From the NCBI GenBank assembly GCA_963718585.1, contig OY970357.1, positions 120,001 through 152,000 on the forward strand: DNA of 32,000 nucleotides, in the 5' to 3' direction. This DNA is from Candidatus Saccharimonadota bacterium (GTDB lineage: Bacteria > Patescibacteriota > Patescibacteriia > 2-12-FULL-60-25). Of the stretch, positions 1-32,000 are shown in pieces. The position numbers and the translations under genes were made by a program. Position 1 is the stretch's first letter. The number at the start of each line of letters is the position of its first letter. The notes beneath the pieces were generated by a model. That model saw only the letters and a list, made by a program, of their open reading frames with translations. It was not told the origin of the DNA and did not search any database.

Positions 1-5
1 TGGGA

Positions 6-464
6 TCAGTGGAGAAAGTACCGTTCGGCGCTCGCTGCGCGTCCCGGTACCGACAGGATGATCGCGGCGATGCGCACGTCCTTGTTGAGAAGGGCCTTCA
101 CGGCCATTTGCTGCTCGAGCTTATCGGGAAGCGGGAAGACGAACAGCTCCCGCGTTTCCTGGATCAATCCCGATAGGCGAGCGAACCAGATGCACCTTCC
201 GCGGGTCTCGATCCGCACCTTGAGCCATCTGCCCCACCAGATCTGTGGTTCCGGTGCATCCGCATAGGAGATGCGGATGATCGGGAGAGGGTGGGGTATG
301 GGCTGGACCATGTCTGCGCGGAGGATCGTCATCTGTTCCAGCGCATCGATGAGCTCTTCGCGTTCCGCGCTTTCGGATCTCGATCGCACTGTCGCAAGTT
401 TTTCGCGCACCGGGACCGAGACCAGGCGCGTGTCCTGGTCATCGTCATCATCGTCCTTTTTCAT
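6..464 (-). CDS. hypothetical protein (152 aa) with poly-Asp N-terminus
   Basis: ORF 6..674(-) trimmed to the internal ATG at 464, which is preceded by GGGAGG (plus 469-474). The longer start would overlap the divergent GT4 gene. No recognisable motif. Confidence 0.5.
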   Translation of the reverse strand: MKKDDDDDDQDTRLVSVPVREKLATVRSRSESAEREELIDALEQMTILRADMVQPIPHPLPIIRISYADAPEPQIWWGRWLKVRIETRGRCIWFARLSGLIQETRELFVFPLPDKLEQQMAVKALLNKDVRIAAIILSVPGRAASAERYFLH

Positions 465-549
465 CGCACCTCCCATGTAAAGAACGCCTTCCAAGATAGC
501 TGATTTTGCACGTCTTGTCAATCCATCGGCCTCCCCGTACTGTTGCGTT

Positions 550-1713
550 ATGAAGATCGCGATCGACGCCCGGATGATGGGTCCCGACGCCACGCGGGGC
601 ATTGGGAGGTATGTGGAGGAACTCGTCGGTGCGATGCTCGCGATCGCTCCCGAACATCGATATGTACTTGTCACGCGGACGTTGACGCATCGGTTCGTGG
701 ATCATCCATCCGTCGAGACCATTGTCGCGAATGTTCCATGGTATGGCGTCGCCGAGCAAGTGCGCATGCCGAAGGTGTTCGCAGCGATCCAGGCGGATCT
801 CGTCCACGTGCCTCATTGGAACGTTCCGGTCCGATATCACGGACCCCTCATCGTCACGATCCACGATCTGATACTCCGTCATACGCCGGACAGCGCCAAG
901 ATCTCGACGCGATCCGCCCCCGCGCGCTGGATCAAGCGGCTCGGATATCGGTTCGTGCTTGGGCGGGCGATCAGTCACGCGTCCAAGATCCTCGTTCCCA
1001 CACAATATGTCGCTAAGGACGTCGGCCGGTTCTATCCCGCATCGAGAACAAAGCTCTGTGTGACGGGAGAGGGGATGCCGGGTCTCGAAATTCGAAGCGT
1101 GAAACCCGAAGATCAGGAAGGATCAGATCACGAGCTACGAGCTACGAGCTTTGCGGGTAACGCGCCCTATCTGCTCTACGTTGGTTCCGCGTATCCGCAC
1201 AAAGGCCTCGAGGATCTTCTGAGCGCGTGGCAGGAGATCGCGTCGGCGTATCCGGACCTCCATCTCAAGATCGCCGGAGAGCGTGATGGTTTCATGCAAA
1301 AGATCGAGACGAGCGTGACCTCCCAGCAGCTCCCTCGGATCACATTCCTCGGACGTGTTTCGGACACGGATCTGAAAGGCTTGTATGAACAGGCCGCAGG
1401 GTTTGTCTTTCCCAGTCATGATGAGGGTTTTGGGCTGCCACCGCTCGAGGCATTGGCGCACGGGTGTCCGGTCCTTTCCTCGGACGCGGGACCCTTGCCG
1501 GAGGTCCTTGGTCCGGATGGGGCGATCTTCTTCCGCGTCGGCCAGCCGAATGCTATACTTGCGGCGGTTCACACGCTGATGAGCGACCAGGAAACGGCGC
1601 GACGTAAAGCCGTTTCCGCCGCACGGTCACTCGCTCTGCGTCACTCGTGGACACACGCGGCGCGCGCGACGCTGGATGCGTATGCGGACGCGTGTCATTT
1701 CCGTTCCGCATGA
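550..1713 (+). CDS. glycosyltransferase family 4 (GT-B, retaining type)
   Basis: 387-aa ORF. C-terminal EGFGLPPLEALAHGCPVLSSDAGPLPEVLG (E-x7-E motif) and N-terminal MKIAIDARMM..GIGRY are typical of GT4. Stop TGA 1711-1713 overlaps the next ATG (ATGA). Confidence 0.9.
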   Translation: MKIAIDARMMGPDATRGIGRYVEELVGAMLAIAPEHRYVLVTRTLTHRFVDHPSVETIVANVPWYGVAEQVRMPKVFAAIQADLVHVPHWNVPVRYHGPLIVTIHDLILRHTPDSAKISTRSAPARWIKRLGYRFVLGRAISHASKILVPTQYVAKDVGRFYPASRTKLCVTGEGMPGLEIRSVKPEDQEGSDHELRATSFAGNAPYLLYVGSAYPHKGLEDLLSAWQEIASAYPDLHLKIAGERDGFMQKIETSVTSQQLPRITFLGRVSDTDLKGLYEQAAGFVFPSHDEGFGLPPLEALAHGCPVLSSDAGPLPEVLGPDGAIFFRVGQPNAILAAVHTLMSDQETARRKAVSAARSLALRHSWTHAARATLDAYADACHFRSA

Positions 1714-4379
1714 CTTTGCCCCGGTCCCTCTCTTCATCAAAGCGCAAGCGCCCTCAGGGTGCGGCTTCGGCACTCGAATCTCAGCTCGCGTCCGTCATCG
1801 AACAGGACGGCGTGGTGCTTTTGAGTGCGCGCGGACAGAAGATGCGACCCAAGCGCGACGCGACGGATCCGACTTTCCTCTCATCTCCCAAACCGATCAG
1901 TAGCGGTTCCGTGACGGACGAGGTCGCGGAACTGGACGCACAGGTCGTGGGGCTCGCGGTCCAGACGTACGGCGGTCGACAGATCGCCGTCGATGTCCGC
2001 CACGGCGAACACGATCCGAGTCCGTACGTCATTTCCTTACAGAATGTCCTCCTTCAGCCGGAACGACGTGCTCTGGATGAACGCGTGGACTTGAATGCCG
2101 CCGCACGCGTCCTCGCCGAGTCCGGGAGTTCGCTTCCGCCAGAGGTGTATGCCTCTATGAGCTCGGATCTTACTGGCGGCGTGGATCTCCCCCGGTTGGT
2201 CCGCGATCAACACACGCCTGCAACTTTCGAAGAGGCCTATCGCGCGGTGTATGGTCGTTTCGATAGTGTCTCCTCAGTCTTTCGAGAAGGATTCTCCGTC
2301 ATCGCCGGGTGGTTCCAGCGCGTCGAACGTGTCGAGCGCGCCTCATTGGAAGAGGCGGCCGATGAAGGGATCCTTGAATTCCGACGCCTGACCTTTGCGC
2401 GGGCTCTGGCCGGATTCGCCGCGCTCGCCTTCATCGTGACCCTGCCGGCGAACGCGGTCGCCCTGTATCGTTCCGTCTCGAGCGAACGGTCGGCAGCCAC
2501 CTCCGCAGGATCGGACGCAGTGAGCTCACTTGAGACAGCTGCCAAAGGGACGGACATCACGACATCGGCAGATGCATTGAAGCATGCGTCAACACGTTTC
2601 CGTCAGGCGGACGCCGCGTTATCGAATGCCTCGACCCTCGCCGTGGGTCTCGCGTCGCTCATGCCACAGACGTATCGCAGTGCGCGTGCGTTGTTGGAGG
2701 TCGGGGACAAGGCGAGCGAAGCCGGACATCTGCTCGCCGTCGGATTCGACAAGGTCTTCTCGGATCCGTCCCGCGGACTCGACGAACGTCTTGGCGTCCT
2801 TGGCGCCTACGCACGGACCTCGTTGACCCTTTTGTCCGACGCGTCGAAAGCCGCGGCCACCGTGGATACCTCGAAGATCCCCGCCTCCTCGCGTGACAAG
2901 GTCACCGCGCTTCTGTCCGGTCTCGACGATTCGACGCAGGCTGTGCGCGAAGTGACCGTCCTTTCCGATCTCCTCGCCGCGATGGCGGGTCGTGATCATC
3001 AGCGCACGTATCTCGTGATCTTCCAGAATCAGACCGAGCTGCGCCCGACCGGCGGGTTCATGGGCTCCTTTGCCGAGGTCCATGTCGACCGTGGGCACAT
3101 CACGGCGGTCCGGGTGCCGCCGGGTGGGACCTATGCGCTCAAGGGGCAGTCCACGGTCCGGGTCTCTTCCCCGGCGCCGATGCACCTCATCAATGCGGAT
3201 TGGCAGTTTCAGGATGCGAACTGGTCGCCGGATTTTCCGACCGCCGCAGATCAGATCCGATATTTCTGGAGTAAGGCGGGTCAACCGACGGTGGATGGCA
3301 TCATCACGGTCAACGCCTCATTCGTGGAGAAATTGCTCGCCGTGACCGGGCCGATCGATCTGCCGGATTACGGCAAGACGATCGATGCCTCCAATTTCAT
3401 GCTGGAGACACAAAAGGCCGTGGAGCTGGACTATGACAAAACGTCGAATACGCCGAAGAAATTCATCGGTGATCTCGGGGACAAGCTCATGGCGCGTATG
3501 CAGTCGTTGTCAAAGGATGAATGGGTGAAGGTCGCAGGATTGATGTCGGATGCGCTCACGACCAAAGACATCCAGATCGCGTTGTTCGATCCATCGGAAG
3601 AGGCGATCGTCGAGCGGTACGGATGGAATGGGCGGATCAAGGACGCCCCCGGTGATTCCCTTGCGATCATCGAGGCTAATATCGCCGGTCAAAAGACCGA
3701 CGGAAAGGTGGCCGAGCAGGTCGACCATCACGCGAATATCCACGAAGACGGATCCATTGATGATACGGTGACGCTCGCGCGGACTCACACCGGGAGCAAA
3801 GGCGATCTGTTCAGCGGGGTGCGGAACGTGAGTTACGTTCGGTTCTATGTGCCGAAGGGGAGCGTACTCACGTCAGCGTCTGGATTCGACAAACCGGATG
3901 CGAGTCTCTTCAAACCCGTGGATCCGTATGCGGACCCGGATCCGGCGATCGCCGCAGTCGAGAGCAAGACGGTCTCCAAAGACGGGATCGATGTCAGTGT
4001 CGATGGGTCGCATACCGTGTTCGGCGGCTGGGTCCAGTTGGATCCGGGTATGTCGCAGACGATCACGCTTTCGTACACGTTGCCGTTCAATGCCACGGAT
4101 GTGTTGGCGCGCTCCGAAGACGTTCCGCAAGATCAGAGCGGGAATTCCCGCGATGCCTATTTGATGCTCTATACCAGCCAGTCGGGGAAATCGGATCGGA
4201 CGCTGACGTCGACCGTGGACATCCCGTCGGATTGGTCTGTCTCCTGGAGCCGGGGCGCGACCGCGATGCCGACCGGATTGACCCTGCAGGGAACATGGGA
4301 CCGCGACCTCGTCCTCGCGGCCCTCCTCACCCCACCCCATGGGCAAGAAACGCAAACAAATACTGTCGGGGGACCGTGA
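1710..4379 (+). CDS. DUF4012 domain-containing membrane protein
   Basis: ORF 1647..4379 trimmed to ATG 1710 (ATGA overlap with the GT4 stop). TM segment FAALAFIVTLPANAVALY is followed by YLVIFQNQTELRPTGGFMGSFAEV, the QN-x-E-x-R-x-TGG signature I associate with DUF4012. Confidence 0.85.
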   Translation: MTLPRSLSSSKRKRPQGAASALESQLASVIEQDGVVLLSARGQKMRPKRDATDPTFLSSPKPISSGSVTDEVAELDAQVVGLAVQTYGGRQIAVDVRHGEHDPSPYVISLQNVLLQPERRALDERVDLNAAARVLAESGSSLPPEVYASMSSDLTGGVDLPRLVRDQHTPATFEEAYRAVYGRFDSVSSVFREGFSVIAGWFQRVERVERASLEEAADEGILEFRRLTFARALAGFAALAFIVTLPANAVALYRSVSSERSAATSAGSDAVSSLETAAKGTDITTSADALKHASTRFRQADAALSNASTLAVGLASLMPQTYRSARALLEVGDKASEAGHLLAVGFDKVFSDPSRGLDERLGVLGAYARTSLTLLSDASKAAATVDTSKIPASSRDKVTALLSGLDDSTQAVREVTVLSDLLAAMAGRDHQRTYLVIFQNQTELRPTGGFMGSFAEVHVDRGHITAVRVPPGGTYALKGQSTVRVSSPAPMHLINADWQFQDANWSPDFPTAADQIRYFWSKAGQPTVDGIITVNASFVEKLLAVTGPIDLPDYGKTIDASNFMLETQKAVELDYDKTSNTPKKFIGDLGDKLMARMQSLSKDEWVKVAGLMSDALTTKDIQIALFDPSEEAIVERYGWNGRIKDAPGDSLAIIEANIAGQKTDGKVAEQVDHHANIHEDGSIDDTVTLARTHTGSKGDLFSGVRNVSYVRFYVPKGSVLTSASGFDKPDASLFKPVDPYADPDPAIAAVESKTVSKDGIDVSVDGSHTVFGGWVQLDPGMSQTITLSYTLPFNATDVLARSEDVPQDQSGNSRDAYLMLYTSQSGKSDRTLTSTVDIPSDWSVSWSRGATAMPTGLTLQGTWDRDLVLAALLTPPHGQETQTNTVGGP

Positions 4380-6264
4380 TCCCCGGGCGACCGAAAAACG
4401 GAATGCGGAGGTGGAAAAGGGCCTCTCCGCCATCTTTCGTGAGGATGACGGTGCGGTCCCGGATCTGTCCCAATTCGATCGACGGCGGTCGACGGCATTG
4501 TACTGGATCGCCGGCGGCGCCTTCGTCTTCGTCATGACACTGATCGTGGCGGTCTGGGTGGGGTTCACGATCTTCAAACCGTTCCGTGGATTCAGCGGAA
4601 CGGGATTTCGGCTCACCATGGACGGACCGACCCGTGTGACGCTCGGACAAGAGACCACGTATTTCATCAATTGGCAGAATACCTCCGGTGAACCGATCGC
4701 GAATGCAGACGTGCGCGTGAGTTTTCCCCCGGATTTCCAGACGACGCAGGCGAACCCGGAGCCGTCAGATCAGGGAACGGTGTGGCACATCGGGGCGATC
4801 GCCTTCAACGGGCATGGGACCATAACGGTCAAAGGCATCTTTACTGGTGCGCTCGGGACCAAGACCGCGATCCAGGCTGTCGGGAATTATCGGCCCGCAT
4901 CGTTCAATAGCGATTTCGAGGCGTTGGCAACGCGTCAACTGGAATATGCGGACAGCGTGCTGAGCGGAACGATCGATGCCCCGCCAAAGATCCTCCCGGG
5001 CGACGATATTCGGATCGCCTATACGGTCCAGAATAAAGGCGACACGCCCTTGACGGGATTGGAAGCGCGGATCACGCTTCCGCAGGGATTCGTCCGTGAT
5101 ACATCTTCGACCGATACGGTCTTGGATGGGGCGGTCGCACGGATCTCGATCGGGGACCTTGCCGCCGGGGCATCGACGACCGTTGCGGTGCATGGGTCAT
5201 TCGCGTCGGGCGCGTCTGGCGACGTGCCGGTCCATGCGGAACTCGGCCATGTCGATGCGGATGGGTCATATCTTGCGGCGCAAAAGAGCGACGCGACACT
5301 GTCCGTCCTTTCCGGTGATCTGACCTTGCATCTCGTCGCGAACGGATCAGATGCGGATCAGGTCGTAGGGATGCGCGATCCGCTTCGTTTTGCGCTCGCA
5401 TACGAGAACACCTCGCCTGAAGATATCCAGGGCATCACGTTGCATGCGATCTTCGAGCCCATCTCGTCCGCGAGCGGGACGTCTGTAACACCGCCGTCGA
5501 ATGCGCCGCCGCTCTTGGTGGATTGGTCCCAATTGGGAGATTCCTCATCCGGAACGGTCGTTGGGAATACGATCTCCTGGACATCGGATCAGTTGGATGT
5601 CCTCAAGCGCCTCACCCCGCAGACGGACGGCGTGATCGAATTCTCGGTCCCGGTCGCCGTGCATACGACGGGGACGGATGCGGTGCCGTTCCACGTCGTG
5701 GTGGAGGGGACCATGGAAAAAGTCGGCACGACACCGATCACGCGTGTGGTGCGGACCAAGCCGATCGCGTTTACGCTCCATACGGATGCGGACCTCACGA
5801 CGGAAGCACGATATTTCTCTGAAGAAGGGGCCCCATATGGGACGGGGCCTTTGCCGCCGGTCGTCGGGCAGACCACCAATTATCGGATCTTCTGGACCAT
5901 CGACAAGACCTTTCATGAGTTGGGGGGTGTGAAGGTGAATGCGACACTCCCGAAGTCCGTGGCATGGCCGAACAATGCGACCGTCTCGGCTGGGAATATC
6001 TCGTATGATGACATGACGCGGACCGTGACGTGGACGCTCAACCGTCTTCCAACGGATGTGAATGAGGCGACGGCACAATTCGATGTACAGCTCACGCCGT
6101 CCGCGGCAGACGCGAATCGATTCGCGGATCTCCTTGGAGAATCGCGGTTCGAGATCACAGATACGACGATCGGGCAGACGATCGTGAAGACCAAGCCTGG
6201 CGTGGATACCAACCTCAAAAATGACGACGGCGCCAAGAATAAGGGCGTCGTGCGGGAACAATGA
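4339..6264 (+). CDS. TM-anchored surface protein with repeated beta-sandwich (DUF11/CARDB-like) modules
   Basis: 641-aa ORF. N-terminal basic region plus TM helix (ALYWIAGGAFVFVMTLIVAVWVGFTIF). Repeated segments of the type IRIAYTVQNKGDTPLTGLEARITLPQGF and NYRIFWTIDKTF..VKVNATLPKSV. The start overlaps the DUF4012 end by 41 nt and is less certain. Confidence 0.7.
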   Translation: MGKKRKQILSGDRDPRATEKRNAEVEKGLSAIFREDDGAVPDLSQFDRRRSTALYWIAGGAFVFVMTLIVAVWVGFTIFKPFRGFSGTGFRLTMDGPTRVTLGQETTYFINWQNTSGEPIANADVRVSFPPDFQTTQANPEPSDQGTVWHIGAIAFNGHGTITVKGIFTGALGTKTAIQAVGNYRPASFNSDFEALATRQLEYADSVLSGTIDAPPKILPGDDIRIAYTVQNKGDTPLTGLEARITLPQGFVRDTSSTDTVLDGAVARISIGDLAAGASTTVAVHGSFASGASGDVPVHAELGHVDADGSYLAAQKSDATLSVLSGDLTLHLVANGSDADQVVGMRDPLRFALAYENTSPEDIQGITLHAIFEPISSASGTSVTPPSNAPPLLVDWSQLGDSSSGTVVGNTISWTSDQLDVLKRLTPQTDGVIEFSVPVAVHTTGTDAVPFHVVVEGTMEKVGTTPITRVVRTKPIAFTLHTDADLTTEARYFSEEGAPYGTGPLPPVVGQTTNYRIFWTIDKTFHELGGVKVNATLPKSVAWPNNATVSAGNISYDDMTRTVTWTLNRLPTDVNEATAQFDVQLTPSAADANRFADLLGESRFEITDTTIGQTIVKTKPGVDTNLKNDDGAKNKGVVREQ

Positions 6265-6309
6265 TGATTGACGGAGGACGGATGTTGCGGTAGCTTGCGC
6301 ATCATTCAG

Positions 6310-6386
6310 GCACCCCTAGCTCAGCTGGATAGAGCGCGTGGCTTCGAACCACGAGGTCGGGGGTTCGACTCCCTCGGGGTGCACCA
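6310..6386 (+). tRNA. tRNA-Arg (anticodon TCG)
   Basis: Hand-folded cloverleaf. Acceptor GCACCCC/GGGGTGC, D stem GCTC/GAGC, anticodon stem CGTGG/CCACG with loop CTTCGAA (anticodon 6344-6346), T arm GGGGG-TTCGACT-CCCTC, encoded CCA. Confidence 0.9.
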
Positions 6387-6387
6387 T

Positions 6388-6421
6388 AAACAAACACCCG
6401 GCATCAGCCGGGTGTTTGTTT
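6388..6421 (+). terminator. hairpin immediately after tRNA-Arg
   Basis: Perfect 15-bp stem AAACAAACACCCGGC / GCCGGGTGTTTGTTT with loop ATCA. Confidence 0.6.
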
Positions 6422-6534
6422 CATGCTCGAAGGAGTCGAACGGGAAAGGGTGAAAACGGGAGTTTTCACATGCCGAGGAGGGCACACGGGAACCCGAAGG
6501 TTCCCGTGAAGCTCGAGATGCGAGCGTGTGAGAT

Positions 6535-6553
6535 CTCCCTCGGGGTGCACCAT
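6535..6553 (+). repeat. 19-nt direct repeat of the tRNA-Arg 3' end (att-like)
   Basis: CTCCCTCGGGGTGCACCAT occurs at 6369-6387 (T-stem 3' half, acceptor, CCA and one further base) and again at 6535-6553. Confidence 0.8.
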
Positions 6554-6554
6554 C

Positions 6555-6585
6555 AAAAAACCGACGCTGACGCGTCGGTTTTTTT
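6555..6585. terminator. bidirectional intrinsic terminator
   Basis: A6 - CCGACGC - TGAC - GCGTCGG - T7. Sits 17 nt past the stop of the minus-strand lipoprotein gene. Confidence 0.7.
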
Positions 6586-6601
6586 CTCGCTTCGGAAAAA
6601 A

Positions 6602-7366
6602 TTACGGCAATGTGACCGAGGTCGCCTCGAGCGTAAACCCGGAGGATATGGTCTTCACAAGACCGACGCCTTTCACCCAGTAGTCCGTCGAAGTAAGCGT
6701 GTTCGTCGTGGGTTTTCCTTTGATGGTCGACGTCGTGGTGATCGTCTTTTCTACGACTTCTGCCGTGTAGGACCCTGCAGGGACGGTCACTTGTTCCTCG
6801 CGGAGGACCTTGTTATGGATCTTGGTGTTGGTTTGGATCGTTCCCATGAGTTGTGCCATCGAACCGCTGAATTCTGTCTCAGTGTCGTAGCCATTGTCCC
6901 ATTCCGTGCCGGGCGAAAGTTCCGCGGGAAGCATTTGACCGGACGTGCTGAGTGTCTTTGTCGTGATCTTCTGATCACCCATTGCGGAACCGATGTCGAC
7001 GTTGTTCAGAGCTTTGATCCCGTCAGACGTGCACTGGAGATCCTGTGTCATGGTCGTCGTGGTCGCGCCACTGAAGGTGTATTCCATGCTGATGGCGTCA
7101 GCGCCGGCATCTTTGACGGCCTCGGTGTAGGAGTTTTCCTGCAGTCCCTTTCCCGTGATCTTATATGCGATCTTGTACCCCGCTTTGAGCGGGAGATACG
7201 GGTTGTCACAGCTCGTATTTGCCATGGGCGCGGATGTGGCCGGTTGGCCTTCAGCGACAGGGGCACCGGGCGCCACGGGCGCGGGCGCAGGAGCGGAAGC
7301 GCAGCCAGCGCCGAGAGCGGCGAGAACGAGGAACAGAGGAGCGATACGTTGGTAGGGTATTTTCAT
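6602..7366 (-). CDS. putative lipoprotein, function unknown
   Basis: ORF 6602..7459(-) trimmed to ATG 7366. N-terminus MKIPYQRIAPLFLVLAALGAGCAS has a signal peptide plus a lipobox-like LGAGC, followed by an Ala/Pro linker. The longer start would overlap rnc. Confidence 0.7.
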   Translation of the reverse strand: MKIPYQRIAPLFLVLAALGAGCASAPAPAPVAPGAPVAEGQPATSAPMANTSCDNPYLPLKAGYKIAYKITGKGLQENSYTEAVKDAGADAISMEYTFSGATTTTMTQDLQCTSDGIKALNNVDIGSAMGDQKITTKTLSTSGQMLPAELSPGTEWDNGYDTETEFSGSMAQLMGTIQTNTKIHNKVLREEQVTVPAGSYTAEVVEKTITTTSTIKGKPTTNTLTSTDYWVKGVGLVKTISSGFTLEATSVTLP

Positions 7367-7440
7367 ATGTTTGGAATGGGTCGTAGGATACACGTCGATA
7401 GGGTGAGTTACAAAAGTGACGGACATGCCCGTCACGTTCA

Positions 7441-8154
7441 TCAGTCCCGATCGTTCCACCCCTTCGCCTCGAGGCCGGCCTCGGCGGCTGCGACCTGGGC
7501 TTCTTGTTTGGACGATCCCTGGCCGACCGCGACCATCTCTTTGTCGACGAAGACGCCGACCGTGAATTCCTTGGCATGATCCGGACCGGATTCCTCCAGC
7601 ACGCGGTAGGTCGGTGTGACGCCGAGGATCTCCTGCGCCGTCTCCTGAAAGCGACTCTTCGGGTCGATGTATAGTTTGTTCTTCAAGATGAATTCCAAGT
7701 GCGACAAGACGAATGTCCGGATGAACGTATCCGCGGCTGGCATCCCGCCATCGAGGTAGATCGCGCCGATGATCGCCTCGATCGCATTCGCGAGAATGTA
7801 CATCCGCGCCTTCGAATCCGTATCACGCGCTTCACCTTTTGAGAGGAGGAGGAACTCTTCGAACTTCAACTGATTCGCGATCCCGGCAAGCGTCTTCGCA
7901 TTGACGAGCGCTGCGCGCCAGTTGGTCAGTTCGCCTTCCGGATTCGCATAGTTGAGATAGAGATGTTCCGTGACGATCAATTCGAGGACGGCGTCGCCAA
8001 GGAATTCGAGTCGCTCATTGTGCGTATACCCAAAATCCGCATGCTCGTTGAGATAGCTGCGGTGGGTCAGCGCTTCGATGATGAAGCGCTTGTCTTTGAA
8101 AGTGTGCCCAAGTCGCTCCTCGAGCGTACTGAGATTTGGGATCACGTCGTTCAT
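7441..8154 (-). CDS. rnc: ribonuclease III
   Basis: 237 aa. Signature HRSY..NERLEFLGDAVLELIVTEHLY and a C-terminal dsRBD (GPDHAKEFTVGVFV...GQGSSKQEAQVAAAEAGL). Confidence 0.95.
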   Translation of the reverse strand: MNDVIPNLSTLEERLGHTFKDKRFIIEALTHRSYLNEHADFGYTHNERLEFLGDAVLELIVTEHLYLNYANPEGELTNWRAALVNAKTLAGIANQLKFEEFLLLSKGEARDTDSKARMYILANAIEAIIGAIYLDGGMPAADTFIRTFVLSHLEFILKNKLYIDPKSRFQETAQEILGVTPTYRVLEESGPDHAKEFTVGVFVDKEMVAVGQGSSKQEAQVAAAEAGLEAKGWNDRD

Positions 8155-8226
8155 AGATGGGTATGAACGACACCGGTGATGAGAGCGGATCAGGTCCGGC
8201 TCGCCTCATCGGCGTCGTTGGGTCGG

Positions 8227-8724
8227 TTAAGATGAATCTGCCGCGGATGTTTCTTCCGGCGTCTCTTCCTCTTTCTTTTCTTTTGGCTTGTCGGCTTCCT
8301 TCACGAGGCCTTGTGCGGTCTGATCGCGGAAGACCGCGCCCAGCACGCCGTTCACGAACTTTCCTGACGATTCACCACCGAACGTCTTCGCGAGTTCTAT
8401 GGCCTCGTTGATCGCGACTTTGGACGGGATCTCCGGATCATATCGCAACTCGTATGTCCCGATACGGAGGACGTTCCGATCCACGGTCGTGATCTTGGGG
8501 AGCGGCCAGTCCGGGGCAAATTTGGTGATCGTCGCATCGATATCCTCCTGATGTCCGACCACGCCATCTACGAGTTTTTGTGCGAATTCCTTCTCGTCCA
8601 ACGTCGGCGCGAATTCGTCGAGATTCCGCGTCACGATCTTCCCGGCGTCCGACTGCTTACCAAGAAAATCCCACTCATAGAGGGATTGGAGCGCGATGGC
8701 CCGGGCAAGGTGGCGATTGGACAT
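8227..8724 (-). CDS. nusB: transcription antitermination factor NusB
   Basis: 165 aa. [17 protein letters not shown] and [45 protein letters not shown] are typical of NusB. Confidence 0.9.
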
Positions 8725-8754
8725 AAGGGGCGAAGGAGCGGAGGTCGGCGATCG

Positions 8755-9009
8755 TTAGTGCTTGTGATCGCTCGCGTGTTCGTGCTCGTGGGCCGATTCC
8801 GCACGCTTGATCAATTTTTCGAGCTTGCGTTGCTGACCCTTGCGGTGGATCTTAATGCCATTGTATTCGGTCGCGTCTGGCGCGGCACGATGGGAGCGGT
8901 GGACCTGGCCGGTCTTTTGATCTTTTGAGATCGTCGGCTTGGTCAACGCAAAATGCGACGCGCGGCGTCGCTTGTCTGAGCTGGTACGGCGATGTCCTGG
9001 GAGTCCCAT
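8755..9009 (-). CDS. rpmF: 50S ribosomal protein bL32 (Cys-less form with His-rich tail)
   Basis: N-terminus MGLPGHRRTSSDKRRRASHFAL matches the L32 pattern (MAVPKRRTSKSRR..RRAH.AL). No Zn-ribbon cysteines. C-terminal HEHEHASDHKH. Confidence 0.75.
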   Translation of the reverse strand: MGLPGHRRTSSDKRRRASHFALTKPTISKDQKTGQVHRSHRAAPDATEYNGIKIHRKGQQRKLEKLIKRAESAHEHEHASDHKH

Positions 9010-9088
9010 ACGGTTCTAATCTACTGAATGATAGGCTCAATGATAGCAGAAAATGCCTTAGTTGACAAGAGGATCCGTCTTCTGCTCC

Positions 9089-9117
9089 TTGCCGGAACCC
9101 GGGGCACCTGCTAGTAT
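9089..9117 (+). promoter_or_regulatory. candidate sigma-70-type promoter for ndk
   Basis: TTGCCG (9089-9094), 17-nt spacer, TGC-TAGTAT (extended -10, 9112-9117), 18 nt before the ATG. Confidence 0.3.
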
Positions 9118-9135
9118 CAGCGCAAACAGCGAAAT

Positions 9136-9720
9136 ATGACTGAACAAACCCTTATTTTGATCAAACCGGACGGGGTCCAGCGGGGCCTGGTCGGTGAGAT
9201 CCTGGGCCGGCTCGAACGGGTGGGGCTCAAGCCCGTGGCCATGAAGATGGTCCGCGCGACCAAGGAGCAGGCGGATACGCACTACGCCCTGACCGAGGAT
9301 TGGATGAAGGGTGTGTACGACAAGGCCAAGGCCAAGACCGAGTCGCTCGGAGAGACGTTCGCGTTCTCGGACCACGTGGCCTATGGCACGACGATCAAGA
9401 ATGGGCTTGTGGAATTCCTCGTTTCTGAACCGATCGTCGCCGTGATCTTCGAGGGGGAGCAGGCCGTGTCGCTCACGCGGAAGATGGTGGGCGCGACCGA
9501 GCCTGCGTCATCTGCGCCGGGCACGATACGCGGCGATCTCTGTCTCGACACGTATGCGCTGTCGAACGCGCAGAGCCGCCCGATCCGGAATCTGATCCAC
9601 GCATCCGGCAATGTCGAAGAGGCGAAGAACGAGATCAAGGTTTGGTTTACGCCGGAGGAGATCTATAAGGTCGATGCAGCGCTCGATCCGATCCAGTACG
9701 ACGAGAAGCGTTTCCGTTGA
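9136..9720 (+). CDS. ndk: nucleoside-diphosphate kinase (long form)
   Basis: MTEQTLILIKPDGVQRGLVGEILGRLERVGLKPVAMKM and RNLIHASGNVEEAKNEIKVWF (active-site His context). 194 aa, so it carries an internal insertion relative to ~140-150 aa NDKs. Confidence 0.9.
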   Translation: MTEQTLILIKPDGVQRGLVGEILGRLERVGLKPVAMKMVRATKEQADTHYALTEDWMKGVYDKAKAKTESLGETFAFSDHVAYGTTIKNGLVEFLVSEPIVAVIFEGEQAVSLTRKMVGATEPASSAPGTIRGDLCLDTYALSNAQSRPIRNLIHASGNVEEAKNEIKVWFTPEEIYKVDAALDPIQYDEKRFR

Positions 9721-9742
9721 CCAAGAAGGCAAAATCAGCTAC

Positions 9743-9775
9743 ACAGGACCCACGCGGGTCCTGTTTCGTTCTTTC
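9743..9775 (+). terminator. intrinsic terminator after ndk
   Basis: ACAGGACCC - ACGC - GGGTCCTGT followed by the T-rich tract TTCGTTCTTT. Confidence 0.65.
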
Positions 9776-9791
9776 ACAGTAAGGAGAGGGG

Positions 9792-10235
9792 ATGGTATTC
9801 CATCTGTTCATCATCGGGTTAGGGTTCTCTGTCGTGATCATCTATTTCGCGATCGGTCAACTGTTCACCTTCTACATCCTCGAGATCTGGGATGAGGAAC
9901 TTTTCGGTGTCCGGCGGCTCCTTCCGTCGCCTCATGCCGATGTTCGGACGCAGAAGATCATCGTGATCTTCTTATGGCCGCTCGTGATCGTCGGGAATAT
10001 CGTCACGATCTGCATGACGTGCATGTTCCATGCGTTTTTACAGATGTACAACTACGTCTTTGACCCGCTCATTCCCGAAGAACAGCTCATGGAGCGCGAC
10101 AAGCGTCTTCTCGAAGAATACGATGCGCTCCTTGCACAGCGCGTGCGTGTCAAAGACGAGCTCGACACACTCGACGATCAGATCGCGGCGCGGGAAGGGG
10201 ATAATGTCTTCCGCATCTCGGGTCGTCCCCGTTGA
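9792..10235 (+). CDS. hypothetical small membrane protein with C-terminal coiled-coil
   Basis: 147 aa. SD AAGGAGAGGGG directly upstream. Two hydrophobic helices (FHLFIIGLGFSVVIIYFAIGQLF; IIVIFLWPLVIVGNIVTICM) then a heptad-like acidic tail. Confidence 0.6.
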   Translation: MVFHLFIIGLGFSVVIIYFAIGQLFTFYILEIWDEELFGVRRLLPSPHADVRTQKIIVIFLWPLVIVGNIVTICMTCMFHAFLQMYNYVFDPLIPEEQLMERDKRLLEEYDALLAQRVRVKDELDTLDDQIAAREGDNVFRISGRPR

Positions 10236-10281
10236 ACGTCTCACGTCCGCTCCGGCGGACGTTTTCTTTTCCACAGATGAT

Positions 10282-10311
10282 TTGACATGACTTTTTCTAT
10301 GCCGATATGCT
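10282..10311 (+). promoter_or_regulatory. candidate promoter (TTGACA-18-TATGCT)
   Basis: TTGACA 10282-10287 and TATGCT 10306-10311. The predicted start site coincides with the ATG at 10318. Confidence 0.4.
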
Positions 10312-10317
10312 ATTTGC

Positions 10318-10410
10318 ATGACGCACATGTTCCAGAAGAACGTTTTCACCAAGACGATCGTCCTGGGCTTTGTGCGTGTCCTCATCGATGAGGGGGCCTG
10401 CCGCGAATAG
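10318..10410 (+). CDS. possible leaderless 30-aa micro-ORF (MTHMFQKNVFTKTIVLGFVRVLIDEGACRE)
   Basis: The ATG lies 7 nt after the candidate -10. 25 of 30 codons end in G/C, like bona fide genes here. A strong terminator follows. Confidence 0.35.
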   Translation: MTHMFQKNVFTKTIVLGFVRVLIDEGACRE

Positions 10411-10435
10411 TTCACGCTGAACCATTCGTCACAGG

Positions 10436-10466
10436 CCCCGCCGATCGGTGGGGTTTCTTCTTTCTT
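10436..10466 (+). terminator. intrinsic terminator
   Basis: CCCCGCC-GATC-GGTGGGG (7 bp, one G-U) followed by TTTCTTCTTTCTT. Confidence 0.65.
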
Positions 10467-10510
10467 GGGGAGTCTGTTCCTTTTCCACCAGAGCCACGGA
10501 GATCTGAGAG

Positions 10511-10702
10511 ATGCAAAATGTCGAATCTGATCCGAAGGACGATGACGGCGACCTTACCGTTCGCAAAAAGACGGACGGTCCTGTCTCACAGCCCGATCCC
10601 AAATCGTCACCTCGCTCTAGCCTGCACGCCCGCATGCTCGAAGAGGAAGACCCTCGTATCTTGGAGGCGTCCTTGGACGGCTATCCGTCCAGACCGAGCT
10701 AG
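10511..10702 (+). CDS. possible small acidic/disordered protein (63 aa)
   Basis: GGAG sits 9 nt upstream of the ATG and a terminator lies downstream. Composition is low-complexity, and a competing overlapping ORF (10518..10718) exists. Confidence 0.3.
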   Translation: MQNVESDPKDDDGDLTVRKKTDGPVSQPDPKSSPRSSLHARMLEEEDPRILEASLDGYPSRPS

Positions 10703-10727
10703 CCCTCCGAGGCTCTGAAAAGCTCAC

Positions 10728-10760
10728 GGCCCCGACTCTTTCAGGAGCGGGGCCTTTTTT
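10728..10760 (+). terminator. intrinsic terminator
   Basis: GGCCCCG...CGGGGCC stem followed by T6 (10755-10760). Confidence 0.65.
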
Positions 10761-10763
10761 CTA

Positions 10764-10791
10764 TTGACGCCGTCTTTCCTCGCGGTATGCT
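10764..10791 (+). promoter_or_regulatory. candidate promoter (TTGACG-16-TATGCT)
   Basis: TTGACG 10764-10769 and TATGCT 10786-10791, immediately after the preceding terminator. Same -10 hexamer as at 10306. Confidence 0.4.
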
Positions 10792-10796
10792 TTATA

Positions 10797-11005
10797 CATC
10801 CGGAGATCCTGGTCGGAGCGAGATTTCGGGCTAAATCGTGTTCTTGAGACTACGCGCCCGGTACCCGCCGTGGCGGGGCGGCAACGGTCTCGCAGCGTTC
10901 AGTCTTGGTTTGCACCGGTAGCGGAATCTTCTGCCGCCGTCCGCATCCCATGACGTTGTGCTCACATGCGAGCAGAACCGAATATCTCCCCGACTCCTCC
11001 GGATG
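10797..11005 (+). ncRNA. candidate structured non-coding RNA (~210 nt, class unknown)
   Basis: Lies between a promoter and a terminator with no credible ORF. The predicted 5' end CATCCGGAG (10797-10805) is perfectly complementary to CTCCGGATG (10997-11005). The helix continues inward (GTCGG/CCGAC, GAGAT/ATCTC, TTCGG/CCGAA). An apical GC helix pairs 10873-10882 with 10933-10944. Confidence 0.35.
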
Positions 11006-11007
11006 CG

Positions 11008-11040
11008 AAAACGCCCCCGTTCGACGGGGACGTTTTTTAT
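11008..11040. terminator. bidirectional intrinsic terminator
   Basis: AAAA-CGCCCCCG-TTCGA-CGGGGACG-TTTTTT. Serves the plus-strand unit and the convergent HD gene (stop at 11037). Confidence 0.7.
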
Positions 11041-11627
11041 TTTCCGGCGTCGGGGATCTTGAGCCACTTGTTCGCCTTGCCGTGCCACGAGGCCGGGTCT
11101 GACGTCTGGATCTCATCCCACACGGCCCGCGCCGCGTCGGTATACAATTTTTCATCTCGGATCTTCCGTCGGAACACCCTCCACTTCCCGGGGATCTGGT
11201 GCCCCTTCTCTTCCAACTCTTTCAGTTCGATATCGATGTCGAGATTGTCCGCGTCTTTGACCAGCTTCGCCTCGATCGTATCGCGCTTTTCGAATGCGGC
11301 AACGACCTGTTCGTAATCTTGGAGGGACGTTCCTTCGAAGAGATCGTGGACCGCGCGTTCCTCGTCTGCCGTCACGTACACTTTTTGCACGTAGGAGAGA
11401 TCGCTGATGCGTGTCTCGCAGATATCGTGCGAGAGAGCCATCTTGAGGATCGTCGCTTCATCTCCCTTGCCTTCGCGGCGGGCGAGGATGAGTGCGAGCC
11501 AGGCGACGCGGACCGTGTGTTCCAAGTCATTCGCGACCTTGGTCGCCAGATGTTGTCGCCACCCGCGGTCCATGTTGCGGAGCGATCCGATCTCGTACAG
11601 AAATTCGATATCACGGGGATTTTCCAT
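11037..11627 (-). CDS. HD-domain phosphohydrolase (YfbR-like 5'-nucleotidase family)
   Basis: ORF 11037..11864(-) trimmed to ATG 11627. The upstream part is the antisense of tRNA-Pro (the GLEPT artefact). Motifs LEHTVRVAWLALILA and MALSHDICETRISD give the H..HD..D pattern. Confidence 0.8.
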   Translation of the reverse strand: MENPRDIEFLYEIGSLRNMDRGWRQHLATKVANDLEHTVRVAWLALILARREGKGDEATILKMALSHDICETRISDLSYVQKVYVTADEERAVHDLFEGTSLQDYEQVVAAFEKRDTIEAKLVKDADNLDIDIELKELEEKGHQIPGKWRVFRRKIRDEKLYTDAARAVWDEIQTSDPASWHGKANKWLKIPDAGK

Positions 11628-11724
11628 ATGCGGAGAGGGTAGTGGACGGGGAGGGAAATGGGAATGGACCCAGCCGAGGCCATCCTTGAATATGGCGGAG
11701 TTTTCCGCTACATTATGCGGGCTA

Positions 11725-11800
11725 CGGGCTATGGCGAAGTTGGTATCGCGCCTGCATGGGGTGCAGGAGGCCGTGGGTTCGAGTCCCACTAGCCCGACCA
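11725..11800 (+). tRNA. tRNA-Pro (anticodon GGG)
   Basis: Acceptor CGGGCTA/TAGCCCG, D stem GCGA/TCGC, anticodon stem CCTGC/GCAGG with loop ATGGGGT (anticodon 11758-11760, G37), T arm GTGGG-TTCGAGT-CCCAC, A73, encoded CCA. Confidence 0.9.
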
Positions 11801-11805
11801 AAACG

Positions 11806-11835
11806 AAGATCCGCCGAAAGGCGGATCTTGTGTTT
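11806..11835 (+). terminator. hairpin/terminator after tRNA-Pro
   Basis: AAGATCCGCC-GAAA-GGCGGATCTT followed by GTGTTT. Confidence 0.6.
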
Positions 11836-11947
11836 CCACACCCGTTCTCTTGACGGATGTGCATATTTCCCTTGTTTCTCGTAGACGGTTGGCCTATGAT
11901 GTCCCCATCCTAAATCATTCCTCATTCATATCTACCGCCACAAATCT

Positions 11948-12229
11948 ATGGCCAAAATGACAAAGACCCAGCTTATGCGCGAGCTCGCCGAAAAGACCGG
12001 CCTCGCTAAGAAAGATGTTGAGATGGTCCTCGAGACCATGGTCAGCATGGCCTACAAGACGGTGAAGAGTACCGGTGAATTCGTGGTTCCGGGCGTCGGC
12101 AAGCTCGTCAAAGTGAATCGCAAGGCGCGCCAGGGCCGCAACCCGGCAACGGGTGAGACGATCCAGATCCCGGCGAAGACGGTCGTGAAGTTCCGCGTGG
12201 CCAAGGCCGCAAAGGACGCCGTCCTCTAA
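11948..12229 (+). CDS. hup: DNA-binding protein HU
   Basis: 93 aa. MTKTQLMRELAEKTGLAKKDVEMVLE...KARQGRNPATGETIQIPAKTVVKFRVAKAAKDAV is a textbook HU/IHF-fold sequence. Confidence 0.9.
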   Translation: MAKMTKTQLMRELAEKTGLAKKDVEMVLETMVSMAYKTVKSTGEFVVPGVGKLVKVNRKARQGRNPATGETIQIPAKTVVKFRVAKAAKDAVL

Positions 12230-12234
12230 AAACG

Positions 12235-12360
12235 AAAAAGCCCGATCGTCGCGAACTGCTCGTGCTTCGTTGCGTCACGCGTTCACCGTAGTACCAACTA
12301 CGCCTCACGCGTCCCTCGCTCCAGCACGTCGCATTTCGTCGGCCCTCGGGCTTTTTTATT
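12235..12360 (+). terminator. unusually long nested hairpin ending in a T-run (hup 3' region)
   Basis: Outer AAAAAGCCCGA (12235-12245) pairs with TCGGGCTTTTT (12346-12356). Inner symmetric pairs are GTGCT/AGCAC, GCG/CGC and ACGCG/CGCGT. The apical hairpin is CGTAGT-ACCA-ACTACG (12287-12302). Confidence 0.4.
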
Positions 12361-12438
12361 TTCAGAAATCGCACCTCATTCCATGTACAGCTTTCTGTTT
12401 CTTTCCCATTTGAGGTTCCTCGGCTACCATCTCTGCAT

Positions 12439-12954
12439 ATGGCAGAGGTGATGGGGGTATATGCCCCGAAGCGGAAACCGACCGATGATGAACCGGTCTG
12501 TTTGCGCGAGGTCCGAGCAGAACTCGTCTCCCTTGGCGGAGCGATCGTGTTGATGATCTGCCTCGTCATCACGGCGGCGCTCTTCATCGTCCTCCAGCTT
12601 CCGCAGGTCACGGCTCCGCAACGCGTGATCATCGCTGGATTGGTCGCTGCGTCTTGGTTGTATCTGCTCGATAGCGTGACCGAGCGCTTGCGTCTCGTGG
12701 ATCACTGCGTGGAATATCATTCCCTTTTCGGTCGCCGCCGATGCATCCCGCTCAAAGAACTGCGTGCGATGTTGTTGATCCATGAAGGATTCAATCTGGA
12801 ACGCGGCATGGAGTCGCTGGAGTTCCGTCGGGATGGGAAAAAGGCGGATCGTGTCGCGCTCGGACCGTGCTGGCAGCGTCACAAGTTGGAGTCGTTCCTG
12901 CATTCCGTCGAGGAAGCGCTGGATGACCCGCATCTGTTGGAAGAGGTTCGGTGA
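12439..12954 (+). CDS. hypothetical membrane protein (two TM helices plus soluble C-terminal domain)
   Basis: 171 aa. TM segments GGAIVLMICLVITAALFIVLQL and VIIAGLVAASWLYLL. G/C-ending codon bias matches neighbouring genes. Preferred over the antisense ORF 12424..12933. Confidence 0.55.
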   Translation: MAEVMGVYAPKRKPTDDEPVCLREVRAELVSLGGAIVLMICLVITAALFIVLQLPQVTAPQRVIIAGLVAASWLYLLDSVTERLRLVDHCVEYHSLFGRRRCIPLKELRAMLLIHEGFNLERGMESLEFRRDGKKADRVALGPCWQRHKLESFLHSVEEALDDPHLLEEVR

Positions 12955-13002
12955 TCACGGCATCCCGTTCCGTCTGCGGACGTGATAGGATATTCGCACG
13001 AT

Positions 13003-13806
13003 ATGCCGAAACGACCTGCGAAAAAGACGACCAAGCGATCGACGAAGAAGCCGACGCGACTTCGTCATGAGGTCACGTCCGAGATGACGCCAACGGGCGC
13101 AAAGCGTTTCGTGCATTGGCTGTGCGCGCCGGGGAATGTCTGTCTTCCGGAAGAAGAGGAACCGCTCTTCACGCAAAGTCCGCAGTGGAAGGTCTTCCGT
13201 ATCATGGCGGAATTCATCGAAGGGTATGAGTTTTTGTCGCGTCTCAAAGGGGAAATCTCGGTCTTTGGCAGTGCGCGTGCCATGCCTACGCACAAATACT
13301 ATAAGCAGGCGCGCGAACTCGGACGGAAGCTCGGGGAAAAGGGATACACGATCATTACCGGCGGAGGGCCGGGGATCATGGAAGCCGCGAATCGCGGTGC
13401 CTCTGATGCAAATGCCGAGTCTGTGGGACTGAATATCCAATTGCCGATCGAACAACGGACCAACAAATGGGTGAAGCGGGGGATGGGGTTCCATTACTTT
13501 TTCACGCGAAAGGTCATGCTGTCTGCATCCGCACAGGCGTATGTGTTCTTTCCCGGCGGATTCGGGACCATGGATGAGATGACGGAGATGGTGACGCTGG
13601 TCCAGACCGGAAAGATCCCACCGAACGTGCCGGTCATCCTGTTCGGTCGCGATTATTGGCAGCCGTTCCTCGACTTTGTGAACAAGGTGATGTGCGAAGA
13701 ACATCGCTACGTCGAAAAGGAGGAGGTCGCGATCATCCAACCCGTCGACAGCGTGGATGAAGCGGTGGCGATCATCCAAAAGACCAACGAACGTCCGTTC
13801 GGCTAA
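13003..13806 (+). CDS. LOG family / TIGR00730 Rossmann-fold nucleotide-binding protein
   Basis: ISVFGSARAMPTHKYYKQARELGRKLGEKGYTIITGGGPGIMEAANRGA and FFPGGFGTMDEMTEMVTLVQTGK are the family signatures. ATG 13003 is preferred over GTG 12982 (alternative start). Confidence 0.9.
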   Translation: MPKRPAKKTTKRSTKKPTRLRHEVTSEMTPTGAKRFVHWLCAPGNVCLPEEEEPLFTQSPQWKVFRIMAEFIEGYEFLSRLKGEISVFGSARAMPTHKYYKQARELGRKLGEKGYTIITGGGPGIMEAANRGASDANAESVGLNIQLPIEQRTNKWVKRGMGFHYFFTRKVMLSASAQAYVFFPGGFGTMDEMTEMVTLVQTGKIPPNVPVILFGRDYWQPFLDFVNKVMCEEHRYVEKEEVAIIQPVDSVDEAVAIIQKTNERPFG

Positions 13807-13908
13807 GCCGGAAAGGAGATATCGCCACAGGCCTGCGTTGGTCGCTTGGAACGTCATCCCTCGCGATCGTCTTGGCCTTCATTCACGTTCATCATTTGTC
13901 ACGATCAT

Positions 13909-15061
13909 ATGAAACCCTCAATGGACATCGGGAAAAAAGCCCTCGCCCTGCACGCAAAACTGCGCGGGAAGATCGAGATCAGTACGAAGACGCCCATCAA
14001 AGATCGCAACGATCTCTCGCTCGTCTATACGCCGGGCGTCGGGACGGTCTCGTCCGCGATCGCCAAGCGGCCAAAGCTCGCAGATTCGATGACGTGGCGC
14101 CGGAACACGGTCGCGATCGTCTCGGACGGATCCGCCGTCCTCGGTCTCGGGAACATCGGGCCGCTCGCCGCCTTGCCGGTCATGGAGGGAAAGAGCGCGA
14201 TCTTCAAACAGTTCACCGGGATCGATGCCATCCCCATCGTCCTCGCGACGCAGGACACGGACGAGATCATCAAGACGGTCCAGGCGCTCGAACCGTCCTT
14301 CGGTGCGATCCAACTCGAGGACATCTCGTCCCCGCGTTGCTTTGAGATCGAACGGCGTTTGGAGGAATCGCTCGGGATCCCGGTCATGCATGATGATCAG
14401 CACGGCACGGCCATCGTCGTTTTGGCGGGTCTGTTGAATGCGCTCAAGGTCACGAAGCGTCGTGAATTGAAAAAGGTGCGCGTCGTGATGAATGGCGCAG
14501 GCGCGGCCGGCATCGCGATCGCGAAACTGCTGCACATCGCGGGCGTGAAGGACATCGTCGCGTGCGATCGGAAAGGGGCGATCTGGGCCGGCCGTAAAGA
14601 TCTGACGAGCGTCAAAGCCGAGCTGGCGGCATTCTCCAATCCGCGGCGTGTTCAGGGAACGCTCGCCGAGGTCATCCGCGGTGCCGACGTCTTCATCGGC
14701 GTGTCCGCACCAGGTTCGTTGACGCCGGATATGGTGCGGTCCATGGCATTGCATCCGATCGTCTTCGCACTCGCGAATCCCGTGCCTGAGATCTTCCCGG
14801 ATGAAGCGAAAAAAGCGGGTGCGGCCGTGATCGCGACCGGTCGAAGTGATTTTCAGAACCAAGTGAACAATGCGCTTGGTCTATCCCGGACTGTTTCGCG
14901 GTCTGCTCGACAAGCGGGTCACGCATGTGACCGACGCGTTGAAACTTCGGACTGCAAAAGCTCTCGCCGCCTTCGTCAAAAGGCCTTCAGCCACGCGGAT
15001 CATCCCGTCCATATTCGATCGAGGGCTGCATCAGGCCATGGCAAAGAGCGTTCGAAGGTAA
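13909..15061 (+). pseudogene. NAD(P)-dependent malic enzyme, frame-disrupted as assembled (one extra base near 14878-14879)
   Basis: Frame 1 reads LVYTPGVG..VSDGSAVLGLGNIG..PVMEGKSAIFKQF..MHDDQHGTAIV..NGAGAAGIA..GRSDFQNQVNNAL. The conserved continuation VYPGLFRGLLDKRVTHVTD...IIPSIFD runs in the +1 frame (ORF 14870..15061). The frame-1 tail to 15135 is Arg/Ser-rich junk. Confidence 0.85.
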
Positions 15062-15096
15062 AAACGGCTTACTCCGGCCAAAAAACCCTAAAAACC

Positions 15097-15136
15097 TTGA
15101 CTTTTAGCGATTTTTTTGCTATCCTATCTGTATAAT
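15097..15136 (+). promoter_or_regulatory. AT-rich promoter region (TTGACT-17-TATCCT; also TATAAT at 15131)
   Basis: TTGACT 15097-15102, TATCCT 15120-15125, TATAAT 15131-15136. This is the most AT-rich stretch of the window, directly upstream of ATG 15157. Confidence 0.4.
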
Positions 15137-15156
15137 CATTCATTTTTTCGCTATAT

Positions 15157-16014
15157 ATGGGTCTTTTCGACCGTCTCATGGGGCGTAAAGCCGAAGCGCC
15201 GAAGTCAGAGCAAAAACTGCCGCCAGCCATGCCAGAGCAGAAGTCCGCGTTGATGCAAGATGCGCACGGCGCATACACCCTGAACCCGGACGCGCAATAC
15301 GTGACAACCAAGGAGGCCATGACCTATGTCATGAAGCGGTTCGATCAGCTCAAGCAGGAGCTGGAGGACATCCAAAAGAGCGGTCTTCCGGAGAGTGAAA
15401 AAGCACAGAAGATCAAGGCGAACGCTGCAGAGGGCGATCGTTTGAAGGCGTTCCGCGAACGCGTCGAAGCACGGACGCAGGAGCCGCAGGCCAAGGATCA
15501 GCTCTATAAAGAACAGCAGCCGCTCGTCGAGAATCCGAATTACGGTCAGAAAGTCGAAACCCAGACCGCAGAACAAAAGGAGACGACCGAATTGCACGCG
15601 GAAGCGTCACAGCGCGCGGAGCAGTTGGAAGAAGAACTGACGGATCTCATGCATCGCCGCGATCAGCTCGTGAAGACGCGCGATGAGCTCATGAAGAGCC
15701 TCAAGGAATCTCCGGATCTCGTGAAACAGTGGGAGATCAGCGGTCTCAAGGCGCATGCCAAGGTCACGGAACAGCCCGTCTACTATCCGAATTACTTCCC
15801 GGCAGATGTTGAGAAGGCGGATATGTCCAATGAGATGAAAGAACGTGCGGAAAAGCTCGAGCAGGAGGAGCGTGAAAATCGGAAGAAGCTCGGGCAGCCG
15901 CTCTTCGACGCCTTGGGTGAGCTTGAAGATGTGGAGGCGAAGATCTCTGCACACAAGCGTGATCTCAAGATGATCGAGATGAAGCACGGCGGCGACATGA
16001 AGGAGGCCGCATAA
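15157..16014 (+). CDS. hypothetical coiled-coil protein (Glu/Lys/Gln-rich)
   Basis: 285-aa ORF with heptad-like charged sequence (QRAEQLEEELTDLMHRRDQLVKTRDELMKSLKE). Promoter upstream and terminator downstream. Confidence 0.7.
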   Translation: MGLFDRLMGRKAEAPKSEQKLPPAMPEQKSALMQDAHGAYTLNPDAQYVTTKEAMTYVMKRFDQLKQELEDIQKSGLPESEKAQKIKANAAEGDRLKAFRERVEARTQEPQAKDQLYKEQQPLVENPNYGQKVETQTAEQKETTELHAEASQRAEQLEEELTDLMHRRDQLVKTRDELMKSLKESPDLVKQWEISGLKAHAKVTEQPVYYPNYFPADVEKADMSNEMKERAEKLEQEERENRKKLGQPLFDALGELEDVEAKISAHKRDLKMIEMKHGGDMKEAA

Positions 16015-16030
16015 GATCACCGACAAGATA

Positions 16031-16072
16031 AAAAAGACCCCGCCGGTCCGAGTGGACGGCGGGGTTTTGGTT
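16031..16072. terminator. bidirectional intrinsic terminator between convergent genes
   Basis: A-run, CCCCGCCG (16038-16045), 11-nt loop, CGGCGGGG (16057-16064), TTTT. Confidence 0.7.
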
Positions 16073-16528
16073 TCAGGCGTTGAGACGGTTTCGGAGGAGG
16101 TCCTTCGCGTGACCGATCAGGACCTCGGCGCGGACGCGCGCAGTGATGTTCACGTTCGTCGTCCGTTTGAGGAGCCCCTCGAGCTCCGCGATGATCGTGA
16201 ACACGCCGATGAAGGAGATGTTCGGATCGTTGATCGGTTCCAGGATCGGCTCCACGACGGCGCGCGTGAGTGCGGTCGCGAGCGGTCCGGCGATCTCCTG
16301 ATAGGCCAGGTTCTTGGCTGCGCGCCAGATCTCGCTCTTGTGCAGTAGCTTGAGCTGGTCGCTTTCAACACAGAAGACATGGACGAGCGTATCGCCGTCA
16401 TGCGCTTCGAATTCCCGTGTCACGAGCGTGTGACAGTGGGTACATTCGCCCAGGATCTCTCCTGGATCCAAGGTCGCCGCAGGGGCGATCTTTTGCCCTG
16501 GGCGCACAAACGGGATCACCTGGCTCAT
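16073..16528 (-). CDS. hypothetical protein (151 aa)
   Basis: ORF 16073..16573(-) trimmed to ATG 16528, which has a strong SD (AGGAGGAAGACG-ATG). No recognised motif. Confidence 0.65.
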   Translation of the reverse strand: MSQVIPFVRPGQKIAPAATLDPGEILGECTHCHTLVTREFEAHDGDTLVHVFCVESDQLKLLHKSEIWRAAKNLAYQEIAGPLATALTRAVVEPILEPINDPNISFIGVFTIIAELEGLLKRTTNVNITARVRAEVLIGHAKDLLRNRLNA

Positions 16529-16619
16529 CGTCTTCCTCCTATGTGTGTTTGCCTGAATGGAAAGAGCGATCACTTAAAACTGACAGAAAATCAGGGATTT
16601 GTCAAGGGGGGAGCGGTAT

Positions 16620-16650
16620 CAAAAACCCCGTGTCGTACACGGGGTTTTTC
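16620..16650. terminator. bidirectional intrinsic terminator (downstream of rpmB)
   Basis: AAAAA-CCCCGTG-TCGTA-CACGGGG-TTTTT. Confidence 0.7.
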
Positions 16651-16662
16651 GCCGGGAAAGGC

Positions 16663-16914
16663 TTATTTCTCCTTGGTTTGACGGGCGGCGCGCTTGGCGT
16701 GGATCTTCTGTTTCTTGCTCGGACGTTCGCCCTTTTGTTCGGCGGCAAGGCGCTTGAGGGTCTTCAAGGTCCGCGCAGAGATGCGCAGCTTCGTCCCGCC
16801 GATCCGGACGGTCTGCAGATTGACGTTTTGGCGCCGCTTGGTGGCGACGTTCGAGTGGCTCCGGGAATTCACGGTCTTTGCGCCGCGGCCGGTGAGTTGA
16901 TCGATGCGAGACAT
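16663..16914 (-). CDS. rpmB: 50S ribosomal protein bL28
   Basis: [34 protein letters not shown] matches the L28 pattern (C.LTGK....GN.VSHSN.KTKRRF.PNLQ). Has a basic C-terminal extension. Confidence 0.9.
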
Positions 16915-16996
16915 ATCGTTGGCGGGAGGATAAGCGATATTCCATGATTTGGCAAGGGCGCTAGCCTGTCTGCGACGGCCCAGCTAGAATGGTCGC

Positions 16997-17644
16997 ATGT
17001 TCACGCTATTCTTCCAACAGCCCTTGGTCTTCGTGGCATGGGTCCTGGCGTTCTTGGCCGCGTTATCACTCCATGAGTTCTCACATGCCTTGGTCGGTGC
17101 TTGGCTCGGGGACCTGACGGCGAAACGATTGGGTCGCCTTACGCTCAATCCCGCGTCACATATCGACCCCATGGGTTTCATTGCCGTCCTGCTCATCGGC
17201 TTCGGATGGGGGAAGCCCGTTCCGTATAATCCGTATAATTTGAAATGGCCTCGCTGGGGTCCGGTCGCGATCGCGGCTGCAGGACCCGTGAGCAATGTGC
17301 TCTTTGCCATCGTTTCGGTCATTGCATTGTCCATCGCCGGTCCGTTACTGGGTGGGGGAAATCTCCTGGTGATCTTCCTTGCTGTGTGTGCAGAGTTGAA
17401 CATCGCGCTCGCGGTCTTCAACCTCATCCCGCTCCCGCCGCTTGATGGATCGAAGGCATTGCTCGCGATCCTCGCCGCTCCGAAGTATGCGAACGTCCGC
17501 CGTTGGATCGAGATGCGCGGACCCATGATCCTCATTCTTTTGATCGCCATGGATGCGCTCGGGGGGTTCAACATCTTCGGTGGACTGATCTGGTGGGCGA
17601 TCGGTCTCGTTTCGCACTTCGGGAACGTCGGTCTGTTCCTATGA
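16997..17644 (+). CDS. site-2 protease family (peptidase M50) membrane metalloprotease
   Basis: HEFSHALVGAWLG (HExxH inside a TM helix), LNPASHIDPMGF, and NLIPLPPLDGSK (the second metal-ligand motif of M50). Confidence 0.85.
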   Translation: MFTLFFQQPLVFVAWVLAFLAALSLHEFSHALVGAWLGDLTAKRLGRLTLNPASHIDPMGFIAVLLIGFGWGKPVPYNPYNLKWPRWGPVAIAAAGPVSNVLFAIVSVIALSIAGPLLGGGNLLVIFLAVCAELNIALAVFNLIPLPPLDGSKALLAILAAPKYANVRRWIEMRGPMILILLIAMDALGGFNIFGGLIWWAIGLVSHFGNVGLFL

Positions 17645-19198
17645 TCCGCTGGCGCCCCAGCCTTCGGCGGAGCGCGGGCATGACGGATCTCGCCACGACG
17701 GCCCTCGCGGGCCCGTTCATCGTATCGGTCATCGTCGCGTTCCTCGGTCGTCCCATGATCACGCCGTTCGATCTGCTTTTCGTGATCCTTCCGGCCTTGG
17801 CCACCGGCGCCGCGCTCGTCTTTGCCGTCTGCGTCGTGTTCCGCGAACGGACGGATCTCGCAACGGCGCGTGCGCTCACCGTGCTCGATATCGCACTGTT
17901 CTTGGGCCTCTGCGCCAGTTTGTCCGGTGCGTGGTCGGACGCGACGACCCAGACGGCGTTGTCTGCCGTAGGAGCCGTGCAGAGCTTGATGACCCTCAAC
18001 GTCCTGCCATTCATCGGCGGAACGCCCGCGTTGATCCGTTTCGTCCCGATCGCGGCAGGTCTTGTTCTCTCGGTATCGCTACGCAAACGGATCGGGTTGC
18101 TTGCGGCCATCGGCGTCGGGATCGCATCCGCAGCGGTGTTGACCGGGGTCATGCACGCAACATCTTGGATCGCGGCGATCATGGGTGCACCGTCGGATCC
18201 GGCGTCGACCTACCGCGGGCTGGTCACCGCCCTTCGGGACGGATATTGGACGAATGCGCAGGCGGCGCGCTTTTTGGCGCCCATCGGTCAGCAGGCGGAA
18301 AGTGCCATCGTCGGCGCGCGCGCAGGTGTGGAAGCTGTCTTTGCCTGGGTGTGTCTGGGTGCGAGTGCGTATTTCGCCTTGGCGCCGGTCCAAGGGCTAC
18401 TTCAAGCGGATCTTCACGCCGGCCGTGGGTGCTTTTGCGTCCGTACTGGTCTTTGGATATGCCGTGGGATCGGTCGGTGCACCGATCCGGACCTCGTTCT
18501 CCGATGGCATTTCGCTTCTCCTTTTTCTCGCCATATCCGTTGCATGGCTCGCATGGTGGCGGTTTCAGCGTGACATCGACACTGCGGCTGAAGATGCGGA
18601 ACGGCGGCCCAGTCTTCCGATCGCCAGCGGCGCGGTCGCCTTACATGATGCCGCACACGCGGCTCGGACGTTTCTGTTCCTCGCGCTTGGGACGGCGGTC
18701 CTCCTCGGCTGGCCGGTGTTCATCGGCATGGCTTCAGCGACGCTGGCGGTGCGACTGTCGTCGCGACAGGGGCATGGATGGGGTACGGCGTTCATCGCGG
18801 ACGTGCTGCTGCGGACCGCGACCGCGGCGAGCCTTGGAGCGACCGGACTTTTTTTCGGGCTTCGGCAGGTGATCCCGTCCGCGAATGTCCTCCACCTCGT
18901 CGCGGGGTACTCCGTCTTCGTGGGTGTCGCCGCTCTGCTTGTCCACCTACGTGATCAGACGGATCTGCGCGTCGGCGCAGCACTCATGGGCATCGTGATC
19001 CCGGTCGTATGCCTCCTCGTCCTCCGGTCGTCGACCATCTTTTGGTTGGTCGCAGCCTACGCGGCCGGGACCATATGGGTCGCGCGCAAGCCATCCAGCT
19101 GGCAGCGATCCGCGGCAGTCCCGATCTACCTCTTGATGACGGGTTTTGCGTTTTTTGCCTTGTTTTTTCCTCATTTGCTGGGATTGGCGACAGTGTGA
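17641..19198 (+). pseudogene. polytopic membrane protein, frame-disrupted as assembled (one extra base near 18394-18397)
   Basis: ATG 17641 overlaps the M50 stop (ATGA). Frame 1 is hydrophobic and helical up to ...SAYFALAPVQG and then turns Arg/Cys/Trp-rich. The +1 frame (ORF 18185..19198) becomes hydrophobic from YFKRIFTPAVGAFASVLVFGY onward. Deleting one G of GGG restores one ~519-aa protein. Confidence 0.6.
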
Positions 19199-19230
19199 TC
19201 GCTTGAATGGGCGATTTACACCGCTACGGC

Positions 19231-19260
19231 TTGACGATGAAGCACGTATCCTGTTATATT
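19231..19260 (+). promoter_or_regulatory. candidate str-operon promoter (TTGACG-18-TATATT with TG extension)
   Basis: TTGACG 19231-19236, TGT-TATATT 19252-19260, 20 nt upstream of the rpsL ATG. Confidence 0.5.
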
Positions 19261-19279
19261 TCCGCCACATTTTTACTCC

Positions 19280-19708
19280 ATGCCTACGATCAACCAGCTG
19301 CGAAAGCGGCCGCGGAAACAGGTCCGCGCAAAGTCCAAGAGTCCGGCCATGCAGTTCACCTACGATTCTCTCCACCGCAAGCGGAGTGAATTCAGTCACG
19401 GCTCGCCATTTAAGCGCGGCGTGTGCGTGAAGGTGACGACCATGACGCCGAAAAAGCCGAACTCCGCGTTGCGGAAGATCGCGCGTATCCGCCTGTCGAA
19501 CGGTATGGAAGTTTCCGCGTACATTCCGGGCGAAGGACATAACCTCCAGGAGCACTCGATCGTGATGATCCGCGGTGGTCGTGTGAAGGACCTTCCGGGT
19601 GTGCGGTATCACATCGTGCGCGGTGTGTATGACACACAGGGTGTCTCAAACCGGCGCAAGAGCCGCTCGCTCTATGGCAACAAGCGGCCGAAGGCTGCCA
19701 AGTCCTAA
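19280..19708 (+). CDS. rpsL: 30S ribosomal protein uS12
   Basis: MPTINQL...[65 protein letters not shown]. Carries a ~15-aa insertion ([15 protein letters not shown]) near the N-terminus. Confidence 0.97.
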
Positions 19709-19726
19709 CGTTGATCCGAATCGAAT

Positions 19727-20194
19727 ATGCGTGGAAAACAAGCACCGAAGCGGACCGTCGAAGCAGACTCGAAATATGCTTCGCCCGTCGTCGCAAAGCT
19801 CATCAATTACGTGATGAAGGATGGCAAGAAGTCCACGGCCCAGAAGGTCGTGTACGATGCGTTCGATCAGATCGAAAAGAAGGCGGAGAAGCCGGCGATC
19901 GAAGTATTTGATGAAGCATTGAAGAACATCTCCCCACTGCTCGAGGTGCGTTCAAAGCGCGTCGGTGGTGCGAACTACCAGATCCCGATCCAGGTGCGTG
20001 CCGAACGCCGGCAGCAGCTCGCCTTCCGCTGGCTGCTCACAGCCGCCCGCGGCAAGAAGGGGAAGCCCATGGCTGTGAAACTCGCCGGAGAGATCCTCTC
20101 CGCCGCCGAGAATCAGGGTGACGCCGTCAAAAAGAAGCAGGACGTCCAGCGCATGGCAGAGGCCAACCGCGCGTTCGCGCACTTCGCGCGCTAA
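19727..20194 (+). CDS. rpsG: 30S ribosomal protein uS7
   Basis: 155 aa. KLINYVMKDGKKSTAQKVVYDAF...VRSKRVGGANYQIPIQVR..RQQLAFRWLL...RMAEANRAFAHF. Confidence 0.97.
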   Translation: MRGKQAPKRTVEADSKYASPVVAKLINYVMKDGKKSTAQKVVYDAFDQIEKKAEKPAIEVFDEALKNISPLLEVRSKRVGGANYQIPIQVRAERRQQLAFRWLLTAARGKKGKPMAVKLAGEILSAAENQGDAVKKKQDVQRMAEANRAFAHFAR

Positions 20195-20283
20195 GTATGG
20201 ACGACGACGGACGTCCGAATTTGGCGCATCGTTTTGTCGCCGCCTCCGCCCCTCCTCGTCGTACGTTTTCGTACGCCTGCGTC

Positions 20284-20332
20284 GGGTGCTCGACGGCTTC
20301 GCACGCTGCATCCACATTCGAGCGTCCTTTTT
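20284..20332 (+). terminator. terminator/attenuator-like hairpin between rpsG and fusA
   Basis: GGGTGCTCGA (20284-20293) pairs with TCGAGCGTCC (20318-20327; 10 bp, 2 G-U), followed by TTTTT. Confidence 0.4.
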
Positions 20333-20367
20333 GATCTACTGAGAACATCCAATTTCAATTACGATAT

Positions 20368-22451
20368 ATGCCCCGCGAATACACTCTCCGAGATACCCGA
20401 AACTTCGGGATCATCGCCCATATCGACGCCGGAAAGACGACCGTCTCCGAGCGCGTCTTGTTCTATACCGGTCGTAAACACAAGATCGGTGAGGTGCACG
20501 AAGGTGAAGCTACGATGGACTGGATGGCGCAGGAGCGTGAGCGCGGGATCACCATCACGTCTGCCGCGACGACCTGTTTTTGGAAGGGCAAGCGCCTGAA
20601 CCTCATCGATACTCCCGGGCACATCGACTTCACGATCGAGGTCCAGCGTTCCTTGCGCGTGCTCGACGGCGCGGTCACGGTGTTCGACGGCGTTGCCGGC
20701 GTGGAACCGCAGTCTGAGACCGTGTGGCGTCAGGCGGATAAGTACAATGTGCCGCGCATTTGCTTCGTGAACAAACTCGACCGAATGGGCGCGGATTTTC
20801 AGAAGGATGTCGAATCCATCCGCAACCGTTTGAACAAGCGAGCCTATCCGATCCAGCTCCCGATCGGCACGGAAGCGAATTTCATCGGCATCATCGACCT
20901 CATTACGATGAAGGCGGAGATGTACAGAGACGAGATGGGTCAGCAGATCGAGGAAGTGGACGTGCCGGCAGAATGCTCGAGGCCGCCGAAGGCCGCGCGC
21001 AACGAGTTCCTCGAGGCGTTGTCCGAATCGGATGAAGCGCTCATGAACAAGTATCTGGGTGGCGAAGAGCTGACCGTGGAGGAGATCCGCACCGCACTCC
21101 GCAAGGCCGTACTCGTTCAGGATCTGTTCCCGATCCTGTGTGGATCCGCGCTCAAGAACAAGGGCGTGCAGTTCCTCCTCGATGCTGTCGATTACTACCT
21201 CCCATCGCCGCTCGACGTGCCGCCGATCCAGGGACACGAGGTGGATGATGAAACGAAGATCATCGAGCGCAAAGCAGATGATAACGAGCCGTTCTCGGCT
21301 TTGGCCTTCAAGGTCATGTCCGATCCGTTCGTGGGGAAACTTATCTTCTTCCGCGTGTATTCCGGGACGATCAAGGCAGGTTCCTATGTGCTCAATGCCA
21401 CGACCGGGGAGAAGGAGCGCATCGGCCGCATCGTGCGCATGCATTCCAACGATCCGCGAAGAAGTGGATCAGGTGTATGCCGGTGATATCGCCGCCGCCG
21501 TCGGTTTGAAAACCACCTTCACGGGGCACACGCTCTGTGATGAGGATCATCCGATCATCCTCGAGTCCATCGTCGTGCCGGAACCGGTCATTGAGATCGC
21601 GATCGAGCCGAAGACCAAAGCGGATCAGGAGAAGATGGGCGTCGCGTTGCAGAAACTCGCGGAAGAAGATCCATCGTTCCGTGTCCGTACGGACGAAGAG
21701 ACGCTTCAGACGCTTATTGCGGGCATGGGCGAACTTCACCTCGACATCATCGTCGATCGGATGAAGCGGGAGTTCAAAGTGGAAGCGAACGTCGGAAAAC
21801 CGCAGGTGTCGTACAAGGAGGCGCTGAAGAAGGCGGCCGAGGCCGAAGGTAAATACGTTCGTCAGTCCGGTGGACGCGGGCAATACGGTCATTGCTGGCT
21901 CCGCGTCGAACCGCAGGAGCGCGGAAAGGGCTATGAGTTCGTGGATGAGATCAAGGGCGGTGTCATTCCGCGTGAATACATCCAGCCGATCAACAAAGGC
22001 GTGCAGGAGGCGATGACGCGCGGGGTGGTCGCCGGGTATCCGTTGGTCGACGTGAAGGTCACGCTCTTCGATGGGTCATACCACGAGGTCGACTCCTCCG
22101 AAGCGGCATTCAAGATCGCGGCTTCCATGGCGATTCCAGGAAGCGTGTAAGAAGGGAGGTGTCGCCATCCTTGAGCCGATCATGAAGGTCGAGTGTGTCA
22201 CGCCGGAGGACTACATGGGTGACGTCATCGGCGACCTCAACTCCAAGCGCGGACAGGTCAACGAGATGACGGACCGGATGGGCGCGAAGGTCATCGATGC
22301 GTTCGTCCCGCTCGCTGAGATGTTCGGCTACGCGACGTCGCTCCGTTCCATGACCCAGGGTCGTGCGTCGTACTCCATGGAATTCGACCACTACTCCGAG
22401 GTCCCGCAGAACGTGCAGGCGACGATCGTCGAAGGACGGGCGAAGAAATAA
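20368..22451 (+). pseudogene. fusA: elongation factor G, interrupted by two +1 frame breaks as assembled (near 21454 and 22136)
   Basis: Three consecutive ORFs (20368..21486, 21140..22150, 22071..22451) in frames 1, 2 and 3 together give a full EF-G. It starts [14 protein letters not shown]...DTPGHIDF...RMHSND. After the first break it reads [19 protein letters not shown]...[11 protein letters not shown]. After the second it reads [41 protein letters not shown]. Confidence 0.9.
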
Positions 22452-22465
22452 GATCCGGATCGATG

Positions 22466-22492
22466 AAGAGCGGGCACATGCCCGCTCTTTTG
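22466..22492 (+). terminator. intrinsic terminator after fusA
   Basis: AAGAGCGGGC-ACAT-GCCCGCTCTT followed by TTGT. Confidence 0.65.
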
Positions 22493-22498
22493 TATATG

Positions 22499-22522
22499 AA
22501 AAGACCCCGCGTGTGCGGGGTC
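22499..22522 (-). terminator. intrinsic terminator of the sigma4/alphaCTD gene (copy 1 of a 24-nt repeat)
   Basis: On the minus strand GACCCCGC-ACAC-GCGGGGTC-TTTT. Identical 24-mer at 23788-23811. Confidence 0.65.
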
Positions 22523-22538
22523 TTGAGGAGTGTTCTGA

Positions 22539-23711
22539 TCAAGGACGACGGAAAAGGGGGATCTCTTTTTCGTCGAGTTCGCGGCGCCGTTCGGCGACCG
22601 CGTTCCGCATCTCGTCATCGAGCTTCATGCCGATCTCGGCGCCATGTGAGGCGATGACCTCTTTGACCTCTTTGATGCTTTTGCGACCGAAGTTCGGTAC
22701 GTTGAGCAACTCGAGTTCCTTTTTTTGGACCACTTCGCCACAGAGTTTGAGATCCAAGTTCCGAAGGCAGTTCTCACTTCGAACGGAGAGGCAGATATCC
22801 TGGATCGGCGTGAGAAGGAAATCGAGCAGCTCAAGTCGCTGCTGGATCTCTTCAGGGAACAGGGCCCTACGTTGTCGTTCGACCTCTGCGCGCCATGCCG
22901 CGACTGGATCTGAGATGAGACGAAGGTCATGGGCAATCTGTGGGTTCTGCAGCCAACGGATCGCTTCGGCCTCGATGTGTCGCATGCGCTCGGGACTTTT
23001 CCCAAGTGTCTCTCCGATCTCTTTGAGTGTCTGATTGGCGCATCCGATCCCGAAACGCATCCGGAGGACGCGGGCGAGGTGCTCGGGGAGCTTCAGGAGG
23101 TGGACGTCGATCATGCGTTCCACGAGACCGTCTTCAGGCCACGCTACGAGCGCGCTCGAAAGACGCGTCTCGACGGCGAGCCCGATGAGCGCACGCTCCG
23201 CATCTTCGCGCGATGCGGGCAATGCGTCGGGTTCTGCACGAAGATGGTCGAGGTAGGTCTCGAAGAGTTCCGATCTCTTCGTGTAGCCCCGGACCCTCGA
23301 GGCGTTCGGGTTGAACAGGGTGGCGAGCAGATCGCGGTACGGTCTCTGTGATTCCGCGGAATCATGGAGTCCTTCATACGCGGTCTCCAGGCGCTTCGCG
23401 AAGGCCTGGAGCGCATCGATCTGCAGCCATGTTCGGACGTGGGTGAGCACGCTGATGGGCGAAGGCTCCTGCCCCCACGAGAGGGACTTCTGTTGGTTGT
23501 TGAGCCAAAAGGCGAAGACAGCGGTGTACCGTCGCTGCAGATTACGGATGCGTTCCGGGTCTGCTTCCGCGCGGACGATCTGGAGATCGTTCTTGATCGT
23601 CGTTGTCGAAACATCGACGATCTTGGCGATATCCTCATTTGTGAATCCAAGGACGTAAAGTTCTTTCACGCGCGGGAGCCGCGCGCGTTGAGCCTCTTTG
23701 TAATCCCGCAT
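22539..23711 (-). CDS. chimeric transcription-related protein: N-terminal HTH, sigma-70 region-4 domain and RNA polymerase alpha-CTD-like domain
   Basis: 390 aa with SD AAAGGAAG upstream. Residues ~200-258 read LLKLPEHLARVLRMRFGIGCANQTLKEIGETLGKSPERMRHIEAEAIRWLQNP (sigma r4.2 pattern). Residues ~296-364 read LLTPIQDICLSVRSENCLRNLDLKLCGEVVQKKELELLNVPNFGRKSIKEVKEVIASHGAEIGMKL (alpha-CTD pattern). Confidence 0.85.
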   Translation of the reverse strand: MRDYKEAQRARLPRVKELYVLGFTNEDIAKIVDVSTTTIKNDLQIVRAEADPERIRNLQRRYTAVFAFWLNNQQKSLSWGQEPSPISVLTHVRTWLQIDALQAFAKRLETAYEGLHDSAESQRPYRDLLATLFNPNASRVRGYTKRSELFETYLDHLRAEPDALPASREDAERALIGLAVETRLSSALVAWPEDGLVERMIDVHLLKLPEHLARVLRMRFGIGCANQTLKEIGETLGKSPERMRHIEAEAIRWLQNPQIAHDLRLISDPVAAWRAEVERQRRALFPEEIQQRLELLDFLLTPIQDICLSVRSENCLRNLDLKLCGEVVQKKELELLNVPNFGRKSIKEVKEVIASHGAEIGMKLDDEMRNAVAERRRELDEKEIPLFRRP

Positions 23712-23787
23712 GCGACTTCCTTTCTGGTGTCGATGTGCATCGGAGACGTATCACAAATCAGCCACATTGTCAATGTATCTACACTAA

Positions 23788-23811
23788 AAAAGACCCCGCG
23801 TGTGCGGGGTC
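23788..23811 (-). terminator. intrinsic terminator (copy 2 of the 24-nt repeat)
   Basis: Same 24-mer AAAAGACCCCGCGTGTGCGGGGTC, 6 nt downstream of the stop of the 23817..24280 gene. Confidence 0.65.
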
Positions 23812-23816
23812 GAGGG

Positions 23817-24280
23817 TCAGGCTTTGCGCCAGGGGTCTTCCGGGTGATCGCGTTCGTACGTCCGCGTGTCGCCGGGTTTCATCCGCGATCGTTTGACGGT
23901 CGCTTCGAGCGTGTCGATCGCGGCCGTGAAGGCTGGGACCTGGATCGGCGTGATCGTGTAGTGGAGTCGCCGGCGGTCTTCGCCCTCCACGGACTCGCCC
24001 TTGATCTGGAGTCCGAGGTTCGGGACCGGTCCCATCGAGAGGGCGCGTCGGATCTCCGAGAGATGGACGATGAAGATCGCGAGCCTTGTCTTGAAAACGG
24101 TTTCGCAGACGCGAGACGTCCGGCGCGCGAGCTTGCGTACGGCGCCGGTTGAAAGAATGTCAGGATCAGGCCGTCCGGATCTTCCCGCATCTCGACCGTG
24201 ATCCGATAGTTCCAGATCGGTGATCTGTTGATCGGGAGCGTGGTCCGGTTCGGACGGTTCTTGTGGAATGAGCGGTTCAC
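23817..24280 (-). pseudogene. orphan ~154-aa protein, frame-disrupted as assembled (one base apparently missing near 24140-24155)
   Basis: Promoter, SD (AAAGGAG) and GTG 24280 open a G/C-ending frame: MNRSFHKNRPNRTTLPINRSPIWNYRITVEMREDPDGLILTFFQP. It then decays into Ser/Arg junk. The -1 frame carries the G/C-ending continuation AVRKLARRTSRVCETVFKTRLAIFIVHLSEIRRAL...LHYTITPIQVPAFTAAIDTLEATVKR...DPWRKA, ending at 23817. Confidence 0.55.
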
Positions 24281-24302
24281 TCGGTGCTCCTTTCGTTGCC
24301 GT

Positions 24303-24331
24303 GTTGTAGCCGAATTCTGTGAATATGTCAA
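24303..24331 (-). promoter_or_regulatory. candidate promoter (TTGACA-17-TACAAC) for the 24280 gene
   Basis: On the minus strand TTGACA (plus 24326-24331) and TACAAC (plus 24303-24308), directly after a terminator and ~22 nt before SD and GTG. Confidence 0.45.
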
Positions 24332-24333
24332 TG

Positions 24334-24362
24334 AAAAACCCCGCTGTCCGTGAACAGCGGGG
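24334..24362 (-). terminator. intrinsic terminator (minus strand)
   Basis: On the minus strand CCCCGCTGT-TCACGG-ACAGCGGGG-TTTTT. Confidence 0.65.
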
Positions 24363-24552
24363 TGAGAGAAAGGGCGGAGCAGCGGCGGAAAGGTCTGGAC
24401 GGCCGCAGGGCTTTTTTTTTGAGGGAGGGGGCGAGATCCAAGAAGATCTCTTTGCGGAGCCTCGTCTGGACGAGACACGCGCGTTGCTCCGGGAACGACA
24501 GGCGTTCCACTTCTTTCATACCCGATCTCGACGCCGTTGTCAATCCGTCGGG

Positions 24553-24963
24553 TCAGGGGATGATCGCGTGGAACTTCTGCGCGACGCTCGCGTCTGTGTA
24601 CGAGATCTCGAGCGGATCCGTGATCGACCTGCGGACGAGGCACATGTACCCATTGCGTCCCACCGGGTGCTGTTTCGCGAGTGTGAGCGCTTCGCGCATC
24701 GTCGTGAAGAAGTTGAAGACAAGGTCCGGATCGACCTCGTAGACGTGATCCGGTCCATCGAACTGTCGAAGTTTCGCATCGATCTGGAGTTTGCTCCCAA
24801 ACGGAGGCGGAACTTCGATCTTGCGTCGGACCACCGCATCGGGGATCCAGATGGCGAAGACGCCCTCGAGGCCATACCAGGACAACATGGCGTTGAAGCT
24901 GATCCAACGCTGTCCGGCCACATCCCGATAAAAGACCTCGCTGTGCCACATCTGTCTGTTCAT
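24553..24963 (-). CDS. orphan hypothetical protein (136 aa)
   Basis: ORF 24553..25014(-) trimmed to ATG 24963, which has AAAGGGTGA upstream. G/C-ending codon bias. No recognised motif. Confidence 0.6.
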   Translation of the reverse strand: MNRQMWHSEVFYRDVAGQRWISFNAMLSWYGLEGVFAIWIPDAVVRRKIEVPPPFGSKLQIDAKLRQFDGPDHVYEVDPDLVFNFFTTMREALTLAKQHPVGRNGYMCLVRRSITDPLEISYTDASVAQKFHAIIP

Positions 24964-25091
24964 GCTGCTCACCCTTTCTTGGTTTCCGAAGGAGCATCGC
25001 CGTATCAGGGACACTACGACCGCCCGCTCCTCTCGTCAACCAGTTGAACCCTTGCATGCGGCCTTCGCGTACGGTTAGATGCAGACAACCT

Positions 25092-25466
25092 ATGTCCATC
25101 CAACGTATCTTTGAGTCCGCCCGCAAAATGGGCGTTCCGGTCATCCTGACCGATCCGGCCGGCCGTGATCCCATGGTCGTGCTCACGCTTGAACAGTTCG
25201 AGGCCATGAATGGAGAGCCGCCGGCGCGCCCACGACCGACGCCCCCGGTCCGTTCGGCACCCCGTACCGCACCCGTCCAGGAACCCGTCGTGGAGTCTCC
25301 CGCAAAGGCGCCGATCCGTCTGGCGGATGACCGGGAGGCGGACGCTCGGGCTGAGGAGGCACTGAAGGCCTTTGAGACCATGGCCGGATCCTATGTCGAA
25401 AATGACGAAATTCCGCTAGAAGAGCGCTTTTATCTGGAACCCGTCGATGACGGCGACCAAGCCTAG
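25092..25466 (+). CDS. hypothetical protein with a weak Phd/YefM-antitoxin-like N-terminus and a Pro-rich/acidic disordered tail
   Basis: ORF 25044..25466 trimmed to ATG 25092. MSIQRIFESARKMGVPVILTDPAGRDPMVVLTLEQFEAM resembles the ..G.PV.IT..GKP.AVL.S.EEYE.L pattern. The rest is low-complexity. Confidence 0.5.
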   Translation: MSIQRIFESARKMGVPVILTDPAGRDPMVVLTLEQFEAMNGEPPARPRPTPPVRSAPRTAPVQEPVVESPAKAPIRLADDREADARAEEALKAFETMAGSYVENDEIPLEERFYLEPVDDGDQA

Positions 25467-25475
25467 GTACTGGTC

Positions 25476-25504
25476 TTGCGCGGTTTTTCAAGGCCTGCTA
25501 TAGT
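25476..25504 (+). promoter_or_regulatory. candidate tuf promoter (TTGCGC-17-TATAGT)
   Basis: TTGCGC 25476-25481 and TATAGT 25499-25504, followed by an AT-rich leader of ~70 nt before ATG 25579. Confidence 0.5.
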
Positions 25505-25578
25505 CTTGCCACATTAAATTTCCTCTAATTTTTAAGTAAAATCCCGGTTCACGGGTTACTTACGTCCCCAAATACGGT

Positions 25579-26769
25579 ATGGCGGAAATGTTCGATCGCT
25601 CCAAGCCCCACGTCAACGTTGGCACTATCGGCCACGTCGACCACGGCAAGACCACTCTCACAGCGGCCATTTTGAACGTGCTCACAGCGCACGGCGGAAA
25701 GGCGCAGGATAAAAAGGTGGCTGACCTCGATAAGGCGCCGGAGTCCAAGTCGCGTGGGATCACCATCGCGACGGCGCACGTCGAGTATGAGACGGAAAAG
25801 CGCCACTACGCGCACGTCGACTGTCCGGGTCACGCGGACTACATCAAGAACATGATCACGGGTGCGGCCCAGATGGACGGCGCGATCCTCGTCGTGTCCG
25901 CCACGGACGGTCCGATGCCGCAGACGCGCGAGCACATCCTTCTCGCCCGTCAGGTCGGTGTGCCGGCCATCGTCGTCTTCCTCAACAAGGTGGACATGGT
26001 GGACGATGCGGAGCTCGTTGATCTCGTGGAACAGGAAGTTCGCGACCTGCTCAGCAAGTACCAGTATGACGGCGATAACACCCCGGTCATCCGCGGTTCC
26101 GCGCTCAAGGCGCTCGAGAACCCCAACGATGAAGCGGCATCCAAGCCGGTGCTCGACCTCCTGAAGCAACTTGACGAGTTCATTCCGGAGCCGGTCCGTG
26201 AGACGGAAAAGCCGTTCCTCATGCCGGTCGAAGACGTGTTCTCGATCGAAGGTCGTGGCACGGTGGTCACGGGTCGTATCGAGCGCGGGATGGTCAAGTT
26301 GAACGAGGAGATCGAGATCGTCGGTTTCACGGACACACGGAAGACGGTCGTGACCGGGATCGAGATGTTCAACAAGCAGCTCAACGAGGGTCAGGCCGGC
26401 GACAACGCGGGTCTTCTCCTCCGCGGGATCAAGAAGGAAGAGGTCGAGCGCGGCATGGTGCTCTGCAAGCCGGGTTCGATCACGCCGCACACCGAATTCG
26501 AGGCCGAGGTCTATGCCTTGACCAAGGAAGAAGGTGGTCGTCATAAGCCGTTCGTCACGGGCTACAAGCCGCAGTTCTACATTCGAACGACGGACGTCAC
26601 GGGTGAGATCGCGCTTCCGGAAGGTATCGCCATGGTCCAGCCGGGCGACACCGTGAACATGACCATCAAGCTTATCGCTCCGGTGGCCATGGAAGAGAAG
26701 ATGCGCTTCGCGATCCGCGAAGGCGGCCGCACCGTTGGTGCCGGCGTTGTCACTAAGATCGTCAAATAA
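25579..26769 (+). CDS. tuf: elongation factor Tu
   Basis: 396 aa. [57 protein letters not shown], and a C-terminus of [14 protein letters not shown]. Confidence 0.98.
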
Positions 26770-26818
26770 GATTCTTCATCGTCCTTCGCTCCCGTCAGGG
26801 GGCGGGACAGGAACGGCC

Positions 26819-27160
26819 ATGGCTGAAGCAACGAAAAAAGCGACAAAGGAAGCCGCCGCCTCCCGCGTCCGCATCAAGATCCGCGCGTACGACCACAAGA
26901 TCATCGATCAGTCGACGCGTACGATCATCGATACCGCGGAACGGACAGGTGCGCACGTGGTCGGTCCCGTCCCGCTCCCGACGGAGAAGAAGAAATGGAC
27001 GGTGAACCGCTCGACGTTCGTCCATAAGAACGCACGTGAGCAATTCGAGATGCGCATCCATAAGCGCATCGTCGACATCCTCGACCCCAACGCCAAGACC
27101 ATCGAATCGTTGACCTCGCTCAACCTTCCGGCCGGTGTGGACGTCGAGATCAAGATGTAA
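26819..27160 (+). CDS. rpsJ: 30S ribosomal protein uS10
   Basis: ORF 26735..27160 trimmed to ATG 26819 (AGGA 6 nt upstream). [70 protein letters not shown]. Confidence 0.93.
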
Positions 27161-27425
27161 AAGTACCCCGTAGGTCTGGTCCCAAGGAGTAAGTTGCTTT
27201 CCGCTGAAAGGCGGAAAACCCTCACCGCGAAGTGAGACTGGCATAACCTCCCTGTCGTGCATCAAGACCTCCGGCGTTCTCCAACCAAAGAAGCCTTTCA
27301 GTTCGCAGAGAGGCCAGAAGCATCCGACGTTCTTCCCGAACGGCTGATACTTCTGGCCTTTGCGTTTATCAGCCAGATTCATTCCGGACCACTGACCGCC
27401 TAGCGGGCATGTCCATAACGGATGT
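27161..27425 (+). promoter_or_regulatory. 265-nt ORF-free structured spacer between rpsJ and rplC
   Basis: Consecutive hairpins: TTTCCGC-TGAAAG-GCGGAAA (27198-27217), CTCAC-CGCGAA-GTGAG, GCCTTTC-AGTTCGCA-GAGAGGC, and the long hairpin listed next. Confidence 0.35.
27312..27367 (+). terminator. terminator/attenuator-like hairpin upstream of rplC
   Basis: GGCCAGAAG (27312-27320) pairs with CTTCTGGCC (27350-27358), with extra inner pairs, followed by TTTGCGTTT. Confidence 0.4.
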
Positions 27426-28028
27426 ATGAAATTCATTCTCGCCAAAAAACTCGAGATGTCCCAAGTCTTTCGACCGAACGGCACGGTGGTACCCGTGACG
27501 TTGGTTCAGGCTGGTCCATGCGTCGTGACGCAGATCAAGGACAAGGAGAAAGACGGCTACACGGCCGTCCAGTTGGGTTTTCTCCCGGGACGCAATCACA
27601 CGAAGTCCGAAGCCGGTCACCTCAAGGACCTTCCGCAGATGACCGAACTCCGTGAATTCCGCGTCGAAGATCCTTCGACGTTGAAGCGCGGTGACATGGT
27701 CGAAGCCGCCCTCTTTGAGGCGGGGGACAAGATCGAGGTCACGGGTACGTCTAAGGGCAAAGGATTCCAGGGGGTCGTGAAGCGTCATCACTTCCATGGC
27801 CACCCGAGTTCGCACGGGCACAAGGACCAATTGCGTATGCCGGGGTCCATCGGTGCCGGTGGCGTTCAGCGCGTCTTCAAGGGTCTGCGCATGGCGGGCC
27901 GCATGGGCGGTGACACGGTCACGGTGAAGAATCTGGAGGTCGTTGAGATCCGCGATGGGGGTGTCCTCGCGGTCAAAGGCGCGGTCCCGGGACCGCGGAA
28001 TGCTGTTCTTGAGATCCGCACCGTCTAA
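27426..28028 (+). CDS. rplC: 50S ribosomal protein uL3
   Basis: 200 aa. KKLEMSQVF..NGTVVPVTLVQAGPCVVTQIK..EKDGYTAVQLGF; TSKGKGFQGVVKRHHF; GRMGGDTVTVKNLEVV. Confidence 0.97.
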   Translation: MKFILAKKLEMSQVFRPNGTVVPVTLVQAGPCVVTQIKDKEKDGYTAVQLGFLPGRNHTKSEAGHLKDLPQMTELREFRVEDPSTLKRGDMVEAALFEAGDKIEVTGTSKGKGFQGVVKRHHFHGHPSSHGHKDQLRMPGSIGAGGVQRVFKGLRMAGRMGGDTVTVKNLEVVEIRDGGVLAVKGAVPGPRNAVLEIRTV

Positions 28029-28033
28029 CCGAT

Positions 28034-28666
28034 ATGGCAAACGTCAACGTCTACAACCAAGAGGGAAAGGTGACGGGGAGCGTCGAGCTCAACCCGAAAT
28101 TTTTCGATGTCAAAGTGAATCCGTCCCTCGTTCACGAAGCGATCATTGCGCAGCAAGCGAATGCGCGTCATCCGATCGCGAGCACGAAGACCCGCGGCAA
28201 GGTCAGCGGTGGCGGCAAGAAGCCGTGGCGGCAGAAGGGGACAGGTCGTGCCCGTCAGGGATCCATCCGTTCCCCGCAGTGGGTCGGCGGTGGGATCACG
28301 TTCGGTCCCTCGAGTGAGCGGAACTTCGGCGTGAAGATCAATCGCAAGGTCAAGCAGAAAGCGCTCTTCATGGCTCTTTCAGATAAGGCGGCGCATGAAG
28401 GGCTTCTCGTCCTCGAAGCGTTCCAGCCCAAAGAGTCGAAGACCAAGTTTGCGGCAGAGCTCTTCAAGGCGCTTCCGACCAAACGGAGGGTGTTGGCCGT
28501 GATCCCGAAGTCTGATCCGACCCTGCTACGGATGGTCCGCAACCTCCAGAACGTGAAACTCGTCACCGTGAACGCGCTCAATGTCGTCGATGTGGTGAAC
28601 ATGCCGACCATCGTGTTCTGGAAAGATACGGTCCCGGCCTTCGAGACCCTTTATCGCAACGCCTAA
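28034..28666 (+). CDS. rplD: 50S ribosomal protein uL4
   Basis: 210 aa. TKTRGKVSGGGKKPWRQKGTGRARQGSIRSPQWVGGGITFGP. Confidence 0.97.
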   Translation: MANVNVYNQEGKVTGSVELNPKFFDVKVNPSLVHEAIIAQQANARHPIASTKTRGKVSGGGKKPWRQKGTGRARQGSIRSPQWVGGGITFGPSSERNFGVKINRKVKQKALFMALSDKAAHEGLLVLEAFQPKESKTKFAAELFKALPTKRRVLAVIPKSDPTLLRMVRNLQNVKLVTVNALNVVDVVNMPTIVFWKDTVPAFETLYRNA

Positions 28667-28667
28667 T

Positions 28668-29114
28668 ATGGGAATCTTCAGTCGTACAAAACAGTCTGAC
28701 GCGGACCGCAAGAAGCAGGTCGCGAAAAAGGACGAAGAAGTGAAGGTCGCCAAGGTCGCGGAGGAAAAGAAGACCGACGCGCCGAAGAAGACCGAAGCCG
28801 CGGCAACCGTGACGTCGAAGTCCACGGGTGGTCGTTCTGCCTACGTTCTCATCTCGCCGCGTGTCAGTGAAAAGGCAGCGCGCCTCGCAGATAAGGGGTG
28901 CTATGTCTTCAATGTGCCGGTCTCGGCCAACAAGGTTGAGGTGAAGAAGGCGATCGAGTCGCTCTACAAAGTCCATGTGACCCGTGTGAATACCGTTCGT
29001 GGGATCGGGAAGGCCGTGTCACGCGGTCGGATCGCGGGACGTCGTTCCAGCTGGAAGAAGGCGATCGTGTCGTTGAAGTCCGGTCAGAAGCTCGATATCT
29101 ACCCTGGTGTCTAA
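28668..29114 (+). CDS. rplW: 50S ribosomal protein uL23 with ~55-aa Lys/Glu-rich N-terminal extension
   Basis: The core [49 protein letters not shown]...[15 protein letters not shown] is L23-like. The N-terminal extension depends on ATG 28668 being the true start. Confidence 0.88.
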
Positions 29115-29118
29115 ACGT

Positions 29119-29955
29119 ATGCCGATCAAGAAATATCGCCCCGTCACCAAAGGCCGCCGGATCTCCTCCGTGCAGGATTTTTCAGACGTGACGCGTCATG
29201 AGCCGGAGAAATCCCTCATTGTCACGCGTAAGGAGTTCGCCGGTCGCACCAATGGGAAGATCACGGTCCGTCATAAGGGCACGGGTCACAAGCGCTTCGT
29301 TCGCGTGGTGGATTTCAAGCGCGACAAGTATGACATTCCGGCGCGCGTCGACTCGATCGAATACGATCCGAATCGTGGCGCACGCATCTCGCTCCTCGTC
29401 TACAAAGACGGTGAAAAGCGCTACATGCTCAACCCGGATGGTCTGAAGGTCGGCGACACGGTCGTCTCCTCCAAGACGAGTGCCGAGATCAAGGTGGGCA
29501 ACCGGTTGCCGCTCGATAAGATCCCGGTCGGCATGACCGTGCATGCGGTCGAGCTTCAGCCCGGCAAGGGCGGTCAGCTCGGACGCGGCGCGGGGAACTC
29601 CATCCAGTTGATGGCGGTCGAGGGATCGTATGCGACGTTGAAGCTCCCGTCCGGCGAGGTGCGGAACGTCCAAAAGACGTGCATGGCCACGCTTGGGACG
29701 GTTTCCAATCCGGATTGGCACCTCGTTCGTTGGGGGAAAGCGGGTCGGATGCGGCATCGCGGCATCAAACCAACGGTCCGTGGAAAGGCCATGAACCCGG
29801 TGGATCACCCGCACGGTGGTGGAGAAGGAAAGCATCCGATCGGTATGACGCACCCCAAGACAAAATGGGGGAAGCATGCTCTCGGTGTGAAGACCCGGAA
29901 GAAGAATCGCGCGTCCGAAGCTCTTATCATCAAGCGTCGGAAGAAGAAGAAATAA
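29119..29955 (+). CDS. rplB: 50S ribosomal protein uL2
   Basis: ORF 29107 (GTG) trimmed to ATG 29119 ([14 protein letters not shown]). [24 protein letters not shown]; [14 protein letters not shown]. Confidence 0.96.
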
Positions 29956-29967
29956 TCGACCATACGT

Positions 29968-30258
29968 ATGTCTCGTAGTCTCAAAAAAGGCCCTTATACC
30001 GACGCCAAACTCATGGCGAAGGTGGCCAAGCTCACCCCGGGCGACAAGACCGTCATCAAGACGTGGTCGCGCGCATCCACCATCACGCCGACGATGGTCG
30101 GTTTCACGTTCGGCGTGCATAACGGTCGTCAGCACACACCGGTCCTCGTCGTCGAGAACATGGTCGGGCACAAGCTCGGTGAATTCGCGCCGACGCGCAA
30201 GTTCGTCCACCACGGCGGGAAACTGCAAAAGTCCGCGGAAGGTGGAGCGAAGAAATAA
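29968..30258 (+). CDS. rpsS: 30S ribosomal protein uS19
   Basis: [12 protein letters not shown]...[48 protein letters not shown]. Confidence 0.97.
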
Positions 30259-30263
30259 TCGAT

Positions 30264-30734
30264 ATGGAAGTCAAAGCCTCACTCCGCATGCTCCGCATGG
30301 CCCCGCGCAAGGTGCGTCTCGTCGTGGATACGATCCGCGGCCTTAAGGCGACCGATGCCGAGGTGAAATTGCAGTTCGTCCAGAAGGCGGCATCTTTGCC
30401 GGTCCTCAAGTTGCTCCGTTCGGCCATGGCCAATGCCGAGCACAATTTCAAGCTCGACCGGGAGACATTGTTTGTGAAGACCATCACGGCAGACGGTGGC
30501 CCGACGCTCAAGCGGTCCCGGCCGCGCGCACACGGTCGTGCGGCGCCGATCCGCAAGCGGACGACGCATATCAATATCATTCTTTCGGACGAGAAACCGG
30601 TCAAAGCAACGTCTGCTTCGGTCGCGAAGAACGCGAAAGCTGCACCGAAGGCCTCCGCCATCGCGAAGAAGAAGGCCGTGACGCCCCGGCGCACCGCCAA
30701 ACCGGCCGCGAAAGCCGCCGATACCAACGCCTAA
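30264..30734 (+). CDS. rplV: 50S ribosomal protein uL22 with Ala/Lys-rich C-terminal tail
   Basis: RMAPRKVRLVVDTIRGLKATDAEVKLQF..KAASLPVLKLLRSAMANAEHN...RPRAHGRAAPIRKRTTHINIIL, then a ~45-aa tail (KATSASVAKNAKAAPKASAIAKKKA...). Confidence 0.95.
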   Translation: MEVKASLRMLRMAPRKVRLVVDTIRGLKATDAEVKLQFVQKAASLPVLKLLRSAMANAEHNFKLDRETLFVKTITADGGPTLKRSRPRAHGRAAPIRKRTTHINIILSDEKPVKATSASVAKNAKAAPKASAIAKKKAVTPRRTAKPAAKAADTNA

Positions 30735-30743
30735 CCAACGCAT

Positions 30744-31487
30744 ATGGGTCACAAAGTCCATCCCAAATCCTTCCGCCTCGGAACGACCACGACCTGGCCG
30801 TCCCGCTGGTTTGCGCGTGACGACGCCTACCGCGCTCAGCTCAAGGAAGACCTGCATATCCGCGCCTTCTTCCAAAAGGAGTTGCGTGACGCCGCAGTGA
30901 GCAGCGTCCTCATCAGCCGGTCGCGCGGAACGCTCGAGATCACGATCGCGACCGCCAAGCCCGGTATGGTCATCGGCCGCGGCGGCGCCGGTATCGAAGA
31001 TCTGAAGAAGAAGTTCCTCAAGACGTTCTTCCCGGGGAAGAAGATCCAGTTCCAGCTGAACGTCACCGAGGTGGCGAAGGCGTCGCTCGAATCGACGATC
31101 GTCGCGCAGCAGGTCTGTCAGGATCTGGAGCGACGCATGCCGTACCGACGCGTCATGAAGATGGCGATCGAGCGGGTGAAGAAAGCCGGCGCGCTTGGCG
31201 TGAAGATCATCGTCGCCGGTCGATTGAACGGTCGTGAGATCGCTCGGACCGAACGTCTTGTGTGGGGGAAGATCCCGCTGACGAATCTCCGTGCGGACAT
31301 CGATTATTGTCAGGATACGGCGCGTACCATCGCTGGAGCGGTCGGCGTGAAGGTCTGGATCTATCGTGGCGACATCTTTGAACAGGACCGCCGGTCGCAG
31401 TATGAGCCGACGACCCCGACGCGCGATCGTCGACGTGCGCCAGATCGCCGTGATGCAGCGCCACGCGCGGCGTCATCCAATGTTTGA
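30744..31487 (+). CDS. rpsC: 30S ribosomal protein uS3
   Basis: MGHKVHPKSFRLGTTTTWPSRWFA; KPGMVIGRGGAGIEDLKK; GRLNGREIARTE..GKIPL. Confidence 0.97.
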   Translation: MGHKVHPKSFRLGTTTTWPSRWFARDDAYRAQLKEDLHIRAFFQKELRDAAVSSVLISRSRGTLEITIATAKPGMVIGRGGAGIEDLKKKFLKTFFPGKKIQFQLNVTEVAKASLESTIVAQQVCQDLERRMPYRRVMKMAIERVKKAGALGVKIIVAGRLNGREIARTERLVWGKIPLTNLRADIDYCQDTARTIAGAVGVKVWIYRGDIFEQDRRSQYEPTTPTRDRRRAPDRRDAAPRAASSNV

Positions 31488-31496
31488 TCCACGTCT

Positions 31497-31910
31497 ATGT
31501 TGATCCCTCGCAAAGTCAAACATCGTAAGTGGCACAAAGGCCGCGCCCGCAACATTCGCTGGGCGACCGATAAGATCGAGCTCGCCTTCGGTGCGCACGG
31601 TCTTAAGGCGACGAGCAATGTATACGTCAGCTCCCGTCAGATCGAGGCTTGTCGTCGTGTCCTGACGCGGTACACGCGTCGCGGTGGCAAGATCTGGATC
31701 CGGATCTTCCCGGACAAGCCGATCACGAAAAAGGGCAATGAGGTTCCGATGGGTGCCGGAAAAGGCGCCGTGGACCACTATGTCGCGGTCGTGAAGCCGG
31801 GGACCATCCTCTTCGAGATGGACGGCATCCCGGACGCGCAGGCGAAGGAAGCGCTGAAGTTGGCCGCGTATAAATTGCCCTGTACTACGAAATACGTGAC
31901 CTCACACTAG
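31497..31910 (+). CDS. rplP: 50S ribosomal protein uL16
   Basis: [16 protein letters not shown]...[55 protein letters not shown]. Confidence 0.97.
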
Positions 31911-31911
31911 T

Positions 31912-32000
31912 ATGGAAATCAAAGAACTCCGTCTCAAGACCCCCGAAGAATTGCTCGTCCTCGAGCGTGAACTTCGTGTCGCGGTCCGTGAAAACCGGTT
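31912..32000 (+). CDS. rpmC: 50S ribosomal protein uL29 (5' part, truncated by window end)
   Basis: ATG 31912 sits right after the rplP stop. MEIKELRLKTPEELLVLERELRVAVRENR matches the L29 N-terminus and the conserved operon position. Confidence 0.85.
   Translation, partial: MEIKELRLKTPEELLVLERELRVAVRENR

Follow-up and report, generated by a model that had tools for sequence, protein, structure and literature searches.

The window, that is, the whole stretch of 32,000 nt that was analysed, carries rpsL, rpsG, fusA, and tuf in this order and on the plus strand, which is the gene order of the str operon. The open reading frames of rpsL (19280-19708) and rpsG (19727-20194) are 69-82% identical to those of relatives L003-L015 by tblastn; the upstream transcription unit begins with these two genes and continues with fusA (20368-22451), which codes for EF-G. 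The tuf gene (25579-26769), which codes for EF-Tu and is 82-88% identical to its counterparts in relatives, is followed by rpsJ, rplC, and further genes. The fusA stop codon is at 22449-22451 and tuf starts at 25579 so that the intervening gap is 3127 nt, which agrees with the first-pass annotation of this DNA in which the two genes were 3.1 kb apart. The order of the genes is therefore kept but they do not form a single-unit str operon because this gap holds a strong predicted fusA terminator and a separate tuf promoter. Within the gap are three minus-strand genes, namely, one for a sigma4/alphaCTD chimera (22539-23711), orfB (23817-24280), and orfC (24553-24963), and one plus-strand gene, orfD (25092-25466). 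A comparison of composition had been proposed with the claim that these genes were an insert, and the gap turned out to be host-like and not deviating: its GC content is 0.586 compared to 0.587 in the window, 101 of 116 equal-sized windows exceed it in tetranucleotide distance, and the GC3 of its genes is 0.68-0.82, like that of housekeeping genes. As had been stated for integrases and transposases, no open reading frame in the gap matched an integrase, recombinase, or transposase in Pfam, PHROGs, or NCBIfam. There is no tRNA within the gap and there are no repeats at the ends of the variable part described below.

Four sites in the gap are predicted intrinsic terminators, each with a stable GC-rich hairpin and then a U-run after a stop codon. 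Their folding energies are -17.6 to -20.5 kcal/mol with z scores of -3.4 to -6.3, and none of 200 shuffles folded as stably as these sites. The fusA terminator (22465-22496, plus strand) reads AAGAGCGGGC-acat-GCCCGCTCTT and then TTGT (-20.5 kcal/mol, z -5.7). On the minus strand are the terminators of the chimera gene (22499-22524; -19.3 kcal/mol, z -6.3), of orfB (23788-23811; -17.6 kcal/mol, z -3.4), and of orfC (24338-24363; ACCCCGCTGT-tcac-GGACAGCGGGGT and then TTTTT; -20.3 kcal/mol, z -5.7). The chimera-gene terminator holds the first copy (22499-22522), and the orfB terminator is the second copy (23788-23811), of a perfect 24-nt direct repeat, AAAAGACCCCGCGTGTGCGGGGTC, that the first-pass annotation had overlooked. 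This repeat is the terminator hairpin itself, it brackets the chimera gene only, and none of 100 shuffles gave two matches. Hairpins of this type occur four times in the window. Upstream of each of the three minus-strand genes there is a -35-like box and a Shine-Dalgarno (SD) sequence: TTGACA at 23768-23773 with the SD AGGAAG 5 nt 5' of the ATG for the chimera gene, TTGACA at 24326-24331 for orfB, which has a GTG start and the SD AAAGGAG, and TTGACG at 25034-25039 for orfC. The earlier description of these genes as modular therefore stands, with the qualification that their -10 hexamers are weak (TACGTC in the chimera gene) and that no promoter was called for any of them in a consensus scan. 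The tuf promoter, TTGCGC-N17-TATAGT (25476-25504, plus strand), was read from the sequence.

The chimera gene codes for a protein of 390 aa that has an HTH at its N-terminus, then a helical region, Sigma70_r4 (residues 206-255, E 1.5e-10), and RNA_pol_A_CTD (residues 295-353, E 1.4e-16), and these Pfam matches bear out its first description as a sigma4/alphaCTD chimera. An exhaustive HMMER search found at least 60 full-length representatives that align with it end to end (E 1e-62 to 1e-31). The family was defined as proteins of ~360-420 aa that match collinearly over their full length, from an HTH at the N-terminus through a helical region in the centre to Sigma70_r4 and RNA_pol_A_CTD, and the chimera is built in this way. 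It is 23-32% identical to the 40 members in alignment A5, and in these the architecture is uniform with the alpha-CTD in all 40 and sigma region 4 in 39. Neither the chimera nor any of the 40 members matched sigma region 2 or 3 (Sigma70_r2, r3). Residues 289-382 of the chimera align to positions 244-336 of RpoA models with scores far below the equivalog cutoffs, and only the CTD matches since no match to the alpha N-terminal domain (RNA_pol_L / RNA_pol_A_bac) was found in the chimera. Two assignments were considered and rejected: the chimera cannot be a sigma-70 factor because it does not have sigma region 2, the region for core binding and -10 recognition, and it cannot be an RNA polymerase alpha subunit because it does not have the N-terminal dimerisation/assembly domain. 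With these proteins it shares a bona fide sigma region 4 HTH and the alpha-CTD helix-hairpin-helix, but unlike them it is without sigma regions 2 and 3 and the alpha N-domain and has two additional parts, an HTH at the N-terminus and a helical region that is uncharacterised. In E. coli alpha the UP element is bound at R265, N268, C269, G296, K298, and S299, and the matching residues are conserved in the alpha-CTD of the chimera as read from the sequence. Most likely, the chimera is a free-standing DNA-binding regulator that would recognise promoter-upstream DNA. Elsewhere, family members are found on Patescibacteria chromosomes where they adjoin murG and a Mur ligase, hflX, or an ABC transporter. 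At eight such loci neither orfB nor orfC has a relative nearby (0/8) and no member adjoins fusA or tuf (0/8). Proteins that contain the two-domain sigma4-alphaCTD module were also found on IMG/VR viral contigs. The relatives are named by NCBI only as 'alpha C-terminal domain-containing protein' and a literature search found no paper on this family.

The other two minus-strand genes are small. The span of orfB is 464 nt, which is not a whole number of codons, and its GC3 phase (0.77-0.90) switches frame at ~24130-24160. Thus, the first-pass annotation was correct in listing two small minus-strand proteins as far as orfC is concerned, but 23817-24280 is not an intact gene; it has ~154 codons and a frame break, 1 nt short, in that region. 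A word-limited search found no homolog of orfB, and it matched no family in Pfam, PHROGs, PADLOC, or NCBIfam. The orfC gene codes for 136 aa and its ATG start is supported by the alignment to its homolog, a 145-aa open reading frame to which it is 36-38% identical and which lies in the same position between fusA and tuf in a related locus (L006). Beyond this one, no further relative of orfC was found in our searches, and its AF2 model is unreliable (pLDDT 41). Since the searches for orfB and orfC were less sensitive than the exhaustive search for the chimera, any orphan status of these two is provisional.

The orfD gene codes for 124 aa, in which a Phd/YefM-like N-domain is joined through an acidic, disordered linker to a C-terminus that bears the motif EERFYLEPxD (alignment A1). 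The weak Phd/YefM-like N-terminus that had been reported for it was recovered at E 0.02-0.03 (15 bits against a PF02604 cutoff of 29.8), and among PDB structures YefM 2a6q matched best (E 0.12). In its family, 16 of 20 members match PF02604 weakly, the best at E 3.6e-5 and all of them below the Pfam threshold, and the part that is alike is the first ~45 residues. Although the N-terminus matches the Phd/YefM type II antitoxins weakly but consistently, orfD differs from them in that it has a long acidic linker and the FYLEP motif and is without a toxin gene: no cognate toxin gene (Doc, YoeB, or similar) is found 3' of it and the next gene is tuf in 21 loci, behind its own promoter, which was read directly in L003-L015. 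To our knowledge, the FYLEP C-terminal motif does not occur in Phd/YefM antitoxins.

Gene order was compared with that of 23 related loci, and in the ten closest relatives (L003-L015) the sequence was also read directly for a fusA terminator and a tuf promoter. Homologs of orfD lie 100-250 nt 5' of tuf in 21 of the 23 loci. A hairpin with a T-run is present 3' of fusA in nine of the ten closest relatives (unclear in L007) and the tuf promoter motif is in the same place in all ten, with some hexamers varying. Where clade relatives have fusA and tuf on one locus the gap between them is 0.4-5.5 kb. Related loci share the split as well as the terminator, the promoter, and orfD, which are therefore probably all ancestral. 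On the other hand, DNA homology to relatives (blastn) ends at the fusA stop (22451/22452) and restarts at the start of orfD (25091), and this slot, 22452-25091, is the sole part of the interval that has no DNA homology to any relative. The slot holds no cargo in L009, L012, and L015, an ABC transporter of ~600 aa in L007, L008, L010, and L014, an SDR-like gene with an AlaRS-like fragment and a pilin-like gene in L003, an ADP-ribosylglycohydrolase in L004, and the orfC homolog in L006; its content in this genome is different from that in every relative. No sampled relative among 80 related loci has the chimera-orfB-orfC set in the fusA-tuf position.

These comparisons divide what the first-pass annotation had treated as a single insert of orphan genes. 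The cargo at 22452-25091 is indeed variable, and the middle ~2.6 kb with the chimera gene, orfB, and orfC is lineage-specific cargo, but the split and orfD, which had been counted as part of the insert, are conserved in relatives, and orfD is a resident of the interval. The fusA terminator and the tuf promoter do exist as had been reported, but since they are present in the relatives they were not acquired in this genome. Of the four genes, three should not have been termed orphans, namely, the chimera gene, orfD, and orfC with its one homolog. The insert did not create the split, since orfD and the terminator are found clade-wide whatever the cargo, and to judge from gene order the fusA-tuf split is old in the clade and not the result of a recent insertion.

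We propose, with a probability of about 0.7, that in the Uhrbacteria-like clade of Patescibacteria to which this genome belongs the str operon consists ancestrally of two insulated units with a tolerated, fast-turnover slot between them. What was observed directly is the anatomy of the gap, the way its parts are conserved among relatives, a composition like that of the host, the place of the chimera in a family, and the absence of co-occurrence between its relatives and those of orfB and orfC. The first unit would be rpsL-rpsG-fusA, closed by the intrinsic terminator, and the second would begin with orfD, followed by the conserved sigma-70-type promoter, tuf-rpsJ-rplC, and the remaining genes of the cluster. 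The tolerated slot in which genes turn over fast would lie between orfD and the fusA terminator. Because transcription would already be interrupted there, gene gain and loss would have no polar effects on either fusA or tuf, and therefore each sampled species would have a different cargo; we infer that the slot is tolerated because it is insulated. The three minus-strand genes that make up the cargo in this genome would be independent and monocistronic, each having an SD, a -35-like box, and a terminator to itself. The identical 24-nt terminators around the chimera gene may be the trace of a local duplication or a cassette-type rearrangement. Brandis, Cao and Hughes (2019) reported that multigene insertions separate translation-machinery operons at their boundaries in some lineages, and that promoters and terminators define where insertions between operons are tolerated (PMC6735719). 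In both cases ancient ribosomal and elongation-factor clusters are opened by unrelated genes, but the insertions in Gammaproteobacteria are between operons and leave str (rpsL-rpsG-fusA-tufA) intact (PMC6735719), whereas here the break is inside str and clade-wide in Patescibacteria, with orfD in it and a cargo that varies by species. Several points weigh against our proposal: even the closest of the sampled relatives has no more than ~75-88% identity in RplC and EF-Tu, the 24-nt repeat around the chimera gene might be an att-like trace left by a mobile cassette, the transcription units are predicted from sequence and the -10 elements of the three cargo genes are weak, and the searches for orfB and orfC were of lower sensitivity.

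The alternative closest to the first-pass annotation is that a recent accessory island of orphan genes split an intact rpsL-rpsG-fusA-tuf operon and forced a new fusA terminator and a new tuf promoter. The uniqueness of the gene set among the related loci, the modularity of its genes, the direct repeat around the chimera gene, and the module proteins on viral contigs would fit this, and variable cargo between conserved flanks with a repeat bracketing one gene is a likeness to genomic islands and integrative elements. Unlike those, the gap is without an integrase or transposase, a tRNA or other known att target, or a compositional deviation; moreover, the genes for full-length relatives of the chimera lie on Patescibacteria chromosomes, the 24-mer is absent from the viral contigs that were searched, and the terminator, the promoter, and orfD are conserved whatever the cargo. 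We consider a recent island unlikely, and for the split itself it is largely refuted. The chimera, orfB, and orfC cargo may nevertheless have been acquired fairly recently from another Patescibacterium of similar composition.

It is also quite unlikely that the cargo genes are one functional module that controls fusA or tuf expression, for example by promoter binding or by convergent or antisense transcription, or, as had been suggested, that the small proteins are partners of the chimera. The three genes are clustered in the same orientation next to two strong housekeeping promoters, and the UP-element-binding residues of the chimera would suit such a role. However, family members at eight other sites are without orfB and orfC relatives, which is what the first-pass annotation itself had named as a refutation, none of these loci adjoins fusA or tuf, and orfB is frame-broken. 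Since each cargo gene has its own terminator they would not be co-transcribed, which argues against a module, and the strong terminators would block antisense read-through into fusA.

A further possibility has two parts, that orfD is a lineage-specific factor linked to EF-Tu or tuf, whose N-domain binds the tuf promoter or whose FYLEP motif docks on EF-Tu, and that the fusA/orfD boundary is a hairpin-mediated cassette slot. The toxin Doc has EF-Tu as its target. Doc is the known partner of Phd and is a kinase (PMC10728895). In such a slot, promoter-gene-terminator units, such as the HTH-sigma4-alphaCTD regulator, would be shuffled in and the identical 24-nt hairpins would be the footprint of recombination. 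Taken as a whole this is a long shot. On the whole, we regard the fusA-tuf interval here as an unremarkable, lineage-specific variant in gene order that has some minor curiosities.

The fusA gene reads in three frames and has two extra single bases, at ~21450-21452 and ~22132-22133, relative to L003, L004, L006, and L010. All three of its segments are 70-91% identical to the EF-G of relatives, and the two breaks are probably assembly errors. The membrane-protein gene at 17.5-19.2 kb probably also carries a single-base frame break. That the interval is itself an artefact, a chimeric join or a misassembled repeat in an error-prone long-read assembly, is very improbable: the several single-base frame breaks in the window (two in fusA, one in orfB, and probably that in the membrane-protein gene) and the identical 24-mers 1289 nt apart would speak for it, but the boundaries of the interval match the fusA terminator, orfD, and the tuf promoter, all of which are conserved in relatives that were assembled independently, its composition is uniform, its genes show a clean periodicity in GC3, and the orfC homolog of L006 occupies the corresponding slot.

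The comparison corrects an expectation centred on E. coli, in that a large clade of Patescibacteria appears to have fusA and tuf as separate transcription units. Since a conserved extra gene and a variable slot are found clade-wide, the gap is not evidence of recent gene transfer. It also draws attention to two uncharacterised conserved families, the Phd-like acidic protein preceding tuf and the HTH-sigma4-alphaCTD protein, and the latter unites the two modules by which RNA polymerase reads promoter-upstream DNA; neither family alone changes a major concept. The fusA-tuf junction is not the only one affected, because the rpsG-fusA junction is also opened in relatives, by 1.4-3.4 kb.

The ORF map and the sequence place rpsL (19280-19708), rpsG (19727-20194) and fusA (20368-22451) on the plus strand, and tuf, followed by rpsJ and rplC, starts on the same strand at 25579, with 3127 nt separating the end of fusA from the start of tuf. 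The first-pass annotation had described fusA and tuf as lying about 3.1 kb apart with three minus-strand genes and one plus-strand gene between them, and this was confirmed. The minus-strand genes are the chimera gene (22539-23711), which encodes 390 aa with an N-terminal HTH and Pfam matches to Sigma70_r4 (residues 206-255) and RNA_pol_A_CTD (residues 295-353), orfB (23817-24280) and orfC (24553-24963); the plus-strand gene is orfD (25092-25466). A plus-strand terminator of the hairpin and U type lies 3' of fusA (22465-22496) and there is one minus-strand terminator for each minus-strand gene (22499-22524, 23788-23811 and 24338-24363), all four folding far better than shuffled sequences. As had been reported, 25476-25504 on the plus strand is occupied by a promoter for tuf, TTGCGC-17-TATAGT. 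It had also been proposed that each minus-strand gene carries its own -35 box or Shine-Dalgarno sequence and its own terminator. TTGACA/TTGACG boxes and Shine-Dalgarno sequences are indeed upstream of all three and the terminators are there, but the -10 hexamers are weak and a consensus promoter scan called no promoter for these genes. No integrase or transposase was found in the gap with Pfam, PHROGs or NCBIfam, in agreement with the earlier reading, and Rfam matched just two tRNAs in the window, both outside the gap. Between the orfC stop codon and the orfC terminator are 190 nt (24364-24552) that contain a T9 run at 24412-24420 and no convincing ORF or Rfam match. The tuf 5' leader has a small hairpin, CCCGGTTCACGGG, at 25541-25553, the fold of which is not significant by itself (z -1.1), and a counterpart, CCCGTATTACACGGG, is in the tuf leader of the relative L004.

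The relatives used for comparison came from an RplC scan with one genome per species, which gave 80 loci, and gaps were measured after tblastn of the window proteins against these loci. The best RplC loci, with 70-77% identity, are from Patescibacteria and many are labelled Candidatus Uhrbacteria; exact look-ups of the window proteins gave no match. The contig that carries the window has a length of 1.08 Mb. In all 10 of the closest relatives that have both genes on one locus (L003-L015) the fusA-tuf gap is 1.1-5.5 kb, in most of the next tier it is 0.4-3.3 kb, and a gap of classical size, about 100-160 nt, is limited to the more distant L029-L037. Of the 23 related loci among L003-L030 that cover the region before tuf, 21 have an orfD homolog at 100-250 nt from tuf on its upstream side, as gap-ORF clustering and a motif search showed; the family is present in the window and in L003-L028. 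The 10 closest relatives also have a terminator hairpin 3' of fusA, unclear in L007, and the same promoter upstream of tuf (consensus cTTGCGC-N17-TATAGTc). Since the terminator, the promoter and orfD are found in relatives, they were not acquired in this genome, contrary to the first-pass annotation, which took the terminator and the promoter to be new. From their distribution, the fusA terminator, the tuf promoter and orfD appear to mark two old transcription units. When the interval was compared by blastn with all loci, homology stopped at the fusA stop codon (22451/22452) and restarted at the orfD start codon (25091). The most likely explanation is that the str cluster is ancestrally broken at this interval and has an insulated slot of fast turnover there (22452-25091). 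As a gene-order variant specific to the lineage, the arrangement is of a known kind (compare PMC6735719), and the literature gave nothing specific on fusA-tuf splitting in Patescibacteria. Further junctions of the str/S10 cluster (rpsG-fusA, rpsJ-rplC) are opened by 1.4-3.4 kb in some Patescibacteria (L004 1396-2774, L029 2603-6020, L037 8525-10001 and L054 8569-10001); by tblastn, the rpsG-fusA junction is opened by 1.4 kb in L004 and by 3.4 kb in L029.

What lies between the fusA terminator and orfD varies among the relatives. The slot is empty in L009, L012 and L015, and it holds an ABC transporter of about 600 aa in L007, L008, L010 and L014, with a DUF2283 pair in addition in L008. It is occupied by an SDR-like protein, an alanyl-tRNA-synthetase-like fragment and a pilin-like secreted protein in L003, by an ADP-ribosylglycohydrolase in L004, and by an orfC homolog with unrelated ORFs in L006; the fusA-tuf gaps of these relatives contain no tRNA genes. 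In this genome three unrelated monocistronic genes would fill the slot, and insulation by the fusA terminator and the tuf promoter would make insertions there tolerable. As an observation the first-pass description is largely right; the alternative, that a recent insert of orphan genes split the operon, is mostly wrong. Composition did not set the gap apart from the window: its GC is 0.586 versus 0.587 for the window, 101 of 116 windows of the same size have a tetranucleotide profile farther from the remaining window sequence than the gap has, and GC3 is 0.68-0.82 in the four gap genes versus 0.67-0.83 in housekeeping genes. Thus, the composition of the cargo is host-like.

The chimera is not an orphan. 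A word-indexed search gave a single full-length match (P0002, 29% identity), and an exhaustive profile search, which returned 155 representatives at E <= 1e-30, exposed this as a sensitivity artefact; among the best 150 matches at least 60 are proteins of 360-420 aa that match from end to end. A metagenome scan with the chimera alignment A2 gave no confirmed relatives. In a 40-member alignment the alpha-CTD is present in 40, sigma region 4 in 39 and the N-terminal HTH in many, and sigma region 2 or 3 is in none. Since it is missing the domains through which these subunits assemble into RNA polymerase, the chimera cannot serve as sigma or alpha. Its alpha-CTD retains R, N, C and G-x-K-S where E. 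coli alpha binds UP elements, and the recognition helix of its sigma-4 HTH, PERMRHIE, has diverged from the family consensus RERxRQIE. On these features we predict that it is a free-standing DNA-binding regulator of promoter-upstream DNA. PADLOC and NCBIfam matches to MzaA are confined to the sigma region 4 part (residues 169-264), the AlphaFold2 model (pLDDT 46) was too poor for a fold search, and nothing specific on this domain fusion was found in the literature.

Genomic context was taken from eight fetched loci with family members, and on three of these contigs the neighbouring genes are assigned in NCBI to 'Patescibacteria group bacterium'. The family member is by an ABC transporter and about 5 kb from mraY-ddl-ftsQ in L164, between H+-pyrophosphatase and hflX in L165, between murG and a Mur ligase in L166, L167 and L169, and near genes for a TrmB-like regulator and a type II secretion ATPase (T2SSE) in L170; L163 and L168 are short contigs with little context. 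In none of the eight is it between fusA and tuf or near an orfB or orfC relative, which argues against the suggestion that the small proteins are partners of the chimera. In the cell-wall/division cluster the full-length family gene (L166 8001-9691, L167 7368-9058, L169 2129-3819, all on MAG contigs of Patescibacteria, of which at least some come from Hainich groundwater) is followed each time by a conserved 111-aa ORF. Predicted viral contigs in IMG/VR encode shorter proteins (215-367 aa) with the sigma region 4 and alpha-CTD module (L083 7031-7678, L091 8122-9225, L099 9710-10519); neither the N-terminal HTH nor the central region is present in them, and the helix of their region 4.2 is near the sigma-70 consensus (TRERVRQIEAKAIRKLRHP).

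The products of orfB and orfC had been called unrecognisable, and PHROGs, PADLOC and NCBIfam indeed gave no match for them or for orfD, but orfC has a single homolog, with 36-38% identity, which lies in the fusA-tuf slot of L006, and orfB is frame-broken. Word-indexed protein searches found no orfB homologs and no further orfC relatives, and these negatives are provisional because the chimera's word-indexed result proved to be a sensitivity artefact. A metagenome scan with the orfC alignment A3 gave no confirmed relatives and the AlphaFold2 model of orfC (pLDDT 41) was too poor for a fold search. OrfD has a Phd/YefM-like N-terminus, an acidic low-complexity linker and a C-terminal (E/D)xRFYLEPx(D/E) motif that is near-invariant in the family, and no toxin gene was found alongside family members. 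Its constant position before tuf suggests, speculatively, that its function is connected with how tuf is expressed or with EF-Tu.

Three features were absent from the first-pass annotation: a 24-nt repeat around the chimera gene, fusA in three frames and the frame change in orfB. The repeat, AAAAGACCCCGCGTGTGCGGGGTC, is a perfect direct repeat (22499-22522 and 23788-23811) and its copies are the terminator hairpins of the chimera gene and orfB. This type of terminator, AAAAGACCCCGC...GCGGGGT(C), with a CCCCGC...GCGGGG stem, is present at four places in the window (16030-16066, 22499-22522, 23788-23811 and 24338-24363), versus 0.09 expected in 32 kb. In L006 the terminator between fusA and the orfC homolog (about 5330-5365) has a GACCCCG...CGGGGTC stem. 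The lineage may favour terminators of this type, and the two copies may be exactly alike because a local stretch was duplicated on arrival of the chimera gene. No copy of the 24-mer is present in viral contigs or in any fetched locus, and chimera homologs elsewhere have no flanking repeats.

Relative to L003, L004, L006 and L010, the fusA gene has a single additional base at about 21450-21452 and another at about 22132-22133, which put it in three frames. Programmed frameshifting was set aside since each of these is a simple 1-nt insertion that has neither a stop codon nor a slippery motif at its site, and it is also disfavoured by other broken genes in the window. As all three segments are still 70-91% identical to EF-G of relatives, either the assembly would be in error or the gene would have become a pseudogene very recently. 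In orfB (464 nt) the reading frame shifts near 24130-24160, where the GC3 phase switch is consistent with one missing base. Two plus-strand membrane-protein ORFs (17503-18573 and 18185-19198) overlap in different frames and probably belong to a single gene whose frame is broken near 18400-18570. About four breaks thus fall within about 14 kb, and the simplest reading would be indels left uncorrected in a long-read assembly; the 12 other conserved genes between 19.2 and 32 kb are intact. E. coli RpsL has about 124 aa. RpsL of the window has 142 aa; about 20 of them, close to the N-terminus (about residues 24-45), form an extra segment that relatives also have (about 80% identity over the full length).

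Follow-up and report, generated by a model that had tools for sequence, protein, structure and literature searches.

A sigma-70 region 4 and an RNA polymerase alpha C-terminal domain joined in one protein of a conserved Patescibacteria family

Sigma region 4 and the alpha subunit's C-terminal domain (alpha-CTD) read the upstream half of the promoter and receive most of the activator contacts. The question raised by one gene in the 32,000-nucleotide stretch of Candidatus Saccharimonadota DNA analysed here (the window) is whether both modules are carried by a single polypeptide, as a first-pass annotation had claimed, and what such a protein might do. The open reading frame (22539..23711, minus strand, stop codon at 22539–22541) is complete and encodes 390 residues. 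Its translation is the one quoted in the annotation, and an identical protein is on record (P0001, NCBI/ENA) on a contig of 1,084,458 bp.

The gene is monocistronic, with its own promoter-like sequence upstream. A Shine-Dalgarno sequence, AAGGAAG, read from the sequence at 23716..23722 (minus strand), lies 4 nt before the ATG, and an intrinsic terminator (22495..22522, minus strand) lies downstream, consisting of the hairpin GACCCCGCACACGCGGGGUC (22503–22522) and then UUUUCAUA. Fold computation gave −19.3 kcal/mol (z = −6.0) for this hairpin with a U run after the stem, in agreement with the earlier assignment of a ribosome-binding site and terminator to this gene. The predicted promoter (23745..23773, minus strand) would comprise TTGACA at 23768–23773, a 17-nt spacer ending in TGA, and TACGTC at 23745–23750; it was missed by a simple scan because the −10 hexamer is weak. 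The gene had been described as antisense within the str operon. It does lie on the opposite strand, within an insert of 3.1 kb that separates fusA (stop at 22451) from tuf (start at 25579), but it overlaps no gene of that operon. The nearby fusA is itself broken by two single-base insertions, with frameshifts at about 21454 and 22133, which points to indel problems in the assembly.

From N to C terminus the protein consists of a helix-turn-helix (HTH), a helical middle domain, sigma region 4 (sigma4), a helical linker and the alpha-CTD. The N-terminal three-helix HTH (residues 1–50; 23562..23711, minus strand) is predicted by AF2 with helices at 4–20, 25–32 and 36–49 and a pLDDT above 90. It carries the family motif MRDY..R.R.P.V.EL..LG[LF][ST]..EIA.....S..TI..D., and positions R11, L18, G22 and D42 are nearly invariant in an alignment with 31 homologues. 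In Pfam, residues 19–44 reach 23.8 bits for Sigma70_r4_2, just below the cut-off of 25.7, and GerE reaches 15.6 bits, under its cut-off of 23.5, which leaves the domain outside the LuxR/GerE type; the HTHs of family members give weak matches to HTH_23, HTH_7, HTH_38 and GcrA. The same module is found also as stand-alone proteins of about 110 residues. The all-helical middle domain (residues 58–190; 23142..23540, minus strand) has the conserved motifs RYAEL, LA.WL, GY..LL...FG, P.S(R) and IMP.W. It has no Pfam match, no Foldseek match in the PDB or BFVD at E ≤ 0.001, and no relatives detectable beyond the family.

Sigma4 (regions 4.1 and 4.2 HTH; residues 196–256; 22944..23126, minus strand) shares the four-helix 4.1/4.2 HTH fold of RpoD/SigA region 4. 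The Pfam model Sigma70_r4 (PF04545) matches residues 206–255 at 40.9 bits (cut-off 24.1; E = 1.5e-10), hhalign pairs the segment with RpoD at 99.5% probability (E = 6e-23) with only region 4 aligning, and the family profile matches region 4 of SigA/RpoD chains in the PDB at E ~1e-24. It is followed, unlike in RpoD/SigA, by a conserved helical extension and linker (residues 257–299; 22815..22943, minus strand; AF2 helices 257–267, 269–284 and 287–299) with the family motif L..L..P.G..L...L and then a charged helix. Across the family the span from the equivalent of sigma70 P601 to that of alpha S263 is 47–133 residues (median 63), including about 10 residues of the alpha-CTD. The alpha-CTD itself (residues 300–365; 22617..22814, minus strand) is matched by RNA_pol_A_CTD (PF03118) at residues 295–353, scoring 60.4 bits (cut-off 23.8; E = 1.4e-16). 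In Foldseek comparisons its model agrees with the E. coli and Caulobacter alpha-CTDs to 0.7–1.1 Å rmsd at 46% identity, with a target-normalised TM of 0.8–0.95 against solved alpha-CTDs; the superposition, at about 1 Å, extends to alpha-CTD/DNA complexes. A charged helix (366–382 in the AF2 model) and tail (residues 366–390; 22542..22616, minus strand), poorly conserved in the family, end the chain. The AlphaFold model of the whole protein has a mean pLDDT of 87.7, and its pTM of 0.58 gives no confidence in how the domains are predicted to lie relative to one another.

Both modules therefore score above the Pfam curated cut-offs within one polypeptide, as had been claimed, and the DNA coordinates that the first-pass annotation had assigned to three segments were arithmetically correct. 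The rest of the two parent subunits is absent, again as the annotation had it. The NCBIfam RpoA and RpoD models match the two segments far below their full-length cut-offs, so that only the terminal domains match. RpoA models from Pfam and NCBIfam score 30–82 bits against cut-offs of 228–523, with matches confined to their last ~90 positions, and the alpha N-terminal domain (PF01193/PF01000) is absent, so the protein would not assemble into the core enzyme. As an RpoA it has the C-terminal domain, with a complete '265 determinant', and lacks the N-terminal dimerisation and core-assembly domain, the alpha-CTD being tethered to sigma4 instead. As a sigma-70 factor it has region 4 and lacks region 2; with regions 1.2, 2 and 3 all missing, the family protein has no means of binding the beta-prime clamp or of melting a −10 element.

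An alternative is that residues 1–190 hide a core-binding and −10-recognising part that has diverged past recognition, which would make the protein a genuine alternative sigma factor. Some 315 columns of the full-length model were aligned by Foldseek to the actinobacterial primary sigma chains 8dy9_F and 9e85_F with a probability of 0.96–0.98, and tblastn alignments of residues 64–268 extended onto RpoD (E = 6e-5). The Foldseek alignments, however, have a TM of 0.17–0.22 and 14–17% identity and owe their match to region 4; a fold search with the N-terminal half alone retrieved no sigma factor in the PDB; hhalign gave residues 1–199 a probability of 0.2% against RpoD, regions 1.2–3 included; none of 32 family members matched Sigma70_r2 or Sigma70_r3 in Pfam even at E ≤ 1; and BLASTP was significant for region 4 alone. 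A cryptic sigma region 2/3 is rejected on these four kinds of search, and an alternative sigma factor, already largely refuted, is highly improbable.

The joined architecture is not unique. It belongs to a family of which about 95 distinct full-length relatives (clusters at 50% identity, 360–420 residues, with the same four modules) occur among the best 150 matches of an exhaustive profile search. Word-indexed homology searches returned at least two relatives of the same architecture among the matches listed, in which RpoA and RpoD predominate; such a search with an N-terminal-only profile found no relatives, nor did a single-protein search for the locus in GTDB representative genomes. The homologues come from NCBI, ENA, JGI and Logan assemblies. 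Their distribution was traced with a degenerate DNA pattern, written by hand for the N-terminal motif, which captures only about one third of members and so under-samples it; the labelled carrier genomes are Patescibacteria, Candidatus Uhrbacteria among them. At NCBI the members are named automatically by domain, as 'DNA-directed RNA polymerase subunit alpha C-terminal domain-containing protein', and we found no paper on the family or its architecture, in keeping with the earlier statement that no characterised protein was known to be built in this way. Sigma4 and alpha-CTD are also paired in other architectures (P0056, P0069).

An assembly or gene-calling error that fused two genes had been named as one case that would overturn the reading, and the indels in the neighbouring fusA, with its two single-base insertions, lend it some colour. 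The family's existence refutes it: about 95 independent homologues share the full-length architecture, and the window protein aligns with 31 and then with 92 of them end to end and without breaks, at 24–32% identity to the 31, while the family profile scores it at 358.7 bits over positions 1–399 of 400. The probability of an artefact is negligible. The gene is real and is a divergent member of a family of proteins, previously unstudied, from the small-genome Patescibacteria (CPR). In this family an HTH and a helical domain of its own precede copies of two RNA polymerase (RNAP) modules that read promoters.

The surroundings of the gene bear on whether it came with a mobile element, as the regulator or decoy of a prophage remnant inserted between fusA and tuf. 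The 3.1-kb insert splits the usual fusA-tuf pair, it also contains open reading frames without a Pfam match, and the gene is flanked by identical 24-nt hairpins, the copy at 23788–23811 being identical to its own terminator and terminating the upstream minus-strand open reading frame. PHROG and PADLOC also give weak sigma-type matches; these, however, are limited to the sigma4 segment. Neither an integrase nor a transposase is encoded in the insert, whose G+C content is that of its surroundings, and no defence genes lie near the window gene, whose neighbours are fusA, tuf and the open reading frames without Pfam match. Full-length relatives were absent from 50,697 phage records, 72,556 plasmids and IMG/VR. 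A phage, plasmid or defence origin was rejected on the lack of full-length matches together with the normal composition, and we consider a mobile-element regulator very unlikely. MzaA, the sigma-70 family protein of the MZA anti-phage system (NF041931, PDLC02203), has the sigma region 4 segment in common with the window protein; the match to its model, confined to region 4, scores 40.2 bits where the cut-off is 800, and the two architectures differ.

Elsewhere the family gene sits between unrelated housekeeping genes, in six different contexts, and no conserved neighbour or operon partner was found at the loci compared; the survey of relatives recommended in the first-pass annotation thus recovered the architecture and no shared neighbourhood. 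An H+-pyrophosphatase gene adjoins the family gene at two loci only. Upstream of the gene, eight of nine homologues have promoters resembling TTGAC[ACT]-17-TAnnnn, and TGn precedes the −10 element in five of ten upstream regions when the window is counted. No common motif was found upstream of family genes besides these ordinary TTGACA-type promoters, whose presence means that the organisms concerned have −35 elements of this type.

We counted the DNA-contacting residues of the two modules in 93 family members, using the E. coli alpha and sigma70 numbering throughout. The best conserved feature is the minor-groove determinant of the alpha-CTD: R265 is present in 92/93, G296 in 89/93, K/R298 in 83/93, S/T299 in 81/93 and N268 in 79/93, and the contact set is complete in 66/93 members. 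The window copy keeps R265, N268, C269, G296, K298 and S299, with E261 replaced by Cys. Such a pattern could also fit an architectural or nucleoid-associated protein, in which three weakly specific modules on flexible linkers would bend or bridge A/T-rich DNA instead of controlling individual promoters. The portability of the alpha-CTD elsewhere, where it is often in tandem and in up to 11 copies, is consistent with this reading, as are the housekeeping surroundings and the want of a conserved partner gene. A non-specific binder needs no base-specific readers, however, and E585, R588 and Q589 of sigma4, which we take to be the base-specific readers of the −35 element, are kept in about two thirds or more of the members (61/93, 67/93 and 76/93). 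This counts against the architectural reading, which we judge improbable.

With R584 (50/93) and R586 (74/93), these readers make up the RER.RQ set, and most family members keep these residues and an LRHPSR tail as in RpoD/SigA; the set is complete in only 28/93, which makes it typical of the family and not universal. The earlier statement that the window protein follows region 4.2 motif for motif is correct as to region 4 itself and weakest at the residues that read DNA or form contacts: relative to E. coli sigma70 the window copy has R584P, Q589H, K593E, K597W, R599Q, H600N and R603I, giving PER.RH and LQNPQI in place of the canonical RER.RQ and LRHPSR. Since R584, Q589 and R603 are missing, the argument for −35 reading is weaker for the window gene than for the family, and, given the changes at several of its −35-reading and surface positions, the window copy probably prefers a sequence other than TTGACA.

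R603 of sigma presumably contacts D259/E261 of alpha on UP/−35 DNA in E. coli (solved complex, PDB 3N97). In the family R603 is present in 48/93 and an acidic residue at alpha 261 in 63/93, and the two tend to co-occur (38/10/25/20 for both, R603 alone, acidic 261 alone and neither; Fisher p = 0.026, shared ancestry ignored). The same two modules stand together in the holoenzyme arrangement and in the family, where they occur in one chain apart from RNAP.

Conservation extends beyond the DNA-reading residues. On the sigma4 surface K/R593 is present in 66/93, R596 in 64/93, K/R597 in 67/93, L598 in 87/93, R599 in 77/93 and H600 in 44/93; the leucine equivalent to L607, on the helix after R603, and the region 4.1 motif R.RFG are conserved as well. 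We assume that K593, R596, K597, R599, H600 and the L607 equivalent face the beta-flap and activators. The conservation of surface positions unneeded for DNA reading, along with the L607-equivalent helix and the R.RFG motif, speaks for the main rival of a free-standing DNA binder, an accessory factor that docks on RNAP. Its sigma4 would sit on the beta-flap tip, replacing region 4 of the primary sigma or beside it. The enzyme would gain one more alpha-CTD and one more HTH, and promoter choice would be altered in the manner of an appropriator or of a split-sigma-like partner. Against this, the same residues also contribute to fold stability, some of them contact the DNA backbone, and the window copy is altered at most of the surface positions (K593E, K597W, R599Q, H600N). 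The conservation of this surface appears equally compatible with docking and with DNA binding, and we regard docking as somewhat unlikely.

The most likely role, put forward tentatively, is that of a free-standing DNA-binding transcription regulator acting at the upstream half of promoters. The parts that would anchor it to RNAP (sigma regions 2/3 and the alpha N-terminal domain) are missing, yet the DNA-contact residues are kept, which points to a free-standing DNA binder, and the conservation of those residues favours a DNA-binding role. The major groove of a −35-like hexamer would be read by sigma4 and the adjoining A/T-rich minor groove by the tethered alpha-CTD, and the N-terminal HTH would add a third DNA contact, so that the three modules would jointly occupy the UP/−35 half of promoters as a composite target site. 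The regulation could be of either sign: the bound protein might block or compete with the holoenzyme, or might hold promoter DNA for it.

A stand-alone transcription factor of comparable kind is WhiA, which has a C-terminal HTH similar to sigma region 4 (PMC10243135, PMC11701221). WhiA, too, reuses a sigma4-like HTH in a stand-alone regulator, and bacteria with reduced genomes conserve it. The HTH of WhiA bears a likeness to sigma4 without closely copying region 4 of a primary sigma, and it is joined to LAGLIDADG homing-endonuclease-like domains, with no alpha-CTD.

A broader proposal, that the family is an unrecognised component of CPR transcription and acts as a global regulator, is rather doubtful. 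It could take the form of a trans-acting reader of upstream promoter DNA or of a detachable piece of RNAP. As a promoter reader, a single chain would lie on UP/−35 DNA and hand it over to the holoenzyme or withhold it; as a detachable piece, docking on the beta-flap would bring the enzyme's alpha-CTDs to three and its −35-type HTHs to two. Either form would amount to a global regulator in organisms with very few transcription factors. What makes the family of interest is that a single conserved, free-standing protein carries copies of two RNAP modules that read promoters, and that this family is widespread in a bacterial branch that is uncultivated and has reduced genomes. It is a concrete candidate for a global regulator in the CPR, where transcription control is scarcely understood, and offers a natural experiment on whether sigma4 and alpha-CTD can function apart from RNAP.

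Of the two modules, the alpha-CTD also emerged from the exhaustive search as a portable DNA-binding module in its own right. We found no paper on its tandem arrays or on its fusions to other domains. The arrays run to 11 copies, and the fusions include helicase, Sel1 and T5orf172 domains.

The 390-residue ORF at 22539–23711 of the minus strand is present, its translation is the protein quoted in the first-pass annotation, and the claim made there, that sigma region 4 and an RNA polymerase α C-terminal domain (α-CTD) share one chain, was confirmed with Pfam HMMs. Both families score above their curated cut-offs within this single polypeptide, Sigma70_r4 at residues 206–255 (40.9 bits versus 24.1, E=1.5e-10) and RNA_pol_A_CTD at residues 295–353 (60.4 bits versus 23.8, E=1.4e-16). 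The N-terminal HTH at residues 19–44 is Sigma70_r4_2-like with 23.8 bits, slightly below the cut-off of 25.7. In NCBIfam, these two segments map to the last ~90 positions of the RpoA models and the last ~60 of the RpoD models with scores far under the full-length cut-offs; of RpoA and RpoD, nothing but the terminal domains is thus present. The AlphaFold2 model, calculated from an alignment of 32 family sequences, has good confidence (mean pLDDT 87.7, pTM 0.58), and its C-terminal domain superposes on the solved E. coli and Caulobacter α-CTDs within 0.7–1.1 Å at 46% identity.

The N-terminal half of the protein lacks sigma regions 2 and 3, as had been noticed from the sequence: no family member matches Sigma70_r2 or Sigma70_r3 even at E≤1. 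Region 4 alone aligns with RpoD in profile-profile comparison (99.5% probability), and residues 1–199 do so with a probability of 0.2% (hhalign). For a separate AF2 model of residues 1–199 (pLDDT 83.8, pTM 0.77), Foldseek returned nothing from PDB or BFVD at E≤0.001, and the resemblance to small HTH domains is limited to the model's first 50 residues. A longer sigma similarity was considered, as the full model aligned with actinobacterial sigma chains in Foldseek and tblastn alignments extend onto RpoD; it was rejected because region 4 accounts for both, with TM ~0.2, and is the only significant segment by BLASTP. With no sigma2/3 in this half, the protein cannot work as a conventional sigma factor. 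The confinement of RpoA matches to the C-terminal end of the models likewise upholds the reported absence of an α N-terminal domain, without which there is no assembly into core. Lacking region 2, the protein is thus not a sigma factor, and lacking the N-terminal domain it is not an alpha subunit. Identity with MzaA (40 bits versus a cut-off of 800) or with a GerE-type regulator (15.6 bits versus 23.5) was also rejected.

Word-indexed searches turned up no more than two relatives of the same architecture, besides an identical protein on a 1,084,458-bp NCBI/ENA contig. An exhaustive HMMER search with a two-sequence profile against 1.84 billion cluster representatives gave 155 matches at E≤1e-30, and ~95 of the best 150 are full-length proteins of the same architecture, 360–420 residues long and matching the profile end to end. 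Since independent NCBI, ENA, JGI and Logan assemblies carry the family, an assembly artefact or chimera behind the ORF is excluded, and the ORF belongs to a real, conserved and uncharacterised family. The architecture is already in databases, as the NCBI pipeline names members 'DNA-directed RNA polymerase subunit alpha C-terminal domain-containing protein' (MEW6407441.1, MFA6447548.1, MFH1694600.1); no description of it was found in the full-text literature, an absence that does not prove there is none.

Four collinear modules are found in the aligned members (32, then 93). A three-helix N-terminal HTH (MRDY..R.R.P.V.EL..LG[LF][ST]..EIA.....S..TI..D) is followed by an all-helical middle domain of ~130 residues (motifs RYAEL, LA.WL, GY..LL...FG, P.S(R) and IMP.W), sigma region 4, and a helical linker into the α-CTD, the distance from sigma70 P601 to alpha S263 being 47–133 residues (median 63). 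The HTH module is separable, as small stand-alone proteins of ~110 residues share it and nothing else of the family ('RDY..R.R.P.V.EL..LGF..EEIA....S.STIQRDL'; L018 1923–2387, L021 11264–11644, L025 3052–3444 and L026 11570–12049, all loci from the homologue searches). The α-CTD also occurs as a portable module outside RpoA (homologous proteins P0041, P0050, P0056, P0065, P0069 and P0003), with 11 tandem copies in a 1031-residue protein, three in one of 365 residues, four in a ResIII helicase and two beside T5orf172; no literature on these proteins was found.

The family was mapped to the E. coli residue numbering, which is consistent with the sigma and α-CTD alignments. Across 93 members, conservation along the protein is highest in the minor-groove ('265') determinant of the α-CTD, with R265 in 92, G296 in 89, K/R298 in 83, S/T299 in 81, N268 in 79 and C269 in 71. 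The residues of region 4.2 that read the −35 element are kept as well (Q589 in 76, R586 in 74, R588 in 67, E585 in 61 and R584 in 50). In the E. coli holoenzyme, sigma R603 contacts alpha D259/E261, with the α-CTD bound beside sigma4 on UP/−35 DNA; PDB entry 3N97, among the structure matches, represents this arrangement. R603 is found in 48/93 members and an acidic residue at alpha 261 in 63/93, and the two tend to co-occur (38/10/25/20, Fisher p=0.026, uncorrected for shared ancestry). Other architectures from the same search combine the same domains, namely sigma4 with four α-CTDs and Sel1, and four α-CTDs with sigma4. Taken together, these features make a free-standing DNA binder reading the upstream half of promoters the best reading, which we put forward tentatively. 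The sigma4 module would recognise a −35-like hexamer, the α-CTD would bind the A/T-rich minor groove next to it, and the N-terminal HTH would supply a third DNA contact, so that the protein might block, compete with or assist the holoenzyme. The sigma4 surface that faces the β-flap and activators is also well conserved (K/R593, R596, K/R597, L598, R599 and H600), and the helix after R603 is kept, including the L607-equivalent leucine; this would also suit a factor docking on RNA polymerase and giving the enzyme an extra α-CTD and HTH, the main rival reading and a less likely one. A further-reaching view, by which these proteins form a new part of the transcription machinery of CPR bacteria, is unlikely. 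The family would be classed as an HTH-type transcription factor assembled from promoter-reading modules of RNA polymerase. The nearest functional analogy to the proposed DNA binder is WhiA, a stand-alone regulator with a sigma4-like HTH that is kept in reduced genomes (PMC10243135, PMC11701221). Both would reuse a sigma4-type HTH as a stand-alone regulator, whereas WhiA lacks an α-CTD and pairs its HTH with another kind of domain.

The copy in the window reaches at most 32% identity with the other members found. Its α-CTD DNA determinant is intact, and the sequence of its region 4.2 is SPERMRHIEAEAIRWLQNPQI, against one opening with [ST]RER[IV]RQIE in most members. The changes are R584P, Q589H, K593E, K597W, R599Q, H600N and R603I, with Cys in place of alpha E261. 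The 'motif for motif' likeness to RpoD thus holds for the fold-forming residues but is weakest at the functional surface, and the DNA preference of this copy, if it binds at all, is probably not TTGACA.

Ordinary promoters (TTGAC[ACT]-17-TAnnnn) are predicted 5' of family genes; of the ten upstream regions covered (the window and nine homologues), five have a TGn extended −10. A near-consensus TTGACA −35 with a 17-nt spacer is found in the window (23745–23773) and at L001, L002, L003, L005, L008, L010 and L012. The predicted minus-strand promoter of the 390-residue ORF consists of TTGACA at 23768–23773, a 17-nt spacer ending in TGA, and TACGTC. Should the family protein recognise −35-like hexamers, the promoter of its own gene would, speculatively, be a candidate target for autoregulation.

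The gene has its own Shine-Dalgarno sequence (AAGGAAG, 23716–23722) and intrinsic terminator (hairpin 22503–22522, −19.3 kcal/mol, z=−6, then a U run), both of which had been noted; its placement antisense inside the str operon was incorrect, as it overlaps no str-operon gene and lies on the opposite strand between fusA and tuf. The 3.1-kb insert that holds it runs from the fusA stop at 22451 to the tuf start at 25579, matches its surroundings in G+C, and contains the fusA terminator (22465–22490) and no integrase or transposase. An identical 24-nt sequence, AAAAGACCCCGCGTGTGCGGGGTC, occurs at 22499–22522 and 23788–23811 and nowhere else in the 32-kb window (0.02 matches would be expected at random). 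Both copies act as intrinsic terminators, each for one minus-strand gene, and the same hairpin thus brackets the ORF. The ORF directly upstream (23817–24290, minus strand, GTG start after an AAGGAG Shine-Dalgarno sequence) ends at the second hairpin and has an apparent frame change ~50 codons in. Two further putative genes lie at 24553–25014 (minus strand, 136–153 residues) and 25044–25466 (plus strand, 140 residues, proline/alanine-rich), and none of these three ORFs has a Pfam match. The neighbouring fusA (EF-G, 20368–22451, plus strand) is split over three reading frames, in order GTP_EFTU+D2, EFG_III+IV and EFG_C, by single-base insertions near 21454–21455 (an extra C in AACGATCCGCG) and 22133 (an extra A in ATGGCGATTCC). 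Because fusA is essential, these are most likely indel errors of assembly; a pseudogene is less likely. The window also encodes DUF4012, a DUF11 surface protein and a housekeeping gene set that is compact, which together with its origin from a 1.08-Mb contig is in keeping with the kind of organism in which the family occurs.

With a degenerate DNA pattern based on the N-terminal motif, members were located in groundwater and other metagenomes and in GTDB genomes labelled 'Patescibacteria group bacterium' (two), 'Candidatus Uhrbacteria bacterium' (one), unclassified 'bacterium' (one) and a Gammaproteobacteria-labelled MAG; none turned up in IMG/VR viral contigs. By tblastn, the matches in 50,697 phage and 72,556 plasmid records were all fragments, of the rpoA CTD or of rpoD region 4, and no record had the complete architecture. 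The member at L016 (CAYJWY010000038.1, 279–1622, 458.9 bits) lies in a MAG labelled 'uncultured Gammaproteobacteria bacterium', so that the family extends beyond Patescibacteria unless the bin or the label is mistaken. The family gene is monocistronic amid unrelated housekeeping genes in six different contexts (dnaA/dnaN, trigger factor and H+-PPase; murG and a Mur ligase; a penicillin-binding protein, pgi and rplU; an ABC transporter and a trypsin-type protease; H+-PPase and hflX; and fusA and tuf in the window), with no conserved partner gene across the six. The sole recurring neighbour seen is a gene for an H+-translocating pyrophosphatase (L003 11219–13216, L005 7828–9822), which adjoins the family gene downstream in one contig and upstream in the other, the two contigs otherwise being different.
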